IMG/VR virus record: IMGVR_UViG_3300012166_000007
Coordinates: 1-31,819 of that record
Length of the DNA stretch: 31,819 nucleotides
Strand: one strand, 5' to 3'
DNA from: a virus
Lineage: Duplodnaviria > Caudoviricetes
Both the position numbers and the translations under genes were made by a program. Shown here one piece after another: positions 1-31,819 of this stretch; the stretch's first letter is position 1; the number at the start of each line of letters is the position of its first letter. The notes under the pieces were generated by a model. That model ran no database searches. It was not told the origin of the DNA and saw only the letters and a program-made list of their open reading frames with translations.

Positions 1-28
1 GATGGGGGTTCGATTCCCTCAGGGGCAA
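1..28 (+). tRNA. 3' half of a tRNA (T-arm and acceptor 3' strand), truncated by the window edge; isotype not determinable
   Basis: GGGGG-TTCGATT-CCCTC T-arm followed by the 7-nt acceptor strand AGGGGCA and discriminator A; no encoded CCA. Confidence 0.8.
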
Positions 29-80
29 CCGGTACGCTGTAGCCAGCAAGCAGTACTGTAGTGAAGACTGGCAACCATCC

Positions 81-124
81 GAACGAGCGAAGACACGGCT
101 CCCTAGCCGTGTCTTTTGGCGTTC
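81..124 (+). terminator. Hairpin between tRNA and scaffold gene (terminator or processing site)
   Basis: AAGACACGGCT-CCCT-AGCCGTGTCTT then TT; outer GAACG/CGTTC can extend the stem. Confidence 0.6.
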
Positions 125-143
125 ACATTCTATTAGGAGACAC

Positions 144-632
144 ATGAGCGACACATGGGGTATCGAGGACAACACGAACCTGGCCGGAACTGCTGAGCTA
201 ACCGGGCCCAAGGCACTTCGTGATGCATACGATGCGATGAAGACGCAGAACAAGGAGCTGGCAGACGGTCTGGCCGCCGTCACCAAGCAGCTTCGCGACA
301 ACACCGTATCAGGAACCCTCAGTGAGCTTGGAATTCCCGCCACTGCTGGAGAGCAGTACAAGGGAGAGGCGGACCCGACCAAGGTCCGTGAGTGGGCAAC
401 CACTATGCAGTCCCTCTTCGGAGGTGGCGGAGGAACTCCGGTTCCAGCCCCAACAATTGACCCAGCAGTACCGCCTGTCGCCCTTGAGGGCGACGCGGCA
501 GCGCAGTACCAGCGCCTCAATGAGGCAGGTCAGTTCGGAACTCCGGCTGGCACGATGGAAGCTGCAACGGCTGGCGTCAATGACGCTAACGATCTCAACA
601 GTCTACTGGCCGCATGGTCGAACATCAAGTAG
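144..632 (+). CDS. Capsid scaffolding protein
   Basis: AGGAG RBS; coiled-coil N-terminus and Pro/Ala-rich linker; lies directly upstream of the major capsid gene. Confidence 0.75.
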   Translation: MSDTWGIEDNTNLAGTAELTGPKALRDAYDAMKTQNKELADGLAAVTKQLRDNTVSGTLSELGIPATAGEQYKGEADPTKVREWATTMQSLFGGGGGTPVPAPTIDPAVPPVALEGDAAAQYQRLNEAGQFGTPAGTMEAATAGVNDANDLNSLLAAWSNIK

Positions 633-665
633 TCTGTAGCTCCAGATAGGAAGTGAGCCCCGCGA

Positions 666-776
666 GTGAAACGCTGCACAAAGTGCGGCATCGAGAAGTC
701 CGTGGAAGACTTCCATCTTGACGATGACCCGCACGTCGTGACTAGGGCAGCCCTATACCTCAACGGCATCAAATAG
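666..776 (+). pseudogene. 36-codon internally deleted endonuclease VII/HNH remnant (MKRCTKCGIEKSVEDFHLDDDPHVVTRAALYLNGIK)
   Basis: RBS AGGAAGTGAG at 648-657 then GTG; KRCxxCGxxKxxxxF N-terminal Zn motif joined directly to the DDPxxxxxAxxYL C-terminus typical of phage endo VII proteins; catalytic DH core missing. Confidence 0.7.
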
Positions 777-1732
777 CAAACGCCTTCACTGGTACTGCGG
801 CGATGAGCAATCTCGTCCAGACCACGTATGACCGTGCCCTGGAGTTCGCGCTCCGCGCACAGCCCATGTTCCGCCAGGTCGCCGACAAGCGACCTGTGCA
901 GCAGGCAATGCCTGGCAGCTCGGTAGTCTTCGAGCTGTACCAGGACCTTGCTCAGGCGACGACTCCGCTCAACGAGCTGGTCGACCCTGACGCTGTTGCG
1001 GCGGGACAGCCCACCACTGTCAGCGTGACGCTGAACGAGTATGGTAACTCCATCCTGATCTCCAACAAGCTGGACCTGTTCAGCTTCACGGACGTGACCG
1101 CAGGTCTCGTAAACCAGGTAGCGTGGAACCTTGTCGACTCCGTCGACACTCTCGTTCGCAACGTCCTTGACGGTGGAACGAACTACATTCGTGACAATGG
1201 CGCATCTGGCCCCGTTTACAACGGCGCTCAGACCACTGTTGGAACCACTGCGGCTGACATCTTCGCATCCAGCTGGGTTCGCCTTGCTGTAGCGAAGCTG
1301 CGCACCAACAAGGTTCACCCGAACAAGGGAAGCTTCTACACTGCATACATTCACCCAGAGGTTTCGCACGACCTTCGTGCGGAGACTGGTGGAGCAGCGT
1401 GGCGTGACCCGCACAACTACTCTGCGGCCGGTAACATCTGGGCTGGAGAGATCGGAGAGTACGAGGGAGCTGTCTTCATTGAGACTCCTCGCTCCACTGT
1501 CCAGGTCAATGCCGGTGCTGGTGGCACCGTCGATGTCTACAACACTTACTTCACCGGACAGCAGGCTCTTGCCGAGGCTGTGGCGGAGGAGTTCCACACC
1601 GTTCGCGGTCCGGTTGTAGATAAGCTGACCCGCTTCCAGCCTCTGGGCTGGTACGGCGTGGCTGGCTGGAGTCTTTACCGTCAGGAAGCCCTGATCCGAG
1701 CCGAGTCTTCTAGCTCGATCGGCGCCAACTAA
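773..1732 (+). CDS. Major capsid protein (N4-gp56-like HK97 fold); start either ATA 773 or ATG 803
   Basis: 309-319 aa; TLNEYGN, YIHPEVSHDL, GEIGEYEG and PLGWYG motifs; follows the scaffold and precedes a strong terminator; the frame upstream of ATG803 reads ATA-A-N-A-F-T-G-T-A-A. Confidence 0.9.
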   Translation: MANAFTGTAAMSNLVQTTYDRALEFALRAQPMFRQVADKRPVQQAMPGSSVVFELYQDLAQATTPLNELVDPDAVAAGQPTTVSVTLNEYGNSILISNKLDLFSFTDVTAGLVNQVAWNLVDSVDTLVRNVLDGGTNYIRDNGASGPVYNGAQTTVGTTAADIFASSWVRLAVAKLRTNKVHPNKGSFYTAYIHPEVSHDLRAETGGAAWRDPHNYSAAGNIWAGEIGEYEGAVFIETPRSTVQVNAGAGGTVDVYNTYFTGQQALAEAVAEEFHTVRGPVVDKLTRFQPLGWYGVAGWSLYRQEALIRAESSSSIGAN

Positions 1733-1737
1733 CGGAT

Positions 1738-1767
1738 GGGGCCCGCCTTTGGGCGGGCCCCTTTCTT
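1738..1767 (+). terminator. Intrinsic terminator after the capsid gene
   Basis: GGGGCCCGCC-TTTG-GGCGGGCCCC then TTTCTT. Confidence 0.85.
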
Positions 1768-1785
1768 CGTATCAATGGAGGACTA

Positions 1786-2112
1786 ATGTCCGGTGCTGAT
1801 AACACCAGCAACACTGTACGTTCCAGTACTGCAACCACGAACGTACTGACCAACAACGACTATGTACTGCTTCTTACTCCAGGTGCGGCAACTGCGGTCA
1901 CTCTTCCGAGTGGCCTGCTTGTACAGCCTGGACGCCAGTACACTGTCTACAAGACTGCTGCGGCGTTCACCGTTACGATCACCCCGGCAGCCGGGCTCAT
2001 TGACGGAGCAGCTAACACTACTCTGATCACTGGTCAGGTTCATGCGAAGACTTTCGTCTCCGATGGAACCAACTGGTTTACTGTGCACGAGTTCGACGCA
2101 CTAGCGGCGTAA
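1786..2112 (+). CDS. Small beta-rich virion protein (decoration or fibre-like)
   Basis: GGAGG RBS; Thr/Ala-rich with VTLP...SDGTNW motif seen in phage structural proteins. Confidence 0.65.
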   Translation: MSGADNTSNTVRSSTATTNVLTNNDYVLLLTPGAATAVTLPSGLLVQPGRQYTVYKTAAAFTVTITPAAGLIDGAANTTLITGQVHAKTFVSDGTNWFTVHEFDALAA

Positions 2113-2134
2113 CTAGCTGAAGGGAGCTTTCTCG

Positions 2135-2518
2135 ATGGCTTGGGTGTATACACTGAACACTGTGGAGGAAGCTCCCTTTGCCTGGAATGCGCTCCACGAA
2201 AGGTTTCGCATTCCCAGGGGCATCTCTGTGAAGGAGATTGCCCCATGTGAGTATGTTGAAGTTCGCTACGATGCTTACACGAATGAGCAGGGAGCAGCGA
2301 ATCTTCCCACTCCAGCCGGAGGCTGGGGAGACCCCGACTTCTGGAGTCAGCCCTCTGCGGGGCTGAACTACTTCCGTGGAGGATACGAGCACATGGTATC
2401 CGATGCGGTCAAGGCATGCCTGATCTCTTCCGGCGTGGCTGATGAATCAAACTTTACGCCATCGCCTGGAACATTTGGCTATAACGGGTTCGGCATCGGA
2501 CCTTTCGGAGGATCCTGA
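2135..2518 (+). CDS. Virion structural protein, function unknown
   Basis: RBS AAGGGAG; TGATG overlap with the next gene. Confidence 0.7.
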   Translation: MAWVYTLNTVEEAPFAWNALHERFRIPRGISVKEIAPCEYVEVRYDAYTNEQGAANLPTPAGGWGDPDFWSQPSAGLNYFRGGYEHMVSDAVKACLISSGVADESNFTPSPGTFGYNGFGIGPFGGS

Positions 2519-3708
2519 TGACATTCGCACCTATTGAGCGTGGAAGTGCCGACTGGGACATCCCGGTCAATGCAGCGTTCGCTGACCAGGATACTCGCAT
2601 CACCGACAACACGAACTCGATCAATGATCAGGCCGTAGATATCGCAGCCAAGGTGAGCAAGTCCGGCGATACGATGACCGGAACTCTGACAAACGACAAT
2701 GCCAGCGCCAACGGCACTGCCTATCTGTCCCGTCAGACTGCCGACGTAGTCGACAGGTTCCGCATTCAGAACAGCGGACGCCAGGAGTGGGGCGATGGAG
2801 CGGTAACCAGGGATGTATCCCTGGCAAGGGCTTCAGCTGGTCAGCTGAGGATTACTCCCACGGTGAATGCTTCGTCTTCTACCTCCGCTGGTGGAGCGCT
2901 GAACGTCACCAACACCGCCTCCACTGGAGCTGGAGCTGTGGTTTATACGGAGCAGGCGGCTCCGGCTGGACACAACTTCGTGTCCCGCGTGAACAGCGCC
3001 ACGTTCAACCAGAGCGGCATCTTCGCCCAGTACAACGGCACTGGGCACAACGTAAACGTCAGCCACGCGGGTACGGGATCAGCTTCTTCTGCCCTGAACA
3101 TCGGCTCCACAAACCCCGACCATTCGGCCGTGGGGATCGGAGGAGTAGAGACCGCCAAGGGCACTGTCAAGATTACTCACACTGGCACGGGAACAGACGC
3201 CAGTGCTGCGGCTGTATCTGTCGACCTGGCTGGTACTGGAACTGCTGCGCAGGGAATCTTCATCACGGGGACCGGTGGCGGAACCACCGGCAACCTGATC
3301 GAGGGACGTAACGGTGGCACTGGCGCCGTGTTCAACGTCAACGCTACTGGTGCGATTGGCCTTGGTTCCGGCACTGGAGTGCCGGACTGCACGATCTCCA
3401 GGAGCGCGGCCAACACCATCAGCGCCAACACCGCCGACCTGAGGGTCGGAACGGTGGGCCGAGGTCTGCGTGTAGCTGAAGGATCCAACGCCAAGCAGGG
3501 AGTCGCCACTCTAGTGGCTGGCACTGTGACTGTAGCCAACACTTCGGTTACCGCCAGCAGCAGGATCTTCCTTACATCTCAGGCGGATGGCGGCACTCCA
3601 GGATTCCTGCGCATCAGCGCAAGGACTGCCGCAACCAACTTCACCATCACGTCCAGTAATGCGGCAGACACTTCGGTCGTCGCATATCAGATCTTCGAGC
3701 CAGCGTAG
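2518..3708 (+). CDS. Tail fibre/spike with phage hyaluronate-lyase-like (HylP) beta-helix region
   Basis: SSS..GGALNV, SSALNI, GVE..KGTVKITH, DASAAAVSVDL, GTAAQGIFI and GTTGNLI parallel the streptococcal phage HylP sequence as recalled. Confidence 0.75.
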   Translation: MTFAPIERGSADWDIPVNAAFADQDTRITDNTNSINDQAVDIAAKVSKSGDTMTGTLTNDNASANGTAYLSRQTADVVDRFRIQNSGRQEWGDGAVTRDVSLARASAGQLRITPTVNASSSTSAGGALNVTNTASTGAGAVVYTEQAAPAGHNFVSRVNSATFNQSGIFAQYNGTGHNVNVSHAGTGSASSALNIGSTNPDHSAVGIGGVETAKGTVKITHTGTGTDASAAAVSVDLAGTGTAAQGIFITGTGGGTTGNLIEGRNGGTGAVFNVNATGAIGLGSGTGVPDCTISRSAANTISANTADLRVGTVGRGLRVAEGSNAKQGVATLVAGTVTVANTSVTASSRIFLTSQADGGTPGFLRISARTAATNFTITSSNAADTSVVAYQIFEPA

Positions 3709-3720
3709 TCAGGAGGAACA

Positions 3721-4908
3721 GTGACCACAATCAACTACAAGGATGGCAGCATCCTCCTTCCGTCCTATTCCGATCCCTCCAAGGATGCGCTGTACGCTGG
3801 AACCGCGCCCGTCATTACGAACACTCAGTCGGCTACGTCCACAATCGCTTCAGCGCAGAAGTGGACACCAGCGCCTGTAGTGCTGGCTGGTGCTGACAAG
3901 TACTTTCCGTTCACGTACCTTGGTGCTGGTGACTTCGTTAACGGAACTGGCACTCCGGATTCAAGCTATGTTCTGCCGCTGAGCAGGTATCCCAACACTT
4001 ATGCATCCGGTCAGTCCGGATTCGGTGTAGAGTTTATGTACTCCGGCCAGATCTTCGAGGTCAAGTACAAGTACATCGGGACGTCTACGTTCTACCGCAT
4101 GTATGTGAATGACCGCAAGGTCACTGACCTTATGCAGTCACCTCCCGGCCCGCCGAGTGCAGGAACCAGCAATGTGCTCAAGGTCGATCTGGGTTCTGTT
4201 GATGTATGGAAGATCCGGTTTGAATTCAGCACGATGCCGTTTGGCGGCATCTTTACTGGCCCCAACGATTCCATGTATCCAACGCTGAAGTCTTCCAGGG
4301 TTGCGGTTCTGGGCGATTCTCTTACCGATGGTTCTGCGCAGAACACTGGGGCCAGCATGGGAACCTGGTTTAAGAGGTTCGGCAGGCTGATGGGGCTGAA
4401 CGATACGTGGGGTGAGGCTCGCGGCGGAACTGGCTATGTAACTCCAGGAAGCTTCGCAACGTTCCCGGCTCGGGTCAACCGTGATATCGTGACCTACAAC
4501 CCAGACATGGTCATCGTCTGGGGAGGATACAACGATGTGGGATCTGACGTATCCAGTATCAGCGCTGCGCAGCTTGTCACACTGAAGGCCATTACCAGCC
4601 AGCTTCCGCTGGCTGATGTGATTGTCATCGGAGTGTGGAGTCCTGCGGCTTCGCCAGGCGCATCCAGGATCGCCGTCAATGATGTACTCAGGGCCAATGC
4701 CCTGGCCCTTGATCTTCCGTTCATTGATCCCCTGGACGGAAACGTCTACGACCGCTACAGCCGTGTCGTGCATACTGCCGGTCCATGGATCACTACCAAC
4801 AATGTGTCACTGTTCGTCGGCGGAGACGCCATTCATCCGACAGACGCCGGACATAAGGCTATCGCTACTGTCATCGCCGACTCTATTGCGGCGCTGAACA
4901 ACTCTTAG
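3721..4908 (+). CDS. SGNH/GDSL esterase, probably virion-associated
   Basis: Blocks GDSLT, GGTGY, GGYND and DAIHP; GGAGG RBS with GTG start. Confidence 0.85.
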   Translation: MTTINYKDGSILLPSYSDPSKDALYAGTAPVITNTQSATSTIASAQKWTPAPVVLAGADKYFPFTYLGAGDFVNGTGTPDSSYVLPLSRYPNTYASGQSGFGVEFMYSGQIFEVKYKYIGTSTFYRMYVNDRKVTDLMQSPPGPPSAGTSNVLKVDLGSVDVWKIRFEFSTMPFGGIFTGPNDSMYPTLKSSRVAVLGDSLTDGSAQNTGASMGTWFKRFGRLMGLNDTWGEARGGTGYVTPGSFATFPARVNRDIVTYNPDMVIVWGGYNDVGSDVSSISAAQLVTLKAITSQLPLADVIVIGVWSPAASPGASRIAVNDVLRANALALDLPFIDPLDGNVYDRYSRVVHTAGPWITTNNVSLFVGGDAIHPTDAGHKAIATVIADSIAALNNS

Positions 4909-4912
4909 GAGA

Positions 4913-5161
4913 ATGATGAGTCACACTTACGATCCAGCCAAGCAGCCATGCGATCCGGTGTTCTATCCATGCATGGACTGCGATATGTGCATCGCAGGAC
5001 CTGGTGGTAACACCACCCTGATCGAGAACAACGAGAAGGGAATCCTGGAGACTGGACTGCAAAAGGTCATCGCACGTCACCAGGAGGCGGAGCTTGGCTC
5101 TGCTCACGATGCACAGCGTCAGGGAATTTACGCAACCAACTCTGTAGGCGACAATGACTGA
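4913..5161 (+). CDS. Hypothetical protein with Cys-rich N-terminus
   Basis: AGGAG RBS; PCMDCDMC; overlaps the next start. Confidence 0.6.
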   Translation: MMSHTYDPAKQPCDPVFYPCMDCDMCIAGPGGNTTLIENNEKGILETGLQKVIARHQEAELGSAHDAQRQGIYATNSVGDND

Positions 5162-5366
5162 AGACCTTGAGAACAGGTTCCGCTTCCATGCGGCAACCAC
5201 CGAAGAGAAGCGCAACGAGCACACCAGTGCGCGGGAGAACTGCCGTAACCTCGCAGAGTTCCTGGACCAGAAGCTTCCCAGCGGACGCGAGAAGGCTCTC
5301 GCTATCACCAAGCTGGAAGAGGTCATGTTCTGGGCCAACGCCGCGATTGCGAGGAACAATGTCTGA
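5154..5366 (+). CDS. Acb2/Tad1-like helical hairpin protein (candidate signalling-nucleotide sponge)
   Basis: GREKALAITKLEEVMFWANAAIAR resembles the Tad1-type SRENACALTHVEEALMW helix. Confidence 0.65.
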   Translation: MTEDLENRFRFHAATTEEKRNEHTSARENCRNLAEFLDQKLPSGREKALAITKLEEVMFWANAAIARNNV

Positions 5367-5424
5367 TCCACAGTGCCCCAAGTGTGGCGGGAATCTTGAG
5401 TCCTGCACCTGTAAGGGTGGATGA
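5359..5424 (+). CDS. 21-aa Cys-rich micro-protein (MSDPQCPKCGGNLESCTCKGG)
   Basis: GAGGAA RBS; overlaps the previous stop and the next start (ATGA); CxxC...CxC. Confidence 0.5.
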   Translation: MSDPQCPKCGGNLESCTCKGG

Positions 5425-5693
5425 TGGCTGGCAAGCTGAAGAAGGGCGCAAGGTGCTCAAGCACCTGCGCCACCAAGGATCATCGCACATTCGGTGAGTG
5501 CATGCGAGGCAAGAACCTTCAGCTGAATCCGAACCTCAGCAACACCGGAGCAAGTAAGGCGTGGGATGCCGAGCTGAGCGCCTACCGAGACGCCAGGGCG
5601 CAGGGAATCCAGCCCGCCGGTACGACCGCAGCCAAGGTTCGAGAGGCTGTCGAGATCAGCAACGCCACAGGGGTGGCATATCAGGGAGCCTAA
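5421..5693 (+). CDS. Hypothetical protein with Cys/His motif
   Basis: CSSTCATKDHRTFGEC; translationally coupled on both sides. Confidence 0.7.
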   Translation: MMAGKLKKGARCSSTCATKDHRTFGECMRGKNLQLNPNLSNTGASKAWDAELSAYRDARAQGIQPAGTTAAKVREAVEISNATGVAYQGA

Positions 5694-6274
5694 TGACCGG
5701 ACAGTATGTAGGAATCAGCGATGATGGCGGACGCAAGCTGTCCGTCAGGTCGGATGGAGCCATTGCAGCAGTTACGGCTGGCGTACCAGAGGGATCCAAG
5801 TTCTACATCGCCACGCTGGTCGATGCACCTGGCGTTGTGGCTGCGAACAACTTCCTCTCCATCTTCAATCCAGTCGGAAGCGGGAAGAGCGTCGTCTTCT
5901 TCTTCGTTCAGACCGTACCGTGGGCCAATGGGGCAACGACTACCGCGTCTTCCATGAATGTGTTCCGCACTACTGCCGCTTCTGGCGGCAGCCTTGTGGG
6001 CGCCTCCACCATCGGTAGGTTTATCACCGCAGACGGGAGCCCCGTAGCGGAAGTCAGGACCGGGAATCCAACGGTTACGACGTCCAGCGCGTCGCTTCTG
6101 GGCACTCCGCCGATAATGAGTTCCGCCCCCGCTGGAGCCAGCGCAGGTTCGGTGTCAGCCACAACGCCTGGCGCATCGTTCTTCTGCGTTCCGGGAGAGG
6201 GCGTAGTGTGGCGCACCACTGCTGGAGATGTAGACCAGCTATGGAATTTCCAGGTCATCTGGTGTGAATTCTAA
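5693..6274 (+). CDS. Virion structural protein (putative)
   Basis: TAATG overlap and GGGAG RBS; Ser/Thr/Gly/Ala-rich beta protein. Confidence 0.65.
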   Translation: MTGQYVGISDDGGRKLSVRSDGAIAAVTAGVPEGSKFYIATLVDAPGVVAANNFLSIFNPVGSGKSVVFFFVQTVPWANGATTTASSMNVFRTTAASGGSLVGASTIGRFITADGSPVAEVRTGNPTVTTSSASLLGTPPIMSSAPAGASAGSVSATTPGASFFCVPGEGVVWRTTAGDVDQLWNFQVIWCEF

Positions 6275-6283
6275 GGAGAAGTA

Positions 6284-6646
6284 ATGCTTGGTGGTTTCGG
6301 TATTGTTAACACTGCGGACATTCGCGGCAACACACGCACCACAACTGGCACGCTCATCACGATACCGCAGGGCAAGTTCTTCACTGGGAATGTCCTGCTA
6401 TCCGCGCAGCTTACGGCTGCCGGAACCTCGCAGCCAAGGGTGTCAGTAGGAGGCACCACATCGGTTCCGGCCACTGGATCCGTCCTTGCTCAGATCAATG
6501 TGGGCGGGCTTCTCGCCGTCGCGGTATCCGACTCTGCGGAGACGGAGGTTCTGGTATATGCGGGCAGCAGTGACGTGACTCTTGAGTTCACCGCTGGCGC
6601 TTCTGGAACAAGTTCTGCAAGTGTGAACGGTTTCATTTTCGGATAA
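6284..6646 (+). CDS. Small virion protein (putative)
   Basis: AAGGAG RBS; beta-rich. Confidence 0.65.
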   Translation: MLGGFGIVNTADIRGNTRTTTGTLITIPQGKFFTGNVLLSAQLTAAGTSQPRVSVGGTTSVPATGSVLAQINVGGLLAVAVSDSAETEVLVYAGSSDVTLEFTAGASGTSSASVNGFIFG

Positions 6647-6655
6647 GGAGACACA

Positions 6656-7585
6656 ATGGCAGCCACGTTTGCCAACATCGTAGACCGAGTGAAGCAGCAG
6701 CTGCTCGGCTACACCAAGGACCAGGCTGCCGTCTCTGAACTGGCAGCATCAATGGATGCGGATGACACCACATTCCTGGTAGATGCCGAGACTGCCTCCA
6801 CAATCTCTCGCGGCATGGCTGAGATTGATGATGAACTCATCCTGGTCAAGACTGTAGACCGTTCCACTGGAACGGTGACAGTGATGGGGCTCACGAATGG
6901 CCGTGGCATTGACGGCACCGTGGCAGCCAGCCATTCGGTGAATGCTCTGGTGACCAACGACCCTCGCTTCCCGAGGGCTCGCATCAAGGAAGCAATCAAC
7001 GACACCATCAACGGTCTGTATCCAGACCTGTGGGTGTTCGCCCAGCACGAGTTCCCGTACATCGCAGCACGCTACGAGTATCCAGTTCCAGCAGACGCGG
7101 ATGATGTATACAAGGTTGTCATCAATACCATCGGCCCTTCTGGCGTATGGTTCCCAGCCCAGAGTTGGCGCTTCAATCCGATGGCTTCGACCACATCCGG
7201 CCAGGTGAAGCCCACTCCCACTCCAACGGGCAAGACTCTTCAGATCTATGATCGCATCGTTCCTGGAAGGAACGTGCGTGTCAGTTACACCAAGCCACCG
7301 GCTACGCTGGCCAATAACTCTGACGACTTCGCTACCGTTACCGGATTCCCTGAGCGCTACATCGACATGATTGCTTATGGTGCGGTGTGGCGTCTGCTGC
7401 CAGCCTATGAGGCTGGCCGCCTTCAGCAGGCAAGCATCGAATCCACCGAGCGTGCACCGCTTGTGCCCGCTGGTGCAGCATCCGAGGCGTCTCAGTACTT
7501 CCTTGCGCTGTACACGAAGAGGCTGACCGAGGAGCGTACGCGACTACAGAGGCTGTACGAGTCCTACCAGACCTTCAATGGGTAA
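6656..7585 (+). CDS. Head-tail adaptor / tail tubular protein (putative)
   Basis: AAGGAG RBS; IKEAINDTI...LYP..W and C-terminal helical pattern typical of podovirus adaptors; synteny. Confidence 0.6.
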   Translation: MAATFANIVDRVKQQLLGYTKDQAAVSELAASMDADDTTFLVDAETASTISRGMAEIDDELILVKTVDRSTGTVTVMGLTNGRGIDGTVAASHSVNALVTNDPRFPRARIKEAINDTINGLYPDLWVFAQHEFPYIAARYEYPVPADADDVYKVVINTIGPSGVWFPAQSWRFNPMASTTSGQVKPTPTPTGKTLQIYDRIVPGRNVRVSYTKPPATLANNSDDFATVTGFPERYIDMIAYGAVWRLLPAYEAGRLQQASIESTERAPLVPAGAASEASQYFLALYTKRLTEERTRLQRLYESYQTFNG

Positions 7586-7593
7586 GGAGAACC

Positions 7594-8880
7594 ATGGTCA
7601 CCCGTTACTACAGCAGCGTAGCCGCAGAGACTACGCTGACCGGAGGAATCAACAACTCCGCAACCGTCATTGTGGTGGCAAGCACCACAGGATTCCCCGC
7701 ACTCACTCCGTACACTCTTGCGCTTGACTACGAGTCCGCGACTGAAGAGCTGGTCGAGGTTACCGGCGTGGGCGGACTGTCGCTTACCGTGACTCGCGGC
7801 ATTGACGGAACGTCCGCCACTTCCCACAACGCCGGAGCGAGGGTCAGGCACGTCAGTTCTGCCCGGGACTTCGCCGACTCAAGGGAGCACGAGAACGACG
7901 ACACTGGAGTCCATGGCGTAACCGGCGATCTCGTCGGAACCACCGACACGCAGACGCTGACGAACAAGACACTGACGGACGCCACCGGAACTCTGAACAG
8001 GGTTGACATCCTGTCCGAGGGTGGAACCGCATGGACTACCACAGTCAATGGAGACATCGACTTCACCTCCGCCAACCTTATGCAGTGGAGGCGTGGGCCT
8101 TCAGAGGCCCACGAGGTGGTGGCAGTCAACAACAACGGAAACGTGCTCATCAGGAACCAGAATGCTGCCGCCGACTCCGTCAACGGAACGTACCGCATCA
8201 GGGTGGTTCGTGACGACGGAACTACCGACATCTTCTCCGTCCTTCAGGGCGGAAACGTGGTGGCGTGGACCGACGCTGGAGTGACAGGCTTCCAGGTCAA
8301 GCCGCGTACGGCTACAGACGCGGCTGCATTCAACGTAAGGAACGTGGGAGACACTGTCAGCAGGTTCACCGTCTTCAACGATGGACGAATGCTGATCAAT
8401 AACGGAACCGCTGCATCAATTCCCATTACCGTCATTGGCGCAGTTGGCCAGAGCGCCAACCTTACCGAGTGGCGAGACGATGGCGGGAGCATGCTCGCTC
8501 TTGTCGACGAGCTGGGTCATGCCACATTCCCGTACAACTCCGAGACCACTGGAGTAACTCCTGCGGCCGGATGGACCGTGACCACTCAGACGTACCGCGA
8601 GGTGTCTGGCGTCAGGTATGTCAGCATTTCCCTGACCAGGAGCGGTGCGGATATTGTTGTTCCAGCGTCTGGAAACGTGTCTCCTGATATCCAGATGGCT
8701 ACGGTTCCAGCAAACTGGACACCAACCGAGTCGCTGTATGCTCACGCGAGCACCGGCCTGAACAATGGTACAGCAAGGATCAACACTGACAGCACTGTCG
8801 ATCTGACGGACTGGACCTCCAGTCAGACTATCCAAACGGGAGCAATCCTGAGGTTCAGTGGCACATTCATCAAGACGTAA
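7594..8880 (+). CDS. Minor tail / tail fibre protein
   Basis: AAGGAG RBS; LTVTRGIDGT..SHNAGA and GTTDTQTLTNKTL motifs of actinophage tail proteins. Confidence 0.75.
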   Translation: MVTRYYSSVAAETTLTGGINNSATVIVVASTTGFPALTPYTLALDYESATEELVEVTGVGGLSLTVTRGIDGTSATSHNAGARVRHVSSARDFADSREHENDDTGVHGVTGDLVGTTDTQTLTNKTLTDATGTLNRVDILSEGGTAWTTTVNGDIDFTSANLMQWRRGPSEAHEVVAVNNNGNVLIRNQNAAADSVNGTYRIRVVRDDGTTDIFSVLQGGNVVAWTDAGVTGFQVKPRTATDAAAFNVRNVGDTVSRFTVFNDGRMLINNGTAASIPITVIGAVGQSANLTEWRDDGGSMLALVDELGHATFPYNSETTGVTPAAGWTVTTQTYREVSGVRYVSISLTRSGADIVVPASGNVSPDIQMATVPANWTPTESLYAHASTGLNNGTARINTDSTVDLTDWTSSQTIQTGAILRFSGTFIKT

Positions 8881-8890
8881 GGCGGCTTAA

Positions 8891-10819
8891 GTGGCTACGC
8901 TAGTCCGCAGGATTCCAGATCAGCTCAGCAGTCTGGGAGTGGGCTCTTCGGGAAACTATATCCTGAAGGACTACGCCTTTGACTATGCCCTCGCTGGCAT
9001 TCCATTCCTTTCCGGTATCAACGATGACCGTCCGTACACTGAGCGGATGGCGGAGATCAGGAAGGAACAGTTCGACAACTTCGCAGAACCTGGGGAGCAG
9101 TCCCTCCAGGGCTGGTGGCTGAGGAGCCAGTCCACCTTTACGGGTGGAGCTGGAATCCTGTATCAGGATCCTGACAACGACAACCAGTTCAACTTCAGGT
9201 TCTCCGAGAGCCTTGGAGTGGACTGCTGGAACTCTGGAGACCTGAGCCTTCTGCGTAACTCAACGCTCACGTCTGCCACCACCGACACTCCGGTCATCGC
9301 GCGCGGATTCGTGGACGGATCCGGAGTGGACTCTTACTGGCTGGTGCGCACGGATGATCTGGACAAGGTGACCGACAGCGGCACCACTGCTGTCATCAGC
9401 GGAACTCTGGACACCATCTATGACATCACCAGCTCTGGCAAGCAGTACTTCATCGCCGTGTCCAACGGAATCAAGAAGGGCTCCGACGCTGGAGCGCCCA
9501 GCACTATCTACTCCGGTACATACAATGACACCTCAGTCCTTGAGTTCGTCAAGGGCAGGCTCATCCTTGGTCACAACGGCAGCGTCTACCAGCTGGTCAC
9601 CTCTCCAGTGGGAGCGCCCGTAGCGCTCCCTGCGGCCGTCTATACTCATCAGGATTCCGACTGGGAATGGAAGTCCATTACCGACGGACCGACCGCCATC
9701 TATGTGGCGGGAGATTCTGGCACCACCAGTGAGATCCACAAGTTCGCTCCCACGCTTGACAGTGGAGGTCTGCCAGTCCTTACCTGGACTGGCGTCACTG
9801 CCACCATGCCAGCAGGTGAAACCATCCGGGACATCTACCAGTATGTTGGATCGTTCGTCGGTATCGCCACCAGCAAGGGCTTCAGGGTTGGCGAGATTGA
9901 CAGCAATGGAGACATCGCTTACGGCCCACTGCTGTTCGAGCCTGACGGCGGATGCCGTGGCATCACCGGATTCGACCGCTTCATGTGGGTGGGTTCCGTG
10001 AATGCTCATGACGGATCCTCTGGACTGTTCAGGGTCGACCTTGGCAACTCCGTTCAGGAGCAGACCACCAAGGCGGTACGCTACGCGTACGCTCGGGACA
10101 TCTATCTGGACGGACAGGACACGGAGATCACTTCGGTGACCATGTTCGGCAGCTCCGACAGGAAGGTCTACACTCTGGCCGGAGTAGGAGCAGCCAAGGA
10201 GGAGGCCACCCAGCTGGTACCTACCGGTTTCCTGGAGACTGGACGCATCAGGTTCAACACCGAGGAGCCGAAGCTGTACAAGTTCTTCAGCATCCGGTCT
10301 CCGTCTCCACTTGAGGGAAACCTGGCAGTCTCCGTCCTCAGTGAGGGCGGCGGAGACGTGACTCACATTACCTACGGACCATCCTTCGGTTCCGGCACTG
10401 GCGACGTGGGAATCTCTCAGCCTCAGGGGCCGCAGAACTGGATCAAGCTTCGCTTCACTCTTGTGCGTGGAGCTGACGAGTCGGCTGGTGCGGTGCTGAA
10501 CGGGTGGCAGGTGAAGGCCCTTCCTGGCTCCATTCGTCAGAGGATGATCACTCAGGTATTCCAGTGTTTCGACAATGAATCCGATAAGAGTGGTCAGCGC
10601 ATGGGCTACGAGGGATTCTCTCGTGATCGCATGGAACTGTTCAAGTCCGTCGCCCGAGCAGGCGACGTCGTCAACTATCAGGAGCTGGTGGAAGGACTCA
10701 TCACTCAGGTAGTGATCGACGACTGGGAGTTCAGGCAGTCCGGCCCTCCAGGGCCGAACCGTGGCGTGCTAGGCGGATACCTCACCGTAGTCATGAGGAC
10801 TGTAGCAGAGAGCGTATAA
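8891..10819 (+). CDS. Tail nozzle-like (beta-propeller) minor tail protein
   Basis: 642 aa beta-rich ORF closing the tail module; size and position match podovirus nozzle proteins. Confidence 0.6.
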   Translation: MATLVRRIPDQLSSLGVGSSGNYILKDYAFDYALAGIPFLSGINDDRPYTERMAEIRKEQFDNFAEPGEQSLQGWWLRSQSTFTGGAGILYQDPDNDNQFNFRFSESLGVDCWNSGDLSLLRNSTLTSATTDTPVIARGFVDGSGVDSYWLVRTDDLDKVTDSGTTAVISGTLDTIYDITSSGKQYFIAVSNGIKKGSDAGAPSTIYSGTYNDTSVLEFVKGRLILGHNGSVYQLVTSPVGAPVALPAAVYTHQDSDWEWKSITDGPTAIYVAGDSGTTSEIHKFAPTLDSGGLPVLTWTGVTATMPAGETIRDIYQYVGSFVGIATSKGFRVGEIDSNGDIAYGPLLFEPDGGCRGITGFDRFMWVGSVNAHDGSSGLFRVDLGNSVQEQTTKAVRYAYARDIYLDGQDTEITSVTMFGSSDRKVYTLAGVGAAKEEATQLVPTGFLETGRIRFNTEEPKLYKFFSIRSPSPLEGNLAVSVLSEGGGDVTHITYGPSFGSGTGDVGISQPQGPQNWIKLRFTLVRGADESAGAVLNGWQVKALPGSIRQRMITQVFQCFDNESDKSGQRMGYEGFSRDRMELFKSVARAGDVVNYQELVEGLITQVVIDDWEFRQSGPPGPNRGVLGGYLTVVMRTVAESV

Positions 10820-10834
10820 CTGGCAGGGGGAGAG

Positions 10835-11149
10835 ATGCTTGATCCGGGCGAGGTTATCACCGTACTTACCGGAGTGGCAGGAGTAACTGGAGGATTCATC
10901 GGAGGCAAGAGGCTTGGCAACAGCCAGTCCATTGCGGCTGCCGTTGATACCACGCAGCTTCTAGAGCTTGCGGTAGCGGAACTGCGCACTCAGGCGCAGG
11001 CCAAGGATGGCAAGATCTCAGATCTGAGCAGCAGGGTAGACGTCCTCGAATCGCTGGTCACCCAGCGAGCAGAGGTTGAAGCCGTGCACGTCGAAGTGCA
11101 GGGCGTTAGGCATGTGGTGGATCGTATCGCTGACAAGCTGGAAGCTTAA
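10835..11149 (+). CDS. Membrane protein with coiled coil (lysis-associated, putative)
   Basis: N-terminal hydrophobic segment followed by coiled coil; GGGGAG RBS. Confidence 0.65.
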   Translation: MLDPGEVITVLTGVAGVTGGFIGGKRLGNSQSIAAAVDTTQLLELAVAELRTQAQAKDGKISDLSSRVDVLESLVTQRAEVEAVHVEVQGVRHVVDRIADKLEA

Positions 11150-11150
11150 C

Positions 11151-11381
11151 ATGAAGCCTGTCTGGTACGATCGTCGCATCTACGCAGTAACCACCGACCG
11201 AGAGCGGGAGGCCGTCAAGTACGTGCAGCGAGTTCTCGGACTACGAGAGTCCGGAGATCTTGACGAGGAGACGAAGTCCCACATTCGTGGGCTTCAGGTA
11301 CTCTTCGGCCTCCGGCCATCAGCCGTCATCGACGATGCTACGGCTGAGCAGATTGAGCGAATCTTTCCATATGGCGCCTAG
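11151..11381 (+). CDS. Small peptidoglycan-binding-domain protein (putative)
   Basis: VKYVQRVLG...G.LD.ET...IR.LQ..FGL....ID..T resembles the PG_binding_1 three-helix pattern. Confidence 0.6.
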   Translation: MKPVWYDRRIYAVTTDREREAVKYVQRVLGLRESGDLDEETKSHIRGLQVLFGLRPSAVIDDATAEQIERIFPYGA

Positions 11382-11389
11382 GAGCGTAA

Positions 11390-11587
11390 ATGAGTTCGTA
11401 CTTCAGGGATCTAGTGGAGCGAGTAGCGGCAACGTTCGCCTTCTCGTTCCTGTCTGTCTTCAGCTTCTCCGATCTCAGCACTGCTGACAATGCCGCTATC
11501 GCAGGAGCCGCAGCGGCGGCTTCCCTTCTGAAGGGATGGCTTGGCAAGTATCTCGGCAACGAGACTGACGCAGGTATCACCAGGTAA
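11390..11587 (+). CDS. Holin
   Basis: DLVERVAATF plus two hydrophobic helices, typical of the actinophage r1t-like holin; AGGAG RBS. Confidence 0.75.
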   Translation: MSSYFRDLVERVAATFAFSFLSVFSFSDLSTADNAAIAGAAAAASLLKGWLGKYLGNETDAGITR

Positions 11588-11591
11588 CACT

Positions 11592-11622
11592 GAAAGGGCC
11601 CCCGGAAGGGGGCCCTTTCTTT
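11592..11622. terminator. Terminator between convergent arms
   Basis: GAAAGGGCCCCC-GGAA-GGGGGCCCTTTC then TTT. Confidence 0.85.
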
Positions 11623-11627
11623 GCGTT

Positions 11628-11903
11628 CTAGCAGTCCAGCATCCTGAAGTCACCCCAGGCTTGCTCGGCGACAACCGTTCCGTCATCCTTCACAAGGCCG
11701 TCATGAAGGATGACGTTCACCTCGGCGGTCTCTATGTAAGCGAAGACTATCTTGGTGACCTGGTCAAGCACTTCCTCGTCCAGTCCAGGGACCTCGTCAC
11801 CGAGAGTCTCCCATACGGTCAGGTTCTCGATCTCCTGCCCGAAGGTCTCAATCAGATGCTTGGCCACCGTGCGGGCAATCGCTCGCTGAGTTTCCTTCTG
11901 CAT
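11628..11903 (-). CDS. Hypothetical protein
   Basis: GGAGG RBS before ATG 11903 (MQKETQ...). Confidence 0.7.
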   Translation of the reverse strand: MQKETQRAIARTVAKHLIETFGQEIENLTVWETLGDEVPGLDEEVLDQVTKIVFAYIETAEVNVILHDGLVKDDGTVVAEQAWGDFRMLDC

Positions 11904-11904
11904 A

Positions 11905-12090
11905 CTAACCCTCCGGGTCTTCGATGAATTCACTCCACGCCAGGTTGGAGTTAGCCTCCGCCTGCTTGGCGTTGTTCAGGGCCTCATTGTAGGCGTCCTT
12001 TGTGCTGCCGCCTTGAACGTCAGACCAGTTGTTCTTGGCGATGCCTTCAGCCTGTGCGGCCTTCTGGTACGCCTCGTGCTTCTTACCCAT
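11905..12090 (-). CDS. Hypothetical protein
   Basis: 61 aa, tightly packed with neighbours. Confidence 0.65.
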   Translation of the reverse strand: MGKKHEAYQKAAQAEGIAKNNWSDVQGGSTKDAYNEALNNAKQAEANSNLAWSEFIEDPEG

Positions 12091-12289
12091 TCAGCTCAGC
12101 CACCTTATCTATGTAGACCAGCTCCACACCTTCGCGCAGAGTCACCTTGTTTGCGGGGATCCACTTGCGTGAGCCCATCTTGCCGTAGCGGATTTCCATG
12201 TAGTGCTTGGTTCCGCTGACGTGTGTGGCCATGTAGTAGGCAAGCCTCGGAAGGCCGACCTCCATGACTCTCGCGTTGACTGTCTTCAC
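12083..12289 (-). CDS. Hypothetical protein
   Basis: GTGA overlap with the upstream stop; GGAG RBS. Confidence 0.6.
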   Translation of the reverse strand: MKTVNARVMEVGLPRLAYYMATHVSGTKHYMEIRYGKMGSRKWIPANKVTLREGVELVYIDKVAELNG

Positions 12290-12441
12290 TTGCCACTCCG
12301 CTCGGACGCGCCGGGAACGTATCGCTCGGGCGGCCTGTCGGGATGCACTACGCACTTCCCATCGTCAATGACATGCTTCGCCAGTCCAGCAGGCTTACGC
12401 CTTATCCCGCACCGGCAGGTCGGACCGCCCTCGTTCTTCAC
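12286..12441 (-). CDS. 51-aa putative Zn-binding protein (MKNEGGPTCRCG...KCVVHP...)
   Basis: AGAGGAG RBS plus GTG; CxC...CxxH. Confidence 0.6.
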   Translation of the reverse strand: MKNEGGPTCRCGIRRKPAGLAKHVIDDGKCVVHPDRPPERYVPGASERSGK

Positions 12442-12501
12442 GATACTCCTCTATGCGCAGCCTGAGCCTCCCCGAAGGGAGGCGTCCGACCACAACTCGT
12501 C

Positions 12502-12594
12502 TCACTCTTCCGGAGGCTCAGGCTCTAGGATGGGCATGCGCTCGCCAGGATTCTCTTCATCCTGGTCGTCGTCAGTCTTCCTCATCTTCGCCAT
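12502..12594 (-). CDS. 30-aa acidic micro-protein (MAKMRKTDDDQDEENPGERMPILEPEPPEE)
   Basis: Overlaps the upstream micro-ORF; manual translation. Confidence 0.4.
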   Translation of the reverse strand: MAKMRKTDDDQDEENPGERMPILEPEPPEE

Positions 12595-12655
12595 CCAGGG
12601 ACTCGTCACGAAGCTCTTCGTCGAGAACGATGTTCTCGTCATTCTCGTCACTCAT
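12572..12655 (-). CDS. 27-aa acidic micro-protein (MSDENDENIVLDEELRDESLDGEDEED)
   Basis: AGGAG RBS; overlaps the upstream stop. Confidence 0.55.
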   Translation of the reverse strand: MSDENDENIVLDEELRDESLDGEDEED

Positions 12656-12740
12656 CCGCACTCTCCTGAACCATGATGACTTCCTCTTCCACGGGCTCAT
12701 CCGGCTGCTCTTCGGTGCTCTGGCACCACTCGTCACTCAC
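12648..12740 (-). CDS. 30-aa acidic micro-protein (MSDEWCQSTEEQPDEPVEEEVIMVQESADE)
   Basis: GAAAGG RBS plus GTG. Confidence 0.5.
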   Translation of the reverse strand: MSDEWCQSTEEQPDEPVEEEVIMVQESADE

Positions 12741-12770
12741 AGTTCCGGCCTTTCTGTGCCTTCTTGCGGC

Positions 12771-12917
12771 TCACTTCTCGGTCTGATTCTGGTAGTCGGT
12801 CAGCGCGTCGACTCCCGCGTCCAGATCCGTGTTCTCCTGAACCTGGAGGTCGAACTCCCGGCCCTTGGTCTTGCCGTCCGCGTTCTCATCGAACGGGATC
12901 TCGTTCCATGTGGTCAT
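12771..12917 (-). CDS. 48-aa hypothetical protein (MTTWNEIPFDENADG...)
   Basis: ATGA overlap with the upstream gene. Confidence 0.6.
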   Translation of the reverse strand: MTTWNEIPFDENADGKTKGREFDLQVQENTDLDAGVDALTDYQNQTEK

Positions 12918-13156
12918 GACTTCATCTCCATCTCGATGATGTAGTACTCGTCGGTTGCGACGCCCGTACCGTACTGGCCTTCGACAGTGACGCTGTCGGC
13001 GTCATCCTCGATGGACACCTCAAGCTCCTCGGCAATGTCCTGGATCGCATCCAGTGCACTCTGGAGATTCGGGTGAGCGGGCGACACCACTTCAGTGGTG
13101 ATCTGGTCCGTTCCGTGGAACGTGGTCTCGTTGAGGATCAGGTAGATGTCACTCAC
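12914..13156 (-). CDS. Acidic hypothetical protein
   Basis: GTGA overlap with primase; AAGGA RBS. Confidence 0.7.
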   Translation of the reverse strand: MSDIYLILNETTFHGTDQITTEVVSPAHPNLQSALDAIQDIAEELEVSIEDDADSVTVEGQYGTGVATDEYYIIEMEMKS

Positions 13157-13791
13157 TTGCGTATCCTTGCTCGAAGGGCTTCCGTTCCGGAAGCCACCCA
13201 GATTGAATTGACATCCTCATGCGGAGGAAGAACGACACGGATGGCATTCACCTCGGCAACCATGCGGTCACCGAACTTCTTGCCAGCCTCATCGCCTTCC
13301 TGCCACACGTACACGCTGGAGAAGTCTTCGAAGACATTCTTCCAGTGGTCTTGCCACTTGGTTGCACCCGAGACGCCAACGCACGGGATGCCAGCAAGTG
13401 TAGAACTGAGGGCATCGATCTCCCCCTCAGCCGTAGCAATGGACTGCCCCGCTGCGTGCAGCGCATTCACATTGTACAGGTTGACCGGCAGTCCATGCCA
13501 CATCATGTACTTACCCTGATGTGGATGGACCTCCTTGCAGGAATGGTCCTGCATGCACCGGAAGTTGTAGTTCACCGGACCCGCAGGAGTCAGGTAAGGA
13601 ATCGCCAGGCGACCAACGAGGTACTCGTGACCCGGAAGCGGGTCACGCACTACGCCAAGTCCTGCGGAGAGCGCGGCTTCCCGATCGATGCCCCGCCCTG
13701 CCAGATACTCCAGACCTTCGTCCAGGTGCTTCCGATACGTGTCCAGAGCCCTTGCCAGCGACTTCCTCTGCACGCTGGAGAGCGATGCCAT
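13153..13791 (-). CDS. DNA primase, TOPRIM part
   Basis: YL..RGI, GRLAIPY, AEGEIDA, GVSGA and EGDEAG TOPRIM motifs. Confidence 0.9.
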   Translation of the reverse strand: MASLSSVQRKSLARALDTYRKHLDEGLEYLAGRGIDREAALSAGLGVVRDPLPGHEYLVGRLAIPYLTPAGPVNYNFRCMQDHSCKEVHPHQGKYMMWHGLPVNLYNVNALHAAGQSIATAEGEIDALSSTLAGIPCVGVSGATKWQDHWKNVFEDFSSVYVWQEGDEAGKKFGDRMVAEVNAIRVVLPPHEDVNSIWVASGTEALRARIRK

Positions 13792-14032
13792 AAGAAAGGT
13801 TCTCCTTCTTCATGATGAGTTGAACGGCGTTACCCTTGGCTTCACAACCATGACACACGAATACGTGTATGACTGTATTGACACTGGCCGAAGCCGACCC
13901 ATCCTCGTGGAACGGGCACTTGTAGGCATACCATCCACGATCCTCCACGACTGGCTCACCCCCATAAAACTCAAGGATGGGGCCAATCGGAATGACCGGC
14001 CACTCCTTATCCTCCGTCGCCCTCCGGACCAT
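13643..14032 (-). CDS. DNA primase, CHC2 zinc-binding part
   Basis: CPFHED..ASASV....FVCHGC..KGNAV; GAGGAGG RBS before ATG 14032. Confidence 0.85.
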   Translation of the reverse strand: MVRRATEDKEWPVIPIGPILEFYGGEPVVEDRGWYAYKCPFHEDGSASASVNTVIHVFVCHGCEAKGNAVQLIMKKENLSYGIALQRAEEVAGKGSGHVSEAPGRRSGVSGRAGHRSGSRALRRTWRSA

Positions 14033-14408
14033 AGCCCGCCTCCTCAAGGAGGTTCAGCAGCGTGTCGACCTGCATGCAGGCGACCCACTCACCGATGTTC
14101 GCTTCGCCCTGCCCGTTCATGCGGAGAACCGCCATGGGATAGGGCGGAGGCTGAATACGCAGTCCGTTGAACTGCTTGAGGAACTCTTCGTGTTGCTTCT
14201 CCGACTCGGTACGAGCCTGCCGAAGAGCAGCCTTGGGATCGAATCCAGTCCGAGCCTTCAGCTCGAACCAGATACCAGGAGTGCTGAGGATGTCAGCACC
14301 CTGGCGTCCAGCGCCAGTGGGCTCAGCGTACGGGAAGAGCTTCCGAATGTACTCAGCGAACGCCTTCTGAGTCCGGTAGCCGCGATGCTTCCTTGACTGG
14401 GACGTCAC
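14007..14408 (-). CDS. Holliday junction resolvase (PD-(D/E)xK, archaeal type)
   Basis: SRKHRG...GAG..G.DI.....FELKAR; GTGA-coupled start. Confidence 0.75.
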   Translation of the reverse strand: MTSQSRKHRGYRTQKAFAEYIRKLFPYAEPTGAGRQGADILSTPGIWFELKARTGFDPKAALRQARTESEKQHEEFLKQFNGLRIQPPPYPMAVLRMNGQGEANIGEWVACMQVDTLLNLLEEAGYGPEGDGG

Positions 14409-14470
14409 TTCTTGAACACCCCGAAAGCCCACAGCAGCATGACTATCAGCACGAGCATTCCTAGCGTCAT
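14405..14470 (-). CDS. 21-aa membrane peptide (MTLGMLVLIVMLLWAFGVFKK)
   Basis: GAGGA RBS; fills the gap between helicase and resolvase. Confidence 0.55.
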   Translation of the reverse strand: MTLGMLVLIVMLLWAFGVFKK

Positions 14471-14471
14471 G

Positions 14472-15329
14472 TCAGTCCTCTCCGAATAGGTCTACCTTAT
14501 GGTTGTCGGCGACGCCGACACCATCATTGAACAGAATACCTTCGGTCGAGTCGTCCTCCTCGATGTGGCAGATCGCAGGATCTGCCTTCATTCGGAAGAA
14601 CTTCTTGGCCATTGCATCCTGAGGACCGAATCGATTCTTGACCACGGCAACGTCAAGCGTACCGTTATGCGCATCACCCCAGAGGGTGATGATGCACGTC
14701 GGTAGCTGATTAGCCTTGCCCATGATGGCCGACCGAGGAGGAGGAGTACCACCCTTGGCCGACTCCGAAGTGTGATGCACAATCGTGAGTGCTGTCTGCT
14801 GTTCACGCACCATCACCTTCAATTCAGACATCAGGGCCCAGTAATTCTGTTCACCAGCACCCTCATAGTCGACATCCATGAGGATGTCGATAATGGTGTG
14901 GTGAGGGTACTCCCCATGAACCTCGCGGAAAGCTTCAGCCTCCGCCCACATGTGGTCCAAGGTTGGTGCCGCATGGAACGACCACTTCACGTGGCTGAAC
15001 TTCTGTAGCACCGGAGCGGCAAGCTCCGGATGCATCATGATCTCAAGCTCCGACTCGTCGGTCGACTGACCGGTCAGCATAGACCTCACGCGAGTAGCCA
15101 TCGTGAAGTCATCGGAGTCTGAAGAGTGATAGAGAGTGGGAACGTCCGATCCCATGGCATCCACGATGTTCAGCATGAGAACTGTCTTCATGGAGCCGGG
15201 AGGGCCAGCTATCATCTGAATGGACGAGCGCCTGAAGGAGATCTTCTTTTGTTCGAAGACCGGCCAGGGAGCCGGAAGAGGCTCCCCAGCCGATAGCCCC
15301 CGCCGGACGCTGCGGAACAGCGTCTTAAT
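14472..15329 (-). CDS. DnaB-like (SF4) replicative helicase, probable ATT start
   Basis: Walker A variant AGPPGSMKT, IIDILMD, VHH and VVKNRFGP; open frame from ATT 15329, 5 nt after AAGGAG. Confidence 0.85.
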   Translation of the reverse strand: MKTLFRSVRRGLSAGEPLPAPWPVFEQKKISFRRSSIQMIAGPPGSMKTVLMLNIVDAMGSDVPTLYHSSDSDDFTMATRVRSMLTGQSTDESELEIMMHPELAAPVLQKFSHVKWSFHAAPTLDHMWAEAEAFREVHGEYPHHTIIDILMDVDYEGAGEQNYWALMSELKVMVREQQTALTIVHHTSESAKGGTPPPRSAIMGKANQLPTCIITLWGDAHNGTLDVAVVKNRFGPQDAMAKKFFRMKADPAICHIEEDDSTEGILFNDGVGVADNHKVDLFGED

Positions 15330-15331
15330 GA

Positions 15332-15766
15332 CTACTCCTTGGGAGCCTGGAGGCGGACCTCGTAGAGCTTCTTCGGGAACGGAGCGTTGCCGCTGTCATC
15401 CTCTTCGGTGAACTTGATGGCGATCACTCCACCAGGAACCAGCTTGCCACCCTCACGGATGGCCTTCTTGGTGGCCTTCAGTCGCTCGCTCTCCAGCCGG
15501 AGAGAGACCGGCGTGCCATCCTTGAGCTTGCCCACGATCAGCCAGGCAGGGACGGCCTCGAACGGAAGCTGAAGGACAAGGTCCGACTGCTTGACCAGCT
15601 TGTTGTTCTGGAAGTACAGCTGGTCGCCCGGCTTGCCCTTGATGAACTCCCGGACCGGCACCTTCTGCACGGTGTCGATGAGGATCTTGTGCTCGGTACC
15701 GATGGTCTCGAACTTGACACCCTTCGGGATGCTGGATCCACCGATGTCGTTGATGTCGTCGCTCAT
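15332..15766 (-). CDS. Single-stranded DNA-binding protein (putative)
   Basis: KFETIG...ATKKAIREGG.L.PGG..AIKF......PKKLYEV pattern of actinophage SSBs; synteny. Confidence 0.65.
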   Translation of the reverse strand: MSDDINDIGGSSIPKGVKFETIGTEHKILIDTVQKVPVREFIKGKPGDQLYFQNNKLVKQSDLVLQLPFEAVPAWLIVGKLKDGTPVSLRLESERLKATKKAIREGGKLVPGGVIAIKFTEEDDSGNAPFPKKLYEVRLQAPKE

Positions 15767-15784
15767 TGAATCTCCTTGGATTTG

Positions 15785-16159
15785 TCAGAAGTCCCAGTCG
15801 GGTCCATCCTCAGCCGGAGCTGAGGTGGGATCTTCCCAGGCCTTCGATGTGGTCGGCTGGCCCGTCTTGGTCCACGGTGCAGCTGCTTCTTCAGGTGACA
15901 GTTCGGTGGCGCCGAGTCCATCCTTGATCAGGTCGGACGCGACATCATTGATGTCATCTTCAGGTGCAGGCTTGGCCTTCGGCTTGGCAACCTTCGTGGA
16001 CTGCTCGAAAGCAGCCACCTCAGCAGCCTGGTACTCGCTGATGAAGTTGGCATACCACCGCGCCAGCTCATCAGGCTGAGGCATGGTGGCATTCTCGTCC
16101 ACCATCTCAACGAAACCGTATGGAACCTTCTTGCTTGGGATCCGATACGTAATCTGCAT
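15785..16159 (-). CDS. Hypothetical protein with acidic tail
   Basis: TGATG coupling to the Cas4-like gene. Confidence 0.7.
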   Translation of the reverse strand: MQITYRIPSKKVPYGFVEMVDENATMPQPDELARWYANFISEYQAAEVAAFEQSTKVAKPKAKPAPEDDINDVASDLIKDGLGATELSPEEAAAPWTKTGQPTTSKAWEDPTSAPAEDGPDWDF

Positions 16160-16959
16160 CAGAATGGGTATCCATCCTCTTCGGACTTGTCGTAGTACAG
16201 AGCCCTTTGCGTGGGCCCTGCCTCGATGAGGCAATTGGGGGACTGGGTGCAGAAGCGGCAGTGGAAACCATGATTGGCCTTCCACTTCCGTTCCTTGATG
16301 TCCTCGTATGCCTTCTGATACCGAGCGCCAAGAGCGCTCGGATCCACTCCGGACAGGTCAACAGGCCTGGCCTTCGCAGCTTCTGGATTGAGCATGGCCC
16401 ACATGCCGAACATGGGGACGGTGTGGTACTTGTTGGCCTCAAGCAGAGCATCGTATGTCTCCAGTTGGAGATTCGTTTTCGGCTTCTGCTTGCCAGACTT
16501 CCAGTCCACGATCGCAGGACCATGCTTCTTGTGCTCACCGACGATGTCGATGAACGCCTTGATGGGAACCTCGCAACCAGGCAGCATGCCTGTTGCGTCG
16601 TACTCAACTTCCCATACATCTATGTCTTCGAGGAACGCAAGAGCGTTCTCGAAGCAACGCTTGACCAGATCGATAGCCTTGTCACGGAAGACGGGATCAT
16701 CCTTCGGGCCACCGGCAAGCCAGTTGACATCTTCAGGATCGATCTCCATCTGCGCCTCAACGAGAGGATAGAACACTTCCTCCGCAGTCAGTGTGATCTG
16801 ATGCTCAAGGTAGTACTCGATCATGTGGTGTACTGCGGACCCTAGGGGAAAGTACCACGTCTGCTTTTCCTCGGCGTTCTTTACGCGCCCAAGGTAGTAG
16901 CTACGCGGACACTCCTCGTACCGGGACAGAGCACTGAAACTCATGTGCTCGGGTATCAA
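16159..16959 (-). CDS. Cas4/RecB-like exonuclease
   Basis: SFS....Y..CP, GSAVH, FID, IVDWKSG, QL..Y and C..C.....C Fe-S cysteines; GGAGG RBS plus TTG. Confidence 0.9.
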   Translation of the reverse strand: MIPEHMSFSALSRYEECPRSYYLGRVKNAEEKQTWYFPLGSAVHHMIEYYLEHQITLTAEEVFYPLVEAQMEIDPEDVNWLAGGPKDDPVFRDKAIDLVKRCFENALAFLEDIDVWEVEYDATGMLPGCEVPIKAFIDIVGEHKKHGPAIVDWKSGKQKPKTNLQLETYDALLEANKYHTVPMFGMWAMLNPEAAKARPVDLSGVDPSALGARYQKAYEDIKERKWKANHGFHCRFCTQSPNCLIEAGPTQRALYYDKSEEDGYPF

Positions 16960-17131
16960 TTGAACCTCCAGAGATGGAGAGATGACCTACAGTTTCGAGC
17001 GGGGCCTCAAACCCGTCGCACTCGATAACACTACCAGCGGTCAACCTGTGGTGGCTAAGCTGAGTTCGGTTGGTGTACCGAACCGGGGTGACCGGCGACC
17101 TTGGTGTAACCCTCAGTCTTTCACTTAGCTC

Positions 17132-17205
17132 TGCGCGGATGGACAGGAATCGAACCTGTGCATGGGCCTTCACGGCCCATGTTCTGCCACTAAACTACCA
17201 CCCTC
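17132..17205 (-). tRNA. Atypical tRNA (His-like G-1:C73, non-canonical anticodon loop CGTGAAG)
   Basis: G-AGGGTGG TA GTTT-AGTGGCA-GAAC A TGGGC-CGTGAAG-GCCCA TGC ACAGG-TTCGATT-CCTGT CCATCCG C GCA. Confidence 0.7.
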
Positions 17206-17274
17206 ACCACGGGGATCAGCCGTGATGCAACCCTTCAGGCCGTCGCCCTCTCGGTACCTCTATGATACACGACA

Positions 17275-17739
17275 TCAGGACGCCTTGCCGGACGCCTCGC
17301 GGGCACGCCGCACGCGCTGATTGATCAGGTTCCTGTCGCGCTTGCAGGCCTTGCACCGACCGCCGTCAGCCTGGTAGTGACCGTTCTGGCACACGCGGCT
17401 GCCTGGGGCAGCCTGCGGCCTTGGCTCCTTGTTCCTGGAGCCCACGGGTCTGCCATTGTTCGGCCGCTCGAACCGCTTGGACTCTGCCTGAAGCCTGTCG
17501 GGCGGCTCACCACCGCGCACGGTCCAGTACTTGTCCTTCAGGTCGGCCTCTTCGGGACACCTGAGCATGACTGGGCACTCGATGCATATCTCTTCGGCCA
17601 GCTTGAAGTTGGCCGCATTGAATTCCATCCGCTCCCTGAAGTCCATGCCCACGGTCAGTGGCGAGTCATTGTCCTGGTACTCGAACAACTCGAAAGGATG
17701 GCCGACGCAATTAGCCTTCCGCATCCAGTTGTCACGCAT
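17275..17739 (-). CDS. whiB: WhiB-family transcription factor with C-terminal Zn-finger extension
   Basis: W...ANC....LF...A..IC..CPV...C......WTVRGG; tail CQNGH......CKAC. Confidence 0.85.
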   Translation of the reverse strand: MRDNWMRKANCVGHPFELFEYQDNDSPLTVGMDFRERMEFNAANFKLAEEICIECPVMLRCPEEADLKDKYWTVRGGEPPDRLQAESKRFERPNNGRPVGSRNKEPRPQAAPGSRVCQNGHYQADGGRCKACKRDRNLINQRVRRAREASGKAS

Positions 17740-17761
17740 CGTAATTCACATGCTCTCCTGA

Positions 17762-17776
17762 TGGTATGATTGGTGC
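17762..17776 (+). promoter_or_regulatory. Extended -10 promoter, probably giving leaderless mRNA
   Basis: TGG-TATGAT ends 6 nt before ATG 17777; no RBS. Confidence 0.55.
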
Positions 17777-18544
17777 ATGGCAACTAAGGTCACTCTCATC
17801 CTGCCGGACATCCAGTATCCCTACCACGACAAGCTTGCGCTCAGCAAGTTGCTTCAGGTGGCGAAGGACATCCAGCCTGACACCATCCTCCAGATCGGGG
17901 ATGGCATCGACTTCCCTCAGGTTTCCCAGTGGAACAAGGGCACTGCTGGTGAGTACGCAGACACCCTACAGGAGCACATAGATGGCTACCGTTCGGGGGT
18001 TCTTAATCCCCTGCGGGAAGCCTGCCCAGTAGCTGAGATCACCTGGCTTGAGGGGAATCACGATCTCCGCGTCAAGGAGTTCGTGAAGCGGTACGCGGCG
18101 CCCCTTGGGCCACTTCGAGCACTCGAAATGACAGCCCTCTTTGGTCTGGACGACCCGTCCGTCAACTACGTAAAGGGGCCTGTCCGAATCGGGACTAATA
18201 CATACGCCGTTCACGGACATGAGGCGGGCGGGTACTGTAGCTCCGCATCCGCCTGGGATCAGAAGTTTGCCAAGCGATACGGGAGCGACAAGTCGTTCGT
18301 GTTCGGCCATACTCACCAGCCCTTCATCATTCACCGAGCCTTCGGCTATGAAGGCAAGGTCAGCCCGCGATTCACGATGAACACGGGAAGCATCATGGAC
18401 CCAGTCGCCGCTAGCTACATCAAGGATGGAGCGGTGTCCTGGGTAATGTCGTTCGCGCTACTGCGCGACGATGGCAAGCGCATCTACCCAGAGCTGGTCA
18501 CGATGGTGGACCGATCATTTTACTGCGCAGGGAAGAAGTACTAA
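17777..18544 (+). CDS. Calcineurin-like metallophosphoesterase
   Basis: DIQ.P, GD..D, GNHD, HGH and GHTH motifs. Confidence 0.9.
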   Translation: MATKVTLILPDIQYPYHDKLALSKLLQVAKDIQPDTILQIGDGIDFPQVSQWNKGTAGEYADTLQEHIDGYRSGVLNPLREACPVAEITWLEGNHDLRVKEFVKRYAAPLGPLRALEMTALFGLDDPSVNYVKGPVRIGTNTYAVHGHEAGGYCSSASAWDQKFAKRYGSDKSFVFGHTHQPFIIHRAFGYEGKVSPRFTMNTGSIMDPVAASYIKDGAVSWVMSFALLRDDGKRIYPELVTMVDRSFYCAGKKY

Positions 18545-18987
18545 TGACTAAGCGCGAAACACCTCGACCCTGCGACGGGTGTGGCGAGAAACCTAGAGAG
18601 CGGGGCAAGGGTCGTCGCTACTGCTCCGACTGCTCAATTGGATGTGAGGTTCACGGTGCATACAAGAGCAACTGCGGGCAGTGTGAGAACGTACGCAGGC
18701 GCAAGCCCTGGAACCAGAAGCGGCAGCTCCGAGCCACTCGCAAGATGAAGTATGGCCTGACGGATGAACAGCTTAACCATGTAGACTCAATCGCTGCGTG
18801 TGAGGTGTGTGGATCCAACGCCACGCTATGTGTGGACCACAATCACCAGACAGACGAGTATCGTGGCGTCTTGTGCGGCAACTGCAATCGAGCAGCAGGA
18901 CTTATGAGCGACGATCCCGAGCGCTTGATTGCGCTCGCTGAATACCTGGTTGATCGTGGATTCTGGCTCAACGGCACCAAATACTAG
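18544..18987 (+). CDS. Endonuclease VII-family (probable free-standing homing) endonuclease
   Basis: KYGLT, C..CG, VDHNH.T...RG.LC..CN...G...DD. Confidence 0.9.
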   Translation: MTKRETPRPCDGCGEKPRERGKGRRYCSDCSIGCEVHGAYKSNCGQCENVRRRKPWNQKRQLRATRKMKYGLTDEQLNHVDSIAACEVCGSNATLCVDHNHQTDEYRGVLCGNCNRAAGLMSDDPERLIALAEYLVDRGFWLNGTKY

Positions 18988-19035
18988 TCCCAATTTCTTG
19001 CTAGTGTACTGGCTGGTAACATGACGAGGAGTCAA

Positions 19036-19722
19036 GTGAGTCTCGATCCGAAGATCTTCATGCCGATGGTAAAGAATGTGGCTGTCAGTGTCAGCCGCAA
19101 CTATCCCCCCTACATCGAAGCGGCTGACACTGAACAGCATCTGCTTGTCTGGCTCTACGAGAAGCGAGCCAGCGTTCTCCGTACAGTGGAGGACAATCCC
19201 AACGAGTGGGAATCTATGATCGCATCCACTATGCGCAAGGTGGCCTTTGACCACTGCGCGAAGGAGAAGGCCGCAGCTGAAGGATACAGTGTTGATGACC
19301 TGTTCCGCTACAGCCTTCCGAAGATCAAGGCCCTGCTGCCGGACGTGTTCGACTACCAGGACTGGCAGTCCTTCGGTAAGCAGGGAGACGGCCAGCCGAA
19401 GGGCAGGCCGCAGGCTAATGAGACGGGTGACCGTACCGTAGAGCTGATCGATGTCCGCGCAGCCGTGGAGCGGCTGACGGAAGACACGAAGACCCTGCTC
19501 TGGCTCCAGTACTCAGCCCACTACACGATGGAGAACATCGCGGAGGCCCTGAGTATCACGCTGGAAGCCACCAAGAAGAGGGCTCAGCGGGCGCTGAGCG
19601 CCATTCAGAGGGAACTTGGCAGGAAGGACCCAGCCGAGCAGCCGAGGCGCGCAGACAGGCGCGCAGTCCGATCCAATGCAGCCGCAAGGGCGGCCGTCAC
19701 CAACCAGTATGAAGGAGCATGA
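19036..19722 (+). CDS. Sigma-factor-like protein (sigma70 region 2/4 type)
   Basis: GAGGAG RBS plus GTG; DVRAAVERL...T...IAEAL.IT..ATKKR..RAL region 4 HTH. Confidence 0.75.
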   Translation: MSLDPKIFMPMVKNVAVSVSRNYPPYIEAADTEQHLLVWLYEKRASVLRTVEDNPNEWESMIASTMRKVAFDHCAKEKAAAEGYSVDDLFRYSLPKIKALLPDVFDYQDWQSFGKQGDGQPKGRPQANETGDRTVELIDVRAAVERLTEDTKTLLWLQYSAHYTMENIAEALSITLEATKKRAQRALSAIQRELGRKDPAEQPRRADRRAVRSNAAARAAVTNQYEGA

Positions 19723-20117
19723 TGGGATACGAAAGCCCGCTGGAGAAGGAACAGAGGCTGTACCGAGAGGCGCAGGCACTCAAGTTCCAGGCGAGGGAGA
19801 TGCGAAAGAAGCGCCTCAAGGAAGAGCAGGCCACGCTTCAGGAGCGCGAAGCCGAGATCGCCAGGAAGAAGGAGGCGGCGGAACTAGAGCGAAGGCTGAA
19901 GGACAAGGAGGTACGGATCGAGCGGGATGCTCGCATCCGTACGGCACTGCTAAAGATGTCGGACATCGTCAAGGCCAACGGCCTTGCCTTCGAGGCTCCA
20001 GCAGGGTACAAGTGGGCGTTCCCTGTCGAGACCAAGGACGTCTTCGTTCTGCATGACAAGCAGACCGGTGACCGAGTACAGATCAGGACTCAGCACAACG
20101 GTTTCCAGTGGGACTAG
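19719..20117 (+). CDS. Coiled-coil hypothetical protein
   Basis: AAGGAG RBS; ATGA overlap. Confidence 0.7.
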   Translation: MMGYESPLEKEQRLYREAQALKFQAREMRKKRLKEEQATLQEREAEIARKKEAAELERRLKDKEVRIERDARIRTALLKMSDIVKANGLAFEAPAGYKWAFPVETKDVFVLHDKQTGDRVQIRTQHNGFQWD

Positions 20118-20120
20118 AGT

Positions 20121-20160
20121 AAAGAGACAGGGGCACATCCCAAGGATGTGCCCCATCTTT
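20121..20160. terminator. Bidirectional terminator between convergent genes
   Basis: GGGGCACATCC-CAA-GGATGTGCCCC with T-rich tails on both strands. Confidence 0.75.
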
Positions 20161-20164
20161 ATGC

Positions 20165-20257
20165 TCAGTACCAGAAGGGCAGAGAGAGCAGGAATCCAGC
20201 CAGTGCGGCGAAGAAGAACACGCCAACACCAGCTGCGATGTTACCGATCTTTCTCAT
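20165..20257 (-). CDS. 30-aa membrane peptide (MRKIGNIAAGVGVFFFAALAGFLLSLPFWY)
   Basis: Manual translation; single hydrophobic helix. Confidence 0.55.
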   Translation of the reverse strand: MRKIGNIAAGVGVFFFAALAGFLLSLPFWY

Positions 20258-20387
20258 TCCAGTCACTGTCCTCTCGTGATGCCTGGAGAGAGCACGTCAT
20301 GGCAATCGACGTGAGGATGGCGACGATCGCCGTCTCGCCAGGGCGAGCGTCGAACACGGTAATGCTAAGCAGCGCCAGACCGCTCAT
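20241..20387 (-). CDS. Small membrane protein
   Basis: Hydrophobic; start uncertain. Confidence 0.45.
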   Translation of the reverse strand: MSGLALLSITVFDARPGETAIVAILTSIAMTCSLQASREDSDWNEKDR

Positions 20388-20574
20388 CAGTATCGCGCTC
20401 AGCAAGGAGTCCGTGAACAGACCGCTCTCCTTGTACTTCGTCAGGATCCTGGAGAGCCTCGACGATTTCATCGATCCACCTCTCACCCGCTATGGAGCGG
20501 GCCTTCCAGTACATTCCCCAGGCGAGCAGGAATATGGCTACGAACATCAGGATAGCGAACGCCCAGTCCTGCAT
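20365..20574 (-). CDS. Small membrane protein
   Basis: N-terminal TM helix; TGATG coupling. Confidence 0.65.
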   Translation of the reverse strand: MQDWAFAILMFVAIFLLAWGMYWKARSIAGERWIDEIVEALQDPDEVQGERSVHGLLAERDTDERSGAA

Positions 20575-20951
20575 CAGGCTTCGACCATGCGGTCGAAGTC
20601 ACCGTCATTCAGAGTCTGGATGTCTTCCTTGCCGGTATCCAGGTCTGTCATCAAGGCGATCGCCTTGACCTTGGCGTACATAGGCTCGTCGACCTCATAG
20701 AGGTCCAGAATCTCCCACGTGGCGTTGCGGCCCGCGAACTTGTACTTCTTCCCGAGCCGGAAGAACGTGGCAGGCTTCTCCCACATGGACTCGACGATGG
20801 ACCACACTACTTCGAACCTTTTGCCATTCTTGTCCAGCAGCCACGCCATGTTGTCATGCAGGCCAATAACCTCGCACACGCCACGTGTTGTCTGGTAGAT
20901 GCCGCCCTTTTCGGCAACAACCTTGTCACCAATGCTGATCAGCATGCTCAT
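20574..20951 (-). CDS. Hypothetical protein (two small beta domains)
   Basis: AAGGA RBS; ATGA overlap. Confidence 0.75.
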   Translation of the reverse strand: MSMLISIGDKVVAEKGGIYQTTRGVCEVIGLHDNMAWLLDKNGKRFEVVWSIVESMWEKPATFFRLGKKYKFAGRNATWEILDLYEVDEPMYAKVKAIALMTDLDTGKEDIQTLNDGDFDRMVEA

Positions 20952-21502
20952 TCCTTTTCCCTTTGGTAGTAGCGTTCCAGGTTGGAGTTGCTCTCCGCCT
21001 GAAGGTAACCGGTCCTGCGAGAGCGCATGAGCGCTCCCTTGTCTCCCGTTGCAAGGATGTCGAACGTGTCGGTCCTCTGAATCAGGGAGACCACGTCCCC
21101 GACCTTGCGGTCAGGGTTCTGTCCAGGACTGCCAGGCCGAGGCTTGGACTTGTCCTTGCGTACATCCGGCGACTCTATGATGATGCGCCAGAGACCGGAG
21201 TCGTAAGCCGCGAGAGTGCCGTAACTGGAACTGGCATCGATGAACCATGCCACCTGCCGTCCGCCTTCGACCTCCGGTCCGATCCATCCAACATAGTAGA
21301 TCTTGGATGCCATCGCGGGAGTCTTGAAGGCAAGCCCGACCCTCAAAGGGACGGGTGCAGGGTTCACATCAACGGTCCACATGTCGTAGATGCCATCAAC
21401 GATCGCAGTTGCTACGTCCTTGAGCGACCGCTCCTCGTTGGCAGAGTCGTCGATCAGTGCAGCCACCGCATCAATCTGTGCTGCCCGACTTGGCACAGCC
21501 AT
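20948..21502 (-). CDS. Hypothetical protein
   Basis: GAAAGGAGG RBS before ATG 21502 (MAVPSR...). Confidence 0.8.
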   Translation of the reverse strand: MAVPSRAAQIDAVAALIDDSANEERSLKDVATAIVDGIYDMWTVDVNPAPVPLRVGLAFKTPAMASKIYYVGWIGPEVEGGRQVAWFIDASSSYGTLAAYDSGLWRIIIESPDVRKDKSKPRPGSPGQNPDRKVGDVVSLIQRTDTFDILATGDKGALMRSRRTGYLQAESNSNLERYYQREKE

Positions 21503-21612
21503 GAATCCTCCTTTCATGGACCCAGAGGTCTGCGAGTATCGAGGGGAGAGAGGCACCCGATACTCGCAGACTTCAAGGTCCACGACTCTTGGTCGTGGAA
21601 CCTTGTTACATA

Positions 21613-22086
21613 CTACTCCACTCGGTCGCCAGTCTTGGTGTCGACCCAGTAGAGGCCGCCGAGAGTGTAGTCCTTGACGGCGCGCTGGCCGTTGAGGGCG
21701 CGCTCGTGAGCGTCTGCCCACGTTGCACCCTTGTCCTGGCTGCCCTGGAGGATGTCCAGGTACCGAGCGGCGTCCGAATCGAACGTCAGATCCTGGTCGA
21801 TCTGGAGCGCGCCCAGGAGATCACTGACGCCCTGCTCGTTGAGGCTACCCTGAAGGAACTTGTCCTGCGGGATACCTCCGAGGATCAGGGCGGTACCGAC
21901 GAGGCAGCCAGGGCGGTGGTTGCTCGCCTCGTACTCCTCAAGCTCCTCGTTCCAGGTGCTCGTGTCGTAGTCCACGTACAGGCACACGCCGGGGCCTTCG
22001 GGGGCCTCGTACTTGTAGCCCTCAGGCTTGGACGCGATAGCCTGTTCAACCAGCTCGACAGCCTTGTCAAGCTTCAAGTCAAGCAT
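21613..22086 (-). CDS. Early protein, paralog of 23718-24143
   Basis: GGAGGGAG RBS; KPEGY..CLYVD..PGCLVG..QDKGATW. Confidence 0.8.
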   Translation of the reverse strand: MLDLKLDKAVELVEQAIASKPEGYKYEAPEGPGVCLYVDYDTSTWNEELEEYEASNHRPGCLVGTALILGGIPQDKFLQGSLNEQGVSDLLGALQIDQDLTFDSDAARYLDILQGSQDKGATWADAHERALNGQRAVKDYTLGGLYWVDTKTGDRVE

Positions 22087-22092
22087 GATACT

Positions 22093-22312
22093 CCCTCCAC
22101 TTCCGTGAACCTCACGGAGAGGGATGCACAGAGTGAACAACTGGCGTCCGGGTGACAAGCCCTTAGTACCTTATATCGAACGGCATAGCCGTTCGTGCCC
22201 TTCGGATCGAAGATCCGCATGGCCCAGGTCACTGCCAGGAGCCTACTTATGTTTCGGCTACTCTGTGCATCCTTCACCGAGGACATCCCCGAAGGGATGT
22301 CACACGGATGCA
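22093..22312 (-). ncRNA. Structured cis-regulatory RNA (riboswitch-like)
   Basis: 15-nt closing stem, internal hairpins and an anti-SD; see findings. Confidence 0.55.
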
Positions 22313-22316
22313 GCCG

Positions 22317-22748
22317 TTACGGCTGAGACGTCGGAAGATCCTCCGAGGAACCCCGGAAATCGACGTCAGGCAAGATGGACTGGGGCTTAAACGTCTTCCG
22401 GTAGTGGTAGGCCGATGCCTTGATGGGCTCGCCCTGCTCCACGAAGTACGACACATTGTCGGACAGTCCGAAGAAGTCCTTCACGTACTCGTTCTTGCCG
22501 GTCTTGCAGATCACTTCAAGCTGGCTGTCCTCTGGGTCGACGTCGATCGAGCAGGCGCCAACGATCTCCAGAAGGTACTTGTCCGTGATGCCGTTGAACA
22601 TCACGATGCGACGATTGACCTCGAAGTTGTCGGCAGCCTCGGATACGTTCTCCGACGCCACATCGGCGTCACTCGAACAGGCAGACACGCCGAGCCCCAG
22701 CGTAGCCATCGCGACGGCAGATGCGATGAGCTTGGTGGTGCGCTTCAT
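22317..22748 (-). CDS. Phage lipoprotein
   Basis: Signal peptide with VSAC lipobox; SDADVAS.N.S..ADNFEV.RRIV.FNGIT family motif common in phages. Confidence 0.85.
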   Translation of the reverse strand: MKRTTKLIASAVAMATLGLGVSACSSDADVASENVSEAADNFEVNRRIVMFNGITDKYLLEIVGACSIDVDPEDSQLEVICKTGKNEYVKDFFGLSDNVSYFVEQGEPIKASAYHYRKTFKPQSILPDVDFRGSSEDLPTSQP

Positions 22749-22824
22749 GCTTTACTCTCCCCTTTTCGCTGTGATCCACAGTGGATCAAGCAACGCTCAG
22801 CCTGAAGGCTGAGCATCACTTCAC

Positions 22825-23373
22825 TCACTGGGAGAACAGGTACGTTGTGCCACCCCACGAGCATTGATCGTAATCGCCGATGAGTGCTTCACCATACGCC
22901 TCGAAGTCAAAGTAAGACTCCAGGTCTTCGGAGATGTAGTTGCCGCCTTCCTCCATACGCTCTGCTGCGTACTTGGCGTAGTCCCCATCGAACTCTTCGT
23001 AATAAAGACTTTCCACGGTGCGGAAACCGGTATCGAAGTCGAAATACCTCCAGTCCACGTGCTCGATGTAAGCCAGGACGGCGCCCCCAGCGGCGGGCAG
23101 CTCCCTGGACTGGAGGTAGGAGTACAGCTTGGCCACCTCGTGAATCCACAGCGTGTCGTTCTCGTTCGCACCGATGACAAGCTCTTCGCCGTCATCGTCA
23201 TCGAAGCTGAGGCCGGTCACGCTGCCGAAAGCGATTCCTCGCTCGTCAGCAAACTTGGCCACCTCCACGACGATCAGTTCGAACAGTTCATCGGCGTCGT
23301 CCGCGTGGACCCACAGGTCATCAAGATCGATGCCCTCACTGTCGCCAGGGGTGCGCTGAATCCAGAGTTCCAT
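22825..23373 (-). CDS. ardA: ArdA-like antirestriction protein
   Basis: Highly acidic; C-terminal YAAE..EE......LESYFDFEAYG..L motif. Confidence 0.7.
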   Translation of the reverse strand: MELWIQRTPGDSEGIDLDDLWVHADDADELFELIVVEVAKFADERGIAFGSVTGLSFDDDDGEELVIGANENDTLWIHEVAKLYSYLQSRELPAAGGAVLAYIEHVDWRYFDFDTGFRTVESLYYEEFDGDYAKYAAERMEEGGNYISEDLESYFDFEAYGEALIGDYDQCSWGGTTYLFSQ

Positions 23374-23377
23374 GTCC

Positions 23378-23644
23378 CTACTCCGAGTCTTCGGACGTCT
23401 CGCCATCCAGCCGGATGGCAGAGTCGTAACTCTGCTCAGGGGACAGCACGCCCAGGAATGCCAGAACGTCGCTGTGCGCCTCCCTGACGGCCTCTCGGGC
23501 GTCTGTGAGTGAGTAGATACGCACACGCCCGTTCTGGATCGTCAGAGACGGCTCTACGCCCTTCAGGAGGCCTCTGGCGCGAGCGTCAGTGGTCCCGAGA
23601 AGCTTGGCGACGTCCTGCACGGTGACCGCGTCAGGAATGATCAT
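23378..23644 (-). CDS. HTH DNA-binding protein (MerR/Xis-like)
   Basis: VTVQDVAKLLGTT...R......NGRVRIYS. Confidence 0.7.
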   Translation of the reverse strand: MIIPDAVTVQDVAKLLGTTDARARGLLKGVEPSLTIQNGRVRIYSLTDAREAVREAHSDVLAFLGVLSPEQSYDSAIRLDGETSEDSE

Positions 23645-23717
23645 TTCTCTCTCCCTTGTTTACTGCGTTCCCCAAGTCGGGGTGAATGCCGCCACCCGGA
23701 GGTGGCGACAAACATCT

Positions 23718-24143
23718 CTACTTGGAGTCGCTCGCGAACACGTCGCCCCAACTCAGGGCGATACGTCGGCTGGCCACGTACCCGACTACGGAGTCGGTGA
23801 TTTTCGCGACGACCCCCCAGGGCACGCCTTGGTCCTGGAGCGTCTGGGCTACACCCATGATGGCCTTCGCCCGGTCCGAGAACTCGAACCTGTCACTGAA
23901 GAACTCCACCAGGGACGCAGCGGTGTCCAGCCTGGGCACATCTTCGATGTCCACGCCGAGCTTCTCGATGAACAGTGAACCGATGATGCAAGACGGCACA
24001 AGGGTGCCGTCCTCAAGAACATCCACGTTCACGCACCCTCCGGGCTGGTCCGGCTCGCATGCGTAGCCGTCAGGCTTGGCGTCAGCCAGCTCAGCCAGCC
24101 AGTCAACGATTTCGTTGCCGTCGACCTTGCGCTTGTCAGTCAT
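23718..24143 (-). CDS. Early protein, paralog of 21613-22086
   Basis: KPDGY..CVNVD..PSCIIG..QDQGVPW; CAAGGGGAGAGA RBS. Confidence 0.8.
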   Translation of the reverse strand: MTDKRKVDGNEIVDWLAELADAKPDGYACEPDQPGGCVNVDVLEDGTLVPSCIIGSLFIEKLGVDIEDVPRLDTAASLVEFFSDRFEFSDRAKAIMGVAQTLQDQGVPWGVVAKITDSVVGYVASRRIALSWGDVFASDSK

Positions 24144-24190
24144 GTCTCTCCCCTTGGGATGCGGTGTGACGCAGAACACACGATACGGAC

Positions 24191-24219
24191 TTGACAACGT
24201 CCGACACGCAGGCTACAAT
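24191..24219 (+). promoter_or_regulatory. Consensus sigma70/HrdB promoter firing antisense to the early operon
   Basis: TTGACA-17 bp-TACAAT. Confidence 0.8.
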
Positions 24220-24225
24220 CGTCTT

Positions 24226-24370
24226 ATAGGTAGTTAAACAAGGTTCAGCGACTGCGACCCCCAGGGAGCAGGTTAGCTGCTGAATGTCGCCACATCTGAA
24301 GTCAGTTTAAGTTCCTGGACATGCTAAACAATGTCAAACAGCCGCCACCCTAAGGGGTGGCTGTTTTGTT
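24226..24370 (+). ncRNA. Candidate ~145-nt small RNA
   Basis: Bounded by the promoter and a terminator (AAACAGCCGCC/GGTGGCTGTTT plus TGTT); no credible ORF. Confidence 0.55.
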
Positions 24371-24597
24371 GTCTAGACATCGGCAACTCAATCGCCGTGC
24401 GGCTAAGGGACCAGTTACGCTTTCGGCCTAGGGGCCTACAGCTTCACTGACCGGAGAAGGAATCCCCAGCATCCTTCACTGGTTCTTCTGCCTCCGGTCC
24501 TCGTTTCCCCTGGTTTAACTATGTTTAACAGTGATCCACTGGATCAGGAAGCACAGCTGCCTCAAGGCAGCTGCACAACCTCACTCAGTAGAGCGTT

Positions 24598-25086
24598 TTA
24601 CAGCTCAGAGAACTTCTTCACTCCGTTACCCACGTAACCTTCAGTGGTGTGGACCTTCAGGGGACCGAAGCTCCCTGCATAATCCGCCAGAGTGGAGTAG
24701 CCGAACTCTTGGGCAGCGCCCATGTCGCTGCGAGGCGTAAGCCTCTCGATGTGACCGTCCTCGATGTAGACGAAGAGCATCGTCTTGTCGGTGGACTTGT
24801 CCTTACCGACGAGAATGTCGCCCTTCTGGAAGGCTTCACCCTCCGTCCACATGCTCTTGTAGGACTCTTTGATCGACTCGCTCGACAGGAGACCGAAGTC
24901 TCCCCTGTACGCATTCCACGTACCGTCGTCGTCGGTCTCTCCGCCCTGGGCGACGAAGCGGTAGCCGTCGATCTCGGAGATGTAGATCTCCTTGAGCAGC
25001 TTGTAGCCGTACGCCCGTCGGAGTGTTCCCTGATAGACGACAGTGTCGCCCGTCTTGAACACGCCATTGTGGGGCTTGACAGCCAT
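24598..25086 (-). CDS. Hypothetical early protein
   Basis: ACAAGGGAGAGAG RBS before ATG 25086. Confidence 0.8.
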   Translation of the reverse strand: MAVKPHNGVFKTGDTVVYQGTLRRAYGYKLLKEIYISEIDGYRFVAQGGETDDDGTWNAYRGDFGLLSSESIKESYKSMWTEGEAFQKGDILVGKDKSTDKTMLFVYIEDGHIERLTPRSDMGAAQEFGYSTLADYAGSFGPLKVHTTEGYVGNGVKKFSEL

Positions 25087-25170
25087 AACTCTCTCCCTTG
25101 TTCCGGTTTTCCCTGATGTGAACAGGGTGAATGTGGACATCCAGAAGATGTCCACAAACGTCACGTCACA

Positions 25171-25848
25171 TCACTTCACGAGAGTACTGGAGAACGGCGC
25201 CCCGTCGGGGAGCGTCATCTCCTTCATTCCAGTCCGGTCCACCAGGACCAGACGAATGACACTTGCGCCGTCCTCAAGGGGGCGCAAGGATGTGTCAGTC
25301 ACGGCGTAGAACTTCTCACTATTGGCGTTGATGAGGAACATCCCCGCCTTGACGGAGAGTTCCCCCACCTTGACGCTGTACGAGCCACTGGCCCCGAAGT
25401 TCTCGCGGGTGAGTACGGCGGGCTGGCTGTGACCGTACGCAGTGAACTGACCGCTGCTCACAGTTCCAGCCAGGACTACGTAGAAGCTCACGGGTGAGCC
25501 GTCCACGTCGGCGACGTGCGTCTGAAGTACCTTGACGCCGTCGCCGTACTTGTTCCTGTAGACGTCGCCCTTTTCGACCAGGGTGTTGTCCGGTCCGAGA
25601 GCTTCCTTCCATGCCTCAGTCAGACTGGACATACCGCCCATGGTGTTGAAGCCCAGGCGGTAGGCGTCGTCCTCTTCCAGCGCAAGCTCGCTCAGGCCGT
25701 CCTCGTAGTCGCCGAACACCTGGCCCAGCACGCATACAGAGCACGAGCCGAGGTTCAGACTGTCGAGGTCGACAAGGTCACGCCAGCCAGGCTGCTCAGT
25801 ATCGAGCAGCCTGATGCCAGCCTGAACCTTACTGCTGAAGTCTGTCAT
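25171..25848 (-). CDS. Hypothetical early protein (CSVCVLGQ N-domain plus beta domains)
   Basis: ACAAGGGGAGAGA RBS. Confidence 0.8.
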   Translation of the reverse strand: MTDFSSKVQAGIRLLDTEQPGWRDLVDLDSLNLGSCSVCVLGQVFGDYEDGLSELALEEDDAYRLGFNTMGGMSSLTEAWKEALGPDNTLVEKGDVYRNKYGDGVKVLQTHVADVDGSPVSFYVVLAGTVSSGQFTAYGHSQPAVLTRENFGASGSYSVKVGELSVKAGMFLINANSEKFYAVTDTSLRPLEDGASVIRLVLVDRTGMKEMTLPDGAPFSSTLVK

Positions 25849-25932
25849 CTTCTCTCCCCTTGTGGGTTTGTGTCATGCGATCCATGGCACATCAATGCCC
25901 ACATCAGAGATGTGAGCAAAGAAGATTGTGGA

Positions 25933-26019
25933 TCAGCCCTTCAGATATTTGACCGCGAAGTACACGAACGCCACCGCACCCGCAAGGGGCGGCAGGAGTA
26001 TCACTGTCTCCGCAATCAT
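25933..26019 (-). CDS. 28-aa membrane peptide (MIAETVILLPPLAGAVAFVYFAVKYLKG)
   Basis: GGAG RBS; ATGA overlap. Confidence 0.55.
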   Translation of the reverse strand: MIAETVILLPPLAGAVAFVYFAVKYLKG

Positions 26020-26390
26020 GACTTCTCCAGCATCGCGTCAACGGCAGCCTTCTGGGTGGTGAAATCCTTGACGGCTTCACCGGAGGTGGAACAGAACGAG
26101 TAGCGGACCACTTTACCATCCGATACGGCGTACTTGTTCACCAGCCCGACCAGCTTGCGACTGCCCTTGACCCGCACCTCGTACGTCTTTGGGGTCAGCC
26201 TGACAACGGCCACAGAAGCCCTTGAGAGCCCCTTGGGAGACGCTTCGGCAAGCTTCCTTGCCTTGGACCTGTTCCGTCCGTTACGGGACGTCTCAGGCAC
26301 CCTGTTGCCAGCACCGAACCCCACGAACCGGGAGCCCTTGAGGGGCTCACCGGCACTCATGAAGGTTTCATCGAATGCAAGGTGACTCAT
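26016..26390 (-). CDS. Basic hypothetical early protein
   Basis: ACAAGGGAGAGAG RBS. Confidence 0.75.
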   Translation of the reverse strand: MSHLAFDETFMSAGEPLKGSRFVGFGAGNRVPETSRNGRNRSKARKLAEASPKGLSRASVAVVRLTPKTYEVRVKGSRKLVGLVNKYAVSDGKVVRYSFCSTSGEAVKDFTTQKAAVDAMLEKS

Positions 26391-26470
26391 AGTCTCTCTC
26401 CCTTGTGCAGTCCGGCAGTGATGCCGTCAATGCCCACATCCAGAGGATGCGGACAAAGAGTGGTCACTGA

Positions 26471-26803
26471 CTACATGTTCTTTTCGATCCAGTCGGCGAT
26501 CTCGTCGAACGAGTTCTGCTTGCCGTCGTTCATGTTCATCAGCACGTCGGAGTCCACCGGTTCGACACCGAACGCTTCTGCCACCTTGCCAGGCAGGTAG
26601 CAGAAGTAGCCATCGAAGTGATAGTCCTCCGTGGCCTCCGGAATCTCCACCGCCGGAGAGAGGATGCCCGCCTCCACGGCAACCTCGGCCAGCACCCCAA
26701 GGCAGCAGTACGTGTTGCTGGAACTGCGCAGCCTGCCACGGCCCTGGGCATACTCGCCAGAACGCAGCTTCTCAAGCCACTGGGACTTCGCTGTGTTGTC
26801 CAT
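26471..26803 (-). CDS. Early protein, LRSG.Y.Q/CCLGV family
   Basis: ACAAGGGAGAGAG RBS; tandem paralog of the next gene. Confidence 0.8.
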   Translation of the reverse strand: MDNTAKSQWLEKLRSGEYAQGRGRLRSSSNTYCCLGVLAEVAVEAGILSPAVEIPEATEDYHFDGYFCYLPGKVAEAFGVEPVDSDVLMNMNDGKQNSFDEIADWIEKNM

Positions 26804-26880
26804 GTTCTCTCTCCCTTGTGTCGGCAGTGATGCCGCTGCAACGCTCACCCCGAAAGGTGAGCGCTCCATCTGGTCACTGT

Positions 26881-27264
26881 CTAGAATGCGTACTCGATCA
26901 CGTCCGCTATCTGTTCGAAGGTCAGCCCGTTGTCGTTGAGTTCCGTCAGGGAGACGGAGAAGTGGCGGTTCACAGTTGGGGACAGGTTGATGTATCCGGA
27001 CAGACTCTCCAGGCCGGACCACTGGCAGGCCATGTACGACAGCGTCGCAGCCTCGGGCTCGGTCTTGCCGTCCAGGCCCACGGTACGGTCGTCATCCAGC
27101 CACTGACGCAGCGGGGACAGGTCTTCCAGCACCCCGAGGCAGCAGTAGGACTTGGATCCGTCTTCCGCAGTCTTGCGGAGCCGTCCCTGCACCTGCTCGT
27201 AGTCGCCGCTCCGAAGAGCGGTGAGCCACTCGGCCTTAACCTTCGGGTCCATGCGCTTACTCAT
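26881..27264 (-). CDS. Early protein, LRSG.Y.Q/CCLGV family (first gene of the early operon)
   Basis: ACAAGGGAGAGA RBS. Confidence 0.8.
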   Translation of the reverse strand: MSKRMDPKVKAEWLTALRSGDYEQVQGRLRKTAEDGSKSYCCLGVLEDLSPLRQWLDDDRTVGLDGKTEPEAATLSYMACQWSGLESLSGYINLSPTVNRHFSVSLTELNDNGLTFEQIADVIEYAF

Positions 27265-27269
27265 GATTC

Positions 27270-27630
27270 TCTCCCTTGTGTTAAGGGGCTCACAGCCCGT
27301 GTAAGCCTCCCGGACAGCCGCCGCTACCAAAGGTACCAGCGACTCCCCGAAGGGGCCACGTACAGCCCTTGCGGACCACATGCAGCCCCTTCAACAAGGG
27401 GACCCATCAGCCCCCGAAGGGGTTGTGGGCCCTTATCAGCCCCCGAAGGGGCGTGATAAGAGGAAAGAGTAGGTGTACGAACTCACACTCGGCCACGTGC
27501 TCCGGGGGTCTCGCCCCGTCAGGGGCGGGCCAACCACACCAGTCATCGCAGCGGTGCACACGTTCCGAACGAACGCACCTTATCGAGTACCGAGCGCTTG
27601 ACGCAGGCTACTGCCTGCGGCTCGTACACA
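27270..27630 (-). ncRNA. Highly structured early leader RNA
   Basis: Multibranch domain plus back-to-back hairpins with cUUCGg and GCAA loops on the minus strand. Confidence 0.55.
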
Positions 27631-27634
27631 GCTT

Positions 27635-27657
27635 CATTATTCAGTTCTCAAGGAACG
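27635..27657 (-). promoter_or_regulatory. rrn-leader boxA-like element, copy 2
   Basis: CGTTCCTTGAGAACTGAATAATG. Confidence 0.6.
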
Positions 27658-27760
27658 AGGCTCGCTTTCTACTGACGCCTACGCATGTGGTCCTAGCCAC
27701 TACGCCTGACGCGTTCGTCCGCTGCCATCGTGAGCCCTGGGGCTTCACGTTGCGAGTCAG

Positions 27761-27789
27761 ACACTTTCATCCCCTGCGAATTCTGTCAA
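27761..27789 (-). promoter_or_regulatory. Early promoter candidate
   Basis: TTGACA-17 bp-AAGTGT (weak -10). Confidence 0.45.
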
Positions 27790-27932
27790 GCCCCTCTTGG
27801 GCGAGTCCTGTAGCCAGTTCACGTACACGCTGCGCATTCCCGAAGGTTGACATCGCAGTCATGGACGCTTGCCCGGCAAGCGGACTCAAGCGGGACCTGG
27901 ACAGAGCGCAAGCTCTGAATGGGTCGTCGTCA

Positions 27933-27954
27933 CAATGTGAAGTTCTCAAGGACC
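27933..27954 (-). promoter_or_regulatory. rrn-leader boxA-like element, copy 1
   Basis: GGTCCTTGAGAACTTCACATTG. Confidence 0.55.
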
Positions 27955-28054
27955 TGCGCCAGTCTCCACGTTCCCCGTTCTGGCGGTCCGTCTTGCTGAC
28001 AACCAGAACACTACGGATTGCAGAAGTGATGGACCGGAGCAAAGGGCGGGATCA

Positions 28055-28690
28055 TGGTCCAGGCTGGCCAGCATTCTGGGGCAAGTCGGACACATCGGGC
28101 AGGACAATCCGGACATACCTGGACCAAAAACTTCTTTGAAGTGTCCAGAAGCTGCCCTGATGTCGTACTAAACCAGGACAGACTGGACAGACTTATAGGG
28201 ATGAACTAGGACATCCTGCCCTCTGGGGCAGGCTGGATGAGGGGTTGTAGGGCTCTGGATTTGCTGGAGTGATGGGGATAGCAAAGCGCCTCACGTCCGA
28301 GTTGTCCGGAATGTCTGGGCATACATCCAGGTACATCCAGGCATGTCCGCTTCCTCCCCTGCTCACCTGTGTACACCCTTGCTCACATGAGCACCCTCAT
28401 CACGTGGATAGATGGAACACGCGCGCGGGTGTGGGTGCATGGTACAAGCCTTGGTACAATCACATACATCCACATACCTACCAATCGTAGGCTATGTGCC
28501 TGTTTTGCCTTGCATATGCAGGCATATCGGACATTCTGCCTTGCATATGTACACACAGGCGCACATATGTACACATGTTCACCCTCGCCCACCCGTGGCC
28601 AGCCCTGCTCACCCAGGCGCAGGGCTGGCCGACATGTCCTACCTTGTCCTGCCTTGGGTGTGTCCGTTTTGCCCTGACATGTCATGACTT
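28055..28690. repeat. Non-coding short-repeat region, probable genome terminus
   Basis: Many GGAC(A)/TGTCC units; TGCCTTGCATATG x2; CATATGTACAC x2; lies between the divergent early and terminase arms. Confidence 0.55.
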
Positions 28691-28760
28691 GACCCGGGGG
28701 TTGTTAACTGGGCCCTGAGAGAGAGAGAGTGAGTCCCCATAAAATTCCATCATACGTACC

Positions 28761-28776
28761 TGTGACCTACGTCACA
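28761..28776. promoter_or_regulatory. Crp-type binding site
   Basis: TGTGA-CCTACG-TCACA, perfect consensus. Confidence 0.6.
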
Positions 28777-28815
28777 CTGGTGGTAGAAACCCTTGGTATC
28801 ACTGGGCTGTAGCCC

Positions 28816-28831
28816 TGTGACGTACATCACT
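28816..28831. promoter_or_regulatory. Crp-type binding site
   Basis: TGTGA-CGTACA-TCACT, one mismatch. Confidence 0.55.
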
Positions 28832-29145
28832 TTGAAAGTTCGGTCCCGACACGCCGACGGGGACGGGTATAAGTAGTATGACTACGTACCCACACTATAA
28901 TCATGGCGAGCAGATGTACAGACTCAGTGTCGTGAGCCAGCCCTCTAGGGGCTGGGCACACTGCTTACCATGGTTTACATAGTCCCTCCCAAGGTCGGGA
29001 TCTTCACTCCGGTAGAGGGTCCGCCCCAAGGCGGAACCCGACTATGAAGGAGCCGCACGGCGATTGAGTTGCATATGTTTAACAGGTCCGTCAAGTTTAA
29101 CTAGCACCGCTAGTTTCAACATGATTATAGGGGTAGGAGTACGGC

Positions 29146-31134
29146 ATGGCGAAGGTCTTCGTGACAGAGGACGGAAGGAAGCTCAAGTCTGATCCTCGGA
29201 AGACTCCGTCCACGACCAGGGGCGGACCTAAGATCCGCAACACTTCTGACACCCAGGTCCGCAAGCAGACCTTCGTCAAGTATGTGAAGAACGGCAAGTC
29301 GATCAAGCAGGCCTGCATTGATATGGGCCTCACGGAGGCCCAGTACAAGTACCTGCGTGGATCTGATGCAAACTTCAGGGAAGAGATGGACCGTCTGCGT
29401 CTGATGACGCAGAACTCCAGTATCGCCGATGAGAACCGTTCAAACATCGCACCATTCGATGAATGGTGCATGGAGTACCTCGACACTCAGCTGTTCAACC
29501 ATCATCTTCAGTGGATCGATCTGCTGGAGGGTGATGAGCCCAGGAACCTTCACGAGAACCAGACGTACATCAAGGGTGAACCTGAGTTCCTGCTCATCAA
29601 CACTCCCCCTGAGCATGCGAAGTCCACCACCATCACGATGAACTATGTGACGTATCGGATCTGTCAGGACCCGAACATCCGAGTCATCATCGTGTCTCAG
29701 ACTCAGGAGATGGCCAAGAGGTTCCTGCGTGGAATCAAGGATCGTCTGGCGTCTGAGAACAAGAACTATCAGAAGCTCCAGGTGGACTTCGGGCCCGAGG
29801 GTGGCTTTGATGACGGAGCCGCCGCATGGACGGCGGACTCCATCTATGTGTCAAGCACTACCCGAGATTCGGGAGAGAAGGACCCTACGGTTCAGGCTCT
29901 CGGTATCGGTGGACACATCTACGGATCCCGAGCAGACCTCATTATCCTCGATGACTGCGTGACAGGAAAGAACGCTCATGAGTATGAGAAGCAGATGGAC
30001 TGGCTCCAGCGAGAGGTCTACAACCGACTCTCCTATCCTGGTGGCCGTATCCTGCTGGTTGGGACGAGGCTTGCTCCAATTGACCTTTACGGTGAGATCA
30101 TCAAGGATGACTATTATGGTGAAGAGACTTCTCCGTGGACGTACCTCACACAGCCAGCTGTGCTGGAGTTTGGGGAGACTTCGGACGAGTGGGTCACCCT
30201 CTGGCCGAGGACTAACCGTCCTCCTGTCTCTATCGCAGGACGTCAACTAGTAACTCAGTATGAAGACGGCATGTGGCCCATGTGGACCGGTGAGGCGCTC
30301 AGGAAGCGCCGCGCCTCCATGAGTCCGAAGAACTGGGCTCTGGTTTACATGCAGCAGTCCGTGATCGAAGACGCGATCTTCCCGATGAAGGCGGTAACAG
30401 GATCAGTAGACGGTATGCGAGCCGCAGGGCTAATGAGCAAGGGAGCGCCCGGACACCGCCAGAACGGAATGGACGGCCTCTATGTCGTTGGGGGATTCGA
30501 CCCTGCGATGACTGGCCACAGTGCGGCTGTAGTCATGGGAGTGGATCGCTATTCTGGGCAGCGGTGGATTCTGGACGTCTGGTCGAAGGGGAATCTGAAG
30601 CCTGACGACATCTTCGACAAGATCAAGGAGATGACGGTCAAGTACAACATCAACGAGTGGCGCATCGAGAAGAACGCCATGAACCTGATGGTGACCCAGA
30701 ACCGTGACATCAAGCAGTTCCTCGGGTCTCGTGGCTGCCTCCTGCGTGAGCACTTCACCGGGTCGAACAAGTGGGATACCGACTTCGGTGTCGCTTCCAT
30801 GTCCGTCCTCTTTGAAGGCTATGAGCGTAACGAGCAGCTGATCCATCTCCCTAGCCGCTCAAGCGGCGAGGGCGTGAAGATGCTTATCGAGCAGCTGACC
30901 ACCTGGGAGCCTCTGCCTCCGGGGCAGAAGAGCAGGAAGAAGACCGATACAGTCATGGCCCTCTGGTTCGCGGAGATCCGTGCACGTGAGCTGATTGGCG
31001 AGATCGACAACGTGTTCCACGTTGCCAACGAGTACCAGAGTCCGCGAGACAAGGACCGTACTACTACAATCGACCTGGACTATATGGCTCAGGCAAACAT
31101 GACCCGTGGGTCAGGAAATTTCTGGGGTAACTGA
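29146..31134 (+). CDS. terL: Terminase large subunit with N-terminal HTH extension
   Basis: PPEHAKST Walker A, LIILDD Walker B, VGTR coupling motif, GFDPA and DTVMA nuclease motifs; AGGAG RBS. Confidence 0.92.
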   Translation: MAKVFVTEDGRKLKSDPRKTPSTTRGGPKIRNTSDTQVRKQTFVKYVKNGKSIKQACIDMGLTEAQYKYLRGSDANFREEMDRLRLMTQNSSIADENRSNIAPFDEWCMEYLDTQLFNHHLQWIDLLEGDEPRNLHENQTYIKGEPEFLLINTPPEHAKSTTITMNYVTYRICQDPNIRVIIVSQTQEMAKRFLRGIKDRLASENKNYQKLQVDFGPEGGFDDGAAAWTADSIYVSSTTRDSGEKDPTVQALGIGGHIYGSRADLIILDDCVTGKNAHEYEKQMDWLQREVYNRLSYPGGRILLVGTRLAPIDLYGEIIKDDYYGEETSPWTYLTQPAVLEFGETSDEWVTLWPRTNRPPVSIAGRQLVTQYEDGMWPMWTGEALRKRRASMSPKNWALVYMQQSVIEDAIFPMKAVTGSVDGMRAAGLMSKGAPGHRQNGMDGLYVVGGFDPAMTGHSAAVVMGVDRYSGQRWILDVWSKGNLKPDDIFDKIKEMTVKYNINEWRIEKNAMNLMVTQNRDIKQFLGSRGCLLREHFTGSNKWDTDFGVASMSVLFEGYERNEQLIHLPSRSSGEGVKMLIEQLTTWEPLPPGQKSRKKTDTVMALWFAEIRARELIGEIDNVFHVANEYQSPRDKDRTTTIDLDYMAQANMTRGSGNFWGN

Positions 31135-31819
31135 TGAAGTGGGTATCAAGGGCAGATCTCGGGTGGCCCGCATCTGCGGCCCCCGACCAGCTGACCGCTA
31201 AGGGAGTCAAGATCCATTATGAGGGCACCAAGGTCTCCTGCAAGGAGCACAGTGACTGCGTGGCGCTCGTCAAGGCGATTCGGAAGTCGCATCTCGCTAA
31301 CACCAAGGAGAATTACTCCGACATCGCCTACAACCTCCTGGTCTGCCAGCATGGTCATGTATTCGAGGGTCGGGGTAAGCGGAAGCGTACTGGTGCCAAT
31401 GGAGACCAGACGCTCAACAAGGCTCACTACGCGATCATGGGCCTCCTTGGCAACAAGGGTGACACGGTTCCCTCCGCAGCCATGATCTCCGGCATCAAGG
31501 ATGCAGTCGCCTACATGCGTGGCTACGGAGCTGGCAAGGAGATCAAGGGTCACCGGGACGGTCACGCCACTGCGTGCCCAGGAGAGCCTCTGTACGCCCT
31601 TGTGAAGGCCGGAAAGCTGGAACCTGACGCTCCAGCACCCGCCAAGCCTGCGACGCCCGTAGAGGCCAAGCCAAAGCCCGTCTACGCACCATTCCCTGGA
31701 CAGGGCTTCTTCCGTATCGGCAAGAAGCACGCGCTGATCACTGCGATGGGCAAGCGCCTCGTGGCTGAGGGCTACAAGGGATACGACAAGGGACCTGGAC
31801 CAACATTCACCAGGGCAGA
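31134..31819 (+). CDS. Endolysin: PGRP-like N-acetylmuramoyl-L-alanine amidase plus PG-binding domain (runs off the window)
   Basis: TGATG coupling; MKWVSRADLGW..KIHY..YSDIAYN..VFEGRG..GHRD..ATACPG, Pro/Ala linker, then PFPG..FF. Confidence 0.9.
   Translation, partial: MKWVSRADLGWPASAAPDQLTAKGVKIHYEGTKVSCKEHSDCVALVKAIRKSHLANTKENYSDIAYNLLVCQHGHVFEGRGKRKRTGANGDQTLNKAHYAIMGLLGNKGDTVPSAAMISGIKDAVAYMRGYGAGKEIKGHRDGHATACPGEPLYALVKAGKLEPDAPAPAKPATPVEAKPKPVYAPFPGQGFFRIGKKHALITAMGKRLVAEGYKGYDKGPGPTFTRA

Follow-up and report, generated by a model that had tools for sequence, protein, structure and literature searches.

The major capsid gene of the phage DNA analysed here (one stretch of 31,819 nt, hereafter the window) depends on a mobile-element remnant lying across its 5′-end, and evidence from the wider family of such inserts favours initiation at AUA773 with the insert looped out. 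The insert appears to be a stub, left by deletion, of an endonuclease VII cassette that is likely mobile and whose RNA ends would pair with each other, bringing the cassette's own Shine-Dalgarno sequence (SD) to 5 nt from AUA 773, where a ribosome would initiate the capsid across the looped-out insert. We assign this model, a split ribosome-binding site spanning a whole gene, a probability of roughly 0.6; it builds on the anatomy of the cassette, its constant geometry, the covariation of its arms, the lack of a local SD or NTG and its scatter beside empty alleles, all of which can be read from the sequences. The same helix would bury the endonuclease start, GTG666, and most nuclease synthesis would then precede transcription of the 3′ arm.

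To judge from its genes, the phage to which this fragment belongs is related to Streptomyces cluster BF, whose members are described as tRNA-rich podoviruses (PMC9753666, PMC13097060): the window shares synteny with FlowerPower, and its capsid protein is 91.9% identical to FlowerPower gp36 (Table 1). A scaffold role for the product of the gene preceding the capsid is suggested by gene position. The terminator-like hairpin following the capsid gene should be read against expectation, one having been found where shuffled sequences gave 1.5. A search of solved structures with the capsid returned one distant capsid matching residues 173–278, the N-terminus lying outside the match. Beyond the capsid module, the window encodes a hyaluronidase or K1-lyase-like protein (2518–3708), of which FlowerPower matches the first 79 residues only, and a GDSL esterase (3721–4908), both likely receptor-binding or depolymerase proteins. 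The first 30 nt of the window resemble a tRNA 3′-end, inside which the contig begins, and match the tRNA array that precedes the 144..632 gene in relatives; in one of these (L111:124–204), an 81-nt Rfam tmRNA match of 58 bits, above the gathering score, lies within the array. A lone 73-nt tRNA on the minus strand (17133–17205), called Ser(tga), has no long variable arm and an odd anticodon loop, and sits among replication genes, away from the tRNA array of the family.

Table 1 Features at the capsid 5′-end and its surroundings (window coordinates)
Feature	Position	Strand	Remarks
Upstream gene, 162 aa, FlowerPower gp35 ortholog	144..632	+	phrog_7813 match
Extended SD carried by the cassette	648..656	+	−14.1 kcal/mol
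5′ arm	657..686	+	Predicted partner 738–767; contains GTG 666–668
Endonuclease VII remnant, 36 codons	666..776	+	N- and C-terminal ends only, catalytic motif deleted
Conserved inner hairpin	695..713	+	6 bp, 7-nt loop
Deletion junction	716..718	+	291 nt (97 codons), in frame, relative to closest full-length copy, L097
3′ arm	738..767	+	Ends in invariant GGC 765–767, predicted to close the helix with 657–660
Spacer from closing helix to first capsid codon	768..772	+	5 nt; same length in 10/10 cassette alleles
ATA, putative capsid start codon	773..775	+	Aligns with the NTG at which cassette-free relatives start
Major capsid protein gene, 319 codons	773..1732	+	FlowerPower gp36 comparison
Terminator-like hairpin 3′ of capsid gene	1738..1761	+	Consensus match only

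At the capsid 5′-end, an extended SD (AGGAAGTGA, 648–656) is followed by GTG 666, which opens a 36-codon ORF running to TAG 774–776; this stop overlaps ATA 773–775, which is in the capsid frame, and ATG 803 lies further downstream. These positions, and the identity of the ORF as an endonuclease VII remnant, bear out the initial annotation, as does its observation that excising 669–775 would yield MANAFTGTAAMSNLVQ, the natural capsid N-terminus of relatives. Alignment with those relatives, which it had proposed, showed that among the best 80 all that have upstream sequence start NTG-GCN-AAY behind a ribosome-binding site, with no insert (L011, whose sequence begins within codon 3, has no upstream part). 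Because cassette-free relatives start in this way behind an SD, ANAFTGTAA is the natural capsid N-terminus, which makes ATG803 an internal codon, number 11. As had been noted earlier, this ATG has no SD (−3.5 kcal/mol in the window), and the same holds in all ten alleles that carry the cassette.

Read support for base 775, another check already proposed, was examined in contigs from one set of sequencing runs. An RNA-library contig (X4/13, an independent run) covers 626–776 with 0 differences and bridges the deletion junction, and A775 is also present in a DNA-run contig that has three differences elsewhere and extends just 22 letters to the left of this base. Both contigs are shallow (depth 2–3.4); the supporting runs are independent and from different years, and one contig has third-position differences of its own. 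As far as such shallow data go, the insert junction and base 775 are real and not an assembly error, and five other cassette alleles likewise have ATA at the start position. Cassette alleles are known from metagenomes only, with no cultured carrier among 50,697 phage records, and this origin, together with the shallow contigs, is what speaks for the window allele being a sequencing artefact or part of a dead genome that produces no capsid; such an explanation is hardly credible, however, with the junction and A775 present in independent runs of different years and the same layout recurring in nine other alleles.

Assignment of the remnant to endonuclease VII rests on weak PHROG hits together with a colinear alignment with full-length PF02945 genes. 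A full-length cassette of ~410–440 nt occurs in 9 other capsid alleles of cluster-BF-like phages; PF02945 was detected in 7/7 full copies scanned, and the CX2-4C, DH.H, R, CX2C-N motif (F-CphI type) in 9/9, with L117 lacking one zinc Cys. Dependence of the capsid on the element, as originally claimed, was upheld, whereas calling it domesticated overstated the case, a full-length nuclease gene being present in 9/10 alleles. Loci were collected with patterns for capsid genes without an NTG start plus a nuclease-first scan, and L101, the window's own record, was left out of the counts. Among at least 135 distinct capsid 5′-ends, 10 contain the cassette, at least 117 are empty with an NTG start and 8 are empty with ATA, ATC or ACG (one chance match was dropped, and the search for non-NTG alleles was exhaustive for the viral set). 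The first capsid codon of the ten cassette alleles is ATA (6), GTA (1), ATC (1) or TCG (2), never NTG, and the capsid-adjacent loci found nuclease-first (12 loci, 8 alleles) are all non-NTG. A pattern targeted at cassette alleles with an NTG start gave 0 matches, and no cassette was seen among the 117 canonical NTG alleles, 23 of which have less than 450 nt of upstream sequence. Further stubs or cassettes were sought with an inner-hairpin pattern, which returned 11 known cassette loci and 4 chance matches, and in prokaryote genomes, which returned 1 chance match only.

In a capsid tree, cassette alleles are spread over several well-supported clades and adjoin empty sisters. Capsid DNA of the filled allele L097 is 98.5% identical over 323 nt to that of the empty allele L013, and filled L115 is 99.7% identical over 600 nt to empty L135; patchy presence beside near-identical empty alleles, the hallmark sought for homing by an Endo VII-type nuclease, is thus what was found. 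The cassette is likely mobile, and the full-length nuclease alleles look recently spread. In both pairs the SD and NTG of the host gene have been replaced by the SD at the 5′-end of the cassette and the first codon at its 3′-end. Because filled and empty sisters differ in this manner, the SD at 648–656 and ATA773 are both cassette parts and GTG666 is the start of the endonuclease, not a displaced capsid start as first supposed, and the cassette extends over roughly 648–778, which supersedes the 107-nt insert (669–775) of the initial annotation. Relative to L097, the window copy has lost 291 nt in frame, and with them the catalytic core, both ends and the inner hairpin being spared; this sparing is consistent with selection, although as one event it is no proof. 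In L091, L096 and L111, the original ribosome-binding site and the opening six capsid codons are still present ~70 nt upstream of the cassette SD, where they form a 13-codon leader; after it comes sequence that by eye is complementary to the cassette SD. Such a layout demonstrates that a copy of the capsid 5′-end comes with the cassette, and SD availability may there depend on translation of the leader.

Energies of SD pairing were computed with an actinobacterial 16S 3′-end as the anti-SD. The SD at the 5′-end of the cassette ranges from −13 to −17 kcal/mol in 10/10 alleles, against a median of −11.2 in 113 empty canonical alleles, and the site just before the capsid start from −2.2 (the window) to −8.0 kcal/mol, against a random coding median of −5.4. 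A local SD in the nuclease 3′-end is absent in the window and weak in 4/10 alleles; the window therefore has the strong distant SD and no adequate local SD that characterize a split ribosome-binding site. Linear distance from SD to start is 119 nt in the window, and the order SD, closing helix, 5 nt and the codon aligned to the NTG start is the same in 10/10 alleles. When the insert is looped out and the helix counted as zero, the SD-to-start spacing becomes 5 nt in 10/10. Cassette-free alleles with near-cognate starts are spaced similarly (5 nt in five of the eight, 4 nt in two, 6 nt in the last), while 16 canonical alleles with the same 8-mer SD type have spacings of 1, 3, 6, 7 or 9 nt, never 5. 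This agreement is the strongest single argument that the SD would serve the capsid. For the nuclease the same SD is badly placed: its NTG stands 12–13 nt from the SD core in 7/10 alleles, and L106, L107 and L112 have no NTG between the SD and the first cysteine.

Such placement bears directly on translational coupling, the chief alternative, in which ribosomes would start the endonuclease ORF at GTG666, stop at the TAG and reinitiate at the overlapping near-cognate codon, the pairing of the arms serving only to repress the nuclease. In 10/10 alleles the nuclease ORF ends close to the capsid start, its stop being offset from it by −4 to +5 nt (+1 in six, +5 in two and −4 in two), an overlapping or adjacent position that suits coupling and counts against a split site; the window deletion is in frame (1 in 3 by chance), and several alleles have an SD-like AAGG or GAGG in their 3′ arm (−6.7 to −8.0 kcal/mol in 4/10). 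We nevertheless regard coupling as unlikely. It would cap capsid output by the making of an active nuclease, and the upstream ORF does not show the efficient, well-spaced start that coupling calls for, the nuclease start being displaced from the SD core (7/10) or missing behind it (3/10) and predicted to be paired; nor does coupling explain why the 5-nt spacer after the helix is fixed while the stop moves, or why it matches the cassette-free alleles, and in the window the reinitiating ribosome would find no local SD (−2.2 kcal/mol).

The helix on which a split site would rely was predicted from an unedited alignment, in which RNAalifold returned an end-to-end helix together with the 6-bp inner hairpin. 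In 10/10 alleles, pairing the first 36 bases of the insert with its last 40 gives a best duplex in one register, directly after the SD and 5–6 nt before the start. In a 19-pair version of this helix, 78.8% of cells pair, 8 pairs show two-sided changes and one position shows four pair types, and the covariation score was reached by 0/500 shuffles, a test that ignores relatedness; slid registers pair only 28–43%. The three closing pairs are invariant and so contribute no covariation. The inner hairpin is kept in 9/10 alleles, being weakened in L110 and carrying one compensatory change in L111. Furthermore, the probability of the terminal helix (P) is at least 0.96 in 8/9 full copies and 0.63 in the ninth, while P of at least 0.9 was reached by 1/40 random coding windows, and free-standing endonuclease VII genes cut at the same boundaries gave at most 0.22 in 8 (a ninth gene was left out). 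Cutting at arm ends favours end pairing, and the controls were cut alike. When the cut points of three control genes were shifted by 3 nt in nine tries, however, the maxima rose to 0.29, 0.91 and 0.85; because end pairing at some register is thus not rare, only the fixed register is informative. The spacing-restoring helix of a split site is in this way conserved in the family by prediction and covariation, and less clearly present in the window. From these patterns we infer that the fold forms in vivo, that AUA initiates and that the endonuclease start is buried.

Several measures qualify this picture. On the models, the window stub is the weakest case of the family fold: its exact closing helix has a P of 0.08, and the fold of lowest energy is better than the fully closed fold by 1.4 kcal/mol and than the three-tier family fold by 3.2 kcal/mol, although it too bridges the ends (657 to 767), via two adjacent helices. 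In a separate measure of how close the ends come together, the window was matched by 15/200 shuffles. A weak closing helix in the window is in turn a point for coupling, a route that may matter more for the stub than for full copies. When the flanks are left free, the window, L097, L111, L116 and L117 do not favour the closing helix, and in L106 it falls from 1.00 to 0.01 with longer flanks. Arm duplex energy clearly beats shuffles in 5/10 alleles only and is unremarkable in the window, L097 and L115; similarly, the cognate partner is best or tied-best for 4/10 5′ arms only. The four consecutive hairpins of the initial annotation each fold in isolation (−10.5, −8.0, −5.4 and −4.9 kcal/mol) but were rejected as the family fold, the conserved structure being the end-to-end helix plus the inner hairpin at 695–713.

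Initiation at a codon other than NTG would not be exceptional in this family, in which near-cognate starts appear to be tolerated: 8 cassette-free capsid alleles have a near-cognate start, with no NTG alternative apparent in most. Those alleles (L082, L083, L084, L087, L089, L100, L271 and L272) carry ATA, ATC or ACG behind an extended SD and group near the cassette-bearing alleles in the capsid tree. Elsewhere in the window, on the minus strand (15327–15345), a DnaB-like helicase apparently starts with ATT behind a good SD, its first NTG being 38 codons in; helicase ATT or ATC starts were seen in the window, L278, L283, L285 and possibly L284 (4 clear cases in 12 phages). AUA or AUU behind an extended SD is reported to give ~10–30% of AUG output in S. 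aureus (PMC13009471), and AUA equalled AUG in E. coli extracts (PMC5499595). No phage tRNA with an altered initiator anticodon was seen in the partial loci and records checked, which are mostly incomplete. Four tRNA-Met(cat) genes (L042:1771–1847, L083:695–769, L085:414–488 and L092:299–371) have a mismatched first pair, and two of them also have three G-C pairs in the anticodon stem, features that we presume to mark initiator-like tRNA-Met.

Were AUA not used, the capsid might instead lack its first ten residues and start at ATG803 (codon 11), reached by ribosomes that scan and reinitiate or supplied by a leaderless transcript. That codon is ATG or GTG in 10/10 cassette alleles, and starting there would account for the TCG alleles. 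We consider it very unlikely all the same: no SD precedes codon 11 in any of the ten (−3.7 to +0.2 kcal/mol), no TANNNT stands at leaderless distance in any of them, no promoter-like site was found in 1–1900, and codon 11 encodes Leu in at least four relatives (L051, L072, L077 and L078), which argues against a required start. Codons 2–10, moreover, change as coding sequence does, chiefly at third positions (15 extra alleles versus 3 and 4).

Recoding or removal of the insert would join the upstream start to the capsid frame: ribosomes might shift by −1 at ATC-AAA-TAG or hop from GTG666 to 773, or the RNA might be spliced. There is precedent in the T4 MobA cassette, a homing element that carries a bypass (bioRxiv 2022.08.31.505936); paired arms would also bring both insert ends close. 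These routes are nonetheless highly improbable. The direction of shift is not constant, the capsid frame being −1 in 6 alleles and +1 in 4, which disposes of a general −1 shift. For a hop, the alleles do not all keep an upstream NTG, they would land on different codons (ATA, GTA, ATC or TCG) with no take-off codon to match, and the early in-frame stop after take-off that marks a gene 60-type bypass is missing. As for splicing, no Rfam intron family matched, to E 1, in the window or 6 cassette loci; nearly the entire insert is nuclease ORF, with neither ribozyme core nor splice signature found, and the RNA-library contig is unspliced with no joints seen, though it may derive from DNA. Of the routes first listed, initiation at AUA773 and looping-out are therefore favoured by the family, and the −1 shift, AUG803 and insert removal are disfavoured.

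Why the first codon of a filled allele is never NTG may lie in the specificity of the nuclease: if the TG of the start codon belongs to its target, the change would confer self-immunity, an idea that, taken alone, we hold to be possible with the balance slightly against it. In six alleles the ATA or GTA also forms the TAG of the nuclease, and in 4/10 the non-NTG codon is not forced by stop overlap, yet still none is NTG. TCG is a very poor initiator, and the TCG starts of L116 and L117 are hard to explain. At the 3′-end of these two cassettes (L116:1884–1894, L117:859–869), the spacer and ATG of the empty sister reappear with one base inserted, which yields TCG in frame; the extra base might be a repair scar at a cut site. 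On the self-immunity view, the window stub and the cassette-free alleles that keep a cassette-type SD and ATA or ATC would represent successive decay stages. Taken together, we only tentatively propose a new class of selfish element: a homing cassette that would cut at the capsid start codon, be neither spliced, protein-excised nor bypassed, swap the ribosome-binding site, recode the start for self-immunity and fold its nuclease gene out, with one helix silencing the nuclease and activating the capsid.

The arrangement is real, recurring and, as far as searched, previously undescribed. One report describes nuclease genes near capsid genes, and searching it for start codons or ribosomes gave no hit (PMC10448857); no description of a capsid-start nuclease cassette was found in the literature searched, which was mostly without subscription journals. 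If the split-site model is true, it would show one more means by which a homing nuclease can occupy an essential gene without harm, in addition to introns, inteins, gene splitting and bypassing; the reach of the split-site principle would grow from 22–27 nt, as in T4 genes 38 and 25, to a gene of 400 nt; and the most abundant virion protein could be made from AUA, AUC, GUA or even UCG-type starts. Gene callers accepting ATG, GTG or TTG only would put these capsid starts ten codons late. The natural series of empty, full, stub and ex-cassette alleles offers a test bed for 30S binding across large structures and for the leniency of actinobacterial start-codon choice.

Among known systems, the predicted arrangement resembles the split sites of T4 genes 38 and 25 (Nivinskas 1999; Malys and Nivinskas 2009, reviewed in PMC3014915), where a helix between SD and start shortens the spacing from 22 to 5 nt and from 27 to 11 nt. 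Those are small local hairpins before an AUG, with spans of 22–27 nt, whereas the cassette is likely mobile and would act before a near-cognate codon on a scale 5 to 20 times as large, with a predicted loop of 111 nt in the stub and 401–430 nt in full copies. Full copies share the CX2C ... DH.H ... R ... CX2C-N motif and PF02945 domain of F-CphI and other Endo VII-motif homing endonucleases (PMC6083498); F-CphI, however, adjoins an intron that protects its target, whereas the cassette, a candidate homing element, has no intron, and the window copy has lost the catalytic core. As with the hairpins that repress T4-type I-TevI, mobE and segB, a predicted RNA helix buries the nuclease start; in those genes the SD is hidden locally and relieved by late promoters (PMC2988022, PMC3014915), whereas here it remains clear of the helix and would be passed on to the gene that follows. 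The S. aureus genes ccpN, citZ, cvfC1 and infC likewise combine AUA or AUU starts with long SD helices, but are kept low on purpose (PMC13009471), in contrast to a major capsid gene whose SD is >100 nt away linearly. T4 MobA with the gene 60 bypass is also a homing nuclease that travels with an RNA device rescuing an essential gene; its insert additionally blocks self-cleavage, and the nuclease is lost stepwise while the device stays (bioRxiv 10.1101/2022.08.31.505936), which, by analogy, makes it the closest parallel to the self-immunity idea. MobA relies on bypassing during elongation, which involves a nascent peptide and a landing codon matched to the take-off codon, whereas the cassette device would act at initiation and be built from the two ends of the nuclease gene itself.

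Follow-up and report, generated by a model that had tools for sequence, protein, structure and literature searches.

Hairpins between the early genes of a Streptomyces podovirus: candidate RNase III sites and a terminal loop complementary to early ribosome-binding sites

The Streptomyces podovirus analysed here belongs to cluster BF (Beephvirinae), and the window comprises the whole 31,819-nucleotide stretch of an IMG/VR record. Long imperfect helices lie between its early genes; they are real structures that work on the minus (mRNA) strand, and compensatory change has maintained them. A second hairpin overlaps the 3' arm of these helices, the early genes have a common tag, AAGGG(G)AGAG(AG), at the ribosome-binding site (RBS), and the terminal hairpin (21518-21581) is topped by a near-invariant loop, UGNCUCUCUCCC, complementary to that tag. 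An earlier note on this DNA had described the hairpins and overlooked both the tag and the complementary loop. We propose, with a probability of about 0.5, that RNase III processing of the early transcript and repression by the anti-tag loop work together. Taken alone, the use of the hairpins as RNase III cutting sites, by which one long early transcript would yield single-gene mRNAs, appears probable on the present analysis, and we lean slightly towards the terminal hairpin being a built-in RNA off-switch for the tagged early genes, as its sequence suggests. Table 1 lists the features and their positions.

Table 1. Features of the early region, in order of transcription
Feature	Position	Strand	Details
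boxA-like motif of rrn leaders, copy 1, in the early leader, CTTGAGAACT	27941..27950	-	sequence
TTGACA, resembling the -35 hexamer of a host promoter that may drive the early operon	27784..27789	-	sequence only
boxA-like motif of rrn leaders, copy 2	27643..27652	-	sequence
First early gene, phrog_18067	26881..27264	-	own tag 27269-27276
Class A long hairpin	26822..26879	-	long stem 26825-26879; second hairpin 26822-26835; tag 26807-26816
Class A long hairpin, 11 bp + U.U/U.U	26413..26469	-	long stem 26416-26469; second hairpin 26413-26426; tag 26394-26403
Long hairpin, 10 bp + U.U/U.U	25871..25934	-	long stem 25879-25934; second hairpin 25871-25891; tag 25852-25860
Long hairpin, 11 bp + U.U/U.U	25111..25173	-	long stem 25114-25173; second hairpin 25111-25127; tag 25089-25098
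Long hairpin, 11 bp + U.U/U.U	24532..24590	-	long stem 24537-24590; possible second hairpin 24532-24546; next tag distant, 24146-24154
Long hairpin, 10 bp + U.U/U.U	23670..23726	-	long stem 23671-23726; second hairpin 23670-23682; tag 23647-23656
ArdA-like anti-restriction gene, inside the hairpin array	22825..23373	-	phrog_2059, E 1e-11; Pfam ArdA weak
Long hairpin, 15 bp without U.U	22772..22830	-	long stem 22779-22830; second hairpin 22772-22788; tag 22755-22763
Penultimate element	22102..22303	-	z -4.35; folded as a consensus of 10 relatives
Penultimate element, upstream small hairpin	22282-22303	-
Penultimate element, long stem closing the multibranch domain	22260-22279/22115-22134	-	loop 22244-22255
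Penultimate element, downstream small hairpin	22102-22118	-
Small hairpin sharing sequence with the terminal hairpin at its 5' foot	21579..21599	-	conserved and covarying in relatives
Terminal hairpin	21518..21581	-	upper helix 21528-21571; covariation, 20 sequences
Anti-tag loop, UGCCUCUCUCCC, complementary to early RBS tags	21544..21555	-	sequence + pairing
Ordinary SD, GAAAGGAGG, preceding the first untagged gene past the terminal hairpin (20948-21502)	21507..21515	-

All nine intergenic stretches proposed earlier fold as long, imperfect hairpins at the coordinates given for them, and eight of these folds were retained. The ninth, drawn at 22266-22312, is not a conserved fold and is ruled out by the consensus of ten relatives, which gives the penultimate element of Table 1, with compensatory change in 16/36 pairs and a conserved AUAAGUA loop in its multibranched domain. 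The corresponding ATAAGTA was considered as a phage promoter; since it occurs once per early region and is absent upstream of late genes (full Stella genome), we treat it as an RNA loop. A reverse TTGACA in the same element was likewise rejected as a promoter, being without a -10 at usable spacing.

Minus-strand z-scores over the nine stretches run from -2.9 to -7.4 (200 dinucleotide shuffles each). These stretches were pre-selected, and in a 56-nt energy scan of the whole window the hairpins are not singled out, many coding windows being equally stable, so the real evidence is conservation rather than energy. The earlier claim that selection acts on the RNA, read from the minus strand, is supported: eight of the nine stretches are more stable on that strand (the exception being 21518-21581, at -42.7 on the plus against -40.1 on the minus strand), and compensatory change keeps the stems. 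Among 102 elements from 17 genomes or loci, UNCG loops on the mRNA strand number 47 against one CGNA, G.U pairs are present in 67 of the upper stems, and only one element has 5 U in any 8 nt, in agreement with the reported lack of U-tails; orthologous hairpins and tags share ancestry, and all such counts overstate independence. The described layout is also borne out, with 8/9 hairpins starting at most 7 nt from a stop codon (for one of them, the stop of a short ORF before 25934 that lacks annotation) and 7/9 ending at most 20 nt from an RBS. No Rfam family other than tRNA reached the gathering score, and matches with E up to 5 were chance matches only.

Five hairpins (26416, 25879, 25114, 24537 and 23671) do have the 10-11 bp upper stem followed by U.U/U.U that the earlier note put forward as a processing code. 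As a code it fails the conservation test and was ruled out: across three orthologous sites the tandem is found in 16/39 cases, a single U.U in 11/39 and neither in 12/39. These sites retain a basal stem of 5-7 bp and, about 14-20 pairs away from the loop, a cluster of mismatches. An uninterrupted upper stem of 8-11 bp is present in 98/127 cores, and the helices span 24-27 registers, mismatches included. The suggestion of cassette shuffling fared better, as gene content between hairpins differs among relatives and one hairpin class varies from 0 to 4 copies per genome; these sequence comparisons support cassette turnover as an evolutionary by-product. The ArdA-like protein gave zero loci as a query against IMG/VR.

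The second, small hairpin shares its sequence with the 3' arm of the long hairpin, and the two folds are mutually exclusive. It scores z < -1.5 in 91/102 elements, compared with 9/102 for the mirror fragment of the 5' side, and has a median energy of -7.95 kcal/mol, against -3.5 kcal/mol in a control with swapped arms and spacers. In 92/97 its start lies 14-17 nt from the loop, and the gap from hairpin to tag is just 9-19 nt. In the elements of the window the tag lies outside both folds. Once the long helix is cut, the second hairpin would cap the downstream mRNA.

In the Stella genome the tag is found in 8/12 annotated early genes and in 1/55 others; in the window it is absent from the last upstream gene (22086) and from ArdA, and ct2KA10, a distant tail-protein relative, has zero tags. 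The terminal hairpin is an element of another kind, defined by its conserved CU loop. In an alignment of 20 sequences 96.7% of cells are paired and 13/23 pairs are compensatory, and the stem varies under the fixed loop (15 distinct 5' arms in 21 sequences), whose core is unpaired with P above 0.9. At least nine contiguous Watson-Crick pairs between loop and tag are possible for 112/128 tags in 15 core genomes, of which the search pattern guarantees 7/9 pairs. Tags come in two registers, 3G+AGAGAG (62) and 4G+AGAG-other (56), each making 9 bp with the loop. The predicted duplexes reach -15 to -18.5 kcal/mol for eight tags and -8.6 to -13.6 for four untagged starts, the cost of opening the loop top being ignored. 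The CU loop was dismissed as the RBS of a plus-strand gene, as a start codon does not follow.

It could be argued that the hairpins process or stabilise the mRNAs while the CU loop binds a protein or is structural, the tag being simply a strong purine-rich RBS. Consistent with this, the tag includes a usable SD (about -8 to -12 kcal/mol when paired to the 16S tail), and the 97%-complete relative L204/G006 has long tags and hairpins but no loop (a reverse tag copy in G006 lies within coding sequence and not in a loop); a search of the fragment L055 also found no loop. Against it, loop length follows tag length in three divergent lineages, L026 and L053 having shorter loops and 0/21 long tags and L210 a longer loop and 6/6 of the longest tags. 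Moreover, cluster K mycobacteriophages, which are unrelated, pair a different tag with a different loop. Their start-associated sequence SAS is described as an over-conserved extended RBS of non-structural genes with wide gaps, and SAS/ESAS are reported from cluster K and from cluster EF Microbacterium phages (PMC3203893, PMC7302621). In four of eight cluster K genomes (Adephagia, LilPharaoh, Niklas and Thyatira) we find, on the strand that bears the tags, a hairpin loop with the complement of the phage's own tag, against a baseline of just 0.6-1.1% of bases falling within such loops. The hairpin occupies two genomic positions, in Thyatira at the genome end opposite the tags. The anti-copy is altered in Ekdilam and absent in TM4, Pixie and SirPhilip and in AnnaSerena, and its absence from several SAS phages again suits a loop that does not pair. 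On balance we regard such a loop as rather unlikely. A shared design would explain the reverse-orientation SAS copy, of which one per K1 genome was reported, with an RNA or a protein left open as the binder (PMC3203893).

For the early operon we therefore set out the reading that joins processing to anti-tag pairing as a series of steps. Host RNA polymerase would start in the leader, where the TTGACA hexamer received no call in a promoter scan, and would read through with the aid of the two boxA-like motifs. These motifs suggest antitermination: a 15-mer around copy 2 is found upstream of 16S rRNA in 10/10 checked Streptomyces loci, and the early leaders of most relatives checked have one or two copies each. 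RNase III would then cut each helix of about two turns close to its mismatches, at 13-16 pairs below the loop, whereupon the freed 3' arm would refold into a 5'-terminal hairpin shielding the downstream mRNA, with the tag directly behind it. A difficulty is that each transcript supplies one loop for about nine tags, so that the loop RNA has to last longer than the mRNAs; in this scheme the terminal hairpin, whether cut free or left at an RNA end, would be stable and accumulate with each round of transcription. Its loop would pair over 8-9 nt with the tags and lower early translation, as the untagged downstream genes continue. The T7-like processing envisaged by the earlier note is supported, as a probable role, by the architecture (boxA-like leader, second hairpins, and a helix length similar to that of the T7 R sites and the host pnp hairpin); its U.U/U.U code is not supported. 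Permissive proximal-box pairs are given as A-U/U-A at positions 2 and 4 (PMC3074117); with the cut-site register assumed, one register fits two hairpin classes and not class A.

Alternatively, the hairpins could be intrinsic terminators without U-tails, like those of phiC31, producing a stepwise gradient or single-gene units. They begin at stop codons, and U-less terminators have been reported in Streptomyces and mycobacteria (PMC8355165). However, no promoter-like repeat was found between hairpin and next gene in the window, where the hairpin-tag gap is so short, unlike the repeated intergenic element that precedes genes in phiC31. Termination also leaves the second hairpin within the 3' arm unexplained, and the boxA-like motifs suggest read-through. 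Since there are two such motifs, no intergenic promoter repeat and an overlapping second hairpin, we favour processing and judge termination quite unlikely. In public RNA runs a JXY1 stretch used as query matched eight runs, with RNA contigs of depth 2-11 whose ends and strand are unreadable. One soil metatranscriptome contig spans a JXY1-like terminal hairpin, which speaks against termination, with DNA in the library possible; one contig stops at the base of the terminal hairpin, but this was rejected as an RNA end, being a single adapter-bearing fragment that is bridged in another run.

A ribosome arriving at the stop codon might instead melt the basal stem and so allow the second hairpin to form without cleavage, or the hairpins might be sites for RNase III that remain uncut or for a phage dsRNA-binding protein. 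Stop codons do lie in or beside the 5' foot in most elements and the two folds exclude each other, but switching alone would not expose a tag that is outside both, and 24537-24590 and 21518-21581 are without the stop-to-RBS layout; we hold this to be very unlikely. Pairing of the terminal loop in cis with the upstream tag of an uncut transcript, or with host G-rich RBSs, is highly improbable: complementarity alone does not separate cis from trans, and some relatives can fold the loop of the upstream small hairpin onto the downstream SD, but 9 bp are kept by all tags and not just the nearest, the nearest upstream gene of the window is untagged, and the Thyatira hairpin lies opposite its tags. 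We do not claim such SD masking, which is seen in several relatives and in neither the window nor L036.

More tentatively, at a little under even odds, the sequences may reflect a scheme general to actinophages, in which RNase III frees the anti-tag hairpin at the transcript's end in the manner of a pre-miRNA and its build-up is a timer that stops translation of the whole early set, with the same logic explaining the cluster K SAS and its reverse copy. That hairpins between early phage genes serve processing is an old idea; what is added is the tag with its anti-tag loop: a proposed protein-free, multi-target switch-off of early genes in a virulent phage. We found no description of the hairpins, the tag or an anti-SAS RNA in the literature searched (mostly open-access main texts). 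The proposal makes directly testable what binds the SAS motifs of mycobacteriophages, a question that dates from 2011; the two hosts concerned, S. lividans and M. smegmatis, are standard laboratory strains. If it is true, the tag/loop pairs would also offer a compact, orthogonal means of controlling translation in a coordinated way in actinobacteria, and Streptomyces RNase III specificity could be defined on the hairpins, a set of about a hundred natural substrates.

A close parallel is T7, whose early hairpins in NC_001604 we take to be the RNase III sites R0.3-R1.3. Folded from that sequence, they have a 9-12 bp upper stem and then an internal loop. Both phages place hairpins between genes of a host-transcribed early operon with an anti-restriction gene, and share the 9-12 bp upper stem followed by mismatches and a U-rich step in the 3' arm. 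They have no sequence in common, and only the present phage has GC-rich stems of 24-27 registers, a second hairpin in the 3' arm, a boxA-like leader and two terminal elements with cargo loops; cleavage here is predicted. A study of phiC31 early genes reportedly described terminators without poly-U tails. On that description both Streptomyces phages have U-less hairpins between early genes; phiC31 has its repeated element and no tag array. In S. coelicolor, RNase III is described as cutting the rpsO-pnp hairpin at an internal loop and thereby destabilising pnp mRNA (PMC10126417), whereas the phage architecture points to stabilised products. The host enzyme is the one proposed to act here, and in two Streptomyces genomes the orthologous hairpin is a long helix that has single mismatches and, some 10 pairs down from its apex, a U.U. 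The 6C/B11 sRNA is reported to repress many mRNAs by pairing C-rich hairpin loops with G-rich RBSs (PMC10470900), and shares with the phage element an unpaired C-rich loop complementary to multiple RBSs. As described, 6C/B11 is host-encoded with two loops and its own Rfam family, whereas the phage has a single CU loop in its own early transcript, matching its own tags and no Rfam family. s-SodF of S. coelicolor is presented as a stable sRNA, processed from the 3' region of one mRNA, whose pairing with a second mRNA extends to the RBS (PMC3919588); it has one target and a 19-nt match, as against about nine targets and a seed of 8-10 nt here. The SAS resemble the tag as conserved extended RBSs a few nt before the starts of non-structural genes with wide gaps. 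They differ in that the 13-bp consensus of cluster K and the 17-bp ESAS inverted repeats are not matched by this tag, and ESAS are conserved inverted repeats, whereas the stems of this phage vary freely and are not sequence repeats.

The hairpins, the tag and the loop of the early operon are real and conserved. All nine long intergenic hairpins described in the earlier note fold as claimed (minus-strand z -2.9 to -7.4), and the minus strand is the more stable one in eight of them. A scan of the whole window showed that energy alone does not set the nine apart; conservation does. Across 17 genomes or loci we surveyed 150 starts bearing the tag, an extended ribosome-binding site AAGGG(G)AGAG(AG) common to early genes; a hairpin core of at least 7 bp was present at 127, and 102 elements with the loop 30-52 nt from the tag were retained. 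Loops of the UNCG type number 47 on the mRNA strand against one on the other strand. At three orthologous sites the stems change freely, with 13 distinct arms among 15 sequences, 7 among 11 and 12 among 13; what stays constant is the length of the helix, a basal stem and the presence of mismatches some 14-20 pairs away from the loop. The tandem U.U/U.U mismatch, previously taken for a shared code, turned out to be interchangeable with a single U.U or with none (16, 11 and 12 of 39 orthologous sequences, respectively), and the hairpin drawn at 22266-22312 was wrong: relatives instead favour a long stem that closes a multibranch domain, with a small hairpin upstream of it.

The last hairpin of the operon lies 3' of the final early gene and 5' of an ordinary Shine-Dalgarno sequence. 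In 20 of 21 sequences it is an uninterrupted helix of 10-16 bp, with UGNCUCUCUCCC or a close variant at its apex, the complement of the tag (hereafter the anti-tag loop). When 20 sequences were aligned with MAFFT, 96.7% of cells were paired and 13 of 23 pairs had changed on both sides, covariation far exceeding that of slid controls. This hairpin was found in 11/11 genomes first examined, and eight of nine IMG/VR matches to the loop motif are the same site. In Stella the tag precedes 8/12 annotated early genes and 1/55 others. At least nine contiguous pairs can form between the loop and 112 of 128 tags from 15 core genomes, although the tag search pattern alone guarantees seven of those pairs and orthologous tags are not independent. 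The two main tag forms (3G+AGAGAG, 62; 4G+AGAG-other, 56) are the two routes to nine pairs; 3G-other occurs 10 times and 4G+AGAGAG never. The useful signal for a tag-loop match comes from the divergent lineages: in L026 and L053 the loop is one CU shorter and long tags number 0/21, and in L210 it is one CU longer and the longest tags number 6/6. L218 is of the core form. For the window, prediction leaves the loop core unpaired and gives binding energies of -15 to -18.5 kcal/mol for the eight tags against -8.6 to -13.6 for four untagged starts. Counting against pairing, the 97% complete L204/G006 has long tags and hairpins but lacks the anti-tag loop; none was found in L055, a fragment. The L026 leader holds a further CU-rich tract with complementary flanks, upstream of every tagged gene.

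The long hairpins could terminate transcription or serve in its processing. In phiC31 a repeated element precedes genes in intergenic regions; no such repeat was found in the early region of the window, where hairpin and tag are just 9-19 nt apart. The early leader carries two copies of CTTGAGAACT, which, by analogy with rrn operons, would be an antitermination boxA. A window 15-mer spanning one copy abounds in Streptomycetaceae; in 10/10 loci checked it precedes the 16S rRNA. Judging from these motifs, the phage may have captured ribosomal antitermination. In L026 the leader matches that of the host rrn over a far longer stretch. A second, small hairpin, mutually exclusive with the long one, overlaps the 3' lower arm in 91/102 elements at z < -1.5, compared with 9/102 mirror fragments; its median energy is -7.95 kcal/mol against -3.5 once parts are swapped, and it starts 14-17 nt from the loop in 92/97, 14 being a lower bound by construction. 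Removal of the 5' arm would let it fold and cap the downstream mRNA. Because of the rrn-leader motifs, the lack of a phiC31-like repeat and this second hairpin, we prefer processing over termination.

Gene content between hairpins, compared across relatives as the earlier note had proposed, reveals cassette turnover: genes are gained and lost, and class A hairpins, one class of the long hairpins, number 0-4 per genome. Recombination at the common flanks is a plausible cause. Tandem phrog_18067 paralogues, of which the window has two and L026 three, each precede a class A hairpin, which we read as cassette amplification. In the penultimate, multibranch element, a possible source of a second small RNA, the loop sequence AUAAGUA is invariant in 10/10 aligned relatives. 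Since a model made from the terminal element also detects the penultimate element of L210, the two appear to be a single scaffold carrying different cargo.

The window, a 70% complete virus, belongs to the Streptomyces cluster BF podovirus group (Beephvirinae), with a structural protein that shares 66-73% identity with 29 phage records, and an early region matching those of Stella, Manuel and JPandJE. The minus-strand block at 21.6-27.3 kb, which adjoins the genome end here and in cultured relatives, holds small genes, their function mostly unassigned, along with one gene of ArdA-like anti-restriction type and one of the VG64/RDF family. Facing opposite to the operon is a near-consensus sigma-70 promoter, TTGACA-17-TACAAT, with a U-tailed terminator about 145 nt past it; the pair may specify an antisense small RNA. 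L036 retains the promoter, and Manuel and JPandJE have weaker forms of it. A 31-nt element occurs twice (90% identity), in the operon and upstream of the terminase gene, and both copies are also in L036. Overlapping the stop codon of the gene at 26016-26390, a short unannotated hydrophobic ORF runs to the base of the hairpin that follows; comparable ORFs occupy this place in relatives. Elsewhere, a lone tRNA-Ser(TGA) sits amid replication genes, away from the usual BF tRNA cluster, and a bidirectional terminator-like hairpin separates the converging sigma-factor block and minus-strand genes.

Positions of the features discussed, in the window unless a relative is named
Feature	Position	Strand	Location
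tRNA-Ser(TGA)	17133-17205	-	
Bidirectional terminator-like hairpin	20130-20154		
Terminal hairpin	21518-21581	-	
Anti-tag loop	21544-21555	-	terminal hairpin
Penultimate element	22102-22303	-	
AUAAGUA loop	22244-22255	-	penultimate element
Antisense promoter and terminator	24191-24372	+	
31-nt element	24374-24404	-	early operon
31-nt element	29051-29081	+	upstream of terminase gene
Hydrophobic ORF	25933-26016	-	
phrog_18067 paralogues	26471-27264	-	
phrog_18067 paralogues	L026:2676-4070		
rrn-leader boxA-like motifs	27643-27652, 27941-27950	-	phage early leader
CU-rich tract	L026:1155-1175		leader
Adephagia anti-SAS hairpin	L184:30660-30715		right genome end
Thyatira anti-SAS hairpin	L191:895-935		left end, between tRNA gene and gene preceding terminase

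Literature searches found no description of these hairpins, the tag or an anti-tag loop, and the words hairpin, terminator, repeat and promoter are all absent from the Abafar paper (PMC11536984). The geometry of the window hairpins is like that of the T7 early hairpins, at what we take to be their cut positions, and of the host rpsO-pnp hairpin. According to PMC10126417, S. coelicolor RNase III cleaves the latter at its internal loop. For the window we infer all three of RNase III as the enzyme, the cut site and mRNA stabilisation. By analogy, the best reading is an early transcript that would be cut as in T7, its products having protected 5' ends, with the terminal hairpin acting on the tags as actinobacterial 6C/B11 RNAs do on ribosome-binding sites, where C-rich loops act on G-rich sequences (PMC10470900). 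The hairpin RNA may originate as does s-SodF, described in PMC3919588 as processed from an mRNA.

An independent parallel is found in cluster K mycobacteriophages, whose Start Associated Sequences (SAS) are described in PMC3203893; that paper does not decide between RNA and protein as their binding partner, and it notes a single reverse copy per K1 genome without explaining it. In Adephagia a long hairpin on the tagged strand, directly past the last SAS gene, displays this reverse copy as its 10-nt loop; loops of the anti-tag or anti-SAS kind hold just 0.6-1.1% of bases. Matches covering 80% of the Adephagia stretch occur in 124 phage records, and of ten IMG/VR hits to the motif nine adopt the same fold. 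LilPharaoh and Niklas retain the loop with altered stems, Thyatira has it on a perfect stem at the opposite genome end, and in Ekdilam the loop is altered; it is absent from SirPhilip, TM4, Pixie and the Microbacterium phage AnnaSerena. The design is thus recurrent rather than universal. Processing hairpins are of a kind already known; the new part is the tag with its anti-tag loop, which could settle the SAS question of the cluster K mycobacteriophages.

Follow-up and report, generated by a model that had tools for sequence, protein, structure and literature searches.

A conserved three-way-junction RNA on a candidate RNase III processing stem in the early genes of Streptomyces podoviruses

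The window, by which we mean the whole 31,819-nucleotide stretch of DNA analyzed here, is a phage record related to the Streptomyces podoviruses of cluster BF (Beephvirinae), and its minus strand carries a three-way-junction RNA at positions 22115-22279. This is a real phage RNA family, apparently undescribed, seated on a known kind of element. The reading we prefer, and hold tentatively, is that a conserved three-way junction stands on a stem likely processed by host RNase III, and that the head would be released as a likely protein-binding small RNA. The cutting of the stem, the enzyme, the cut positions, the choice between one strand and both, and the role of the head are what we infer.

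Twenty-nine phage records match the window, eleven of which were examined in sequence, and the gap holding the RNA was matched by BLAST in all twenty-nine. The cultured phages WRightOn, FlowerPower, Manuel, Abafar, and JXY1 carry the RNA, so it can be put to the test at once. The gap is flanked by a PF25682 gene and a phrog_572 gene and belongs to a minus-strand block of small genes that also encodes an ArdA-like anti-restriction gene. We term this block 'early' by analogy with T7 and from its position behind promoter-like sequences at the genome end. A consensus scan of the minus strand around the RNA found no internal promoter. The features referred to below are as follows.

22317-22748, minus strand: upstream gene, 143 aa, PF25682 (Phage_VG64) and phrog_478 by family searches
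22277-22307, minus strand: P0, a 5' hairpin, GACAUCCC/GGGAUGUC, with a UUCG loop; its upstream CCG is at 22307-22305
22260-22279, minus strand: 5' strand of P1, namely CGG, U (of U·U), GA, A (of A·C, 22273), followed by 12-13 bp that reach the junction
22275-22261 with 22133-22119, minus strand: long-stem strands of P1, GAAGGAUGCACAGAG with CUCUGUGCAUCCCUC
22240-22259, minus strand: P2, which covaries, with the 12-nt loop GAAACAUAAGUA (22255-22244)
22141-22238, minus strand: P3 arm, with CUGGC/GCCAG, an inner junction, a GGG/CCC helix with a CUUGUCA loop, and lineage-specific inserted hairpins
22217-22203 and 22195-22177, minus strand: the lineage-specific hairpins inserted in P3
22135-22140, minus strand: junction strand J3/1, UUGUUC, with UUC here in 36 of the 39 marker-picked matches described below
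22115-22134, minus strand: 3' strand of P1, ending C-C-UC-U-CCG and holding a local anti-Shine-Dalgarno (anti-SD) sequence
22102-22118, minus strand: P4, a small hairpin, UCCGUGA/UCACGGA, whose UCCG is also part of the P1 foot
22091-22098, minus strand: Shine-Dalgarno (SD) sequence of the downstream gene, from the sequence
21613-22086, minus strand: downstream gene, 157 aa, phrog_572 (a family without assigned function)
21514-21585, minus strand: a further hairpin that lacks a head but repeats the P1 foot (U21575·U21524, 2 bp, A·C, G-C), the second covariance-model match (27.3 bits, E = 4e-5)
20948-21502, minus strand: phrog_12091 gene, a constant landmark downstream of the RNA

Pattern scans of viral, metagenome, and genome collections gave seventy-four distinct cores that passed a loose pairing filter. 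Eight were dropped as chance, all of them at or below 12.3 bits with a covariance model that scored the kept cores at 49-95, leaving sixty-six distinct homologous cores, all phage-like among the matches listed. The model was built from fifty-six of these. Pattern loci that failed the pairing filter (6 of 45 viral, 55 of 120 metagenome) gave no model match above 16 bits among the matches listed, and the forty-seven pattern matches in bacterial and archaeal genomes included no homolog by the model. A 2.8-Mb Streptomyces record, scanned without a positive control, gave no match to the RNA. Scanning viral contigs for the head only returned twenty-three loci, twenty-two on contigs already in the set and one a chance match.

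Both P1 and P2 covary among the relatives. Twelve of seventeen pairs change on both sides (9 of 14 in P1 and 3 of 3 in P2), 97.9 per cent of cells are paired, and the covariation score is 0.511 vs 0.138 for shuffled alignments. On a tree built without P1 there are 90 pair changes vs 83 and 84 single-side changes, and the partner columns of P1 change together (index 0.05 vs 0.64 for 72 non-partner combinations).

Core length is 165 nt in the window and 79-176 nt across the sixty-six cores. At the junction, the head has two short linkers and one pyrimidine linker, and its third arm is dispensable; P3 varies, and only a 4-bp hairpin is left of it in one core (L311). By the family-C junction rule, two short linkers and one of 6-7 nt would presumably lay P2 beside P1. 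Within P3, the GGG/CCC helix has a pairing probability of 0.26 in the window, and in relatives its stem changes in pairs by eye. A kink-turn search of P3 with a loose detector (tandem G·A, 3-4-nt bulge) scored 21 of 80 arms, some of them spurious, vs 9.2 in shuffles (maximum 17). By eye, neither kissing between the P2 and P3 loops nor GAA/UUC pairing covaries in relatives, and no conserved pseudoknot is seen, many cores having lost the CUUG loop with which L2 could kiss. We take the GAA and AGUA of the P2 loop to fit the bulged-G (loop E, sarcin-ricin) motif. The likeness lies in a GAA opposite an AGUA closing a hairpin, with GAA on the 5' side, an orientation that is presumably opposite to that of the sarcin-ricin loop itself. 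A similar loop is present in the 23S rRNA of both E. coli and Streptomyces, in what we take to be helix 11; the RNA differs from the 23S loop in its shorter, variable loop tip. Mimicry of rRNA was not seen at the level of the domain, the covariance model having no match in E. coli or Streptomyces 23S (best 10.4 bits).

We then turned to sixty-two loci fetched by a metallophosphoesterase marker, which were therefore not selected on the RNA. The covariance model matches thirty-nine of them, and forty-four hold phrog_12091. Thirty-two matches combine foot and head, four have the foot only (head absent in 4/39), and three (L433, L434, L440) the head only (foot absent in 3/39). As 5 of the 43 loci with enough sequence upstream of phrog_12091 also lack a match (one is weak, at 24 bits), neither module is obligatory, and head and foot are independent of each other. 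The foot pattern of P1 is a mismatch, 2 bp, and then A·C. Foot position 3 is mismatched in all thirty-six foot-bearing matches (U·U in thirty-two, C·U in two, A·C in two) and position 6 is A·C in 36/36. Among the sixty-six cores, U stands opposite U and C opposite A in sixty-five, though the search had left the 3' partner free. The head of the loci picked without an RNA pattern keeps GAA…AGUA around a variable loop tip. At the place of the 21514-21585 hairpin, the same foot is found in all four GenBank relatives. On the early-gene strand, the window and each relative have exactly two U·U feet, one of them without a head; the counts on the opposite strand are 0, 0, 1, 3, and 0. L335 (402-566), nearly a twin of the window, has pairs in place of both P1 mismatches and so a perfect inverted repeat, which may be either a real repair or an assembly artefact.

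The genomic place of the RNA is fixed, shortly before the phrog_12091 gene, and the neighbors differ on both sides. An RNA match lies 20-1175 nt upstream of phrog_12091 in 38 of the 44 loci with this gene. Adjoining proteins fall to 30-50 per cent identity and get swapped, and the RNA is kept. The gene directly 3' of the RNA falls into at least six protein families (23, 12, 10, 4, and single cases) by a rough ORF caller that missed some first genes. The phrog_12091 protein is present in exactly the twenty-nine phage records that carry the RNA and is a possible partner for it. Searches of Pfam, PDB, and Atlas gave no lead to its function; its WKVGD-type motifs look SH3/KOW-like to us.

In the long helix of P1, two pairs separate the two mismatches, a spacing that agrees with a staggered cut leaving a 2-nt 3' overhang. 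In the reading we prefer, host RNase III would cut P1 in the early transcript as it does in T7, between 22274 and 22273 on the 5' side (CGGU-NN^AG) and between 22119 and 22118 on the 3' side (CC-NN^UCCG), the two cuts leaving just such an overhang. The upstream message would then end in P0 as a 3' terminal stem and the downstream message would start with P4 as a 5' terminal stem, so that both would be left hairpin-protected. The CCG of P0 (22307-22305) is able to capture the CGG of the P1 foot, and the foot strands are doubly used, since they can also refold, on the upstream side as a 3' hairpin and on the downstream side as a 5' hairpin. CGG is fully paired in the minimum free energy (MFE) fold of the predicted upstream product in 61 of the 65 cores with enough flank, and the UCCG…CGG hairpin starts at the predicted 3' cut in 61 of 66. 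The RNA and its flanks preserve four CCG/CGG segments able to pair with one another, and hairpins at the ends of the cut products would explain why CCG and CGG each occur twice. A double cut would free an RNA of 69-166 nt carrying the head, which would act as a protein-binding small RNA; the predicted product in the window, of 155 nt, folds well alone (z = -4.76). In the window, the 3' cut would in addition separate the anti-SD from the downstream message, leaving its ribosome-binding site (RBS) free. The predicted 3' cut lies 23-44 nt before the start codon (median 32; 64 of 66 measurable).

A 12-bp stem is enough for one RNase III cut (parts of PMC8708148). Beside the predicted 3' cut, the helix extends for 14-15 positions above, where about 11-12 bp are required, and only 3-4 bp below, so a single 3' cut without release of the head is equally plausible. 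Several observations speak against this reading. The mismatches adjoin both predicted cuts, whereas positions around proven E. coli and B. subtilis cuts are mostly paired (parts of PMC6212723 and PMC11780869); the Streptomyces stalks and hairpin compared below do not repeat the foot exactly; L335 pairs both mismatches; and either module can be absent. In S. coelicolor, a 4/4 internal loop is cut by RNase III on either side (parts of PMC10126417). The pair pattern of the P1 foot fits that cut but not the mostly paired sites of E. coli and B. subtilis.

The layout is of the T7 type, with the RNA intercistronic and its kind of hairpin repeated in the early block shortly before RBSs. Among the hairpins listed, most early intergenic gaps hold an irregular hairpin of 25-30 bp before a strong RBS, with A·C, A·G, G·G, and U·U as mismatches. 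The early gaps of T7 have hairpins in the same positions, and RNase III cutting there matures and protects the messages (parts of PMC8708148). Like the T7 sites R0.3-R1.3, the hairpins here are irregular, intergenic, and placed shortly before early-gene RBSs, in a podovirus and in a block with an anti-restriction gene. The T7 sites differ in being simple hairpins with an asymmetric loop and demonstrated cutting, whereas the RNA here has a conserved three-way junction, symmetric single mismatches, and refolding flanks, and its cutting is predicted by comparison. The Streptomyces rpsO-pnp hairpin and pre-rRNA stalks are also long helices with closely spaced single mismatches, but the identity and spacing of the mismatches are different and there is no junction head. 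In Streptomyces sp. BHT-5-2, the pre-rRNA stalks have a G·G mismatch rather than the U·U-2 bp-A·C foot, and the rpsO-pnp hairpin has A·G and U·U one pair apart, not two. The RNase III site mapped at rpsO-pnp in PMC4681348 is only a candidate (parts of that paper). Sequence and covariance model of the phage RNA have no match in the scRNA of B. subtilis, a host housekeeping RNA. This small structured RNA is reportedly freed from its precursor by RNase III cuts on either side.

The early-block leaders of the window contain two boxA-like copies of TTGAGAACT, at 27643-27657 and 27941-27955 (minus strand), downstream of TTGAC-type promoter-like sequences. This sequence occurs twice in the window, once or twice in the terminal regions of four relatives (L386-L389), and not at all on the opposite strand. 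At 27657 the copy agrees with the Streptomyces rRNA leader in 15 of 15 positions. Likeness to the B. subtilis boxA, which binds NusB (parts of PMC13753749), suggests that the early leaders may use host rRNA-type antitermination. We found no consistent long-range partner for the boxA-like sequence. Going further, it is conceivable but doubtful that the early operon of these phages, with its boxA-like leader and processing stems, imitates an rRNA operon of the host, and that host RNase III frees from it a stable small RNA of a new class that works in trans as the phage takes over, or that the same head is a phage sensor gating the cut. If so, the freed bulged-G-loop RNA could be, for example, a decoy for a host defence or a ribosomal protein. 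Conserved structured RNAs in lytic actinophages are nearly unstudied. Were our reading true, it would add a new phage small-RNA family, and Streptomyces RNase III would gain a well-sampled cleavage motif; together with the boxA-like leader, this would be a case of a phage borrowing the rRNA transcription route of its host.

The main rival is that the head is a sensor in cis, with a metabolite, ion, or protein docking the GAA…AGUA loop on P1 and so gating the cut or shifting the CCG/CGG exchange. Such a riboswitch-like element, acting through processing and tuning the downstream genes, is possible, and we rate it as unlikely. Head and foot are joined in 32 of the 39 marker-picked matches, the junction geometry would presumably bring P2 alongside P1, the four CCG/CGG segments are kept, and in the window partial anti-SD pairing competes with the foot. 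However, the downstream genes vary, heads without a foot exist in L433, L434, and L440, and the anti-SD is absent in 35 of the 66 cores. Somewhat less probable again is an uncut element that binds a protein or acts in transcription, such as a mid-operon antiterminator with a boxA-like leader or a site for phrog_12091. The boxA-like copies in the early leaders of all five genomes and the shared presence of the RNA and phrog_12091 in the same twenty-nine phage records would suit it. The RNA sits mid-block, about 2 kb before the next terminator-like hairpin (20130-20154), L403 has an RNA match without a phrog_12091 match, five loci have the gene without a clear RNA match, and the refolding flanks are left without explanation. 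A self-cleaving ribozyme of a new class, separating the cistrons, would account for a fixed core with a variable peripheral arm and unrelated neighbors. We consider it improbable, as no Rfam ribozyme matches, the letters that are most fixed lie in two modules that occur apart, and, with the CUUG loop often missing, no conserved pseudoknot is seen.

The preliminary description had drawn a translational riboswitch, in which an upstream UGCAUCC opens P1 and frees an anti-SD. The stretches it quoted all lie where it placed them on the minus strand (UGCAUCC at 22312-22306, UCCCUCU at 22124-22118, the RBS at 22098-22092, CCGUGA/UCACGG at 22117-22103), and the region is structured, folding far better than shuffles (z = -4.68, 0/200). 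P1, AGCC/GGCU, and CUGGC/GCCAG are in the MFE fold, but the GUGAC/GUCAC helix is weak (P about 0.23) and mutually exclusive with GGG/CCC; the two inner hairpins are present in the window but inside the variable insertion of P3. Two balanced, exclusive folds are not what we found: the OFF fold with both proposed helices lies at -101.9 vs -109.8 kcal/mol, about 8 higher, and the upstream UGCAUCC pairs with P ≤ 0.0002 in the window, where part of the anti-SD pairs with the SD without the upstream helix (P up to 0.55). Relatives do not keep the expression platform. Only 2 of the 66 cores, the window and its near twin L335, have a perfect upstream partner for P1 positions 7-13, and an anti-SD of at least five pairs is possible in thirty-one (seven pairs in the window). 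That the domain belongs to no known aptamer class agrees with Rfam searches of the window and eight homolog loci, in which no family matched the RNA; only a tRNA elsewhere reached gathering level, and only chance matches appeared at E-value level. Translational riboswitches likewise have a multibranch domain directly before an RBS; the RNA here differs in having no Rfam family, no conserved alternative fold, and no common downstream function. With at least six downstream families, and phrog_572 without an assigned function in the window, no ligand logic is visible. The switch as first drawn is therefore unlikely, and we give it very little credence, although both helices can be drawn in the window genome.

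The literature searched gave no description of the RNA, which may be among the 8,495 IMG/VR candidate RNAs of PMC10690425. PMC11536984, PMC9753666, and PMC13097060 describe these phages, and the RNA is absent from the parts examined.

Several other structured elements were observed in these genomes. An 11-bp hairpin at 20130-20154, terminator-like on both strands, lies where the early block meets convergent genes. The window has a single tRNA-Ser(TGA) at 17133-17205 (minus strand), and tRNAs are annotated at the same place in Manuel (Pro/Ser) and WRightOn (Pro). Long irregular intergenic hairpins are found on the minus strand at 22776-22833, 23670-23727, 24533-24594, 25090-25180, 26400-26470, and 26810-26880, each followed by an RBS of AAGGG(G)AGAG type, and two of these hairpins have a U-A/G·G/A-U triplet that also occurs in the host rRNA stalks. 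No long gene was called on the minus strand in the 467-nt gap at 24141-24608, which contains several nested hairpins and may hold another RNA. Manuel, FlowerPower, and WRightOn (L386, L387, and L388) share a further structured leader, conserved and about 80 nt long, which directly follows the last boxA-like copy and was not seen by eye in the window or in Immanuel3. Finally, a short hydrophobic ORF precedes a variable hairpin closed by the conserved frame GATCCACAATCT…GTGCCATGGATC; this frame occurs at 25846-26026 in the window and also in L386 (15741-15925), L387 (16418-16666), L388 (15339-15496), and L389 (16657-16935).
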